Assembly (NCBI GenBank): GCA_030390025.1
Contig: CM059431.1
Span: 134,790,001 to 134,854,000 of the forward strand
From: Squalus acanthias
Lineage: Eukaryota
Reading direction: 5' to 3'
DNA: 64,000 nucleotides
Notes under the pieces: model-generated
Told to the model about the DNA's origin: nothing
What the model saw: the letters and a program-made list of their open reading frames with translations, nothing else
Databases searched by the model: none
Part shown: in pieces, positions 1-64,000 of the stretch
How the letters are laid out: the number at the start of each line of letters is the position of its first letter
Numbering within the stretch: the stretch's first letter is position 1
Made by a program: the position numbers and the translations under genes

Positions 1-767
1 CCGATGTGTTCTGAAAAAGGCACCTAAAGGCAGCTTATTCTAATTTGCTATTAAAAGTGCTGCAAGCATTGAGTGATGTTTTAGCAGACTCTTTTCAAGT
101 TTCTGAAACAATAAACACATAAACTGTAATATAGTATTTACCAAACACTGAAAAGGCTAAGTACTGAAGTTTGTGTTGGTGACTTTGGAACACAAGTAAT
201 AACAAAAGAACCCAGCATACTTCATTTTTAATAGTCTCAATAGTTTGGGGGAGCTTGAGTATTACCTTCTGATGGTGCAAAAATCAAGTCAATTACAACG
301 CTTAACTACTTTATTCTAATATTTCAATATTTAATATATAATTCCAGAATAAATTATTGGTTTCAAACGGTAGGCTTCACGATGTGGGAAAATGCACCAA
401 AACATTTTATAAATCGAAGTCTCATGAGGAGGCATGCTCCCAGACCACCAAACAAGTTTTGTATTATTTCTCTCTTCAAAAATTCTAAATTCGCCACTGG
501 ACAAATTGTATTTTTGTATACTTTTGGTTTTTTCCCTCCCTTTCATATGACTGATGGAATATTGAACATAGTTGTATCTTAGGCCATGATAAATTTATGT
601 CCCACGACACGCCCATTATAACAATGACTAATACTGCGTTTGATTACAGGCTTACCACAGGCCAATGAGAAGTCATGGAAATTAACATACACAATTTTTT
701 TTCAACTGTAGGGTTCTTGATAAATTGATAAATTGCAATACCATGAACCCAGATGAATGGAAGCAAT

Positions 768-1515
768 GGCCCAGTATTGCTGGAAAAATAATGGCGAGTT
801 CAGTGTGCACAAGCAACGAAAAAAGTGCGTTATAAGTGCATAAAAAGCCCAGCAATTTGTGGTGAGGAAGAGATACACCGTGAGTTGTAACTCGCCACAA
901 ATTGCGCTGGTCCACTGTTAGCCTTGCGAAAACAAGAGCTCGCCGTCTACCTCCCCACAATTGTCAAGAAATTGCTGGATTTGCGCCGTAAATACGAATT
1001 AAACGTGCCACAGAAATTTAGGGCTGCTATTTCACAACATAAGGACCCTGTTAATGGGGTGATTTATGGCCCTGACATGCCACTCACCTTTGGTCGCCTA
1101 GAAAGGGAACAATTAAAACTATGTCGTCTCACTCCTGCAGCTAGTAAATGATCGTAGTAGTTTTTTAAATTTAAAATTTAAAATATTTCAATTTTTTCTT
1201 ACTTTTCCTTTCTGTCTCATTTTTCTCCCTCTCTTAATCCAATCTTTTTTCCTTTTCTTTATTTCTCTTGGTGTATCTGATTTGACTCTAATTCACGCCA
1301 TTTCCTTCTCCGTCGTTTGCTCTGTTTCTTTCAATATCTTTAAATTTAATTAGTTAAGCAGATAGACTATTGGTCCCACCGTTCACCAAGGTCCCAAATA
1401 CCCCACTGACCTCACAATTCAAACATCCACCAATTTACAGCGCTAAAATAATTGGAGCTGAAGCGTGAGGAAAAAAATCCAACTCGCGGCACTCACGGTT
1501 CTGACAAATTTGACT
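768..1515. mobile_element. Degraded non-autonomous DNA element (GGCCC-ended MITE-like)
   Basis: Starts ggcccagtattgc. CpG-rich ends and an AT-rich core, laid out like the elements at 52905 and 59178. Right end unclear. Confidence 0.35.
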
Positions 1516-2134
1516 AACAATACTTTCCCTATAATTTTTGTTATTATTAAATAACCTCATTGACTTGTTACTCTATGAGTTAACACGGTAAGTGCTGTGA
1601 CTTTACTCCTTCCAATGTGAATTTTACATCAATAAAAATTTAATTTGGTGCAGCAGTGTAATTTGTACAAACAAAAACAAAACACCCCCCCACCCCAAAA
1701 TATTTAAAACGGAACTTTAAAACAACAACACTGAATAAAGAATTTTTTATATATAAAGTCAGCAATAATATAATTAAACATAACGTATCCATTTCCTGAG
1801 TTGCTACCAGATTATATTAAAATGCATTGCAAGTCGTTCAGTCACAGAATGGATCAAAGGTTCACATCCCAACAGTGGCTGACACTTGTGTGATTCAGTT
1901 CATTTGTACTCACACTGCTGTTCTGAATGGCTTGCAGATTTGGGCAAGATGACATGTTGCCCATTTTAATCCACCCCATATTAGATAGCAAATATCTAAC
2001 AGCGACCACAATATGATGGAGTTCAATGTTTTGTTTGAAAGGGAAAAATGCAAAACAGCTACTAAAGGGGGAATTTTTCGGGGGGTCAGCGGGCGCGTTT
2101 GGCGGGGGGTCGGCTGGGAAAAATTGTTTTTGAC

Positions 2135-2298
2135 CCCCCGCCGCTTGGTGTCGGGTCTGTTCAGCGGTGACAGACCCGACATCTGGGAGATTAGCGTGGA
2201 GCTGGGTTGACAGAACCCACTGTCAACCCGCCTCCACACTAGTCTCCCAGATGTCGGGTCTGTCATCGCTGAACAGACCCGACACCAAGCGGCGGGGG
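2135..2298. repeat. Foldback inverted repeat, 79-bp arms with 6-nt loop
   Basis: 2135-2213 is the reverse complement of 2220-2298 with about 5 mismatches. Each arm contains its own tgtcgggtctgt/acagacccgaca hairpin. Confidence 0.95.
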
Positions 2299-2371
2299 AG
2301 GCAATTTAGATCATTAGATAGATTGTGAAGAGGCAATTAAATAGTATTTTAAGCTCACCTTTAGATTTTTA

Positions 2372-2872
2372 GGGGGAAAAATTCAGTATCGCCCCGTTTG
2401 GGGCGCAATTATCGGCCGGGCGCAAAGATTAGCGCCTGGCACTAATTATCGCCTCCGACTGCAAACTTGACTTTTATCGTCCCTGGAGGTGATTGGAGCG
2501 CTAAATCAGGCGCTTCACACCTGTCTTAAGGCGAAAGGCCGAGGAGCGAGGTGCTAACGCAGAGCGCGGGCGAAGCTCATGTGATGTCAGTCAGCAATGG
2601 AACACAGACACAATGGCGCTGGACAGTTCTTAAAGGGGAGGGTTGATCTTGCTTTCCATCCACATCCTGCTCATTGCAGCCTTAAATCTCAGCCTGGAGA
2701 CACCTGTACATCAAATCTGCTGGAATTAACAATGGAGAGACCCAGGGAAAGAGCTCAGAGTGCAACCCCCACAGTCTCTTCTAAATCGATACAAGGAATG
2801 GCAAATCAAAATGAACCTGCAAAGTGTTGCTCGGTACCCAAAACTCCTTCACACAGCGTTGAATCTCTCCAG

Positions 2873-2907
<35 letters not shown>

Positions 2908-3274
2908 AATGCGTGGTTCAAAAATGTCACCAACAAAAAAAGGCAGGAAGCGTTCGCCTTTAAATAGCGCTCCTCCAGTCCCTTCCTGACTGCAAAACGC
3001 TCCCCTCAACGTGTCGTTGCTAGCGGCAGGCGGTAAGGCAGGGGGCGCCACTCAATATCTGCTCCGCAGCGCTACCGGGGCGTTGCGCACTCGACTGACG
3101 TCACGATCTGCCGGCGCAGGAGATCGTGGTGGTAGTGTTTAGCGCTGCCGCAAAATGTCTAGTTAATTTCGCAAGCGGCGCAAACATCGCCGCGCCCGGG
3201 CGCTAGTTGCTTTGCGCCCCATTAGCGCCCTCTTAAGGCGCTAACGGGAGGGACAACCAACTGAATATTCCCCC
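2372..3274. mobile_element. Harbinger internal-deletion derivative of the 54946-59094 family, nested in the 2067 element
   Basis: TIRs gggggaaaaattcag / ctgaatattccccc. Both ends are colinear with the ends of 54946-59094, including the (CT)n tract. Confidence 0.85.
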
Positions 3275-3587
3275 TTTAGAGTTCGCCAATGGCTTCCCCG
3301 CTGCTCGGGGATCATGTCAGGTAAGGAGGTGAGTTTTGTGACAGCATGGGATGATTCACTAACTTGACAGCTGCAAATGGTCTATAAAAGCTCCCATTTC
3401 ATAGGCCTTCACTCTCCACGATTAGAAGCTCTTGCTTACTGCATTTGGAAGACAGATTGAGCTTTATGCAGCTTGCAAGTTTTTGGAGCAAATTCTCTAT
3501 CCAGTGTCACCTCATTGGAACAACCTTTCTCACCATTGACAGATCGCTTCTGTCATCTCAACCTCACCTGCCATCTATTCCATCAGC

Positions 3588-3804
3588 ATCGGTGTCCTTG
3601 AAAAACTCTCACCTTGGTCCTCAGAATCCCACCACGATCAGCCCCAACACCAGCAGCACCAGGCGCACAAGCAGCACCAACAACAACACCAACCTTCTCT
3701 GCAATCACCTGAGGGTGCACAGGACAGAGAGCATCAACACCCGACCACATTGCTGCCCTGGAGGCCAGGGATGGCCTCACCATAGCCAGATTTACTTCAC
3801 TTGA
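3588..3804 (+). pseudogene. Harbinger transposase remnant, Q/H-rich N-terminus joined to C-terminal HIAALEARDGLTIARF
   Basis: Resembles the N-terminus of the 62911 transposase and the C-terminal ARF end of Harbinger transposases. Catalytic core absent. Confidence 0.7.
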
Positions 3805-4304
3805 CGCTGTACACCCTGGCTGCCACATGATGCGCCAGGTTGGCACCACCCCACACCAACACCATAAAGCAGCCCTACAATGTCCAAGCCATTCCTTTCA
3901 CACTCCTTGCCATTGCATGGGATACTGTTATGTCTCACCATTCATTGCAACTCACTAAGCCACTTCTAAAGGTGCACACAAATCTGTCCAAGAATGCAAA
4001 GTGTTGAAAATAAAGATTTCAATGTTTGACAGCACATTAACAGAAACTTCACATCAACATTGGCTAAAACACACTAGTGCCTACCATTGTGTGTTGTTAG
4101 TTGTTATGATTGGACTAGGATGAGGGTGAGTGTGTCGGGTGGCTAGTGAGATGGGGAAGTGATAATGTAGATAGAGAGGGATGGGTGGAGGTGCAAGGTA
4201 AGTTGGTGTGAGTAAGGATGTGCAGGAGTAGGGTAGGGAAGGCAGACTGATGTGGATGTGATAAGTTGCACAGCAGGATGAGGTTGAGTGTGGCTTTGCA
4301 GTAA

Positions 4305-4570
4305 CGTTTCGTGATCTACTGTGATCACTGAAATGTTTGCGCCACTGCAGCCAGGTCTTCCTAACAACATCCCTGCTTGTGTCCTCTTGTGCAATGTGCA
4401 ACCAGGCTGCGTTGATCTCCTGGGGAGGTCTCTTCCGCCCATTGGAAGGGAAGAGAACCTTCCTGCGTGCTGTGACTCCCTCCGTAAGCATATGGAGGGA
4501 GTCATGGGAGAGCCTGGGTGCAGCCGTGCACCTTTGTGCACTGCTTGTCGGTGTCTGCAGCACCTCAATG
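4305..4570 (-). pseudogene. Myb/SANT-like (trihelix) exon 1 remnant of a Harbinger element
   Basis: APRLSHDSLHMLTEGV...AWLHIAQE...TWLQWRKHFSD aligns by eye with the Myb-like exon at 11043. Second copy at about 22890-23150. Confidence 0.8.
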
Positions 4571-4840
4571 CTGTAGAGAACTCACAGCACAACAGTCAAA
4601 ATCAATTTGCGCATGGTCCCTTTAAGGAACTGGCTGATGACGCGTCATCAAGCGACGTCATCAGACCCGCTTCCTTCAATTGGCCGGCAAACACGCTGGG
4701 TGCGTTTAACAAGCCCAATCAGTGTAAAATTATTTTCACAGAGCGGGCTGGAGCCAGCAGCAGGGTCACACCCCGCCACCGACCCCGGCCGCACTGGACC
4801 CGCCTTGGTAGGCGAAATCGCGGCCTAACATTCAAGATGT

Positions 4841-5310
4841 GTGTTAGCCGTGGCTCAGTGGTAGCACTCGCGACTGAGTTAGAAGGTTCGATTCTAGAGT
4901 TCCACTCCAGAGACTTGAGCACAAATATCTAGGCTGACACTCCAGTCCAGTACCAAGGCAGTGCTGCACTGTTGGAGGTGCCGTCTTTTTGATGAGACGT
5001 TAAACCGAGGCCCTGTTTGCTCTCTCAGGTAGACGTAAAGGACGCCATGGCACTATTTCGAAGAAGAGCAGAAGAGTTATCTCCAGTGTCCTGGCCAATA
5101 TTTATCCCTCAATCAACATCACTAAAAACAGATTATCTGGTCATTATCACTTTGCTGTTTGTGGGAGCTTGCTGTGCGCAAATTGGCTGCTGTGTTTCCT
5201 ACATTACAACAGTGACTACACTCCAAAAGTACTTCTTTGGCTGTAAAGCACTTTAGGACATCCTGAAGTCGTGAAAGGCGCTATATAAATGCAAGTCTTT
5301 CTTTTTATTT
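4841..5310 (+). mobile_element. tRNA-headed Deu-domain SINE (SacSINE1/AmnSINE1-like)
   Basis: A-box tggctcagtgg, Deu-like core ggaggtgccgtc...gagacgttaaaccgagg, and L2-type tail gctatataaatgcaagt. Confidence 0.8.
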
Positions 5311-5920
5311 AGGTAAGGCCAACTTCAACGGGATGAGGTAGAGACTGTCCACAGTAAACTGGGCAAATTTGTTAATGGGTAAAACAACAGAAGATCAGTG
5401 GGAGGTGTTCAAAAATAACGTGATACAGAACCAGTTTTTACCCCTATGGGGCAAGAGCTCTACTTGCCAAAAAAAAAGCCATGGATGACTAGAGGTAAAG
5501 GACAACATAAAACTAAAAGAAAAAGCTTACAAGAATGCAAAAAAAAGCACAGATCATGGCAAATGGGAAAGATACAAAGAACAGCAAAAATGATAAAACA
5601 GATAGTAGGAACTACAAAACGGGAGTACGAAAAGAAACTTGCAAGGGATATCACTATCAACAGAAAAAACTTTTACAATTATATTCGGAAAAAGAGGGTG
5701 GTTAAGAGCAATGAAGGCCCTTTAAAAACTGATTACGGTGATATTATAATTGAAAATAAGGACATGGCAGGCATGTTAAATAATTACTTTGTGTCAGTAT
5801 TTACAGTAGAGGAAGAGGATAGCATGCCGGACATCCCAAGGAAACTAATATTGAATATGGGACAGGGACTCATCAGAATTAACGTAAGCAAAATAACAGT
5901 GATGAAGAAAATAATGCCAC

Positions 5921-6443
5921 TATACTTGCCTTCGAGGCTGTGCAACGAAGGTTCACTAGATTGATTCCTGGGATTAGAGGGTTATCCTATGAGGAGAGAT
6001 TGAGTAGATTGGGCCTATACTGTCTGGAGTTTAGATGAATGAGAGGTGATCTCATTGAAACATATAAGATTCTGAGGGGGATTGACAGGGTAGACGCTGA
6101 GAGATTGTTTCCCCTGGCTGGAAAGTCTAGAACTAGGGGGCATAGTCTTAGGATAAGGTGTCGGCCTTTTTAAGACTGAGATGAGGAGGAATTTCTTCAC
6201 TCTAGAGGGATGTGAATCTTTGGAATCCTCTGCCCCAAAGGGTTGTGGATGCTCAGTCGTTGAGTATATTCAAGGCTAAGACAGATCGATTTTTGGACTC
6301 TAGGGGAATATGGGATCTGGGATCCAGCGGGAAAGTGGAGTTGAGATCAAAGATCAGCCATGATCTTATTGAATGGCAGAGCAGGCACGAGGAGCCTTAT
6401 GGCCTACTCTTGCTCCTAACTCTTATGTCATTATGCTTTTATG
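5921..6443 (+). mobile_element. CR1 3' fragment nested in CR1
   Basis: EERLSRLGLY...RGHSL peptide, 3' UTR and tatg-type tail. Host CR1 resumes afterwards. Confidence 0.8.
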
Positions 6444-7450
6444 TACTAAAGAGTGACAAACCCCCAGAACCAGTTGGTTTCATCCCAGGGTTTAAAGGAA
6501 GTAGGTGAGAACATTGCAGATGTCCTAACTATGATCTTCCAAAATTCTCTCAATTCAGGAACCACTAGAGTCTATAGTTAAGGAAGGAGTGACTGAAAAC
6601 CATGAAAATTTTCAGCTGATCAGAGAGCCAGCATGGATTTGTAAAGGGTAGTTCATGCCTGACGAACCTGATTGAATTTTTTCAGGATGTGACTAAAGTA
6701 GTGGACAGGGGAATGTCTGTGGATGTTATTTCCAGAAGGCATTTGATAAAGTCTCTCATAAGAGACTGTTAGCTAAAGTTGAAGCTCATGGAATTGAGGG
6801 CACATTATTGACCTGGTTAGGAAATTGGCTGAGCGCCAGGAGACAGAGTAGGGATAAAGGGCAGGTACTCTTAATTGGCAGGATGTGACGAGTGGCATCC
6901 CACAGGAATTTGTGCTGGGACCTCAACTATTCACAGTATTCATTAACGACTTGGATGATGGGATAGAGAGCCACATATCCAAGTTTTCCAATGACACAAA
7001 GGTAGGCTGAATTGTAAGCAATGTAGAAGAAAGCATATAATTACAAAGAGATATTAATAGATTAGTGAATAGGCAAAACTGTGGCAAATGAATTTCAATA
7101 TAGGCAAGTGTGAGGTCATCCACTTTGGACCTAAAAAGGATAGATCAGAGTACTTTCTAAATGGTGAAAAGCTAGAAGAAGTGGAGGTCCAAAGAGACTT
7201 GGGATTCAATGTACATAGATCGTTAAAATGTCATGACAGGTACAAAAAATAATCAAAATCTAGAGGACTAAAATACAACAGTTTAGAAGTTATGCTGCAG
7301 CTATACAAAGCCCTGGTTAGACCACACCTGGAGTACTGTGTTCAGTTCTGGGCATCAAACCTTAGGAAGGATATATTGGCCTTGGAGGGAGTGCAGCGTA
7401 GATTTACTAGAATGATACCTGTAGTGCAAGGGTTAAATTACGGGAGAGAT

Positions 7451-9327
7451 TTTTAATTTTTTTATTCGTTTATGGGATCAGGGCATCGCTGGCAATGCCA
7501 GCATTTATTGCCAATCCCTAGTTGCCCTTGAGAAGGTGGTGGTGAGCCGCCTTCTTGAACCGCTGCAGTCCATGTGGTGATGGTACTCCCACAGTGCTGT
7601 TAGGTAGGGAGTTCCAGGATTTTGACCCAGCGACGATGAAGGATCGGCGATATACTTCCAAGTCTGAATGGTGTGTGACTTGGAGGGGAACTTGGAGGTG
7701 GTGGTGTTCCCATGCGCCTGCTGCCCTTGTCCTTCTAGGTGGAAGAGGTCGCGGGTTTGAGAGGTGCTGCCGAAGAAGCCTTGGCGAGTTGCTGCAGTGC
7801 ATCTTGTAGATGGTACATACTGCAGCCACGGTACGCCGGTGGTGGAGGGAGTGAATATTTAAGGTGGTGGATGGGGTGCCAATCAAGCGGGCTGCTTTGT
7901 CCTGGATGGTGTCAAGCTTCTTGAGTGTTGTTGGAGCTGCACTCATCCAGGCAAGTGGAGAGTATTCCATCACACTCCTTACTTGTGCCTTGTAGATGGT
8001 GGAAAGGCTTTGGGGAGTCAGGAGGTGAGACACTCGCCGCAGAATACCTAGCCTTTGATCTGCTCTTGTTGCCACAGTATTTATGTGGCTGGTCCAGTTA
8101 AGTTTCTGGTTAATGCTGACCCCCCAGGATGTTGATAGTGGGGGATTCGGCGATGGCAATGCCATTGAATGTCAAGGGGAGATGGTTAGACTCTCGCTTG
8201 TTGGAGATAGTCATTGCCTGGCACTTCTGTGGTGCGAATGTTACCTGCCGCTTATCAGCCCAAGCCTGAACGTCGTCCAGGTCTTGTTGCGTGCGGGCAT
8301 GGACTGCTTCATTATCTGTGGAGTTGCGAATGGCGCTGAACACTGTGCAGTCATCAGCGAACATCCCCATTTCTGACCTTATGTTGGAGGGAAGGTCATT
8401 GATGAAGCAGCTGAAGATGGTTGGGCCTAGGACACTGCCCTGAGGAACTCCTGCAGCGATGTCCTGGGGCTGTGATGATTGACCTTCAACCACCACAACC
8501 ATCTTCCTTTGTGCTAGGTATGACTCCAGCCAGTGGAGCGTTTTCCCCCTGATTCCCATTGACTTCAGTTTTACTAGGGCTCCTTGATGCCAGACTCGGT
8601 CAAATGCTGCCTTGATGTCAAGGGCAGTCACTCTCACCTCATCTCTGGAATTCAGCTCATTTGTCCATGTTTGGACCAAGGCTGTAATGAGGTCGGGAGC
8701 CGAGTGGTCTTGGCGGAACCCAAACTGGGCATCAGTGAGCAGGTTATTGGTGAGTAAGTGCCGCTTGATAGCACTGTCGATGACACCTTCCATCACTTTG
8801 CTGATGATTGAGAGTAGACTGATGGGGCGGTAATTGGCCGGGTTGGATTTGTCCTGCTTTTTGTGGACAGGACATACCTGGGCAGTTTTCCACATTGTCG
8901 GATAGATGCAAGCTTGGCTAGAGGCGTGGCTAGTTCTGGAGCACAAGTCTTCAGCACGATAGCTGGGATGTTGTCGGGGCCCATAGCCTTTGCTGTATCC
9001 AGTGCGCTCAGCCGTTTCTTGATATCACGTGGAGTCAATCGAATTGGCTGAAGACTGGCTTCTGTGATGTTGGGGACCTCGGGAGTAGGGCGATATCGAT
9101 CATCCACTCAGCACTTCTGGCTGAAGTTGGTTGCAAACGCTTCAGCCTTGTCTTTTGCACTCACGTGCTGGGCTCCACCCTCATTGAGGATGGGAATATT
9201 CTTGGAGCCTCCTCCTCCCATTAGTTGTTGAATAGACCACCACCATTCACGACTGGATGTGACAGGACTGCAGAGCTTTGATCTGATCCGTTGATTGTGG
9301 GATCGCTTAGCCCTGTCTATAGCATGC
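7451..9327 (-). mobile_element. 5'-truncated non-LTR retrotransposon of a second CR1/Jockey-group family
   Basis: RT motifs [33 protein letters not shown], with frameshifts and an A-rich tail. Host CR1 is continuous across it (gagagat|tac). Confidence 0.9.
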
Positions 9328-9945
9328 TACAAAAACTAGGGTTGTATTCCCTGCAATTCAAAAGGGGTGTTTTGATCGAAGTTTTCAAAATGTTAAGGGG
9401 AACTGATAGGGTAGACAGAGAGAAACTATTTCCACTGGTTGGGGACTAGGGGACATAGCCTAAAAATTAGAGCCAGGCCTTTCAGGAGTGAAGTTAGGAA
9501 ACACTTCTACACACAAAGTGTAGTCGAAGTTTGGAACCCTCTTCCGCAAACGGCAATTAATGCTTGGTCAATTGTTAATGTTAAATCTGAGATTGATAGA
9601 TTTCTGTTAACCAAAGGTATTAAGAGATATGGGACAAAGGCAGGTATAAGGAGTTAGGTCACAGATTATCCATGATCTCATTGAATGGTAGAATAGGCTT
9701 GAGGGGCTAAATGGCCTACTCCTGTTCCTATGTTCCTCGAAGCACTAGTGATGAAAGCTATAAACAACTATTTAACAGTGCATTCAGCTTCTCAGCTGAG
9801 GTGTCCAGTAATAATCTGGAAAATAAACAGCAGCAACAGCTCAGAAAGTTATTTGAAAATGCAGCAATTTTAAAAGCATTTTTAAGCTGAATTTGTTTTC
9901 CCAATTATTTCACCCCTGTCTTTTTGGAAAGTTCTTTATACAGTA

Positions 9946-10195
9946 CAGTAAACTCTTGTTTAAACGGCACTTAATCATCCGGAATTCTTTAACAACCGGC
10001 AAAATAGATAACCGGTAATCTTGCCGAATCCATCCAGCACTCGATTTTCCGAGTCCGAGTTTCCCGCGGTGGCCGAGTTAGTCAGTGGTTTTTATTTTTT
10101 TGTATTAAAAATTGCCTACCTCTCTGTTATCCAGAATTTTTCATGAACCGGCACCATCCTGGTCCCGTAGGTGCCAGATACGAAAGAGTTTATTG
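9946..10195. mobile_element. Tc1/mariner (Tigger/pogo-like) MITE
   Basis: TIR cagtaaactctt / aagagtttattg, flanked by TA on both sides. Confidence 0.75.
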
Positions 10196-10521
10196 TATTT
10201 AATTAGTTATTGTTTATTAACTTCTCATCAGCTCAAGCATCTATAGATGTCTAAACAATCCCATACTAAGCTCCATTAGGCATATCATCAGATTTTGTAA
10301 TCGTGTTTGCTCTAGCCACTATCACCGATTTATACCACTTTTTCTCTCTCAATTACAGAAATTTCAGAAATGCAATCACCAACTTGGGAAATCAAACACT
10401 TTATTACTGATCCCCTAAAAATCACTGTCTTAACTGTCTGGAAAAAGTACAGGGTATCTTTGGGTGTGTATTTTATCTAGAAATTTTAATGTGGTTTCCT
10501 TCAACATCAGCGGGTAATTTG

Positions 10522-10705
10522 TAAAAACAGAAAATGCAGGAAACACTCAGGAGGTCAGACAGCATCTGTGGAGAGAGAAACAGTTAAGGTACATCGACCT
10601 GAAACGTTAACTCTGTTTCTCTCTCCACAGATGCTGCCTGATCTGCTGAGTGTTTCCAGCATTTCCTGTTTTTATTTCTTTCCACCATTCACAGTATTTT
10701 GCTTT
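10522..10705. mobile_element. Penelope-like terminal repeat remnant, two inverted copies forming a hairpin
   Basis: Matches the 45190-45300 terminus in both orientations. The hammerhead CUGANGA core is lost. Confidence 0.8.
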
Positions 10706-11042
10706 GGATTCAGCAGATAGTTTTTGTTTGTTTATAGGAATTTAATGTTTATTAAAGACTATGGGCTCGATTTTGTCATTGGGGCGGGCTGGGGTCGTGT
10801 CATCCGCTTTTCGTGTTAGCCACCCGACTCCAATTTGATGTGGGAAAAATTTGCGATTTTCCCCTAATTGGGCAATTGATTTCCAGCGTGTGGGGACCCC
10901 TGGCCCAATTAGTCTTTCCATTCTGAAACTCGCCTCCGATGACGTCATCAATGCTGCTGGATTTAAGGCCTGCAAGCAGCCTTGCTTCTTCTGCAGACTG
11001 CAAACCTTTTGGCCTTTGCTCTGATAGTTTCTTCCAGGCAAA

Positions 11043-13040
11043 ATGTCCAGCAGTAGACCTAAGTCTGCACCGAGGTTTGATGACGCCGCCCTGCAAGCTC
11101 TGGTGGAGGGAGCAAGAGGGAATAAGGAGGTGCTCTTCCTTTCTTCAGGGAGGAAGAAGCCTCCCCAGCAGACGAAGGCTGTGTGGATGCAAGTGGCCCA
11201 GGAGGTCAACTCCTTATCTATGTGCCGCAGAACCTGGCTGCAGTGCAGGAAGAGGTTTCATGACCTTCTGCGCACTGGAAAAGTAGGTATGACTTTCCCA
11301 TCACCCTCAATCTGATCCCCATTGCCTCTCCTCACCAGCACTCAGCTTTGACAACCTCTTCCTCCACATCCCACTTGACACTGACATCCCTGCACCCTTA
11401 CCCATTCCCTCTCTCTGTATGTTCACATTCACTTAACTATTCGACTATGCAGCCCTCACACTCCCTATCGCTGTGATGCTATGAAAACAACTTATAACAC
11501 ACAGGGTCTCGCCACCTCACTGAATCTTTGTCTCCTTCTAAGCATCTATGCTATGGATTCTCTACACTCACTCCTTCATTCTCACTCAAACTCCACTTGT
11601 CTCCCTCATTGCAGGAAAAGAGAGCTCACAATAAGAGGGAAAGAGCGAGGACAGGAGGAGGGCCACCCTCAGTAGCCCAGCTCACCACCTCGGAGGAGGC
11701 GGTCCTGGAGATCATGGGAGTGGAGGAGGATGCGCAAGTGGGGGACAGACAGATGGGTGCATCAGAGCAAGCTGGTGACAGAATAATTTTTCATCTCTCT
11801 CATTGACATTGCATGAGTCACTGATAATGATTCTGATGATCTAACAGATTGACTTATGATCATCTGCAATATTCAATGTGCATGTAACCTTGGCCTCACA
11901 TCTCTGACTCTTTCCTTTACTCCCCCACAGGACCATCGAAAGCCCCCGTCCCCACTATCCAGGAGGAACAGCCTGAGCCTCCAGACACCTCAGAGGAAGC
12001 TGCAACCTCTGAGGGCACAGCGTCAGCAGAATTCAGCACACCCAGCACCAGCGCAGACACTCACACCTCGGTGGTACCTTCGCGAGATAGTGTAGTGTTG
12101 TCACCTGGTGTATCACAGCTCACAAGTGAGCATCAGCAGATGGTGGAGACAGGGACAGCAGTGGAGAGTCCTAGTCGGAGGGCGCAGGACTCTGCCAGCT
12201 CGGCTCAACTGCATGTCGACCCTCTGCCTCCAGGTCCATCCAGAAGAAGAGCGGTGCTGGAACTCCAGGAAGAGGTGCAGGAGTCTCTGGCAGGTTTTGT
12301 CTCCAGGGTCGCTGCGAGTGTGGAACGAATGGAGGAGTCCATCGCTTACATGAGCAGAGCCTTTGTGGAGGCGTTGGTGCATGAACGCATCACCACGGAA
12401 AGGATGGCAACCTCCGTGGAAAGGATGGCTACCTCCATGGTAAGGCTGGCTACCATAGAGGAGAGGATGGCTACGGTAGAGGAGAGGATGGCTACGTCCA
12501 TCGAGGAGCTTAGTCGCCAGGGTATGGAAAACATGGTCATTGTTCAGAATAGACTGACATCTCTTGAGGAGCGATGGTTAGCTATTGAGCAAACAAACCA
12601 GACCTTCAGGCAAGTCATCGGGAGTAGGACTTCCAGTACAGAAACGGGTTTCTCATGGCCCCCCTGAAGTGCAGCAAGGTGCTGTCAAGCCACTTGCTAG
12701 CTCTGAAGTGGGGCTGACCCATGAGAGGGATGTTGGTGGCAGAGAACAAGGAAGTGGGGTCTCCTCTCCAAGCGCTCACACGACCATGCCACTGCAAAGT
12801 CCTCGGTCAGAGCCCCACCAGAGTCCCCACCCAACTGAGATCGGCGTCTCAACCCCTGCACAGCCGCAGGAGCAGCAGACTGTTGCCGAGCCCTCACAGG
12901 CTCGCAACCCCAGAGGACGCCCGCCAAAGGTGTCGAGACAGGAGCAGCAAGAAAGTGAGCAAGGGGCCTCCACATCTGCTGAAGCCACAGGGGAAGCACC
13001 ACGTAGGAGCATGCGTAAGAGGAAGATAATGCACAAGTAG
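11043..13040 (+). CDS. Harbinger Myb/SANT-like protein, 3 exons (11043-11282, 11615-11774, 11931-12667; C-terminal tail to 13040 in +1 frame)
   Basis: PRF..AL..LV...W..VA.....RTW.QCRKRF.DL then HN.RE..RTGGG. GT-AG introns in phases 0 and 1, heptad coiled-coil, basic RRS.RKRK end. Confidence 0.85.
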
Positions 13041-13298
13041 TCACAAGGGTAGTCACTTGGGTGAAATGTCATGTTTAATGTTGAAAAGCCATCAGTTGGT
13101 TATTGTAAATAAAAAATTCTGATGGCAACTGTTACAGTTGTGGCGTCTGTCATATCGCTAATGGGACTTCCACACTGAGGGCTTAGGATGACTTGCAATT
13201 GTCAGTATGGTGGTCAGAGTGATAGGAATCCGCAGGTTCTTGGCCATTGTCGATGGTCTGATAAGAAGGTGCGAGGCAAAAGTGTTTGATTGTGCAGG

Positions 13299-13505
13299 CT
13301 AAGCAAATCTGGCAAAGAGGAGTGCGTCCCTTGCATCCCGGGCAGCAATGTGGTCGCGCACTGGCGCCTTCTCGCCTGTGCAGCTTCAGGTGGGTGAGCA
13401 GCAGCTTGGCGCTCCTGTTGTTGCTGCTGCTGTTGGTGGTGCTGTTGTTCATGGATCTTCGTCCGAATCTGATGTCCAGGGGGAAAGGAAATAAATGGTT
13501 CCCAT
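13299..13505 (-). pseudogene. Transposase remnant MGTIYFLSPWTSD...HIAARDARDALLFARFA*
   Basis: N-terminus homologous to the 62911 ORF ([17 protein letters not shown]), fused directly to the C-terminal end. Confidence 0.8.
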
Positions 13506-16500
13506 GCTTCTGGTATATGCCTCAGTTGAGGAAGTGCTCATTCCAGGTGGCGAGAGGGGTTTCCCAGGAGGTCACACTGGAGATGGGTGCCAGGCTCCAA
13601 ACTTCCACAACAATGGGTATGCCTGCTAAAAGTTCCCCCAGACCTGAGACAACAAAGTTCTGCCACCTGCAAATGATGATTGCTGAAAACTCCTTTTTAA
13701 TGGTGGAGCTGCAGCTGTTAGTAAGCAGTCCACTTGTGCTGCCACCAGGTTTCACTGGCGTGTTTCAAAGGAGACGTGAACCACGTGGGAAAAGTGTTAA
13801 AATCAGAAAGGCCTCTCAAAATGGGATTATAGAGGCACTTAACTGCTTGTTAAGGGCCTTAAGGGCCTATCCCGCCTCTTGGAGGCGGGATGGAGACAGG
13901 GGTCAGAAAACTCGCATTTGGGAAAATTGCTCGGAGGCGGGATGGAGGCAGGATTGGGCCCGCCCGCCATTTTTCGCGATTTTGACACCTCACACGCCTC
14001 CAATCCCACCTCCTCGGGCCTGGCAAAATCGAGCCCTATAATCAAACTTCGTATTACATAGTAAAGTGAATACGTTTTGCTTCAGCACTCTTGACACATG
14101 CTGGGATTGCAAATCAGAAAATTGTGCAAACCCAGCCCATAATTTTCTGTCTATTAATTAATTTTAAGAAGCAAAAAAGTTTCACTTAAATGCAGAAATG
14201 TAAAGCCAGAACCTAAAGCAGGAACCAGCAGACAATGGGGAATGTAGCGGATGGAAGCCAACTGAGGGTACAAAGTGGATGGGTCAAAGAGATGGCTGAC
14301 AGGTGGGAACATGGTCGGGATTCAGGGCTTGATCATTCCGAAGAGGCCAACAGCAGTTTGGGCCCTATTCTCCTGGGAACAGTAGCTTTTTAAATTATAA
14401 TTCTGGACACGTAATAATAAATTCCTGTTTGTTTTATCAAATTAACTTTTTTTTCTTTTCCTGCATCAAAAAATAGGTGCACTGTTGCTTTTTTTTGTTT
14501 GCTGAACAGGATCTATTTTGAAAATGCTATGTCACTTTCTTGCAGCTTTAAGTTGTCATTACTTTTGGATATGTTGCACTTCCAAGGTTTGACAGTTTTA
14601 TGCCAGTGTTAAAAGCTAAGTTGAAAAATGAAGATATTGGAGGTAATTTTATGAGTCCATGCTGCCAGCAGGGAGCCTCACCTGCCAACAGCACAAAATG
14701 GAAATTTGGACTCAATCTGCTCACAACTCATTCTAGTCAGAAATTCATGAGTGGTCTGTGCCCAAATTTCCAATTTGTGTTGCCAGCAGGAGAGGCTCCC
14801 TAACTCGTAAAATTACCATCATCTCTCCTTGCACAAATAAGTTGTTCTCCCTCTCTCTTCTCCCAATAGCAATATTTAATGACATCTTATTGAATAAAAA
14901 CTACTCGAAGTATTGTACCTTTCCAATTAAAAGGTACTATTTTTCAAATGCTTCCCTGACCCTCAAAAGTCATCAAGTAAGAAAACGTTCACAATTTCAA
15001 TTTAACACTCGTCCAAATGATTCATTCCTGAGTGCTTGCATTCCAAATATGATAGGTACACACACTAAATAAACTATACCAACAAAATACTACATATTTA
15101 ATGCATCAATATTTCAGATTGTATAAATTAGCCATCCACAATATGCAACCTGAATACGTCTTTTCCCCAATCTTAAATCAAACCATGCTATGCTTTGTGC
15201 AAGCCTCTAATCTTGCTCCATTAGTTTCTGCAAATCATTTATTTAGTGTGACACAGTTCAAATTGCTGTTTCCTCGAGCCCAGTACTTGGCTAAGGGCAG
15301 ACCCAGTAATGGGCCTATCACATCTATCCCAGTGCAATATCATGCCTGAGAAATGGGGTCAGAGAGCAAGGGTACAGCTCCACGTCCCGTTTATAGCGGA
15401 ACTAACAAAATGTAATAGCTTTTTTAAATGAAAAACAATTACTCCTGGTGCAAACACAACATTAACTTGTATTGTTAAAATCTTGTTCTAACACAAGATC
15501 ACTAAGGCAACACCTTGTCTGTCAAAGTTTAAAACATTTCTGGCAGCTGCTGCTTAACCCAGCCTAACTCAGTACTGTACACGAACAAAGACACATTTCA
15601 TTACCTAAAACACCACACTTAAAAAATGTTTTCAATTTAAAATATTCTTCTCGCTCTTTCCCCTCTAATTATTCCAAAGTAACTTAAAAACAACACAGCT
15701 AGCAATGGTTTTCTAGTCCTTCCTCGTAGCCTCAAAGAAATAAAACAGTTACTGGAGAAACACTCAACTGGTGTCAGTGTTGTGCTCCAGAACATCAGCT
15801 AGAGATTTTTTTGCTCCTGGATGTCAACCTGGAGCTACCAATCATCTTAGAATTAAATACTGACTGAGAATATGCCCAGTTTATAAAACAACCTTAGTGG
15901 AACAACTAAAGGGGAGGGGAAGAGAGTCTTCTAATGTTAAGTTGTCCTTTCCTGCAGTAATGTTATCCTTCAACAGTTTTATCCTGTCAATGTCTGAAGA
16001 TTCCATCTCCTCTGCCACTATCATTAATCACAGTACAGAGACTCAACCACCGTCACTTAGAATTACTGCATAAGCACAATTGACGCTTAGTGCAGGCTTC
16101 AATCATGATTCAGCTTCAGGGTCCAGTAGCTATGATATATACACAAGCACAAATTAGAAACAAAATAACAAGAGAATTCTAGAAAATCATAACAAAAGTT
16201 GCTGAAATATTTGAAAATAACGACAATTTTAAAAAAACGCATATTACTCTGACATGTACTTCCAAGGAGTGTTATTACTTCCTAATTGCTGAAACCCTAC
16301 TCCATTAAGCCAGCCTTCTCAGGAGAAATGCAGGTAGAAATGGGCAACACATTCACTCTGCCTGTTATAATGCATAAATACAACACAACCAAGATCTAAA
16401 AATCACAAACTTGACTCACTGCCCTTGGTTTCTGTTAATAGACAACAGTCCATTAATATAATTGCATTCAAATAGGAATACCAACGTAAATCCTTGAAAA

Positions 16501-16939
16501 CTAAACTCTCTGGCCCTCAAGTTGTGTACAAAACTACACAATCTGTCATAGCTCATCTACATCATCAATGCTCAGTGACTACAGAAAGCTTACAACATTC
16601 TCTAAATAAGAAGAAACATTGCAACTATGTATTTATCTTGCCACAAGAATTCTGCTATGATCCTTCAAATTGTTAATTATTTTCCTTGATCGCTGAAATG
16701 CAACATGTTTAGCTACTATTTGTTTCATGCTGTGTGCTGTTATTAGTGCCAGAAACAGCATGCTAATATTGAAATTTTCTATCAACACGAATTTCATCCA
16801 CTGTTCTGACTGGTTATGCAGAATTGTGGATGAATATATACTACAGAAGACTCCTTTTTTTTTTAAAGCATTAGCACATCATAATGTAAAGAGAAAATAC
16901 TTTTCAGATGAAATGTGTAAATATCACTTATCTCAGTAC

Positions 16940-17039
16940 CTGGCTTTTATTGGGAAATTCTGACTAAGGTCTCGCATTAACTTCAAAGCATCATAAACAG
17001 GAGCAGAGACAATGCGAGCAGCTGCCTGGAAACTTAGAT
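16940..17039 (-). CDS. UGGT2: Host gene exon (D)LSFQAAARIVSAPVYDALKLMRDLSQNFPIKA(R)
   Basis: 100-nt exon bounded by ttttacag| and |gtactg. APVYD and SQNFPIKAR favour UGGT2 over UGGT1; paralog assignment is from memory. Confidence 0.9.
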
Positions 17040-17261
17040 CTGTAAAAGAAAAAATACTGGGTAAAAAGACGGTAAAATGTTGTTTGCATCCTATACAATT
17101 TTCACCTATCAAAAAGAAATTCTGTAGATTAAGCCCCTCTGGTAGTCTTATTCTTGAATACATTTGTGTGAAATGTATAATTCTGTTTGTATTTAAAATA
17201 CATAGAATTAGAAACAATAAAATTCATCACAAAGAAACTAGCCCTTTTGTCTGGAGTCACT

Positions 17262-18293
17262 GGGGACAATTTTCAGCAGGGCGATCAGGTGCTAAAGATC
17301 TTCCAAGGTGGCGAAGATAGAGCCTTGAGCTGAAACGCCGGTTTAGCCTGCGTTTAGCGCAAGACGCCTTCTTAGTAAAGGACTTGATGCGTGCGCTAGG
17401 AACGGCCGCTCGGAAGCTCGTTAAGGGGCTGCTTGCCACTTAAAATGCCTGTCAGCACTGATTAAGGAGGCTGCACCGCATTTTGGTGGCTACCTGCTCG
17501 TCCTAATACCCTCTCCTAACAGTGACCAGCTGTTTGAGAGTAACCAAGGCATTGATGTGGATTTCAAGTGCTACTTAAAGGGATACTCACCATTTCATGT
17601 TCACTTGCAGCTGGAGCTGTGAGGAGGACCTCTGAAACACATCGGGAGACTTTCTGCGACACTTTGTCCTGACTTCACCAATGCTCTAGCAACATTTATT
17701 CGGCAAATTCTCTGAAGACTTCACCAAAAAAGAGTAAGAGCTGTGCTACTCCACCTTATAGGAGTCACCAGGAGAAAGGGAGTGCTTGGTCATGGGCATC
17801 CTGCTAGGGGTCCTCCTTGGTCCGGACGAGGAATGGGAGGAGGACATGAGGCCAGGCAGTGCAGCACCAGCTGCTGCAGGAGAGGGGGACAGGAGGGCGA
17901 GGTGGCGTCCTTCCCCCTGCGGGCGCAGGATATCACTCCTCCTCTGGACCTCCTCCATCAGAACCTTCAGTGCCACATCTGAGAACCTGGGCATCCTCTC
18001 CCTGCATCCGAGCCATCCTGCAACATGCCGCTGTGTGCCAGGCAGCGCACTCCACACCTTCAGTGGCAGTGGGTGCGAGGAGCCCACTTATTCTGTCCAC
18101 GAAAGTTGAGTCTAATCAGCACTTGAGTGCTAAACCTGCAGGTGTCTGGTTTAGCCTCCAGGTAAATTCAAATTACCGGAATCAGCAATTAGGACCAAAA
18201 TTGTGTGCTAAATCCAGACTTTCAAACAGGCGTGTCTTATTAACACAGGGCCCATTTAGTGCCTGTTTTCACCCTTTGGCCAAAATAACCCCC
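17262..18293. mobile_element. Harbinger deletion derivative
   Basis: gggg.caatttt / aaaataacccc termini. Myb-like start PRFSDVALKVLMEEV on -, probable transposase start MGILLG on +. Confidence 0.7.
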
Positions 18294-21124
18294 ACCATCT
18301 TTACCTGCTGCTGCTGCTAAAGGTCAAAAGCAGAAGTGGAGTCTCTGCTCTCTCTCAGGCTATTGCCTCCATTTCAAAACCTCCCAATATTGTAAATTAC
18401 AAGTTGGTTTGCTCACATTGTCCATGGTATCCCTGCAACTGACAACTGGGGTTATAATTTATTTTCCTGACAGTATAATGGATTGACTCAGCACTTAAAC
18501 TTATGTATTACGGGTTGGTGGTTGTCTGGTAGCAATATATTCTACCATCACCAACCTATAGGGCATAAGCGTAGATTTTGAGGGTGATAATTTGTTCCCT
18601 ACCGCCAAACCAGGATAGCATCTTGGATCAATCAAGAACATTTTTCTCCTTGTTACTTGCAGGGAAGGGGGCAAGGAAGAGCAGAAACAGGAAGCTAAAA
18701 AAGTTAGACATCAGGCTTTCAGCAGCGGCGCCATAGCTGAGAGATTAACCACGATAGTGCATGCTATTCAAGGTCAGGTGGCTGAAAGGACATCAGGCCA
18801 GGCCGGGTTGGCAAATGCTGAAAGGCCAGGACAAACATAGAAAGCCAGTTCATACATAGAGAATGAGTGGGCCGGTTTTGGTATGCAGAAGCACAGAGGG
18901 GTGAGAGGAACCTGGGTTTGGGCCAAATGGGTGCAGGTTGGGGCCTGCACTTGCAGAAGAAAAATAATTTTTAATACATGCAAAAAATAATTACAAAATA
19001 GAAATTAAAAAATTCTCCTTACTAATCATGGAACACAGACCAATGTCAAGTTACTTGCAGATGAATTCAGTAGAAATCAACAACAAAAGAGTATTATTTA
19101 ACAATTAGAGGCAGTATTAAAAGGAAAGGACAGTGTTAATTATGGATGTTTTTATGTTGCTCATGTCAACTGGAATGAAGGTAGCAATATTTCAAAATGG
19201 GGAAATTGAATTTATGGAGTTAAAGGAAACTGCTTCTCAGCACAGCAAGCATACCAATTCCAATTTCATGTTTAATATTTAATAGGGGGTAGATGCTTTT
19301 GGGAGATCTTCCTGGGTCTACGCCTAGACACACTAGATCACCTGGGTGCAGCTAATCTCAGAAAATTAGGCAGGACAGAGCACACGCCTGTAAAATAACA
19401 GCCCTCTTTTCCTCCATCAAGATAAATGGAGGAAAACTGTGGGTTTTCTTTATAGACCGCGCTCCAACCTTCACAATTTTGAGGTTCGGACTGGGTTCAG
19501 CTGTGCTGTTCTTTCCCGACTCACAATCAAATAGTCTGCTGCACATGTGGAACCATACCATACCCCAACATAAATCAACATCTTCTGAGGAGGAGGGGAA
19601 AAAATTGGAAAATGAATGAAATCAAAAGCTTGTACAGAAATAACAAGGACATATATTAAAATAGACTGCATGAGATTTGAATGAAGAATGTAAAAAAGGT
19701 CAAGCAAAATGCCTCAATGGCCTTTTCTCATTCCTTCCATATGTCCTTATAAATAATGGTTAGAGAATTGCTACTCAGTATAATTTAGATACCTACAAAA
19801 TCTAGTCCAGTTCCATTAGTGGCATCACTAAAGATTTCTCTTTAAGGTCCTGCTCCCATTAAGCTGCTATACAATAAACTAACAGAGCTCTGACATGTTG
19901 TCCCTGTTACTGAGTTTCTATTGTTTTTCATTACAGATGAGAGATACAGAGATACAGAGATAGATGAGATAGGCTAGATGAAAAGACTTCAAAGGAGGAC
20001 AACAAGGATAATGAAGGACGAGACAACCTGATGTCCTGACAAGCTGCTTTGGGGCAGCTGAGCATCTTCATTTTTCATCTATCTCTTTTTTTCTCTCTGA
20101 GAATGTTGAAGGCTGTGGCAATCAGATGCCAATCAGTCCTCCTACCAGATATCTATCTGTCTTTCTAGCTATATTATATAATATTATCTTTTGTGTACAG
20201 CACAGTTCAAGTAAATGTAGCACTTGCTATTACACTGGGGGGATTTTTCCAGGGATCAGCGGGCGGAATCGGTGGCAGGTCGGGTGGGAAAGTGTTTTTT
20301 TTGACAGCGGCTCGTGATCCTGCTGTCAACCCGCCACCATGCGCCTTTTTCAAAGTCGGGTCTGTCAGCGCTGAGCAGACCCGACAGGCACCAGCGGGCG
20401 ACCCAATTAATCTCATTATTGCCTAGTTGACAGATCATTAACAGGCTTTTTAAACTTACCTTTTCACTTTAACTTCATGGCCACGGAGACCACGCAGTTC
20501 GGGGACCACAGCTGTTAACCTGAGGCAGGAGTTCAGTGGCCATTGCTCCAGCTGATTACTTGACAGCTTCAAATGTACAGTAAAAGCTCCCACCTAACAG
20601 GTCGTCACTTTCCTCAGTCACAAGCTGTTTCTCAGTCCATTTCCACCACTCTCCATCCAGTATCACCTCTTTGGAAGAACTCTCTTACCATTGACAGAAT
20701 GCTTCTGCCATCTATTCCATCAACATGGGTGCCCTTTATACTGTCTCACCTTGGTCCTCAGAATCCGACTACGATGAGCCCCAACACCAGCAGCAGCAGG
20801 CACACCAGCAGCACCAACAACAACAAAACCTTCTCCGCGATCACCTGATGATGCACAGGACACAGGACATCAGCACCTGACCACATTGCTGCCCAGGAGG
20901 CCAGGGATGGCCTCACCATGGCCAGATTTACTTCACTTGACGTTGTACACCCTGGCGCCAGGGTGGCACCACCCCACACCAACACCATAAAGCATCCCTA
21001 CAATGTCTAAGCCATTCCTTTCACACTCACCACCATTGCGGGGGGGTACCGTTATGTCTCGCCATTCACTGCAACTCACTACGCAACTTCAAAAGGAGCA
21101 CACAAATCTGTCCAAGAACACAAA

Positions 21125-21795
21125 GGGGGGAATTTTATTAATGGGGGTGTGTTAGGGGGCGGGACTGCTGGTTGTTGGGTTTCAGTCCCGCCCCCAACGA
21201 CGTCCGGCCAACCCACGCTATTTTCCCTTGATTGACCTTGTTAAGCCCACCCTGCGGGCTTAGCAGGCCAATTAAGGGAAAGCCGGTGACAGAGAACGTC
21301 AGCGTATGACGGTTCATCTTTTTGACAGATTTGTTGTCATCGTTTGACAGCTCTGTGAAGCTGTTAGACACTGACAATCCCTGTTGTTTGGTGAGTCCTT
21401 GTACTCAAGACTCACCAAACCTCTTTCTTGAGCAGAAATCAGATGGCTGTTGCATCGGAGAATGCAGCAGCCATTCTGTCATCTCTGCCGTGGAGATGAG
21501 GAGCCTCCGGATCCCCAAGGGTTGAAGCCTGCAGGAAGAAACAAAGGTAAGGAAACTTTTTCTAACACTTTTCACTCACCTCCCCTACTTACCTCTCCAC
21601 ACTTGCACCCATCACTCACCTCCACAGCACACTTTTCGACCCCTCTCACCACCGCAGACCCACTGCTCACCTCGCTGACCCTGGTGGGGTTTCCCAACGT
21701 CAGGAAGCCTGCACTTGTGTTGGTAAAATGGGGATAAGCCTGTTAACTACCTGTTAACAGGCAGTTAAGTGGCTGTAATCCCCTTCCCGCCTCAA
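21125..21795. mobile_element. Harbinger-type MITE, truncated, nested
   Basis: Direct homology to 40700-41400, inverted homology to 21811-22596. Confidence 0.75.
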
Positions 21796-21810
21796 TGTGT
21801 TGAATATTAT

Positions 21811-22596
21811 GGGGGCGATTTTGCCAGCCCTGGGGAGGCGGGTATGGAGGCGGGACTGCCGGGAAAATGGCAGAATTTGGGGGCGGGTACCAAACCCGCC
21901 CCCAACCCGCCTCCATGCCATCTTCCCAGGAGGCGGGTTGCCGTCCCGCGCCGGGTCCCGTCTCCTTGGAGGCGGGAAGGGATTAAAGGTAGTTAACAGG
22001 CAGAAAATAGGATTATCCCCTTTTTGCCCTCACAAGTGCGGGCTTCCCGAAGGCTCCAAAACCCGCCAGCGAGGCGAGGCGAGTATTGGGTCTGCAGGGG
22101 TGCAAAAGTGTGGTGTGAATGTAAGTGATGGGTGCAAGAGTGTAGAGGTGAGTATCTGAGGAAAGTGCAAAGTGTTTTTAAAAGTGTACTTACCTTTGTT
22201 TCTTCCTGCAGGCTTCAGTCGGTCTGTATACAGAAAGTCTCGCACCTCGGTGTTGCAGATGAGAGATGGCCGTTGCATTCTCAGATGCAACTAACATCTC
22301 ATTTCTGTAAAGGAAAGAAGGTTGATGAGGTCTTGTATGCAAGACCTCATCAAACTGCAGAGATTATCACTGTTTGACAGCTTCACAGAGTTGTCAAACG
22401 ATGACAATTCATCTGTCAACATTTTTTGACAGATGAAACGTCATACGTTGACGTGCTCTGCAACCGGCTGGGCGGGCTTAACAAGGTCAATCAAGGGAAA
22501 ATAGCGTGGGTTGGCCACAAATCGATGGAGGTGGGACATCGACCCAACAAACAGCAGTCCCGCCTCCAACGCGCCACCAGTCACAAAGTCGCCCCC
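21811..22596. mobile_element. Harbinger-type MITE, nested, opposite orientation
   Basis: TIR gggggcgattttg / caaagtcgccccc. Confidence 0.8.
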
Positions 22597-25500
22597 AAAG
22601 GTTTCAAAGTTTGACACCACATTAACAGAAACTTTACATCAACATTGGAAAAAACACCCAAATGGCTACCCTTGTGTGTTGCTAGTTGATATGATTGCAC
22701 TTGGATGAGGGTGAGTGTGAGGGGTGGCTAGTGAGATGGGGAAGTGATAATGTAGATAGACAGACGGATGGGTGGAGGTGCAAGGTAAGTTGGTGTGAGT
22801 AAGGATGTGTAGGAGTAGGGTAGGGAAGGCAGAGTGATGGGGATGTGATGAGAGGCACAGTAGGATGAGGTTGAGTGTGGCTTTGTACTAACGTTTCGTG
22901 ATCTAATGAGATCATTGAAAGGTTTGCGCCACTGCACCCAGGTCCTCCTGACCACATCCCTGCTGTGCCCTCCTGTGCAATGTGCAACCAGGCTGTGTTG
23001 GTCTCCTGAGGAGGTGTCTTCCGCCCCTCGGAAGGGAAGAGGGCCTCCCTGCGTGCTGTGACTCCCTCCATAAGCATATAGAGGAAGTCATGGGAGAACC
23101 TGGGTGCAGCCCTGCACCTCTGTGCAGTCACTGTCATTGTTTGCAGCACCTCAATGCTGGAGAACACTGACAGCACAAATGTCAAAATAAAGTTGGGTAT
23201 GGTCCCTTTAAGGAAACCAGCTGATGACGCGTCATGAAATGACATCCAGGTCCTCTCACAGCAAAGGCCAGGCAGTCTTTGCAGACCTTCAATGCAGCAG
23301 CAATGATGACATCATCAGAGGCGACTTTCAGACTGAAAACACTAATTGGGTCATGGGTTCCCACATGCTGGAACTCAATTGCCCAATTAGATGAAAATCG
23401 CATCAATCTCCCACATCCAATTGCAGTCGGGTGGATAACACGAAAAGTGGATGACACGACCCCAACCCGCCCCAGTATCAAAATCCAGCCCATAGTCTCC
23501 AGTTCCCTGCATCCCTTACCACCAAAAATACTGCCATACCCCAGCCCAAATCTGCAAGGATTGCAAACCTCCTTAATAAACCTAGACCATTGCCCCGCCA
23601 TGCAGCCAGCCCCAAAATCGTCCGACACCTCAGATGTCCCTCTGCCAGTATCTCTACACACCAGTACCACCTGCCTGCATTCTCAGATCCGAAACTCCCC
23701 TTACCAATGTTCGAAGAATTCATACATACCTTGTTTTAATTTTTTTTTTACATTTTACAAGAATACAGCAGATCAGAGATGTCTAATCCTTACAGGCTAT
23801 TGAGAATGATGCCATTGAGAGCTCAGACCCACAATGGCAGCTGAGAGGACCAGACCTCGAGTAAGTCATGTGGGACGAATAAGTGAATTATGGGTAAGTA
23901 TAAGAAGTAGAATTCCACACCCAGGGACCCCAACATCCTATCTCCTGCTCATAATCCCCATCATATCACTTGTGTTGCTCCCAGCCCTTAATATTCCCTC
24001 CCACATCCCATGACCCCAGCCCAATACTTGCATACCCCAGTACCCCCATCCATGCTCCCAGATCATGGTACAGCCACCTTAATGCTCAGACCCTGGGATC
24101 TTCCTCCTAATGCTTTCAGATCCCTATACCACTGCCATACCCAACATCGTCCTCCCACCACTTCCACAATCTCAGTACTCCCACACCTAGCTAGTCTATT
24201 AATACTCCCAGATTCCACCACCCTTTCATTTCTCTGACATTCCACTATCACCTTCCTGAAGCTCCCAGGCCCCTCTCAACACAAATACTCTCCCCCTCCC
24301 CGTGCCTTCTACTAATTTGGAACATTCTCCCTACAATCTTCTTGAAAAAAAAAGTGAACAGATTGAGTAAATGGCTAAACAAACATAAAATCATAATCAA
24401 GGGCATTGCTTTACAATTTCCACAAAAATATGGACAATCACAAATTCCACACCCTAATATACCACCAATACTCCCAGAATACTGTGAAATCAATGTAATT
24501 TGATTTATCCAATCACCATAAAACAGTGGCCCTGATAATACACTGTACATTATATTGCATAAAAAGGGCTGGTGAGTCACAGTAAACAATGCCAACAATA
24601 ATTATTTCACGGTGTTAATATTTTTATATGGATATGGACTGTATCTCTGGAAGAATTCATATATATCTTGTTTTTAAAAAGTTACATTTTGTAAGAATAC
24701 AGGAGATAGTGAGTGAAGAAAGACTAGCAGAAAAAGTTTAACACAAGTCAAACCAAAGCGGCAATAATTCGATGACATGAAAAATGTCTAGGTTCAAGAA
24801 ACAGAGACAATACTCTTGTCTTTTAAATTTATATACTTCCCCTTCCCATTTTTCAAACATTTCCCCTTCTATCCCACCACACATGCCTGACCTTTTGATT
24901 AAAGATGGCAAGTGAACCAGTTGTAGACTGCGGCCAAACCTGCTCGAGATGACCACCAGCAGGTGCAGGATAGAACAGTCTGAGTTGACTCTGTCTCTTA
25001 TTTCTCCGTGTGGGGAGACATCTGGTATCCCCCCAACAACCTAACTGAGAAAATAATCATGTGGCTTAATTCCAGTCATAAACCCATGCCCTGCCACTCC
25101 ATAGTGCAATATGTTGGAACAGCAATACATCGCATCACTGGACTGCAATGAAGGTTGAAATATCTAGATTTTCAACCAATGAAATGTTATATGGATTTCA
25201 TGGGCACATTAACCCTTTGAGGATTACAGTAACACCCAGTATCACGAAAATAATGTGCAAGAGATTGCATTGCTTCAGAGATTTACTCCGCTGCCATCTT
25301 TCTGGAAACAGAAGAGATGAATTGCAATCCTGCAGTGATTTATAATTTGACATAAAATTCAATTGTGTGAAAGGATGCAAGCCTGCAGGTCATATGGTTG
25401 AAAGATGCATAAAATAAACTTCTTCAAATCTGCTCTACAAGTTTAAAAAATCTTTTCACAATAACCTAATTTTTCTTCTCACTTTTCCATTAAAAAAATA

Positions 25501-25665
25501 TCTACTGGGACATGCAGAGGTCTAAAATGATCAAAATACATTACCTTAGATTAGAGATCTTGTTGGTCTATTAGACATTCATGAAATAAAACCTGTTTTT
25601 ATAAGGCAGTCACCAAAATGATTACTGTACCATAATTTAAGTCCTGGTAGCAAAGTGTTGAACTC

Positions 25666-26733
25666 TCCACTGGCTGGAGACATACCTAGCACAAAGGAAG
25701 ATGGTTGTGGTGGTTGAAGGTCAATCATCACAGCCCCAGGACAGTGCTGCAGGAGTTCCTCAGGGCAGTGTCCTAGGCCCAACCATCTTCAGCTGCTTCA
25801 TCAATGACCTTCCCTCCAACATAAGGTCAGAAATGGGGATGTTCACTGATGACTGCACAGTGTTCAGTGCCATTCACAACTCCTCAGATAATGAAGCAGT
25901 CCATGACCGCATGCAACAAGACCTGGATGACGTTCAGGCTTGGGCTGATAAGTGGCAGGTAACATTCGTGCCACACAAGTGCCAGACAATGACTATCTAA
26001 AATAAGTGAGAGTCCAACCACCGCCCCTTGACATTCAGCGGCATTACCATCGCCGAATCCCCCACCATCAACATCCTGGGGGTCACCATTGACCAGAAAC
26101 TTAACTGGACCAGCCACATAAATACTGTGGCAACAAGAGCAGGTCAGAGGCTAGGTATTCTGCGGCAAGTGTCTCACCTCCTGACTCCCCAAAGCCTTTC
26201 CACCATCTACAAGGCACAAGTAAGGAGTGTGATGGAATACTCTCCACTTGCCTGGATGAGTGCAGCTCCAACAACACTCAAGAAGCTCGACACCATCCAG
26301 GATAAAACAGCCCGCTTGATTGGCACCACCTTAAACATTCACTCCCTCCACCACCGGCGTACCGTGGCTGCAGTATGTACCATCTACAAGATGCACTGCA
26401 GCAACTCGCCAAGGCTTCTTCGGCAGCACCTCCCAAACCCGCGACCTCTTCCACCTAGGACAAGGGCAGCAGGCGCATGGGAACACCACCACCTCCAAGC
26501 TCCCCTCCAAGTCACACACCATCCTGACTTAGAAGTATGTCGCCGATCCTTCATCGTCGCTGGGTCAAAGTCCTGGAACTCCCTCCCTAACAGCACTGTG
26601 GGAGTACCTTCACCACACGGACTGCAGCGGCTCAAGAAGGCGGCTCACCACCACCTTCTCAAGGGCAGTTAGGGATGGGCAATAAATGCTGGCCTTGCAG
26701 CGACGCTCATATCCCAGAAACGAATAAAAAAAA
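25666..26733 (+). mobile_element. 3' fragment of the same LINE family as 7451-9327
   Basis: Near-identical peptides ([20 protein letters not shown]...KAAHHHLLKG), aataaa and poly(A) tail. Confidence 0.9.
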
Positions 26734-26909
26734 ATCATAGACTGCAAGACTACATTCCTGAAAATGCACTTGATTTAAAAAAAACACAAATAAAGTAATG
26801 CCTTTTGCTTCCCCTTTGTAACAAAATGTCATATTTAAGCATTTTTCATACAGCGGCATTTAATAGAATGTCTAACTGAATAAACATTGACGGAAATTGT
26901 AAAGAATAC

Positions 26910-27010
26910 CTTGAAGCTCCCACACTTTCAATGGTGCCATGTCATTAGTGCTTTCAATAAGATGTTTTCTTAATTCCTTCAGCTGGCCTTTTAAGTCAGG
27001 ATATAGGTGC
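26910..27010 (-). CDS. UGGT2: Host gene exon (K)HLYPDLKGQLKELRKHLIESTNDMAPLKVWELQ(D)
   Basis: 101-nt exon bounded by ttttaacag| and |gtattc. Phase 2 in, phase 1 out, joining both neighbouring exons in frame. Contains a PLKVWELQ UGGT motif. Confidence 0.9.
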
Positions 27011-27056
27011 CTGTTAAAATAACAGCGTAAAGGTTACACAGAGGGTGAGGCAGAGA

Positions 27057-29357
27057 GGGAAGGAGGAGGGTGTGGGGGATGGAGGAGGAGGAGGGTGTGG
27101 GAGTGGGAAGGAGGAGGGTGTGGGGGAGGGAGGAGGAGGAGGGTGTGGGAGTGGGAAGGAGGAGGGTGTGGGAGTGGGAAGGAGGAGGAGGGTGTGGGAG
27201 TGGGAAGGAGGAGGAGGGTGTGGGAGTGGGAAGGAGGAGGAGGGTGTGGGAGTGGGAAGGAGGAGGAGGGTGTGGGAGTGGGAAGGAGGAGGAGGGTGTG
27301 GGAGTGGGAAGGAGGAGGAGGGTGTGGGGGAGGGAAGGAGGAGGAGGGTGTGGGAGTGGGAAGGAGGAGGAGGGTGTGGGAGTGGGAAGGAGGAGGGTGT
27401 GGGAGTGGGAAGGAGGAGGGTGTGGGAGTGGGAAGGAGGAGGAGGGTGTGGGAGTGGGAAGGAGGAGGAGGGTGTGGGAGTGGGAAGGAGGAGGAGGGTG
27501 TGGGAGTGGGAAGGAGGAGGAGGGTGTGGGAGTGGGAAGGAGGAGGGTGTGGGAGTGGGAAGGAGGAGGGTGTGGGAGTGGGAAGGAGGAGGAGGGTGTG
27601 GGAGTGGGAAGGAGGAGGGTGTGGGAGTGGGAAGGAGGAGGAAGGTGTGGGAGTGGGAAGGAGGAGGGTGTGGGAGTGGGAAGGAGGAGGAGGTTGTGGG
27701 GTGGGAAGGAGGAGGAGGATGTGGGAGTGGGAAGGAGGAGGAGGATGTGGGAGTGGGAAGGAGGAGGAGGGTGTGGGGGAGGGAAGGAGGAGGAGGGTGT
27801 GGGAGTGGGAAGGAGGAGGAGGGTGTGGGAGTGGGAAGGAGGAGGAGGGTGTGGGAGTGGGAAGGAGGAGGAGGATGTGGGAGTGGGAAGGAGGAGGAGG
27901 GTGTGGGAGTGGGAAGGAGGAGGAGGGTGTGGGGGAGGGAAGGAGGAGGAGGTGTGGGGTGGGAAGGAGGAGGAGGTTGTGGGAGTGGGAAGGAGGAGGA
28001 GGTTGTGGGAGTGGGAAGGAGGAGGAGGGTGTGGGAGTGGGAAGGAGGAGGAGGGTGTGGGAGTGGGAAGGAGGAGGAGGATGTGGGAGTGGGAAGGAGG
28101 AGGATGTGGGGTGGGAAGGAGGAGGAGGTTGTGGGAGTGGGAAGGAGGAGGAGGGTGTGGGAGTGGGAAGGAGGAGGAGGGTGTGGGAGTGGGAAGGAGG
28201 AGGAGGATGTGGGAGTGGGAAGGAGGAGGAGGGTGTGGGAGTGGGAAGGAGGAGGAGGATGTGGGGTGGGAAGGAGGAGGAGGGTGTGGGGGAGGGAAGG
28301 AGGAGGAGGGTGTGGGAGTGGGAAGGAGGAGGAGGGTGTGGGAGTGGGAAGGAGGAGGAGGATGTGGGGTGGGAAGGAGGAGGAGGGTGTGGGAGTGGGA
28401 AGGAGGAGGAGGATGTGGGGTGGGAAGGAGGAGGAGGGTGTGGGGGAGGGAAGGAGGAGGAGGGTGTGGGGTGGGAAGGAGGAGGAGGGTGTGGGAGTGG
28501 GAGTGGGAAGGAGGAGGAGGGTGTGGGAGTGGGAAGGAGGAGGAGGGTGTGGGAGTGGGAAGGAGGAGGAGGGTGTGGGAGTGGGAAGGAGGAGGGTGTG
28601 GGAGTGGGAAGGAGGAGGGTGTGGGAGTGAGAAGGAGGAGGAGGGTGTGGGAGTGGGAAGGAGGAGGGTGTGGGAGTGGGAAGTAGGAGGGTGTGGGAGT
28701 GGGAAGGAGGAGGGTGTGGGAGTGGGAAGGAGGAGGAGGGTGTGGGAGTGGGAAGGAGGAGGAGGGTGTGGGAGTGGGAAGGAGGAGGGTGTGGGAGTGG
28801 GAAGGAGGAGGAGGATGTGGGGTGGGAAGGAGGAGGAGGGTGTGGGGGAGGGAAGGAGGAGGAGGGTGTGGGGTGGGAAGGAGGAGGAGGGTGTGGGAGT
28901 GGGAGTGGGAAGGAGGAGGAGGGTGTGGGAGTGGGAAGGAGGAGGAGGGTGTGGGAGTGGGAAGGAGGAGGGTGTGGGAGTGGGAAGGAGGAGGGTGTGT
29001 GAGTGGGAAGGAGGAGGAGGGTGTGGGAGTGGGAAGGAGGAGGAGGGTGTGGGAGTGGGAAGGAGGAGGAGGGTGTGGGAGTGGGAAGGAGGAGGGTGTG
29101 GGAGTGGGAAGGAGGAGGGTGTGGGAGTGGGAAGGAGGAGGAGGGTGTGGGAGTGGGAAGGAGGAGGGTGTGGGAGTGGGAAGTAGGAGGGTGTGGGAGT
29201 GGGAAGGAGGAGGGTGTGGGAGTGGGAAGGAGGAGGAGGGTGTGGGAGTGGGAAGGAGGAGGAGGGTGTGGGAGTGGGAAGGAGGAGGGTGTGGGAGTGG
29301 GAAGGAGGAGGAGGGTGTGGGAGTGGGAAGGAGGAGGAGGATGTGGAGGTGGGAGTG
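27057..29357. repeat. G-rich minisatellite, unit about (GGA)2-3 GGGTGTGGGAGTGGGAA, 23-26 bp
   Basis: Visible tandem array of about 2.3 kb with essentially no C on the + strand. Confidence 0.98.
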
Positions 29358-30068
29358 AGATTATAAAATGTATTAAGCTTTGTGAGCATTTCTTTTTGTA
29401 AAACTACTGCTGAAAGATATGATTATTAGATTCTGTAAGATTCAGCTAGGATTTTTGCAGAAGTAAGCATTAAAGCTGCGTCCTGTTATTACGAAGCTAT
29501 GTCATGGGTCAAGATGAGATAACAGCTACACAGTTGAACATGCAAAGACAGCATAAGAGAGACCCTTTGGATTAACCAAATATGGGACTGTTCACGAGAA
29601 GAGCAAATGTTCGAAACTCTCCTATTACCTCAGCTATGGATGTCACCTATGGTTGGATGAGACAAGTCAGTTGGTCTGGGCAAAGAGGGATATATGGCGA
29701 CTGTTTAGCCTGAGATACACAGATGTAGAGAGACACACTTGCAGGGGTTGATCCATGCTGGCCATCTGAGCCTAACACCCCTCAAGTATTCTAGCCTGAA
29801 GAGCGGATCAATGCTGGCGAATGCCTAATGCCCCTCTCAGCTAGAAGAACAACGGATTAGAAGAGAACAAGGAGACATCGCACGCTACTCTGTCCAGTGA
29901 CTGAATGGGTAATATCGTTCGCAGCTGTAAATTACTGTCATGAAATACTAGTCTTTTGGCTGTATTGATTTCTACTGTACCTACCGGTACCAATATGGAA
30001 TCATGTTCGAATCTTTAAGTTTGAGGTGAAACCCTCTTAAAAGGGTGTGGGAGCAGGAAGGAGGGAGG

Positions 30069-30662
30069 TGTTAGGATCACCTGTTAGTCAACCTCCTTCC
30101 TTCTATGGTTCACAACGACACACTTCGAGTAAGCATGAAGACACTTGATGGTGGAGTGTACGGAACAGACTTTATTCATATCCAGCATCAGTGATCAATC
30201 TAACTGTGTACAGAGAGATGCGTTTTGGTTTCTCTATCTTTCGAGCCCTCCAACTAACTGTTGAAAAACATGCTCATTTATACACGTTAGTTTGCCTACA
30301 TCAAAGGTACATGTCACAGATATGACCTCATCATGCATCTGTTCCCAAGTTCTTTGAAAGCACTCTATTTACGTAAACAGTCCTAGCTGTCTACTTCAAA
30401 AGATACTTCACTCAAACGAGATTTACTGACCTAACCTGTCTTGAATCCTTTAAGGAGTAGTTTTATTAACAGCTTATCTTCCTAAACATTCCTCTATGCT
30501 ATAATTAATGGATCCCTCTGCCTATGCTTATTACACTTGCCACAAAAATATATTTAATCACTCATGGTTGAAGCGGTCCCAGTCACCTATTTCCTTGCAC
30601 AAGTATTTCTTGCAGATAATACTCAGATATTAAAAGCAGAAGATAAGCTTTCTTCTGTAACA
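30069..30662 (-). mobile_element. Putative LTR
   Basis: TGTTA...TAACA termini, AATAAA on the minus strand near 30171, purine tract agtgggg immediately upstream on minus. No TSD found. Confidence 0.45.
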
Positions 30663-30811
30663 CCCCACTGCTATCATGTTTATATTGTAAAGCCTGTTGT
30701 TCCAAGATACAAAGATGTTTGATTATTAACCCTTAAATCTCCAAGTTGTCCAACAGAGAGAGTGAGGGTGGAGGAGATGGGCATGGGAGGTGGGAAAGGA
30801 GGAAAGAGTGG

Positions 30812-31132
30812 GAGTCAAATAGGACACTGAGGTTGCGAACAGTCTGGTTTAGCCTCAGACTATGGCCAGGGCGGGGATAGAGTCAGTGGCTAAGGAATGG
30901 GGTTTGTGATGCGGACCGAGGACAATGGTTTCGGTCTTCCCAATATTTAATTGGAGTAAATTTCTGCTCATCCACTACTGGATGTCGGACAAGCAACGTG
31001 ACAAATCAGGCAGGGACGAGGCCGAGACAGGTGGTGGTGCAGTAGAGCTGGGTGTCGTCAGCGTACATTTGGAATCTAATGTGTGCCTTCGGATGATGTC
31101 GCTGAGGGGCGGTGTGCAGATGAGAAATAGGT
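30812..31132 (-). mobile_element. L2 LINE RT fragment
   Basis: Minus strand reads PLSDIIRRH...MYADDTQLY. Confidence 0.75.
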
Positions 31133-31234
31133 TTTAAAGATCTTAATAGGATTTTAAGATCTTTAGATCCTGCTTTTTATATTTTCTCATAGCCTTCAAC
31201 AAACATTACATATTAATCTCAAGATTGAATTTTA

Positions 31235-32640
31235 TACCCCTGTTCAAAAAAGGGGAGAGAGATAAACCCAGTAACTACAGTCCAGTCAGCCTAATGTTGG
31301 TGGTGGCGAAACTTGAGATCATAATGCGGAACAAAATTAAATGTCACTTGGAGAAACATGGGTTTTAAATGACAGTCAACATGGATTTGTTGAAGGTAAA
31401 TCATGTCTGACAAACTTGATTCAGTTCTTCGATTAAATAACAGTGTTGATGAAATAACAGTGTTGTTTAAGATAGTGCAGTTAATCTTGTGTATATGGAC
31501 TTCCAAAAGGCGTTCGATAAAGTGGCACATAATAGACGTCTTAGCTAAATTGTAGCCCATGAGATTAAAGCGACAGTGGCAGTGTGGATACGAAATTGGC
31601 TAAGAGACAGAGAGCATAGAGTAGTGGTGAACGGTTTGTTTTTTAAACTGGAGGGAAGTATACAGTGGTGTCCCCCAGATGTTGGGATGAGAACCACTGC
31701 TCTTTTTGATGTATATTAATGACCTGGATTTGGGTATAGGGGGCACAATTTCAAAGTTTGCAGATGACACAAAACATAGAAATGTAGTAAAGAGTGAAGA
31801 GGATAGTAGTAGACCTCAGGAGAACATAGACAGACTGGTGAAATGGACAAACATATGGTAGATGAAATTTAATGCAGAGAATTGTGAAGTGATGCATTTT
31901 GGAAGGAAGAATGAGGAGAGACAACATAAACTGAACAGTACAATTTTAAACCAGGCACAGGAACAGAGAAACCTGGAGGTTCACATGCACATATTTTTGA
32001 AGGTGGCAGGGCAAGTTGATAAGGCTGTTTAACCATATGGAATCTTTAACTTTATAAACAAAGGCATAGAGTACAAAAGCAAGGAAGTTATGGTAAACCT
32101 TTATAAATCACTGATTAGGCCTCAGCTACAGTATTGTGTCCAATTCTGGGCCTTGAAGAGGGTGCGGTAGAGATTTACTGGAATGGTACCGGGATGAAAG
32201 ACTTCAGTTATGTGGAGAGACTAGAGAAGCTGGGATTGTTTTCCTTACAGTAAAGAAGGTTAGGGGAGATTTAATAGAGGTGTTCAATAATATGAGGGTT
32301 TTTTGATAGAGTAGATAGGGGGAAACTGTTTCCACTGGCAGGTGAGTCAGTAACCAGAGATCACAGATTTAAGATAATTGGCACTGAACCAGAGGGAGAC
32401 GAGGAGAATTATGTTTATGCAGCGGGTCGCTATGATATGGAATTCAGTGTCTGAAATGCTGGTGGAAGCAGATTCAACAGTAACTTTCAATGGGGAATTG
32501 GATGTATACTTAAAAAGGAAAAATCTGCACGGCAATGAGGAAAGAGCAGGGGACTGAGACTAATTGGATAGCTCCTACAAAGAGCCGGCACAGAATTTAT
32601 GGGCTGAATAGCCTCCTTCTGTGCTGTATGATTCTATGAT
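31235..32640 (+). mobile_element. Degraded CR1 LINE
   Basis: YMDFQKAFDKV and KFADDT motifs, attctatg tail. Confidence 0.9.
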
Positions 32641-32714
32641 CAGAGGCACCACATGTGACTATTGGTAAGGGAAAGAGTGAGGCAGGAAGGAAGGACAAAA
32701 TAAAAATAACTTAC

Positions 32715-32787
32715 TTCAATTTCCCAAAAAGAATTCCCTGAACTTCATCGATGTCATCATCCTCTTCCAGCACAGTAACATTTGTAC
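32715..32787 (-). CDS. UGGT2: Host gene exon, UDP-glucose:glycoprotein glucosyltransferase (G)TNVTVLEEDDDIDEVQGILFGKL(K)
   Basis: 73-nt exon with ctag| acceptor and |gtaagt donor on the minus strand. Peptide resembles the UGGT DEVQGFLFGKL motif as recalled. Its phase-2 end matches the next exon. Confidence 0.85.
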
Positions 32788-33112
32788 CTAGATTAAAGTT
32801 AGGTACGATATTTGTCACACAATTGCAGTGATTTGCACCATTAATACAGATATATACTGCTAATCATGTCAGATCAGCACAAACATGAAGGTTACATTAA
32901 AAAGAATCTTCATCACTATATATTTTCTCCTCTGTAAGATTGTTACATTTTTATTTATTTTTAACACGAGATATTTTCCTTGGGCTCAGTGTCAGAGGCC
33001 ACTTCAGTAATCTGACTTAGTTTGCTCTATAAAGCAGAGGGTCCAGGGATCAAACAGAAAACCCTTGCTATACAGTACTCCAGCTTACTGAAATATATCA
33101 TATGCTGCCAAG

Positions 33113-33276
33113 CAACGTTCCCTGTAATTTTTTGTTAGGCCGCGCGGACCCTTTAACGGGCTGCACGGCCATTCAAAATTCCGCGCATGTGCGTTTTTTT
33201 CAATTTAAAGGCCAGCTCACCGGCTGTGCGGGACCCCTGGAGCGCTGCGCAGCCGCACAGCTTAAAGGGAACATTG
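33113..33276. mobile_element. hAT-superfamily MITE, 164 bp
   Basis: TIR caacgttccct / agggaacattg with perfect 8-bp TSD ctgccaag (33105-33112 and 33277-33284). Confidence 0.9.
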
Positions 33277-33639
33277 CTGCCAAGTGATCTCAACTTCAGA
33301 AGACAGAAGAATATGCACTCCAATGCCCCAATATTTACGGGAGGGTGCGGGAGAGGCCATAATCGTCCGAAGAACCAGGGGATGTGGAGGCCCTGCCAAA
33401 CTCAAAACGGCAGGTCCTCATTAGAATAAAATGATGCAGTCTCCCGCCCAACAGCTGGCAAGATCAAAAGCCTGCCAGCGAGCGGGAGCACGCGCTAATG
33501 GCTGTTGGATGCAGCCGGGGACCATGGGGACGGTCTGCCGCAGTTAGTAGGGTTCGGGGTTCGGGGCTCGGGGCTGTGATCGGGAGGGTGGGAGGAGGAA
33601 TGTGAACAGAGCCGCGATCGGGGCTGGGGTGTCTGTCAG

Positions 33640-36064
33640 CATTTGGTAAAGTTCCGCACAAAAGATTATTAGCAAAAATGGAATTGGAGGTAACATTATG
33701 ACGTGGGTTGATAATTGACTGGAGTAGGGATAAAGGGAATGCACCCTGACTGGCAGGAAGTGACAAGTGGTGTTCCCCAGGGATCAGTACTGGGGCCTCA
33801 GCTTTTCACCATATTTATTGTGGACTTGGATGAAGGAAGAGAGAATTATATATCCAAATTTGCAGATGACACTAAGTTGGGAGGCACAGTAAGTTGTGTA
33901 GATGGGAGTAGGAAGTTACAAAGGCACATAGACAAACTAAGTGAGTGGGCAAAACTGTGGGAGAGTTCCATGTGGGAAGTGTGAGGTCTTTGGATCCAAG
34001 AAAGACAGATCAGAGTATTTCCTTAATAGTGAGGGTTCTGTGGAGGAGCAAAGAGATTTAGGTGCCCGTGTATACAAATCACTAAAAGCTAGGGCACAGG
34101 TACAAAAGGTAATTAAAAAGGCTAATGGAATGCTGGCCTCATCTCAAGGGGGTTGGAATACAAAAGTGAGGAAGTTATGCTTCAGTTGTACAGAACCTTG
34201 GTCAAATCCCATCTGCAGTACTGCATTTAGTTTTGGGCAGGAAAGATATACCCGTATTTCTAGCGGGGCGGGGGGGGGGGGGGGCGGCGGGAGTGCAGAT
34301 TCACCAGAATGATAGCAGGACTGAAAGGATTAAATCATGAGAACAGGTATCATAAATTTGATTTGTATTTCCTGGAGTTCACAAGATTGAGGGGTAATCT
34401 AATTGAGGTCTTTAAAATGATAAAGGGATTCGATAGGGTAGGTACAAAGAAACTATTTCCTCTGGTGGAATCCAGAACAAGAGGAGTATGAGGAAAGAGC
34501 AGGGGAGTGGGACTAATTGGATAGCTCCTTCAAAGAGCTGGCACAGATACGATGGACCAAATGGCCTCCTTCTGTGCTGTATAATTCTATGATTCTATGA
34601 AGGTGACATAATGTTAAAATTAGGGCTAGGATATTTAGGAGTGAAATCATACACTTTTTCGTACAAAGGGTAGTAGAAATCTGGAATTCTCTCCCCCAAA
34701 AGGCTGTTGATGCCGAGTTAATAGAAATGTTCAAGACTGAGATTGATAGACTTTTTTTGGGGTAAAGGTATCAAGAGATATGGTGCAAAGGCAGGTAAAT
34801 GGAGCTGAGGTACAGATCATCCATTATCTAATAGAATGGTGACTGGAAACTAAATAGTACCAGGTATATGCTACTGAGTAGAGGGAAAGAAACAAGTTTG
34901 GGATTTATAAACAATTTAGAACAGGTTGCAGCAGTAAAGGCAGAGGCTCTGCGGATAAACAGAGGGGTTAGGGATAAAAGGCTTACGTTACATATAGGGG
35001 CCAATAACACAAGAAAACTATGAGAAATAGAAAGGAAGAAAAAAAAATGAGCAAGACTAAGGGAAAGTATGAAAAAAGACTGACAATCAGCATAAAGAGA
35101 AATAGCAAGGACTTTTATGAGCACACAAGTAAAAAGATAGATAAAGGGGTGGGACCATAGAGCCAAAATGGGCCATCTTGCACTTGAGAATGATGGAAAT
35201 GGTTCATAAGTATTATGTGTCAGTTTTTACATAGCAATGTGCATATGGGACTGTAGAAATATCGGAGGATGACATAGGAAACTCAATAGCTAAAAGGAAT
35301 GCAGATGTATATATGGATTTTCAGAAGACATTTGGCAACACACCACATAAGGGGCTTGATACAAAAAAATTAGGTATATGGTACTAAAGGATATGTAGCT
35401 TAATAGATAGAAATATGACTAGCACACAGAAAGCAAAGAGTAGGGGTAAACGGATTTTTTCAGATTAGTGGGATGTGGGTGGCGTTGTGCCCCAGGGATC
35501 CTGGGATGTCTATTGTTCACGATTTATACAAATGGGTTTGACATGGACACAAAGGGTATCATACTGAGGTTTGCTGATATTATCAAATTAGGGTACATGG
35601 CAAAAGGTAAGGAAAAATACAGGAGATTGCAGGAAGACACAGACAGTTTTGTGGAGTGAACACAATGTAGTTAAATGCAGAGAAATGTGAAGTAGTACAT
35701 TTTTTGAAAAAGAATAGTGAAAGGAAGATACAAAAGCAAAATACTGCGGATGCTGGAAATCTGAAATAAAAACAGAAAATGCTGGAAATACTCAGCAGGT
35801 CAGGCAGCATCTGCAGAGAGAAACAGAGTTAACGTTTCAGGTCGATGACCTTTCATCAGAATGGAAGGAAGATTCTTAACAGAGTGCAGGAACAGAGACG
35901 ACTAGGGCTGCAAATACATAGATCTTTAAAGGTGGGGTTACAGGTATAAAATGTCTACAAGCAAATAGCATTCTTCACTTTATAGATAATTGACATTAAA
36001 TGTAAAAGCAAGGAAATTATATTGAATCTGTACAAGACATTGGTTAAACCACATTTGGAGTATT
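33640..36064 (+). mobile_element. Cluster of degraded CR1 fragments, including a short CR1 tail inserted at about 34488-34598
   Basis: [10 protein letters not shown] and KFADDTK motifs, several 3' ends. Confidence 0.8.
35730..35862 (-). mobile_element. Solo Penelope-like terminal repeat containing a hammerhead motif (35827-35861)
   Basis: Minus strand reads ctgatga-a-aggtc-atc-gacct-gaaacgttaact. Flanked by duplicated aaggaagat. Confidence 0.8.
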
Positions 36065-36069
36065 GTGAG

Positions 36070-38030
36070 CAGTTAGAATCATAGAAACTTACAGCACAGA
36101 AGGAGGCCATTTGGCCCATTGTGCCTGTGCTGGCTCTTTGAAAGAGTAGTTGTGCTTAGTCCCACATTCCTGCATTTTGTCCGTAACCCTGTAAGTTCCT
36201 CATCCTCAAATACCTGTCCAACTCCCTTTTAAAATTATTTACAGAATCAGCTTCCACCACCTTTTCAGGTACAGCATTCAAGATCCCAACAACTCTGAGT
36301 GAAAAAACAGCTCCTCATCTCCCCTCTAGATCTTTTTCCAATGATTTCGAATCTATGACCTCTGGTTATTGACCCACTCGCCAGAGGGAATGCTATTTCC
36401 CTATTTACTCTATCAAAACCTCTCGTCATCCTGAAAACCTCGATGAGGTCTCTTAACCTTCTCTGTTCCAAGGAGAACAGTCCGAACTTTTCCAACCTCT
36501 CCTCATAACTGAAGTCCCTCTTCCCTGGTAACATCCTGGTAAACCTCCTTTGTCCCCTTTCTAATGCATTTACATCTTTCCTGAAGTGTGGTACATAGAA
36601 TTGTCCACAATACTCCAGCTGAGGCCTAGCCAGTGATTTATAAAGTTCTAGCATGATCTCTTTGCTTTTCTATTCTATTCCTCTATTTATAAACCCAAGT
36701 AGCCCATATGCTTTTTTAACCACCTTATCAACTTGCCCTGCCACCTTTAATGACTTGTGTATATGGACACCAAGGACTCTCTGCTCATCTACGCTTTTCA
36801 AAATCGTGCCATTTATAGTATACTGTCTTTCCATATTAGTCCTCCCAAAGTGCATCACTTCACACTTCTCCACATTGAACACCACATTGAAAGTCCATAT
36901 ATACAACATCTACTGCATTACCTTCTGCCCATTTCACCATCCTGTCTATGTCATCCTGAAGTCTGTAATTATCCTCATCCTGATCTACTATGTTGCCAAG
37001 TTTCGCATCATCTGTAAACTTTATAATGTTGCTCCCTACACCCTAGTCTAGGTCATTTATAAATACTGAAAGGAGTAATGGACACAAAACTGACCCTTAG
37101 GGAACACCACTGCAAACCACCTCTCAGTTTGAAAAACATCTATCCACCACCTCCATTTGCTTCCTGTCACTGACCAATTTTGTATCCATACCGCCACTTT
37201 CCCCTTAATTCCATGGGCTTCCGTCTTCTTAGAAACCTCCTGTGTGGCACTTTGTCGAATGCCTTCCGAAAGTCCATATATACAACATCTACTGCACTAC
37301 CTTGATCAACCTTCTCTGTTATCTCATCAAAGAATTCAATCAAGTTAGTCAGACACGATTTACCGTTAACAAATCCATGCTAGCTCCCCTTGATTAACCC
37401 ATGCCTTCCCAAATGAAGGTTTATTTTGTGCCTGATAATGGTTTCCAATAACTTCCCCACCACCGATGTTAGGCTGATTAGCCTGTAGTTTCCTGATTTA
37501 TCCCTCTCCCATTTCCTGAATAGTGGTATAACATTAGCAACCCTCCAGTCCTCCGGCACTACTCCTGTATCCAATGAGGATTGAAAGATTGTGACCAATG
37601 CCTCTGCTATTTCTACCTTTTCTTCTTTCAGCAACCTAGGATGCATTCCATCCAGACTAGGTGACTTACCAACTTTCAGTAATGCTAATCCCTTTAGTAC
37701 GTCTTCTCTATTAGTATCCTGCCATAACTTCCCTCTCCTCTTTTAGTGTAACCTTCACATCATCCGCTTCCTTTGTGAAGACAGATGCAAAGTACTCATT
37801 TAATACTTCAGCCATGTCCTCTGCCTCTACATGAAGATTTCCCTTTGGGTCGTTAGTAGGCCCAACATTTTCCCTGGCAAACTGCTTACACTATGAGATT
37901 ATAAAATGCTTTAGGGTTCAATTTAATCTTGCCTGCTAATCTTTTCTCATAACCACTCTTTGCCTCCCGTATTAACTTTTTCAATTCCCTCCTGCACTTT
38001 CCAGAATCTTCCTGGTTCTCCCCACCTCAT
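36070..38030 (-). mobile_element. CR1 LINE
   Basis: Minus-strand ORF2 fragments (HPRLLKE, NYRLISLTS, LEYCGQF). Confidence 0.9.
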
Positions 38031-38621
38031 TAAAAAAGAACATTAGAGTCACTGAAAGGATGCAGCAAAGATTGACTATAATGTAATCAGGAAAGAAAGG
38101 TAATAGTTATGAAAAAAGGATTGAAAAACTGGGCCATTTTCCACTGAAAAAGAACACTGCCTCTACATGAAGACTTCCCTTTGGGTCCTAAACAGAACAC
38201 TGTTAAGGGGCATTTAATAAAGGTTTTCAAAACTATGAATGGTTTTGATAGAATGAATAGTGTAAAATTAGGAACATAGGCCATTCAGTCCCTCGGGCCT
38301 GTTCCACCATTTAATGACATCATGGCTGATTTGTATGCTAACTCCATCCAGCCACCTTGGCTCCATATCCCTCAATATCCTTGGCTATTAAGAATCTATT
38401 GTTTCTCAGATATAAATTATTAATTGAGTTAGCATCTACTGCTTTTTGTGGGAGAGTTCCACACTTCTACCATCCTTTCTCTCCTGAATGGCCTGGCTCT
38501 GATTTTAAGGTTATGTCCACCTGTCCTAGACACCCCTACCAGAGGAAGAAGTTTCTATCTACCCTATCAATTCCTTTCAAAACCCTAAAAAGCTCAATTA
38601 TATTATCCCTTAATCTTCTAT

Positions 38622-41600
38622 ATTGGTTAAGGAGAATGCTACAGTGCTAGAGAGAGAGGGTGTCCTGGAGGAGTCAAGAACCAAATCTATTTGGTTAGAG
38701 TTGAGAAACAATAGAGGTGCCATTACACTACTAGGTATATTCTATAGGCCGCCAACTTGTGGGAAGGATATAGAGGGGCAAATTTGCTGGGAAATTACAG
38801 AGAGGTGCAAGAACTAAAGAGTAATGATAATGGGGGACTTCAATTATCCTAATATAGACTGGGATAGTAATAATGTAAAAGGCAGAGAGGGGGAAGAATT
38901 TCTGAAGTGTGTTCAGGAGAACTTTCTTGATCAGTACGTTTATGGCCCAACGAGGAAGAAGGCATTGCTGGATCTGGTTCTAGGGAATGAGGTGGGGCAA
39001 GTGGAGCAAGTGTCAGTAGGGGAACATTTAGGGAACAGTGATCATAGTATCATAAGGTTTAGATTAGCTATGGAAAAGAACAGGGAGCAATCTAGAGTAA
39101 AAGTACTTAAATGGAGGAAGGCCAATTTCATTGGGATGAGAATGGATCTGGCCCGGGTAAATTGGAATCAAAGATTGGCAGGCAAAACTGTAATAGAGCA
39201 ATGGGCTACCTTTCAAGAGAAGCTGGGTTTGGGTACAGTCGAGGTACATTCTCACGAGGGGGTAAGGTAGGGCAACCAAAGTCAGAGCTCCCTGGATGAT
39301 GAAAGGGATAGAGAGTAAGATGAAGCAGAAAAAAAGGGCATATGACAGATGTCAGGTTGAGAATACAAGTGAGAATCAGGCTGAATATAGGGGAAGTGAA
39401 AAAGAAAATAAGAGGGGCAAAGTGCGAGTATGAGAATAGATTGGCAGCTAACATAAAAGAGAATTCAAAAGTCTTCTATAGGCATATAATTAGTAAACAG
39501 GTAGTAAGAGGAGGGGTGGGGGGGGGCCGATTAGGGACCAAAAAGGAGACCTACACATGGAGGCAGAGGGCATGGCTGAGGTACTAAATGAGTACTTTGC
39601 ATCTGTCTTCACCAAGGAAGAAGATGCTGCCAAAGTCATAGTGAAAGAGGAGATAGTGGAGATACTGGATGAGATAAAAATTGATAAAGAGGAGGCACTA
39701 TAAAGGCTGGCTGTACTTAAAGTAGATAAGTCACCAGGACCGGATGGGATGCATTCTAGGATGCTGAGGGAAGTTAAGTGGATATCGCGGAGGTACTGGC
39801 CATAATCTTCCAATCCTCCTTAGATACGGGGGATGATACCAGAGGACTGGAAAATTGCAAATGTTACACCCTTGTTCAAATAAGGGTATAAGGATAAACC
39901 CAACAACTACAGACCAGTCAGTTTAACCTCGGTAGTGGGGAAGCTTTAAGAAATGATAATCCGAGACAAAATTAACAGTCACTTGGACAAGTGTGGATTA
40001 ATTAAGGAAAGTCAGCACGGAGTTTTCACAGGCAAATCGTGTTTAACTAACTTGATCGAGTTTTTTGATGAGGTAATAGAGAGGGTTGATGAGGACAATG
40101 CGGTTGGTGTGGTGTACATGGACTTCCAAAAGGCGTTTGATGAAGTGCCACATAATAGGCATGCCAGCAAAGTTGAAGCCCATGGAATAAAAGTGACAGT
40201 GGCAGCATGGATACGAAATTGACTAAGTGACAGGAAACAGAGAGTAGTGGTAAACGGTTATTTAATCGGACTGGAGGGAGGTATACAGTGGTGTTTCCCC
40301 AGGGGTCAGTACTAGGACCACTGCTTTTCATGATATATAGTAATGACTTGGACTTGGGTGTACAGGGCACAATTTCAAAATTTGCGAATGACACAATACT
40401 TGGAAGTACTGTATAGTGAACAGTGAGGAGGATAGTGATAGACTTCAAGAGGACATAGACAGGCTGGCGAAATGGGTGGACACGTGGCGGATGAAATTTA
40501 ACGCAGGAAAGTGCGAAGTGATATATTTTGGTAGGAAGAACGAGGAGAGGCAATATAAACTAAAGGGTACAATCCTAAAGTGGGTGCATGAATAGACAGA
40601 CCTGGGGGTATATGTGCACAAATAGTTGAAAGTGACAGGGCAGGTTGAGAAAGTGGTTAAAAAAGCATATGGGATCTGGGCTTCATAAATAGAGGCATAG
40701 GATTTTACCTGCCAAGACGAGTTGGGGGCGGGACTGCTGCCTTCCGGGTTCCAGTCCCGCCCCCAGTGACGTCCAACGCACAGATGCTATTTTCCCCTGA
40801 TTGGCCTTGTTAAGCCCGCCCTGCGGGCTTGCTGGCCAATTAAGGGAAAGCCGGTGTCAGATGACGTCAGTTCATGACGCTTCATCTGTCGGTTTTCTTA
40901 AAGGGACATGTACCATTTATTTTTGACAGATGATTTGTCAGTGTTTGACAGCATTGAGGAGCTATCAAACACTGACAATCACTGTACACAGGTGACCCCT
41001 TGCACCCAGGCTCTCCAATGACTCTCTCCTTAGGATAAAACAGATGGCAGCTGCAGGTGAGGTTACAGAAGCGATCTGTCACTTCTCCCAATGAGGTGAG
41101 GCCACACAAACCCTTCAAAGCTTGTCATCTACAGAAAATTCTAAACACATTAAAAATGACTTTCCCAACATCTCCTTACCTCTGATACTCACCAGTGTCC
41201 CATTGGATCTTCACACCAATTCTGCAGCTGTCAGCTATACACAAACATTACAACAGACCCACAGCACACCTCACTTACCCTGGCGGAGTTCCCCGACGTC
41301 GGGAAGCCCGCACCAGAAGTCTAAATATGGGAAAAAGCCTCTAAACTACCTGTTAACAGGCAGTTAAGTGGCTATAATCCTCTTCCCGCCACTAGGAGTC
41401 GGGTCCCTGTGCAAATCGGGGACCCGACTCCTGGGAAAATTGTTTGGAGGCGGGTTGGGAGCGAGTTCGGGACCCGCTCCCATTCTTTTTGATTTTGCCA
41501 GCAGTCCCGCCTCCAAACCTGCCTCCTCAGGGCTGGTAAAATCCAGCCCATAGATTCAAAAGCATGGAAGTTATGATGAACCCTTATAAAACACTTCTGC

Positions 41601-42158
41601 CTCAACTGGAGTATTGTGTCAATTTCTGGGCACTGCACTTTAGGAAGGGTGTGAAGGCCTTAGAGAGGCTGCAGAAAAGATTTGTGAGAATGGTTCCAGG
41701 GATGAGAAACTTCAGTTATGTGGATAGACTACAGAAGCTGGGGATGTTCTCCTCTGAGCAGAGAAGGTTGAGAGGAGATCTGATGGAGGCGTTCAAAATC
41801 ATGAGGGGTCTCGACAGAGTAGATAGAGAGAAACTGTTCCCATTGGCAGAAGGGTCGAGAACCAGAGGACATAGATTTAAGGTGATTGGCAAAAGAACCA
41901 AACGTGACATGAGGAAAAACTTTTTTTGCGCAGCGAGTGGTTAGGATCTGGAATGCACTGCCTGAGAGGGTGGTGGAGGCAGGCTCAATCGTAGCTTTCA
42001 AAAGGAAATTGGATAAGTACCTGAAGGAAAACAAATTGCAGGGCTACGGGGAAAGGGCGGGGAAGTGGGACTAGCTGAAGTGCTCTTGCAGAGAGTGGGC
42101 ACGGGCTCGACAGGCCGAATGACCTCCTTCTGTGCTGTAACCATTCTATGATTCTATG
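38622..42158 (+). mobile_element. Near-complete degraded CR1 ORF2 (APE endonuclease + RT)
   Basis: YRPP, MGDFNYP, LDLVL, SDH, RT motifs and (attctatg)n tail. Many stops. Confidence 0.9.
40700..41549. mobile_element. Harbinger-type MITE in CR1
   Basis: Right TIR aaaatccagccc, left TIR lacking its first bases, ATA on both sides. Confidence 0.8.
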
Positions 42159-42159
42159 C

Positions 42160-42615
42160 GTACATGGACCCCTAAATCTCTTAGGCCATTCACTGTTCCT
42201 AGCTGTTCAACATTTAAATAATGCTCAGAGCTATCCTTTTTTGGTCCAAAATATTTGACTTCACAATTAACCTGTATTGAAATCCATCTGCCAGAGTTTT
42301 ACCTTCTCACTTAATCTATCAATGTCTCTTTGTAATTTTATGCTCCTACACACTACTTACTATGCCACCAGTCTTTGTGACATCGGCAAACTTGCATATA
42401 TGGCTTTCTATTGCGTTATCTAACTCATTAATAAATATAGTGAACAGTTGAGTCTCCAGCACAGATCCTTGTAGGACACCACTCGTCACTTCCTTCCAAT
42501 TCGTGTACATACACATTATCCGCTACCACCTAACAAATCTCCCTACCAGGTCAATAATTTGCCTTCAATTTTAGCTAACAGTCTCTTACATAGAACTTTA
42601 TCAAATGTCTTCTGG
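42160..42615 (-). mobile_element. CR1 RT fragment
   Basis: Minus-strand GVLQGSV and KFADVTK remnants. Confidence 0.7.
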
Positions 42616-43300
42616 AAAAGGTATAGAGGGCACAGAATCTGAAAATACATCCAGGAGAAATTTTGAACCAGTACATAGCAAGTCCAACAAGAGAGTGGGC
42701 GGTTGTGGGCGTAGTTTTAGCGAATGAAGCTGGGCAGGTGGAAGGGGTATCAGTAGGAGACCAATTTGGTGGTAGTGATCATAATTCAGTTAGATTTAGC
42801 GTAGTTATGGAAAAGGACAAAGATAGACCAGGTAATAGTTCTCAATTGGGGAAAGGCCAATTTTACTAAGCTGAGATGTGATTTAGCAAAAGTGGACTGG
42901 ATACAGCTACTTGAAGGTAAATCAGCGTCAGAGCAGTGGGAGGCATTCAAGGAGGAAATAGTGAGGGTTCAGAGCAACTATGTTCCCTGAAGAAAAAGAG
43001 AGGGACTTCCAAATCTCGAGCCCCCTGGATGTCAAGGGGCATACAGGGTAGGATAAGGCAAAAAAGGGAAGCTTATGTCAGATACTAAGAGCTAAATACT
43101 GTACTGCAGAAAGCCTAGAGGAGTGTAGAAAGTGCAGGGGTGAAAATAAAAAGGAAATTAGGAAAGAAAAGAGAAGGCATCAAAAAATATTGGCAAGTAA
43201 AATCAAGGAAAACCCAAAGATGTTTTATAAATACATAAAGAGGATAACTAAAGAAAGAGTAGGGCCTATTAGAGGCCAAAAAGGTAACCAGTCTGTGGAG

Positions 43301-45300
43301 ACAGCCCGCTTCTACCTCCTTCCCAAGATCCACAAACAGGACTGCCCTGGTAGACCCATCGTTACAGCCTGTTCTTGCCCCACGGAACTTATCTCTTCCT
43401 ATCTCGACTCTATTTTTTCTCCCCTTGTCCAGTCTCTTCCCACCTACATCTGCGACTCTTCCGACGCCCTCCGCCACTTTAACAGTTTCCAGTTTCCTGC
43501 CCGCAACTGCCTCCTTTTGACTATGGACGTACAATCCCTCTACACCTCCATCCCCCACCAGGATGGCCTGAGGGCGCTCCGCTTCTTCCTTGTACAGAGG
43601 CCCAACCAGTCCCCATCCACCACTACCCTCCTCCGCTTGGCTGAACTTGTTCTCACATTGAACAACTTCTCCTTTGACTCCACCCATTTCCTCCAAATCA
43701 AAGGTGTTGCTATGGGAACCCGCATGGGTCCTAGCTATGCCTGCCTTTTCGTGGGATTTGTGGAACACTCTTTGTTCCAGTCCTACTCGGGTCCCCTCCC
43801 TCACCTCTTTTTCCGGTACATTGATCACTGTATCGGTGCCGTTTCCTGCTCTCGCCCTGAACTAGATAATTTCATTCACTTTGCTTCCAATTTCCACCCT
43901 TCCCTCACCTTCACATGGTCCATCTCCGACTCTTCCCTTCCCTTCCTCAACTTCTCCGTCTCCATCTCTGGGGATAGGTTATTGACTAACATTCACTACA
44001 AGCCCACTGACTCCCACAGCTACCTGGACTACACTTCCTCCCACCCCGCCTGCTGTAAGGACTCTATTCCATTCTCCCAGTTTCTCCGTTTCCGCCGCAT
44101 CTGCTCTGACGATGCCACCTTCCATACCAGTGCTTCCGACATGTCTTCCTTTTTCCTCAACCGAGGATTCCCCTCTACAGTGGTTGACACGGCCCTCGAG
44201 CGTGTCCGTTCTATCTCCCGCACTTCTGCCCTCACCACTGCCCCTCCCTCCCGGAACCACAATAGAGTTCCCCTTGTCCTCACCTTTCACCCCACCAGCC
44301 TCCATATTAACGTATCATCCTCCGCCATTTCCGCCACCTCCAGCGTGATCCCACCACCAAATGCATCTTCCCCTCACCTCCCCTTTCAGCATTCTGTAGG
44401 GACCGCTCCCTCCGCGACACCCTAGTCCACTCCTCTATCGCCCCCAACACCCCTTCCCCTTCGCCCGGCACCTTCCCGTGCAAGCGCAGGAGATGCAACA
44501 CATGCCCTTATACCTCCCCACTTCCCACTGTCCAGGGCCCCAAACACCCCTTCCAGGTGAAACAGCAATTTACTTGTACTTCTCGCAATTTAGTATACTG
44601 TATTCGCTGCTCACGATGTGGTCTCCTCTACATTGGGGAGACCAAACGCAGATTGGGTGACCGCTTTGCGGAACACCTCCGTTCAGTCTGTAAGGGGGAC
44701 CCCGAGCTTCCAGTCGCCTGTCACTTTAATTCACTGCTCCACTCCCACTCAGACCTCACCATCCTCGGCCTCTTGCATTGTTCCATGGAAGCGCAGCGTA
44801 AGCTCAAGGAACAGCACCTCATCTTTCGAGCCTTCTGGACTCAACATAGAGTTCAACAATTTCAGATCATAACATACATATATAATATTTTATCCACACT
44901 TTTGTTCTGTTCTTCTCTCCCACAGGGCAGCTGTCTTCCATTCTGCCAGCGCAATTTACACTTCATCTAGAGCCATCCTTTGTTTCTTAACCTGTCCCAT
45001 TACCATCCCCTTTTGCCTTGAATATCTCTTAATGTCTCTCAATGTCTCTTAATCTCTCCTGCCTTCCAGCCTATCAAAGGCCTTCCCTTTTGTTCTTTCA
45101 TCCTCTCCCCATTTCCCAGCCACTACACAAGCTTAAAAATCTGTTACATTTCCTGCTTTTTTCCAGTTCTGACGAAAGGTCATCGACCTGAAACGTTAAC
45201 TCTGTTTCTCTCTTCACAGATGCTGCCTGACCTGCTGAGTATTTCCAGCATTTTCTGTTTTTATTTCAGATTTCCAGCAACTGCAGTATTTTCTTTTTGC
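43301..45300 (+). mobile_element. Penelope-like retroelement, 5'-truncated, RT + GIY-YIG endonuclease
   Basis: FYLLPKIHK, DVQSLYTSIP, GVAMGT.MGP, RYIDH (second catalytic D mutated), VYCIRCSRCGLLYIGETKRRL..RF.EH. Frameshift near 44305. Terminal repeat carries a hammerhead. Confidence 0.93.
45165..45201 (+). ncRNA. Minimal type I hammerhead ribozyme
   Basis: agtt-CUGACGA-a-aggtc/atc/gacct-GAAA-cGUU-aact. Helix I agtt/aact, helix II 5 bp, palindromic ACGU helix III. Confidence 0.8.
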
Positions 45301-45334
45301 AGAAGAAGTGGGTATGGTTCTTAATTAATACTTT

Positions 45335-45627
45335 GGGCTGGATTTTGTCTTGGGGTCGGGTTGGGGTTGTGTAATCCGCATTTCGTGTTCCCTCCGCGAC
45401 TCCAGATTAATGTGGTTGCCTGATGCAATTTTCAGTTAATTGGGCAATTGAGTTGCAGCATGTGGGAACCCATGAACTAATTAGTGGTTTCAGTCTGAAA
45501 CCCGCCTCTGATGATGTCATCATTGCTGAGTGCCTGCTCTCAGAGATTGTCTGGCTACTGGTGAGAGAGGACCTGTCTGCATTGCTTCTGATGTGAGTGG
45601 ACCTGGATGGAAATGAATATATATATA

Positions 45628-45661
<34 letters not shown>

Positions 45662-46103
45662 TTTTCCATCCAAGTCCTCTTACACCAAATGCCATGACAT
45701 TGAATGTAGCAGTATCAGAGGCGACTTTCACACCTACTACTACTACCTTCATCACATCTCCGTTGTAATAGTGGACTTGCAGCCGATAGTCAGTTATCCA
45801 TTTGTGCTCCCGCCAGGTTTCACTGGAGTGTTTCACACCAGGCGTGCGTCACGTCAGAAAAGGGTTAAACTAGCTACAACGTTTCAAAATAGCATTACAG
45901 ACCCAATTTAGGGCTTGTTAAGTGCTTTAATGGCCTCTCCCGCCTCTTGGAGGCGGGACGGAGTCGGGAACCCCGCGACTGATTTTGTCAAAATTGCGTG
46001 GAGGCGGGATGGAGTCGGGATGGGGTCGGAAACCCCGACCCTGCAAATTTAACCCCCCACACGCCTCCAAACCCGACTCCATGAGTCAATCAAAATCCAG
46101 CCC
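45335..46103. mobile_element. Harbinger MITE related to the 10763 family
   Basis: TIR gggctggattttg / caaaatccagccc. Both ends colinear with 10763-14036. Internal (AT)n(AG)n. Confidence 0.85.
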
Positions 46104-48509
46104 ACAGTGTCTGCCTTCACAAAAGAGAGGGATGATGCAGACATTGTAGTTAAGGAGGAAGAGTGTGAAATATTAGATGAGATAAACATAGTGAGAGAGG
46201 AAGCATTAAGTGGTTTAGTATCTTTCAAAGTAGATAAATCACCAGGCACAGGTGAAATGTATCCCAGGCTGTTAAGAGAAGCAAGGGAGGAAACAGCAGA
46301 GGTTCTGGCCATCATTTTACAATCCTCTCTGATTACAGGTGTGCTGCTGGAGGACTGGAGCACGACTGACGTTGCACCATTGTTTAAAAAGGGAGAAAGG
46401 GATAGACCGAGAAATTACAGGCCAGTCAGCCTAAACTTGGTGGTGGATGAATTATTGGAAAAAATTCTGAAGGACAGTATTAATCATCATTTAGAAAGGC
46501 ATGGATTAATCAAGGACAGTCAGCATGGATTTGTTAAGGGAAGGTCGTGTCTGACTAACTTGACTGAAATTTTTGAGGAGGTAACAAGGAGAGTCGATGT
46601 GGGTAGCATGTTTGATGTAGTCTACATGGATTTTAGCAAGGCTTTTGACAAGGTCCCACATGGCAGACTGGTCAGAAAAGTAAAAGCCCATGGGATCCAA
46701 GGGAAAGGGGCAAGTTGTATCCAAAATTGGGTCAGTGGCAGGAAGCAAAAGGTAATGGTCGACGGGTGTTTTTGTGACTGGAAGGCTGTTTCCAGTGGGG
46801 TTCCGCAGGGCTCAGTACTGGGTCCCTTACTTTTTTTGGTATTATATCAATGATTTAGACTTCAATGTAGGGGGCATGATTAAGAAGTTTGCAGATGATA
46901 CAAAAATTGGCCATGTGGTTGATAGTGAGGAAGAAAGCTGTAGACTGCAGGAAGATATCAATGGACTGGGCAGGTGGGCAGAATAGTGGCTAATGGAATT
47001 TAATCTGGAGAAGTGTGAGGTAATGCATTTGGGGAGGGCTAACAAGACAAGGGAATACACACTAAATGGTAAAATACTGAGAAGTGTAGAGGAACAGAGA
47101 GACCTTGGACTGCATGTCCACAAATCCCTGAAGGTAGCAGGAAAGGTGGTTAAGAAGGCATATGGGATATTTTCCTTTTTAATAGACGAGGCATAGAATA
47201 TAAGAGCAGGGAGGTTATGCTTGAACTGTATAAAACACTAGTTATGCTTGAACTGTATAAAACACTAGTTAGGCCAAAGCTAGAGAACTGCGTACAGTTC
47301 TGGTCACTGCATTACAGGAAAGATGTGATTGTACTAGAGAGGGTACTGAGGAGATTTATGAGGATGTTGGACTGAGAACTTTAGCTATAAGGAAAAATTG
47401 GATAGGCTGGGGTTATTTTCTTTGGAACAGTGGAGGCTGAGGGGAGACTTAACTGAGGTGTAAAAAGTTATGAGGGGCCAAGATAGTGTGGATAGGAAGG
47501 GCCTATTTCCCTTAGCAGAGAGGTCAATAACCAGGGGACATAGATTCAAAGTAATTGGCAGAAGGATTAGAGGGGAGTTGAGGAGAGACGGTGGTGGGGG
47601 TCTAGAACTCACTGCCTGAAAGGGTGGTAGAGGTAGAAACCGTCATCACATTTAAAAAGTACTTGGATTTGCACTTGAAGTGCCATAATCTACAAGGCTA
47701 CGGACCAAGAGCTGGAAAGTGGGATTAGGCTGGATAGCTCTATTTCGGCCAGCACAGACTTGATGGGCCGAATGGCCTCCTTCTGTGCCGTAAATTTCTA
47801 TGAATCTATGATTCCATATAAACTACAACCATAGACATTCTCCGGTAGAGGAAGAGGATAGCATGCTGGAGATCCCAAGGAAGCTAATAGTGAATCAAGG
47901 GTTGGGAGTCACCAAAATTAACCTAAGCAAAATAAGAGTAATGAAGAAAACAATGGGACTAAAGAGTAGCAAATCCCCAGGACCAGATGGTTTCCATCCC
48001 AGGGTTTTAAAGGAAGTAGGTGAGAACATTGCAGATGCCCTAACTATAATCTTAATAAGTTCATTTGATTCAGGAACCATTCCTTTAGATTGGAAAATTG
48101 CACATGTCACTCCGTTATTTAAGATCGGTGAGCAAGGGAAACCAGGGAATTATAGATCAGTTAGCCTAACATCTGTTGTCGGGAAATTACTAGAGTTTAT
48201 AATTAAGGAAGAGTGACTGAACACCTTGAAAATTTTCAGCAGATCAAAGAGAGCCAGCATGGATTTGTAAAAGGTAGGTCATGCCTGACAAACCTGATTC
48301 AACTATTTTGAAGAGGTGACTGAAGTAGTGGACAGGGGAATGTCTATGGATTTTATTTATATGGACTTCCAGAAAGCATTTGATAAAGTCCCTCATAAAG
48401 ACTGTTAACTAAAGTTGAAGCTCATGGAATTGAAGGCAAATTATTGACCTGGTTACAAAATTGGCAGAGCGGTAGGAGACAGAGAGTAGAGATAATAGGC
48501 AGGTATTCA

Positions 48510-51385
48510 ACATCCAGGGGTATTCAATATTCAGGAAGGACAGGCAAAAAGAAAAAGGAGGTGGGGTAGCATTGCTGGTTAAAGAGGAGATTAACACAAT
48601 AGTAAGGAAGGATATTAGCTCTGATGATGTGGAATCTGTATGGTAGAGCTGAGAAATACCAAGGGGCAGAAAACGTTAGTGGGAGTTGTATACAGACCCC
48701 CAAACAGTAATGCTGAGGTTGGGGATGGCATTAAACGGGAAATTAGAAATGTGCGCAATAAGGGCACAGCAGTTATCATGGGTGACTTTAATCTACATAT
48801 AGATTGGGCTAACCAAATTAGTAACAATACTGTGGAGGAGGAATTCCTAGAGTGTATACAGGATGGTTTCCTGGACCAATATGTCGAGGAACCAACTAGA
48901 GATCAGGCCATCTTAGACTGGGTATTATGTAATGAGAAAGGATTAATTAGCAATCTTGAGCGAGGCCCCTTGGGGAGGAGCGATCATAATATGATAGAAT
49001 TCTTCATTAAGATGGAGAGTGAAGTAGTTGACTCAGAGACTAGGGTCCTGAATTTAAATAAAGGAAACTATGATGGTATGAGGCGCGAGTTGGCTAGGGT
49101 GGATTGGGGAGCGTTACTTAAAGGGTTGACGGTGGATAGGCAATGGCAAACATTTAAAGATCGCATGGATGAACTACAGAATTTGTTCATCCCTGTTTGG
49201 CATAAAAATAAAACAAAAAAGGTGACTCAACCGTGGCTAACAAGGGAAATTAGGGATAGCATAAGATCCAAGGAGCGGACATATAAATTGGCCAGAAAAA
49301 GCAGCAAACCTGAGGATTGGGAGCAGTTTAGGATTCAGCAAAGGAGGACAAAGGGATTAATTAAGAGGGGGAAAACAGAATATGAGAGTAAGCTTGCAGC
49401 GAACATAAAAACTGACTGCAAAAGCTTCTATAGATATGTGAAGAGAAAAAGATTGGTGAAGTCAAGCGTAGGTCCCTTGCAGTCAGAATCAGGGGAATTT
49501 ATAATGGGGAACAAAGAAATGGCAGACCAATTAAATACATACTTTGGTTCTGTCTTCACAAAGGAGGACACAAATAACCTCCAAGAGATGTCGGGGAACA
49601 TAGGGTCTAATGAGAGGGAGGAACTGAATGAAAGCAGTATTTGTAGGGAAATGGTGTTAGGGAAATTAACGGGATTGAAGGCCAATAAATCCCCAGGGCC
49701 TGATAATCTACATCCTAGGGTACTTAAGGAAGTGGCCCTAGAAATAGTAGATACCACGCTGGTCATCTTCCAAAATTCTATAGACTCTGGAACAGTTCCC
49801 ATGGATTGGAGGGTAGCTAATGTAACCCTACTATTTCAAAAAGGTGGTAGAGATAAAACGGGGAATTATAGACCGGTAAGCCTGACATCGGTAGTGGGGA
49901 AAATGCTAGAGACCATTATAAAAGATGTAACAGCAGAGCACTTGGAAAACAGTGACAGGATCAGACAAAGTCAACATGGATTTACAAAAGGTAAATCATG
50001 CTTGACTAATCTACTGGAATTTTTTGAAGATGTAACTGGTAGAACAGAGAAGTGAGAACCAGTGGATGTGGTGTATTTGGACTTTCAGAAGTCTTTCGAT
50101 AAGGTCCCGCATAAGAGATTAGCGTGCAAAGTTAAAGCACACGGGACTGGGGGTAAGGTACTGTCTTGGATAGAAAACTTGTTGGCAGACAGGAAGCAAA
50201 GAGTTGGAATAAACCGGTCTTTTTCTGAGTGGCAGGCAGTGACTAGTGGGGTACCGCAGGGATCGGTGCTAGGACCCCAGTTATTCACAATATATATTAA
50301 TGATCTAGACGAGGGAACTAGATGTAATATCTCCAAGTTTGCAGACGACACAAAGCTGGGTGGGCGTGTGTGCTGTGAGGAGGATGCAGAGAAACTCCAG
50401 TATGATTTGGACAGGTTGGGTGATTAGGCAGATGCAGTATAATGTGGATAAATGCGAGGTTATCCACTTTGGTGGCAAAAACAGGAAGGCAGATTATTAT
50501 CTGAACGGCAATAGATTGGGAAAGAAATGTAAGTTTATTTTTAGCCCCGTTAAAAACTGTAATTATTTTTTTCAAAAATTTAAATTATTGTTTAAAATAG
50601 TTATTTTATGTAATTTATAGTTATTTTAAAAATGTGATTTAAAAAAAAAATTATTTGATGTTTTAGTTGGGTTTTGGGGCCAATCTCTATGCATAGATTT
50701 GACAGGTCTTCCTGTCAAATCCATGAATGGAGATTCCCTGCTCCGATTGGCTCCCCATGGCCTATGTGATCCCAGGGGACGCTTCAAACTAACTGCGCCC
50801 CTGGGATACGCAAGCACTGCGCACCGGCAGCTGGAGGAGGCACAGGATCGGAATCCCACGCGGGCCCACAGCACAACGACAGGCGCGCTAGGTAAGTGCA
50901 GGTTGGGGGCTTGCACCCGCGGGAAGCCTCCGACCCGAATTTCTGGCCCATTGGGTCGATTGGGCTTGTATTCGCTAGAGTTTCGAAGAATGAGAGGGGA
51001 TCTCATTGAAACTTATAACATTCTAACAGACTAGACAGACTAGATACAGGAAGGATGTTCCCGATGGTGGGGGAGTCCAGAACCAGGGGTCACAGTCGAA
51101 GGATAAGGGGTAAGCCATTTAGGACTGAGATGAGGAGGAATTTCTTCACCCAGAGAGTGGTGAACCTGTGGAATTCTCTACCACAGAAGATAGTTGAGTC
51201 CAATTCATTAAATATATTCCAGAAGGAGTTAGATATATTTCTTAAGGCTAAGGGGATCAAGGGATATGGGGAGAAAGCAGGGACAGGGTACTGAATTTGG
51301 ATGATCAGCCATGATCGCATTGAATGGCGGAGCAGGCTCGAAGGGCCGAATGGCCTACTCCTGCTCCTATCTTCTATGTTTCTAT
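48510..51385 (+). mobile_element. Younger CR1 nested in CR1
   Basis: 471-aa ORF 48640-50055 (endonuclease + RT start), RT 50062-50427, own tail. Confidence 0.9.
50525..50949. mobile_element. Partial GGCCC-ended MITE related to 52905-53651
   Basis: Shared gggatacgcaagcactgc block and aatttctggccc end. Adjacent CR1 sequence deleted. Confidence 0.6.
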
Positions 51386-52090
51386 GTACTCTAATTGGCA
51401 GGTTGTGACTAGCGGTGTCCCACAAGGATCTGTGTTGGGAACTCAACTATTCACCGTATTTATTTACAACTTAGATGATGGGATAGAGAGCCACATATCC
51501 AAGTTATCTGATGACACAAAGATAGGCTGCATTGTAAGCAGTGTAGATGGAAGCATAAAATTACAAAGAGATATTAATAGATTAAGCAAACGGGCAAAAC
51601 TGTGACAAAATAGATTTCAATGTAGGCAAATATGAAGTCATCCACTTTGGACCTAAAATGGATAGAACAGGATACTTTCTAAATGGTGAAAAGCTAAAAA
51701 CAGTGGCGGTCCAAAGAGACTTGGGGGTCCAGGTACATAGATCATTAAATTATCATGGACAGAAAATAATCAAAAGGCCTTTACATCTAGAGGACTAGAA
51801 TAGAAGGGGGTAGATGTTATGCTGCAGCTATACAAAGTCCTGGTTAGACCACACCTGGAGAACTGTAAGCAGTTCTGGGCACCACACCTTAGGAAAGATA
51901 TATTGGCCTTGGAAGGAGTGCAACGTAGATTTACCAGAACGATACCTGGACTCCAAGGGTTAAATTACAAGGAGAGATTACACAAACTAGGACAAAAGCA
52001 AAATACTGCGGATGCTGGAAATCTGAAATAAAAACAGAAAATGCTGGAAATACTCAGCAGGTCAGGCAGTATCTGTGGAGAGAGAAACAG

Positions 52091-52127
52091 AGTTAACGTT
52101 TCAGATCGATGACCCTTCGTCAGAACT
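52091..52127 (-). ncRNA. Minimal type I hammerhead ribozyme
   Basis: Minus strand reads agtt-ctgacga-agggtc-atc-gatct-gaaa-cgtt-aact. Confidence 0.75.
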
Positions 52128-52904
52128 GGCTAACACCCTTCTTCCAATCTCACCCCCTGCCGTGTTTTGACTATCCCCTCTGACCTTCCCCTCTCTGACC
52201 CCGAACGATCAGTCCTTAGCAAAGGCCTGAGCTTCATCCCCTTACGCCCCCATCTCAATGAATTTCGAGCCCGTTTTCAGAATTCTCGTTCTACCTGGAC
52301 CCCTCCCTCTGGCCTCTTAACCTCTCTAGATCTTTTCATTGCAAACTGCCAGCGTGACATCGGCCGTCTCAATTTCTCTGCTCCCCTCACTCACTCTAAC
52401 CTACCTCCCACTGAACTTGCAGCACTCCATTCTCTCAGATCCAACCCCAAAATTGTCATTAAACCTGCTGACAAGGGTGGTGCTGTTGTTGTTTGGCGAA
52501 CCAACCTCTACCTAGCGGAGGCTGAACGCCAACTCTCCGACACCTCCTCCTGGACCACGACCCCACTACCGAACATCAAGCCACCGTTTCCAAGACCGTC
52601 ACTGACCTCATCTCCTCTGGAGATCTTCCCTCCACGGCCGCCAACCTCATAATTCCCCAACCCCGCATAGCCCTCTTCGACCTCCTTCCCAAGATCCACA
52701 AACAGGACTGCCCCAGTAGACCCATCGTTTCAGCCTGTTCTTGCCCCACGGAACTTATCTCTTCCTATCTCGACTCTATTTTATCTCCCCTTGTCCAGTC
52801 TCTTCCCACCTACATCCACGACTCTTCCGACGCCCTCCGTCACTTTAACAGTTTCCAGTTTCCTGGCCCCCAGTTCTGACGAAGGGTCATCGACCTGAAA
52901 CGTT

Positions 52905-53651
52905 GGGCCAAAAACTGATCCCGCTGTGCGAGAGTACGCACTGCGTACTCTCGCGTATTCTCTCTCCAATTGCCGGTTTTCTGCATGCCCTGCGCATGCG
53001 CTGAAAACCGGCACTTGGTCTTTGGAAAAGGGGGCGGTTCCTCGGTGCATCGCGTGCGCGCTACAGGCTGCGCGCACACTGTGCACTTCATGCTTTGGAC
53101 GCGCAGGTAAGGACGGAAGATTTTAGAAATGGAAAAAGGAGGAGTAAGACCCACTTTTAACAAGGTAAGTAGTGAATTAAGTATTTTTTTGAATTTTTTT
53201 TAACAGGTATATCTTTTTTAGAGACTTTAAAGACAGGTAAGTTTATTTTTATAACTTTTTAAAAGATTTTAAATTTTTTCAAAAATTTAATTTTTTATTT
53301 AAAATGGTTAATTTATTTAACTATACTTATTTTATTAATGTGATGGGTTTTTTTTAAATTTAATTGCGGTTTAGCTGTTATTTTGGGGGGGTGTAAGATT
53401 CATAGCTTTCACAGCACGTATGTGAAACTTATGAATGGAAGATGGTGTGCTGCCTGCCATTGGCTCTAACTGAGTCACCTGATCCCACAGCTCGCACGAA
53501 TTCACTACGCCGGTGGGATACGCAAGCACTGCCCAGCTGATGTCTGGAACATCAAGTTCGTGCGAGCTGGATCTGAAAAAGCCAACGCGGAGTGAGAGAT
53601 CGCGCCTGCTCCTTACCCCCGCGGGAACAGAGCGAGATTAATTTCTGGGCC
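52905..53651. mobile_element. MITE with 3-bp TSD (Harbinger-type) inserted into a hammerhead motif
   Basis: Imperfect 21-bp TIRs gggccaaaaactgatcccgct / agcgagattaatttctgggcc, TSD GTT. Confidence 0.85.
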
Positions 53652-54169
53652 GTTAACTCTGTTTCTCTCTCCACAGATGCTGCCTGACCTGCTGAGTATT
53701 TCCAGCATTTTCTGTTTTTATTACACAAACTAGGGTTGTATTCCCTGTAATTTAGAAGGTTAAGGGGTGATTTGATCGAAGTTTTCAAGATATTAAGGGG
53801 AACTGATAGGGTAGATAGAGAGAAACTATTTCCGCTGGTTGGGGAGTCCAGGACTAGGGGACATAGACTAAAAATTATAGTCAGGCCTTTCAGGAGTGAA
53901 GTGAGGAAACACTTCTACACACAAAGGGTGATAGAAGTTTGGAACTCTCTTCCGCAAACGGCAGTTGATGCTGGGTTAATTGTTAATTTTAATTCTGAGA
54001 TTGATAGATTTCTGTTAACCAAAGGTATTAAGGGATATGGGGCAAAGGTGGGTATATGAAGTTAGGTCATAGATCAGCCATAATCTCATTGAATGGCAGA
54101 ACAGACTCAAGGGGCTAAATGGCCTACTCCTGTTCCTATGCTCCTATGTGTTCCTAAGACTGACACAAA

Positions 54170-54863
54170 GGGCTGGATTTTCATTGACTCATGGAGGCGG
54201 GTTTGGAGGCGTGTGGGGGGTTAAAATTGCGAAAACTGGCGGGCGGGCACAAGTCCGCCTCCATCCCGCCTCCACGCAATTTTCATTAAATCATGTCTGC
54301 TGGTCCCGACTCCGTCCCGCCTCTAAGAGGCGGGATAGGCTGTTAAGGCCCTTAACAAGCACTAAATTGCCTCTGTAATACCATTTTGAAAGGCCTTTGT
54401 GATTTTAACCCTTGTTCTACGTGAAGCACGCCTGTTCTGAACCACGATTGTGAAACCTGGCAGGGAGGACATTTGGCCGGCCGGTTGGCTGGCTATGGGG
54501 ATGCATATATGGATGGCTATGTGGATGGATGTATATATGGATGGAGAGGAGACATATCTGGGAGTGGTGGTGTAAAAATATCTGGGAGCAGACTTAGGAC
54601 TTCTGCTGCTCATTTTTGCAGGTCCTCTCACAGCAAAGGCCAGGCAGTCTTTGAAGACCTTCCATGCAGCAGCAATGATGACATCATCAAAGGCAACTTT
54701 CAGACTGAAAACACTAATTGGGTCATGGGTTCCCACATGCTGGAACTCAATTGCCCAATTAGGTGAAAATTGCATCAATCTCTCACATCCTATTGCAGTC
54801 GGGTGGATAACACGAAAAGTGGATAACACGACCCCAACCCGCCCCAGTATCAAAATCCAGCCC
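54170..54863. mobile_element. Harbinger MITE related to the 10763 and 45335 elements, opposite orientation
   Basis: TIR gggctggatttt / aaaatccagccc. Interrupts a minus-strand CR1 (MLNNY|FVS). Confidence 0.85.
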
Positions 54864-55303
54864 ATAGTAATTATTCAACAAGTCTGCTATTTCCTTATTT
54901 TGATTTGCCATATCTATTTTTAAAAGGCCCACATTACTACACTTTGGGGTAGAAATTAGGTCACGCCCCATTTGGGGCGCAAATATCGTCCGAGCGCAAA
55001 TATTAGCGCCTGGCGCTAATTATCGGCACTGACAGGAAACTTCACTTTTACCGCCCCGGGAGGTGAGTGGAGCGCTAAAGCAGGCGCTGCACACCTGTCT
55101 TAAGGCGCAAAGGCTTAGGAGTGAGGCGCTACCTCAGCGCACGAGCGCAGCGCAGCTGCTGCCAGTTAGCGAGGGAACACAGACACACTGGCGCCGGACA
55201 CTTCTTAAAACGGGGGGGGGCCACTTGCTCCCCAGCCACACCCTGCTCATTGCAGCCTTGAATCTCAGCCTGGAGAGACCTGTAATCCATTTTGCTGCCA
55301 AGC

Positions 55304-57127
55304 ATGGAGAGGGTGAGAGAACGCGCTCATCGCTTCACCGAGCGGGCCTTGGATGCTCTGGTTGACGCAGTGGAGCGCAGACGATGCATGCTGTTCCCGG
55401 AGAGTGGCAGGAGGCCTTTGCCACGCGAGTTCAGAAGAGTGTGGAGGGAGGTGGCTCAGAGCATCTCCTCCAGGAGCATGGTGCCCAGGACCCATGTTCA
55501 GTGCCGCAAAAAGTTCAACGACCTCACTCGGGTCGTCAGGGTGAGTGGCTTTTTCTCAATACCTCTCCATCCCTCCATCTCAACCTCACTCTATGGCCAG
55601 AGGGTCTTAAAACCCCAATGCACAACACTCATCCAACACCTATGGCTCTTTCATCAAACACACACACACATTCCACACTTTGCATACAGTAAGGGCTATT
55701 CACCTATGGGAGGCACATCAGGCAAGACCATGGCTGCATATTGTAAGGGATATTCACCTATGGGAGGCACATCAGGCAAGACCATGGCTGTATATTTACT
55801 CAGATGCTGTCCTTTTTCTTGCAGGCTAAGCTGGCTCATAATCGGAGACAGCAGCAACGGACGGGTGGAGGGCGGCTTCAGCTGCAACCCCTCAGCGATC
55901 TGGAGGAGCGCGTCCACAGGATTGTGGCAAGCCGGGTGATCGGTCCCGTCGCCACTGGGGACGCCGACCCCGTTGTGGACAGCAATGGTAAGGTCATCAC
56001 CTTTTTGTCCTCTGTCCTTCCACTTGTCCCTCACAATACCAGCCTTTGACACTTTCAATCCAACTTGCTAACTCGCTGCACTTATTCCTCCCTTACTGCC
56101 ACCCTGTCCTCACGCTAAAGCCACTCTTGTACCTCCCTGCTTTCAGATGGTGATTCACCAGCTGAGGAGACGGGCCCTGAAGCTGCCACTGGGAGTGATG
56201 CTGCAGCTGAGGAGGAAGAGGAAGCCGGAGCATCAGTGCCACCCTCTCCCGAGGAAGCCCATGCCCACACTGGGAACACGCCTTCCCCAGAGGGGAGCAG
56301 GGGGGAAGGGGCTGATGATGGTGAAGCTCCAGGACCCAGCGGGCTGCAGCAACGCCATGGTGGGGGGGAGGGAAGAACGGGAGCCTTCTCCCCAGAGGGA
56401 GAGTATGCCAGACACTCCTACTGCAATGGACGCAGAGGAGGAGCGGCTGATTGCAGAAATGAACAGCCAGGCGGTGGGCATGCACACTGAGCTCATGGGT
56501 GCAGTGGGAAGGGTGCCCGAATGCATTGAGGCACTGGCAAGGAGTGTGGAGCACTTCGCTGTAGCACAGGCGGATGCCACACTAAAGCTTAGTGCTGCAA
56601 TTCAGTCACTGGCTGCCAGGAACCCATCTGAGACTGCTCTCATGCAGACTCAGATTGAGGCCACGCGAGCACTGACTGCTGCCATCCTCGATGGTTCGTG
56701 CACATGTCCCCGGGGCTGTCACCGCGCCGCAGCAGGCCAGCAATCTATTCTCCGGCAAATTGCTCCGGATGCTGAAGTGCTGCCCCGTGGGAGTGCCAGT
56801 GTGTCGGGCGAGCAGAGAGTTGCTGTCCTCTCTCACGATGACAGCATCCCTGCTGCCAACACTGTCACTTCTCCACTGCACTTGCCACCGCCTGTAGGAC
56901 AGACTGCTGCCGCCCATGCAGAGTTGGTGCAGTCTGCAGCCGGGCCCTCCAGGCCCAGAACTGGTCGAGGCCGTCCTTCAGGGGCATCTGCAGTGTCAGG
57001 GTCTGACGAGCAGCAGCCTTCCACCAGCCTTGCTGCAGCCACTGAGGTCCCATTACGGAGGAGCAGTAGGGTTAGAAGGGGGGAAGTGCGCAAGGGAAGG
57101 AGATCACCCTCGAAGGGCAAAAAGTAG
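55304..57127 (+). CDS. Harbinger Myb/SANT-like protein, exons 55304-55540, 55825-55987, 56147-57127, with one frameshift near the G7 run at 56362-56368
   Basis: HRFTERALDALV...WREVA...RTHVQCRKKFNDL|AKLAHNRR...RTGGG. Canonical splice sites in the same phases as the 11043 gene. Confidence 0.85.
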
Positions 57128-57421
57128 GAGGTGTGCCAAAATGCTGGTCATTTTTTTATTAAAGGCCGAGGTTCATGGTCCAAATTTTGTTTAGTGTTTT
57201 GGACATTATCTCCAGGTTGTGAGAACCAGTTATGTTATTGACTGTTTTTTTGTGTTTATTTCTATGAGATTGTCATGAGGAATTGACACACACAGAGTTT
57301 GTAAAATAAATAAGTTTCTGTATTCAAAATATACATGGCTGGTGGTTGGAATTATTGGTGCCTTGGCCGGCTTAGGGGTTGCGTGCTGGGTTGATTAGTG
57401 TTTGTAGCAATGGCAGGGGCC

Positions 57422-58582
57422 CTAGAAGCGGCTTGCTATTAGTCGTTGACGGACGGCCCTTGCAGTTTGACCATTGTGGGCCGCCCTCCTGCCTTGGTGC
57501 TGCTGATGATCATCGTCCTCGTCCTGTTCCTCCTCTTCCTCCTCCTCCTCTGGTGGTGCTACAAGGCCTGGTGGCATTGGCTGGGTCCTGAGGATTGCCA
57601 TGTTGTGCAACATGCAGCACACGACTACGAAGTTCGAAACTTGCTCAGGCGAGTACTGCAGGGCTCCTCCGGAATGGTCCAGACAGCGGAACCGTTGTTT
57701 CAGCACGCCGATTGTGCGCTCAATAATGTTCCTGGTTGCTTGATGGCTTTCCTGGTACCGCAGCTCAGCAGGGGTGTTTGGCGCACGGAGCGGTGTCATC
57801 AGCCAGGTGCTCAATGCGTACCCCTTGTCCCCCAGAAGCCAACCAACTGGCTGATGCGGTGCCTCGAAAAGTTCTGCCACAGTAGTCTGGCACAGGATGA
57901 AAGCATCGTGGCAGCTGCCCGGATAGTGGGCATTGACAGCGAGAATCACCTGTCTGTGGTCACAGACCAACTGCACATTCAAGGAATGGAACCCCTTTCT
58001 GTTCCTGAATTCCTCTGCATTCTCTCGCGGAGCACGCAAAGCCACATGCGTGCAGTCAATGGCGCCCTGCACCATGGGGAAGCCCGCTACCCTCGCAAAG
58101 CCCATAGCACGGTCATGCTGCTTGTCTGGGGTCATAGGGAAAGAGATGAAGTCTCGTCTCCTTCTGAAGAGGGCATTGGTGACCTGCCGGATGCAGCGAT
58201 GCACCGCAAACTGGGAGATATTGGCGAGGTCCCCAACAGCAGCTTGGAATGAGCCAGTGGCGTAGAAGTTCAAAGCCACTGTGACCTTCACTGCCACCGA
58301 CAGAGACGTCCTGGACCTCAGCTGAGGCTGCAGATCTGGCTGCAGCAGGTGGCAGAGCTCAGTGACCACCTCCTTGCTGAATCGCAGCCTTCGCAAACAC
58401 AGCTCCTCGGACATATGGATGTAGGAGAGCTGTTCACGATATACCCTGGGAGGGTAAGCTCTCCTGTACATGCGCCTGATGGCCCTCCTCCGTCTGGCCA
58501 TCATTGCCACTCTCTGTCTGCGTCTCACTATCCTCCGATTCAGCTGGAGCAGGACGACGCCCCCAATCATTGCAGCCCCCAT
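57422..58582 (-). CDS. Harbinger (HARBI1-like) DDE transposase, 386 aa, intact ORF
   Basis: [42 protein letters not shown] motifs. No stops. Confidence 0.95.
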   Translation of the reverse strand: MGAAMIGGVVLLQLNRRIVRRRQRVAMMARRRRAIRRMYRRAYPPRVYREQLSYIHMSEELCLRRLRFSKEVVTELCHLLQPDLQPQLRSRTSLSVAVKVTVALNFYATGSFQAAVGDLANISQFAVHRCIRQVTNALFRRRRDFISFPMTPDKQHDRAMGFARVAGFPMVQGAIDCTHVALRAPRENAEEFRNRKGFHSLNVQLVCDHRQVILAVNAHYPGSCHDAFILCQTTVAELFEAPHQPVGWLLGDKGYALSTWLMTPLRAPNTPAELRYQESHQATRNIIERTIGVLKQRFRCLDHSGGALQYSPEQVSNFVVVCCMLHNMAILRTQPMPPGLVAPPEEEEEEEEQDEDDDHQQHQGRRAAHNGQTARAVRQRLIASRF

Positions 58583-59186
58583 ATTCTCTTTGCCAGAAAA
58601 GTAATGAGGTACAGCAACTAAAGTAGCAACAAAGTTAGGATGAACTAGGCCAAACTACCTCACAAAGCGTTGAGTCAATGTAGAAGTCTCTCTCTCTCTC
58701 TCTCCGAATCTCTCTCTCTCTCTCAGAACGAGTGGTGCATAAATGTCGACCACAGAAAAAGATAGGAAGAGGCCCCCTTTAAATAGCGCCCCCCCCAGCC
58801 CCACACCGATTGATAACGTTCCAGTCTTCCGGTCGTTGGAAGCGCCAGGCGGTAAGGCAGGGGGTGCCACTCAATTTCCGCTCCGGGGCGCCCCAAGGGC
58901 GTTGCACCATGGAATGACGTCACAATCTGCGCGCGCAGGTGGTCGCAGCGGTAAGTTTTAGCGCCGCCGCACAATCTCAAGTTAAGTTCTCGAGCGGCGC
59001 AAACAGCGCTGCGCCCGGGCGTTAGCGGCTTAACGCCCCATTAGCGCCCTCTTAAGGCGCTAACGGGAGGCGCAACCAAGTGAATTTTTACCCCTTTGTC
59101 TTCTAATATAACTGTAAAACCTTTTTGTGTTAATCCCTCGCAAGTTTCTTTTCGTGTTCCTTTTTGCAACACTTACTAGTCCAGAA

Positions 59187-59360
59187 CTTTAAGACGCTCC
59201 TTAAAACCTACCTCTTTGACCAAGCTTTTGGTCACCTGCCCTAATTTATCCTTATGTGGATCGATGTCAAATATTTTGTCTCAAAATACTCCTGTGCAGT
59301 GCCTTGGGACGTTTTACTACGTTAAAGGTGCTATATAAATACAAGCTGTTGTTGTTGTTG
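59187..59360 (+). mobile_element. L2 LINE 3' end
   Basis: FKTLLKTYLFDQAF followed by gctatataaatacaag(ttg)n tail. Confidence 0.8.
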
Positions 59361-59890
59361 AATTTGCGGTCAGCAGCGAAGCAAAGGCGTTCGCCGCTGG
59401 CCCCGAAGTACGCTTCGCACAAGGATCTCGCGATTTCTGTGTCGAGAACTTCGGGTTTTCCAACTTTCAATTCAAATCAACGGAGGTTAGTGAGGATCCC
59501 CTTGTGAATGCTGTGACGTCAACAAGCTGTCTAGGCAGCCAATCAAAATGCAGAATTCTCACAGACAGTGAACAAGGAGGTTAGTAAGCTCTTAAAATTT
59601 TAACTTTTTAAAAATGTTACCGAGAGAGCAAAACAAAGATTGGGGCTCTCACATGGGGAAAAGGCAAATCTGAAATAAAGATGAACAAACTTTCAAAAAA
59701 AGTAAACAACATTTTTTAAGTTTCTTAAAAATTCTAATTTTTATTAAAATCGATAAATTTCACACTGCACAAAATTGAAATTAGTTTTCCAGGCCCTTAA
59801 CATTTGTTTAGCAGTCAATACGCTGTTAAAACCCCAGTTACAACTAATCCCTTTGGGTCTAACTTTTAGTGGGGAATTTAACAGCGTACA

Positions 59891-61864
59891 GTGGAGGAAA
59901 AGGAAGCGTATGTAAGGATGAGAAAACAAGGTTCAGTTGGGTCGATTGAGGGGTACAAGGTAGCAAGGAATGAGCTAAAAAAAGAGCTTAGGAGAGCTAG
60001 GAGGGGGCATGAGAAGTCCTTGGCGGGTCGGATCAAGAAAAACCCCAAGGCTTTTTACTCTTATGTGAGAAATAAAAGAATGACCAGGGTGAGGGTAGGG
60101 CCGGTCAAGGACAGTAGTGGGAACTTGTGCATGGAGTCAGAAGAGATAGGAGAGGTGATGAATGAATACTTTTCGTCAGTGTTCACCGAGGAGAGGGGCC
60201 ATGTTCTTGAGGATGAGAGTGTGATAAAGGTGGATAGGCTGGAGGTGGTAGATGTTCTGAGGGAAGATGTTTTAGCAATTTTGAAGAACCTGAGGGTCGA
60301 TAAGTCCCCTGGGCCAGATGGGATATATCCTAGGATTCCTTGGGAGGCAAGGGAGGAGATTGCAGAGCCTCTGGCTTTGATCTTTGGGTCCTCACTGTCC
60401 ACGGGGATGGTGCCAGAGGACTGGAGAGTGGCGAATGTTGTTCCTCTCTTCAAGAAAGGAAATAGGAATGACCCTGGTAATTATAGGCCGGTTAGTCTTA
60501 CTTCGGTGGTTGGTAAGATAATGGAAAAGGTCCTGAGGGATAGGATTTATGACCATTTGGAAAGGGGCAACTTAATCAGGGATAGTCAACACGGATTCGT
60601 GAAGGGTAAGTCTTGCCTAACAAATTTGATTGAATTCTTTGAGGAGGTAACTAAGTGTGTAGATGAAGGTAGAGCAGTTGATGTCGTATATATGGATTTT
60701 AGTAAGGCGTTTGATAAGGTTCCCCATGGTCGTCTCATGAAGAAAGTAAGGAGTTGTGGGATAGAGGGAAATTTGGCCGATTGGATAAGTAACTGGCTAT
60801 CTCATAGAAGGCAGAGGGTGGTGGTGGATGGAACATTTTCGGACTGGACACCAGTTACCAGCGGTGTGCCACAGGGGTCGGTGCTGGGTCCTCTGCTGTT
60901 TGTGATTTTTATCAATGACTTGGAGGAGGGGACTGAAGGGTGGATCAGTAAATTTGCTGATGACACCAAGATTGGTGGAGTAGTGGATGAGGTGGAGGGC
61001 AGTTGTAGGCTGCAAAGAGACATTGATAGGATGCAGAGCTGGGCCGAAAATTGGCAGATGGAATTTAACCCTGATAAGTGCGAGGTGATTCATTTTGGTA
61101 GGGCAAATTTGAATAAGGATTACAGGGTCAACGGCAGGGTTCTGAGGAACGTGGAGGAGCAGAGGGATCTGGGGGTTCATATCCACAGATCTCTGAAGGT
61201 TGCCACTCAAGTGGATAGAGCAGTAAAGAAGGCCTATGGTGTGTTGGCGTTTATTAACAGAGGGTTTGAGTTTAAGAACCGTGAGGTTATGCTGCAACTC
61301 TACAGGACCTTGGTGAGACCACATTTGGAATATTGTGTGCAGTTCTGGTCACCTCACTATAGGAAGGATGTGGAAGCATTGGAAAGAGTGCAAAGGAGAT
61401 TTACCAGGATGCTGCCTGGTTTGGGGGGGAGGTCTTATGAGGAAAGATTGAGGGAGTTGGGGCTTTTCTCTTTAGAGCGGAGGAGGATGAGAGGCGACTT
61501 AATAGAGGTTTATAAGATGATGAGGGGGATAGATAGAGTGGATGTTCAGAGACTATTTCCTCGGGTAGAGGCAGCTGTTACAAGGGGGCATAACTATAAG
61601 GTGCATGGGGGGAGATATAGAAGGGATGTCCGAGGTAGATTCTTTACTCAGAGAGTGGTTGGGGTGTGGAATGGACTGCCTGCTGTGATAGTGGAGTCGG
61701 ACACTTTAGGAACTTTCAAGCGGTGATTGGATAAGCACATGGAGCACACCAGAGTGATAGGGAGTGTGATAGCTTGATCTTGGTCTCGGACAATGCTCGG
61801 CACAACATCGAGGGCCGAAGGGCCTGTACTGTGCTGTACTGTTCTATGTATCTATGTATCTATG
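59891..61864 (+). mobile_element. Young 5'-truncated CR1 with uninterrupted 611-codon ORF2 segment
   Basis: Complete RT (FADD) with no stops or frameshifts over 59891-61726, (tatctatg)n tail. Confidence 0.95.
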
Positions 61865-62383
61865 AGCCGAAAATTTTATCAGTTTTCCTGATTTGAGTGA
61901 TTACACAGATTGCCGGCTCTGTGGAGGGTGGGCATAGCGCAGCCTGTGTCGGAGCTGTGATTGACAGAGCGCAACTTCAGGATTTCCGCATGCGCATGTC
62001 CATGTGCCAAATCCAGAGGTTATGGTCTGTTTCAAAGGCGGAATGATGGCGAACGCTGCCAGTTCGCTGTCATCCCGACCACAAATTCCGGGCCAAAATC
62101 TGTTTTGTCTTCATTTGCTGTTCTTTATATCTCTCCCAGCCCCCTGGATCTACACTATTCTTTACACTTTTGTATGCTTTGGTCGACCATGGTTGTTCTA
62201 TTTGGTAAGTAGAGTTCTTGCCTCTCAGGGGTATATACTGATCCTGTATTAAGCTAACTTCTTTTTTGAACACCTCCCACTGTTCATCTGTAGTTTTACC
62301 CGGTAACAGTTTTGACCAGTTTACTGTCGTTAGTTTCTGTATCATCTCATTAAAGATAGCCTTACCCAAAATCTAGAATCTTA

Positions 62384-64000
62384 GGGGGCGATTTTCTGAT
62401 GCCGGAGGAGGCGGGTTTGGAGTCGGGAATGGCGGGAAAATTAGAATCAATGAGGTGAGGTTCGAAACCCGACTCCAAGCCGCCTCCGTGGGATTTTGCC
62501 GGTGCCGGTTTTGGAGGTCGGGAAACGCTCCCGCCTCCAGCTGGCCATTGCGTTAATTAACGTCTGCAAATGCTTGTTAAGGGCCTCTCTAAGCCTATTT
62601 TGAGAGGCCCTCGTGAATTTCCCATCATTTTGGCGTGCTTCACGCAACTTCTGAACCACACCAGGTAAACCTGACGGGTTGACTCGTGGGTGGCCTCCTC
62701 ACTGCTGCAGGTCTAACAAGACATCGTTCACTGCAGCAAGGATTACTTGCAGGGGCCAGACCTTGGCTTTAAAAGGTCTCTGAGCACTTTTAGAAGGCCT
62801 TTCGAAGTCAGAGGTGCTACAGCTTGAATCAATCAACTGTGGGACCTCCTGTGAAGACCCTCGCCCCGCTTACAATGAGCGCTTCCCCAGAGGAGGCATC
62901 TGCAAGCAGAATGGGAAACACTCATTTCCTTTCACATTGGACCTCAGATGAGGATGAGGACCATCCAGGGCAGCAGCAGAACCAGGCAGCTCAGCAGCAA
63001 CATCAGCTGCAGCCCCAACATCCTGCTCAGCCACCTGATGCTGCACAGGGCAGAAGACGCCAGCGCATCAAGACACCTCGCCGCAGGAGATACCCCCGAC
63101 AGAGGGTTTACAGACAAAGGATGAGCTGCCTCAACATGAGTGAGCAGCAGTGCCAAAGGAGGTTGAGACTTTCGCGTGAGGTAGTCCGAGAGATCTGCGG
63201 CCTGCTGCAGCAAGACCTGGTGCCCAGAGGAACGGGTGGACACGCCTTACCAGTGGCTGTCAAAGTCACCACCGCACTCAACTTCTTTGCCTCAGGCTCC
63301 TTCCAGGGATCATCAGCAGACATCAGCGCCATCTCCCAGTCAGCCGCCCACAGGTGCATCACCCAGGTTACCGATGCCCTTTTTGCTAAGTCCCACAATT
63401 ACATCCAGTTCACAAGGGATCAAGCAAGTGTAACCGCCCGTTCGGTTGGATTCGCAAATATGGCAGGCATGCCAATGGTGCAGGGAGTCATAGACTGCAC
63501 ACATGTGGCCCTTAGGGCGCCCCATCACAACCCAGCTATCTTTGTCAACCGAAAGGGCTTCCACTCCCTCAATGTACAGCTGCATGTTTGCGCCATGTAC
63601 CCTGGCAGTTGCCATGATTCTTTCATCCTGCGGCACTCTAATGCTCCTCCGCTTTTCAATCCACCAAACCAACTTAATGGATGGCTCCTTGGTGACAAAG
63701 GCTATCCCCTGAAGAAGTGGCTAATGATGCTGATCAGGAGGCCAGCTGACAAGGCTGAAGAGCGCTACAACGCCAGCCATACTTCGACCAGGTCCATCAC
63801 AGAGCAGACAATTGGGTTGCTGAAGATGCGCTTCCATTGCCTTGACCAATCAGGTGGAGCCCTGCAGTATACACCATTCAGGGTCTCCAGAATGGTTGTG
63901 GTCTGCTGTACACTGCACAACATCGCACAGCGTCGTGGCTTACAGCTTCCTGATGAGCAAGCGGCTCAGTTCCAGCCCTCCTCAAATGAGGATGAGGATG
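62384..64000 (+). mobile_element. Harbinger element running off the window end
   Basis: TTA followed by gggggcgatttt terminus. Subterminal region resembles 13700-14036. Confidence 0.9.
62911..64000 (+). CDS. Harbinger transposase, open to window end, with a 9-aa in-frame deletion
   Basis: Manual translation [17 protein letters not shown]...GVIDCTH...[18 protein letters not shown]...GDKGY...RSITEQTIG. Absent from the ORF track, presumably because no stop lies in the window. Confidence 0.88.

Follow-up and report, generated by a model that had tools for sequence, protein, structure and literature searches.

The 64,000 nucleotides of Squalus acanthias DNA analysed here (the window) lie within a gene that is read from the minus strand. 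Three in-phase minus-strand exons, of 73 nt at 32715–32787, 101 nt at 26910–27010 and 100 nt at 16940–17039, encode 90 residues that share 84–96% identity with the UGGT2 group of sharks and 74–78% with UGGT1. Pfam recognised one of the three as UGGT-type, the 100-nt exon with its Thioredoxin_13 match (E 1.5e-7); the 101-nt exon shows UGGT protein similarity, and searching the PDB with two UGGT exons brought no useful match. The best match, P0121, carries the source label UGGT1, yet it is 85–90% identical to UGGT2-labelled proteins and 62–63% to UGGT1. Like P0121, the shark protein P0175 is labelled UGGT1 while grouping by identity with UGGT2 (85–90%) rather than with UGGT1 (about 62%). As a tblastn search of the window with 11 UGGT proteins turned up no further exon, and in particular none between 32788 and 64000, the intron lying 5' of the 73-nt exon runs past position 64000, exceeds 31 kb and holds all four of the hammerhead cores discussed below, two in the sense of UGGT2 and two antisense to it. 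This bears out the preliminary description in two respects, as it had placed the minus-strand copies in the sense of the UGGT2 pre-mRNA and had both of them share one intron transcript. Elsewhere in the gene, a purine-rich tandem array of about 2.4 kb with units of 23–26 bp (26990–29400) begins at the acceptor side of the 27010 exon.

Several mobile elements populate the window. An open LINE ORF2 fragment of 614 residues (59882–61726, plus strand), presumably CR1-like by its motifs, has at least eight older copies elsewhere in the window, and an open ORF of 410 residues (57422–58654, minus strand) encodes a Harbinger-type transposase (DDE_Tnp_4, E 1.1e-37). The latter possibly belongs to a young element with pieces in 55286–57127, where ORF pieces resemble what we take to be the Myb/SANT partner gene of this transposase.

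The element of main concern here is a 5'-truncated Penelope-like element (PLE) at 43303–45299 on the plus strand, comprising RT, Cys linker, GIY-YIG domain to about 44850, a 3' UTR and a repeat head at 45163–45299. Its hammerhead at 45165 follows the RT and GIY-YIG ORF by about 320 nt, which is the pLTR location. The Pfam matches to RT and GIY-YIG are both below the curated cut-offs (E 5.5e-4 for GIY-YIG); the ORF has 1091 relatives, and among the 120 listed those from sharks and rays are 59–73% identical. In the translation of 44311–44970, the C-terminal GIY-YIG domain is accompanied by a CX4CXXC linker and C-C-H-H residues, in agreement with the CX2-5CxxC/CCHH pattern of Neptune elements. 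These features are attributed to the Neptune and Nematis clades and denied to Penelope/Poseidon in the account of Craig et al. (2021, PMC8557442). Since Nematis shares the linker, the clade call depends on a related locus, L007, whose RT is 53% identical and whose hammerhead equals, letter for letter, the Acropora digitifera Neptune motif in Fig. S3 of Cervera and de la Pena (2014, PMC4209133); by this link the shark element would be a Neptune-type PLE. The copy itself is dead, with a frameshift near 44311 and YIDH where at least 90% of the aligned relatives show YIDD. The RT of this element is also contained in three gene models from rays and skates that bear the names of host genes (P0056, P0065 and P0105), which may reflect exonisation or annotation artefacts.

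How well do the motifs agree with hammerhead ribozymes? Scanning the 64-kb window for the pattern CTGAYGA-N5-30-GAAAC returned four matches, at 35834–35859(−), 45169–45194(+), 52098–52123(−) and 52876–52901(+), where 0.42 were expected and none of 100 shuffles reached four. A structural descriptor that includes the helices found the identical four cores and nothing in 30 shuffled windows. Rfam, searched with the window to E 5, gave ten matches, none of them to a hammerhead, and the copies fall outside its curated hammerhead covariance model; the model search recommended in the preliminary description was thus successful with a structural descriptor and fruitless with Rfam. All four copies share the box CUGA(C/U)GA, one bulged A, a helix II of 5 bp with its loop of 3 nt, the GAAA box, CG as the spacer and the U-U that belongs to a GUU triplet, so that the letters first reported are present at all four sites, and in combinations beyond chance. 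In the numbering that we take to be conventional for hammerheads, the core C3 U4 G5 A6 N7 G8 A9 ... G12 A13 A14 A15.1 ... U16.1 H17 of the minimal hammerhead (min-HHR) is complete in four of five copies, the fifth being a relic without the first box. The bulged base between positions 9 and 10.1 is likewise in place, as is a helix I in the 3–5 bp range, which measures 4 bp in two of the four copies and is broken in the other two (2 bp at 35863, interrupted at 52872). A palindromic 15.2–16.2 spacer takes the place of helix III, being CG in all four copies and in all 12 related motifs described below. Where the preliminary description had spoken of a palindromic helix III, the palindrome stands, but the monomer has no helix III at all. 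The one departure is the pair 10.1–11.1, which is A-U in two window copies and G·U in the other two instead of G10.1-C11.1. That pair is a consensus (>80%) rather than universal, as rows with A-U from Latimeria (2) and with G·U from Xenopus (1) already appear in the published alignment (PMC4209133); it is thus a tendency of the class and not a defining feature, and we dismissed its absence as a novelty of the shark family. The fold and the position behind the RT and GIY-YIG ORF support the identification, proposed at the outset, of these motifs as Penelope-like minimal type I hammerheads, which would belong to the dimer-dependent class and reside in the pLTR.

The individual copies differ in their state of preservation. 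A complete motif at 45165–45201 (plus strand, antisense to UGGT2) has a helix I of 4 bp, the first core box at 45169–45175, the bulged A, GAAA and the CG spacer; its 5-bp helix II contains A10.1-U11.1, and the cut site follows 45197. The second complete motif, at 52091–52127 (minus strand, sense to UGGT2), has two G·U pairs in helix II and is the inverted 5' repeat of a composite PLE insertion (51992–53719), in which an inverted head, an ORF fragment and a direct head are framed by a 15-bp target duplication (51977–51991 and 53720–53734). The N-terminal ORF fragment (52130–52869, plus strand) matches residues 71–344 of P0002, is frameshifted and is joined directly to the repeat head. This direct head carries the interrupted motif at 52872–52904 (plus strand, antisense to UGGT2), which extends from the 5' strand of helix I through the GTT triplet; the 3' strand of helix I resumes at 53652, and the remainder of the repeat (53652–53719, plus strand) ends at the equivalent of about 45265, in the short, tail-less class of 3' ends. 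The intervening element of 747 bp (52905–53651) is a later arrival, inserted at the cleavage triplet; because of its imperfect 16-bp terminal inverted repeats and its 3-bp GTT duplication, it is probably of the Harbinger type. At 35827–35863 (minus strand, sense to UGGT2), core and helix II are intact, while helix I is reduced to 2 bp with the loss of one base; this motif belongs to a solo repeat head of 135 bp (35730–35864, minus strand) that lies inside an older LINE between the arms of a 9-bp target duplication (35721–35729 and 35865–35873). A relic head at 10586–10705 (plus strand) starts after CUGAYGA and cannot be a ribozyme, and its inverted arm (10522–10583, minus strand) consists only of sequence downstream of the cut site.

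This parsing agrees with the first account on the 4-bp helix I at 45165(+) and 52091(−) and its interruption at 52872(+), on the intact core and truncated helix I at 35827(−), and on the relic near 10590, if it is kept in mind that its minus-strand positions are low coordinates (52091 is our copy 52127, and 35827 our copy 35863). Its count of four copies is right for the cores and wrong for the insertions: as 52091(−) and 52872(+) are bounded by one 15-bp target duplication, four independent insertions are ruled out and the four cores derive from three events. Two of the hammerhead insertions interrupt LINE copies, each with a clear duplication, and a LINE copy likewise surrounds the 43303 element; throughout the 64-kb window, all copies are dispersed or inverted, with no direct tandem. 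The anatomy matches that described for PLE insertions in PMC8557442 and PMC11167929: the target duplications measure 15 and 9 bp, a 5' copy is inverted, and the 3' ends differ by about 34 nt. Loose 3' ends of contigs cluster at 45265/6, 45279, 45292 and 45299; in an Anolis PLE, an optional tail of 30–40 bp has been attributed to two internal start sites of the RT (Frangieh et al., 2024, PMC11167929).

The fold recurs in related elements of invertebrates, where its helices appear to covary, although the test is partly circular. In 11 of 80 metagenome loci with related RTs, the descriptor found 12 motifs, as opposed to none in 20 shuffles, while the remaining 69 loci were without a match; among the 30 loci that include the endonuclease end, only eight have one. 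The CG spacer, a bulged A and G10.1-C11.1 are present in all 12 motifs without being demanded by the descriptor. Seven of the motifs follow the endonuclease on its own strand, the remainder being upstream or inverted. An alignment of 14 sequences (three copies from the window plus 11 of the 12 related motifs) has 94.6% of its cells paired, against 21–42% for slid controls, in a set that was itself chosen by a helix-demanding descriptor. Seven of the eight pairs change on both sides across the 14 sequences, a count that by itself was also reached by 92 of 500 shuffles. An exact-pattern scan of the metagenome contigs detected no shark-type heads, and among 69 candidate viral contigs there was no relative.

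The repeat family is clearly very abundant, and occurs in more than one organism. Contigs matching the 261 bp of 45060–45320 number 86,321 in run X3, 102,461 in X1 and 4,558 in X15 (contigs only guessed to derive from RNA), figures that are not copy numbers; the raw-read run X21 contributed 11 reads on this interval, too few to inform. Among the variants listed, those frequent within the motif are N7 C>T (18–24%), 10.1 A>G (22–32%), loop A>T (11–19%) and H17 U>C (2–9%). All of these positions tolerate substitution, as would fit selection acting on the master elements. The frequencies are depth-weighted over contigs, with some differences uncounted in X3, and core conservation can be read from them at CpG positions. 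There, G8>A reaches 6.6, 2.3 and 8.5% in the three runs, alongside 5.9, 2.3 and 9.3% for the loop C, and CpG decay of the spacer C and G amounts to 2–10% among the variants listed. That catalytic G8 and the spacer decay like the loop C fits an absence of selection after insertion. The preliminary description had made an excess of conservation in the core over its flanks a test of its reading, and at the readable CpG positions this test comes out negative. Nor is the core protected from decay in the manner of domesticated hammerheads, given the decay of G8 across the family and the helix damage in the sense copies. The window copies thus seem to decay neutrally, as these frequencies suggest.

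Could the motif have ceased to be a ribozyme in the shark lineage, being kept as a promoter, splice or protein-binding sequence with a hairpin as its working fold? The pair G10.1-C11.1, universal in the 12 invertebrate relatives, has been lost in all four window copies, and the MFE fold pairs the hammerhead core with the cut-site strand. Moreover, a branch-point-like TTAAC, a pyrimidine tract and an AG overlap the cut site, and hammerhead mutants of the Anolis element were unaffected in their insertion in vitro according to PMC11167929. Against this, A-U and G·U at 10.1–11.1 as well as GUU triplets occur in the published alignment (PMC4209133), the frequent variants within the motif, among those listed, fall on positions that a hammerhead tolerates (N7, A/G at 10.1, the loop, U/C at H17), and the acceptor AG is lost in 18–29% of contig depth. 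We therefore regard a non-ribozyme role as very unlikely.

The acceptor-like sequence merits a description of its own. TTAAC, pyrimidine tract and AG are found at 45195–45219(+), 52097–52073(−) and 35833–35811(−), with a second acceptor-like site 50 nt further on. At the strictest crude filter, the site after the cut is among 11 of 4090 YAG sites, and four of these 11 belong to this repeat. By a crude count, the sites in the sense copies are stronger than the three real UGGT2 acceptors, so they could act as cryptic splice sites. The branch-point-like motif of this seemingly strong 3' splice site shares bases with the cut site, so that an RNA might undergo either splicing or self-cleavage, but not both. 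A conserved splice acceptor behind the cut site was nevertheless rejected, in view of the loss of its AG noted above and because the 11 related loci show no evident counterpart.

Would the two sense copies in the UGGT2 intron pair and cleave at GUU, as the preliminary description had suggested? Both are sense and lie in the same intron, conserved intronic hammerheads do exist in amniotes (PMC6155905), and one of the two dimer sites could keep a 4-bp helix I, with 52127 as the enzyme strand and 35863 as the substrate. The copies are 16.3 kb apart, though, at an extra loop cost of about 6.8 kcal/mol by rough extrapolation, helix I of 35863 is down to 2 bp and helix II of 52127 contains its two G·U pairs. 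The active dimer of 52127 and 35863 is predicted at −2.8 kcal/mol, compared with −13.8 kcal/mol for two separate hairpins. Nearest-neighbour energies omit the contacts of the core and penalise an intact homodimer as well (−9.7 versus −18.2), so that they serve only to rank the copies and were discarded as proof that the family is inactive. Competition with antisense copies, at an advantage of about 60 kcal/mol, is the stronger argument. An antisense copy (of 52870–52904), situated 740 nt upstream of 52127 and made earlier, forms a duplex with its core at a predicted −61.2 kcal/mol. When the 871-nt stretch is folded, helices I and II of 52127 receive a predicted probability of 0.000, while 32 of its first 33 positions pair at a probability of at least 0.98. 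Between both sense copies lies the antisense of 45163–45299, which is predicted to pair with either at about −230 kcal/mol. In published experiments, minimal dimers cleave weakly even when adjacent, monomers do not cleave at all, and one of nine Xenopus retrozyme dimers was cleaved. G8, finally, is unprotected across the family. Dispersed repeats acting as long-range cutters of pre-mRNA would be a striking finding, were such pairing to take place; the evidence here leaves the suggestion unsupported, and we consider it extremely improbable.

A lone intronic copy might instead be cut occasionally in trans, by other repeat-head RNAs or with the help of the element's protein, which would amount to low-level noise in the pre-mRNA. 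The extreme abundance of the family speaks for such events, as does the finding that an Anolis PLE hammerhead was cleaved only in the presence of PLE protein (Frangieh et al., 2024, PMC11167929); yet the same study describes no RNA-seq reads ending at the Anolis cut site. In the shark intron, antisense partners are available in cis and the monomer is predicted to favour an inactive hairpin: all monomers prefer a hairpin of core and cut-site strand, by −9.1 against −5.9 kcal/mol in the case of 45165. Orientation bias, too, is absent in UGGT2, with three repeat heads sense and three antisense, numbers too few to weigh much. Cleavage in trans thus appears quite unlikely.

What, then, would be the place of the hammerhead in the element's own RNA? 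Three heads from two independent insertions start at 45163–45164, just 5' of helix I, and among 30 joint ends (from 15 of 176 joints listed) seven are in 45162–45167, a six-base window picked post hoc, whereas the cut site has none. A splice junction was rejected as the cause of this shared 5' boundary, as spliced RNA would not keep CCAG. Alternatively, the element RNA could start at helix I, the hammerhead then occupying nucleotides 1–37 of a capped transcript, whose cleavage would remove the cap with a 33-nt piece. Initiators follow the consensus YYANWYY, and a match to it, with a background frequency of 1.2% of positions, would make the first base of helix I the +1 nucleotide; at that register, an initiator-like match is found in none of the 12 relatives. 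In Drosophila virilis, the reported transcription start is well 5' of the hammerhead; by 46 bp it precedes an intron that extends up to helix I. We regard a start at helix I as unlikely. If true, cleavage would withdraw the RNA both from translation and from the production of full heads, and uncut RNA would be the form that is inserted.

Taken together, the motifs are in all likelihood the pLTR hammerheads of an abundant Neptune-type PLE family of cartilaginous fish, present here as dead copies of uncut RNA that are presumably inert in the UGGT2 pre-mRNA. By analogy with published relatives, two motifs in an active tandem element would swap strands, such that the palindromic A-CG-U of each pairs to form helix III; cleavage would then follow GUU in the swapped dimer, probably helped by the element's own protein. 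The copies in the window would be dead products of insertion, namely a 5'-truncated element, a solo head of 135 bp, a composite inverted and direct insertion, and a relic. That the sequence 5' of the cut site is kept indicates that they were made from uncut RNA; they would have inserted into old LINEs in the introns of UGGT2 and decayed neutrally thereafter. In the UGGT2 pre-mRNA, an inactive hairpin or antisense pairing is their most likely state, and they would be spliced out without cleavage. For so abundant a repeat, an intronic position alone is uninformative. For the question of what PLE hammerheads do, the shark family is a cheap test bed, as it combines huge copy numbers for statistics on orientation bias and decay with a 5' boundary that is sharp and placed at helix I.

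How does the shark family compare with known systems? The literature consulted, which includes PMC6765202 and PMC2377424, yielded no shark-specific description; Repbase and most subscription papers were outside its scope, and the supplements of the retrozyme preprint cited below may list the family. In the alignment of Fig. S3 in Cervera and de la Pena (2014, PMC4209133), none of the 56 rows is from a cartilaginous fish. The closest likeness is to the min-HHRs of metazoan PLE pLTRs described there, which have the same CUGANGA core, single bulged base, helix II, GAAA, palindromic two-base spacer for helix III, UH triplet, short helix I and U-rich 5' flank. They also occupy the same site 3' of the RT-EN ORF, mostly as dispersed single copies with an inverted second copy nearby. 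Unlike the usual G-C of this class, the 10.1–11.1 pair of the shark family is A-U or G·U, next to a helix II of 5 bp and a loop of 3 nt. With Neptune-clade PLEs (PMC8557442; Acropora digitifera Neptune in Table S1 of PMC4209133) the element shares GIY-YIG, the CX4CXXC linker and C-C-H-H, the connection being made through L007. The Anolis carolinensis element PAc (PMC11167929) likewise has a pLTR hammerhead, an optional tail of 30–40 bp, to which the shark 3' ends at about 45265 and 45299 would be equivalent, and insertions from uncut RNA. PAc, however, is a Penelope/Poseidon element without the Cys linker and has its start codon in stem II, whereas the first ATG of the shark head, a putative start, comes 22 nt after the cut site. 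Non-LTR retrozymes (bioRxiv 10.64898/2026.07.22.740005) employ the same type I hammerhead from PLE pLTRs, with monomer copies common and the one chondrichthyan sampled positive; they are built of tandem units with a hammerhead in each, while the window copies are dispersed or inverted and thus no retrozymes. Amniote intronic hammerheads, as in RECK and others, are also type I, intronic and ultimately derived from retroelements (PMC6155905). These are kept at one locus across species, in contrast to the shark copies, which are repeats in neutral decay. The shark family is thus an addition to the class described in 2014, an ordinary representative of an already known kind of motif.
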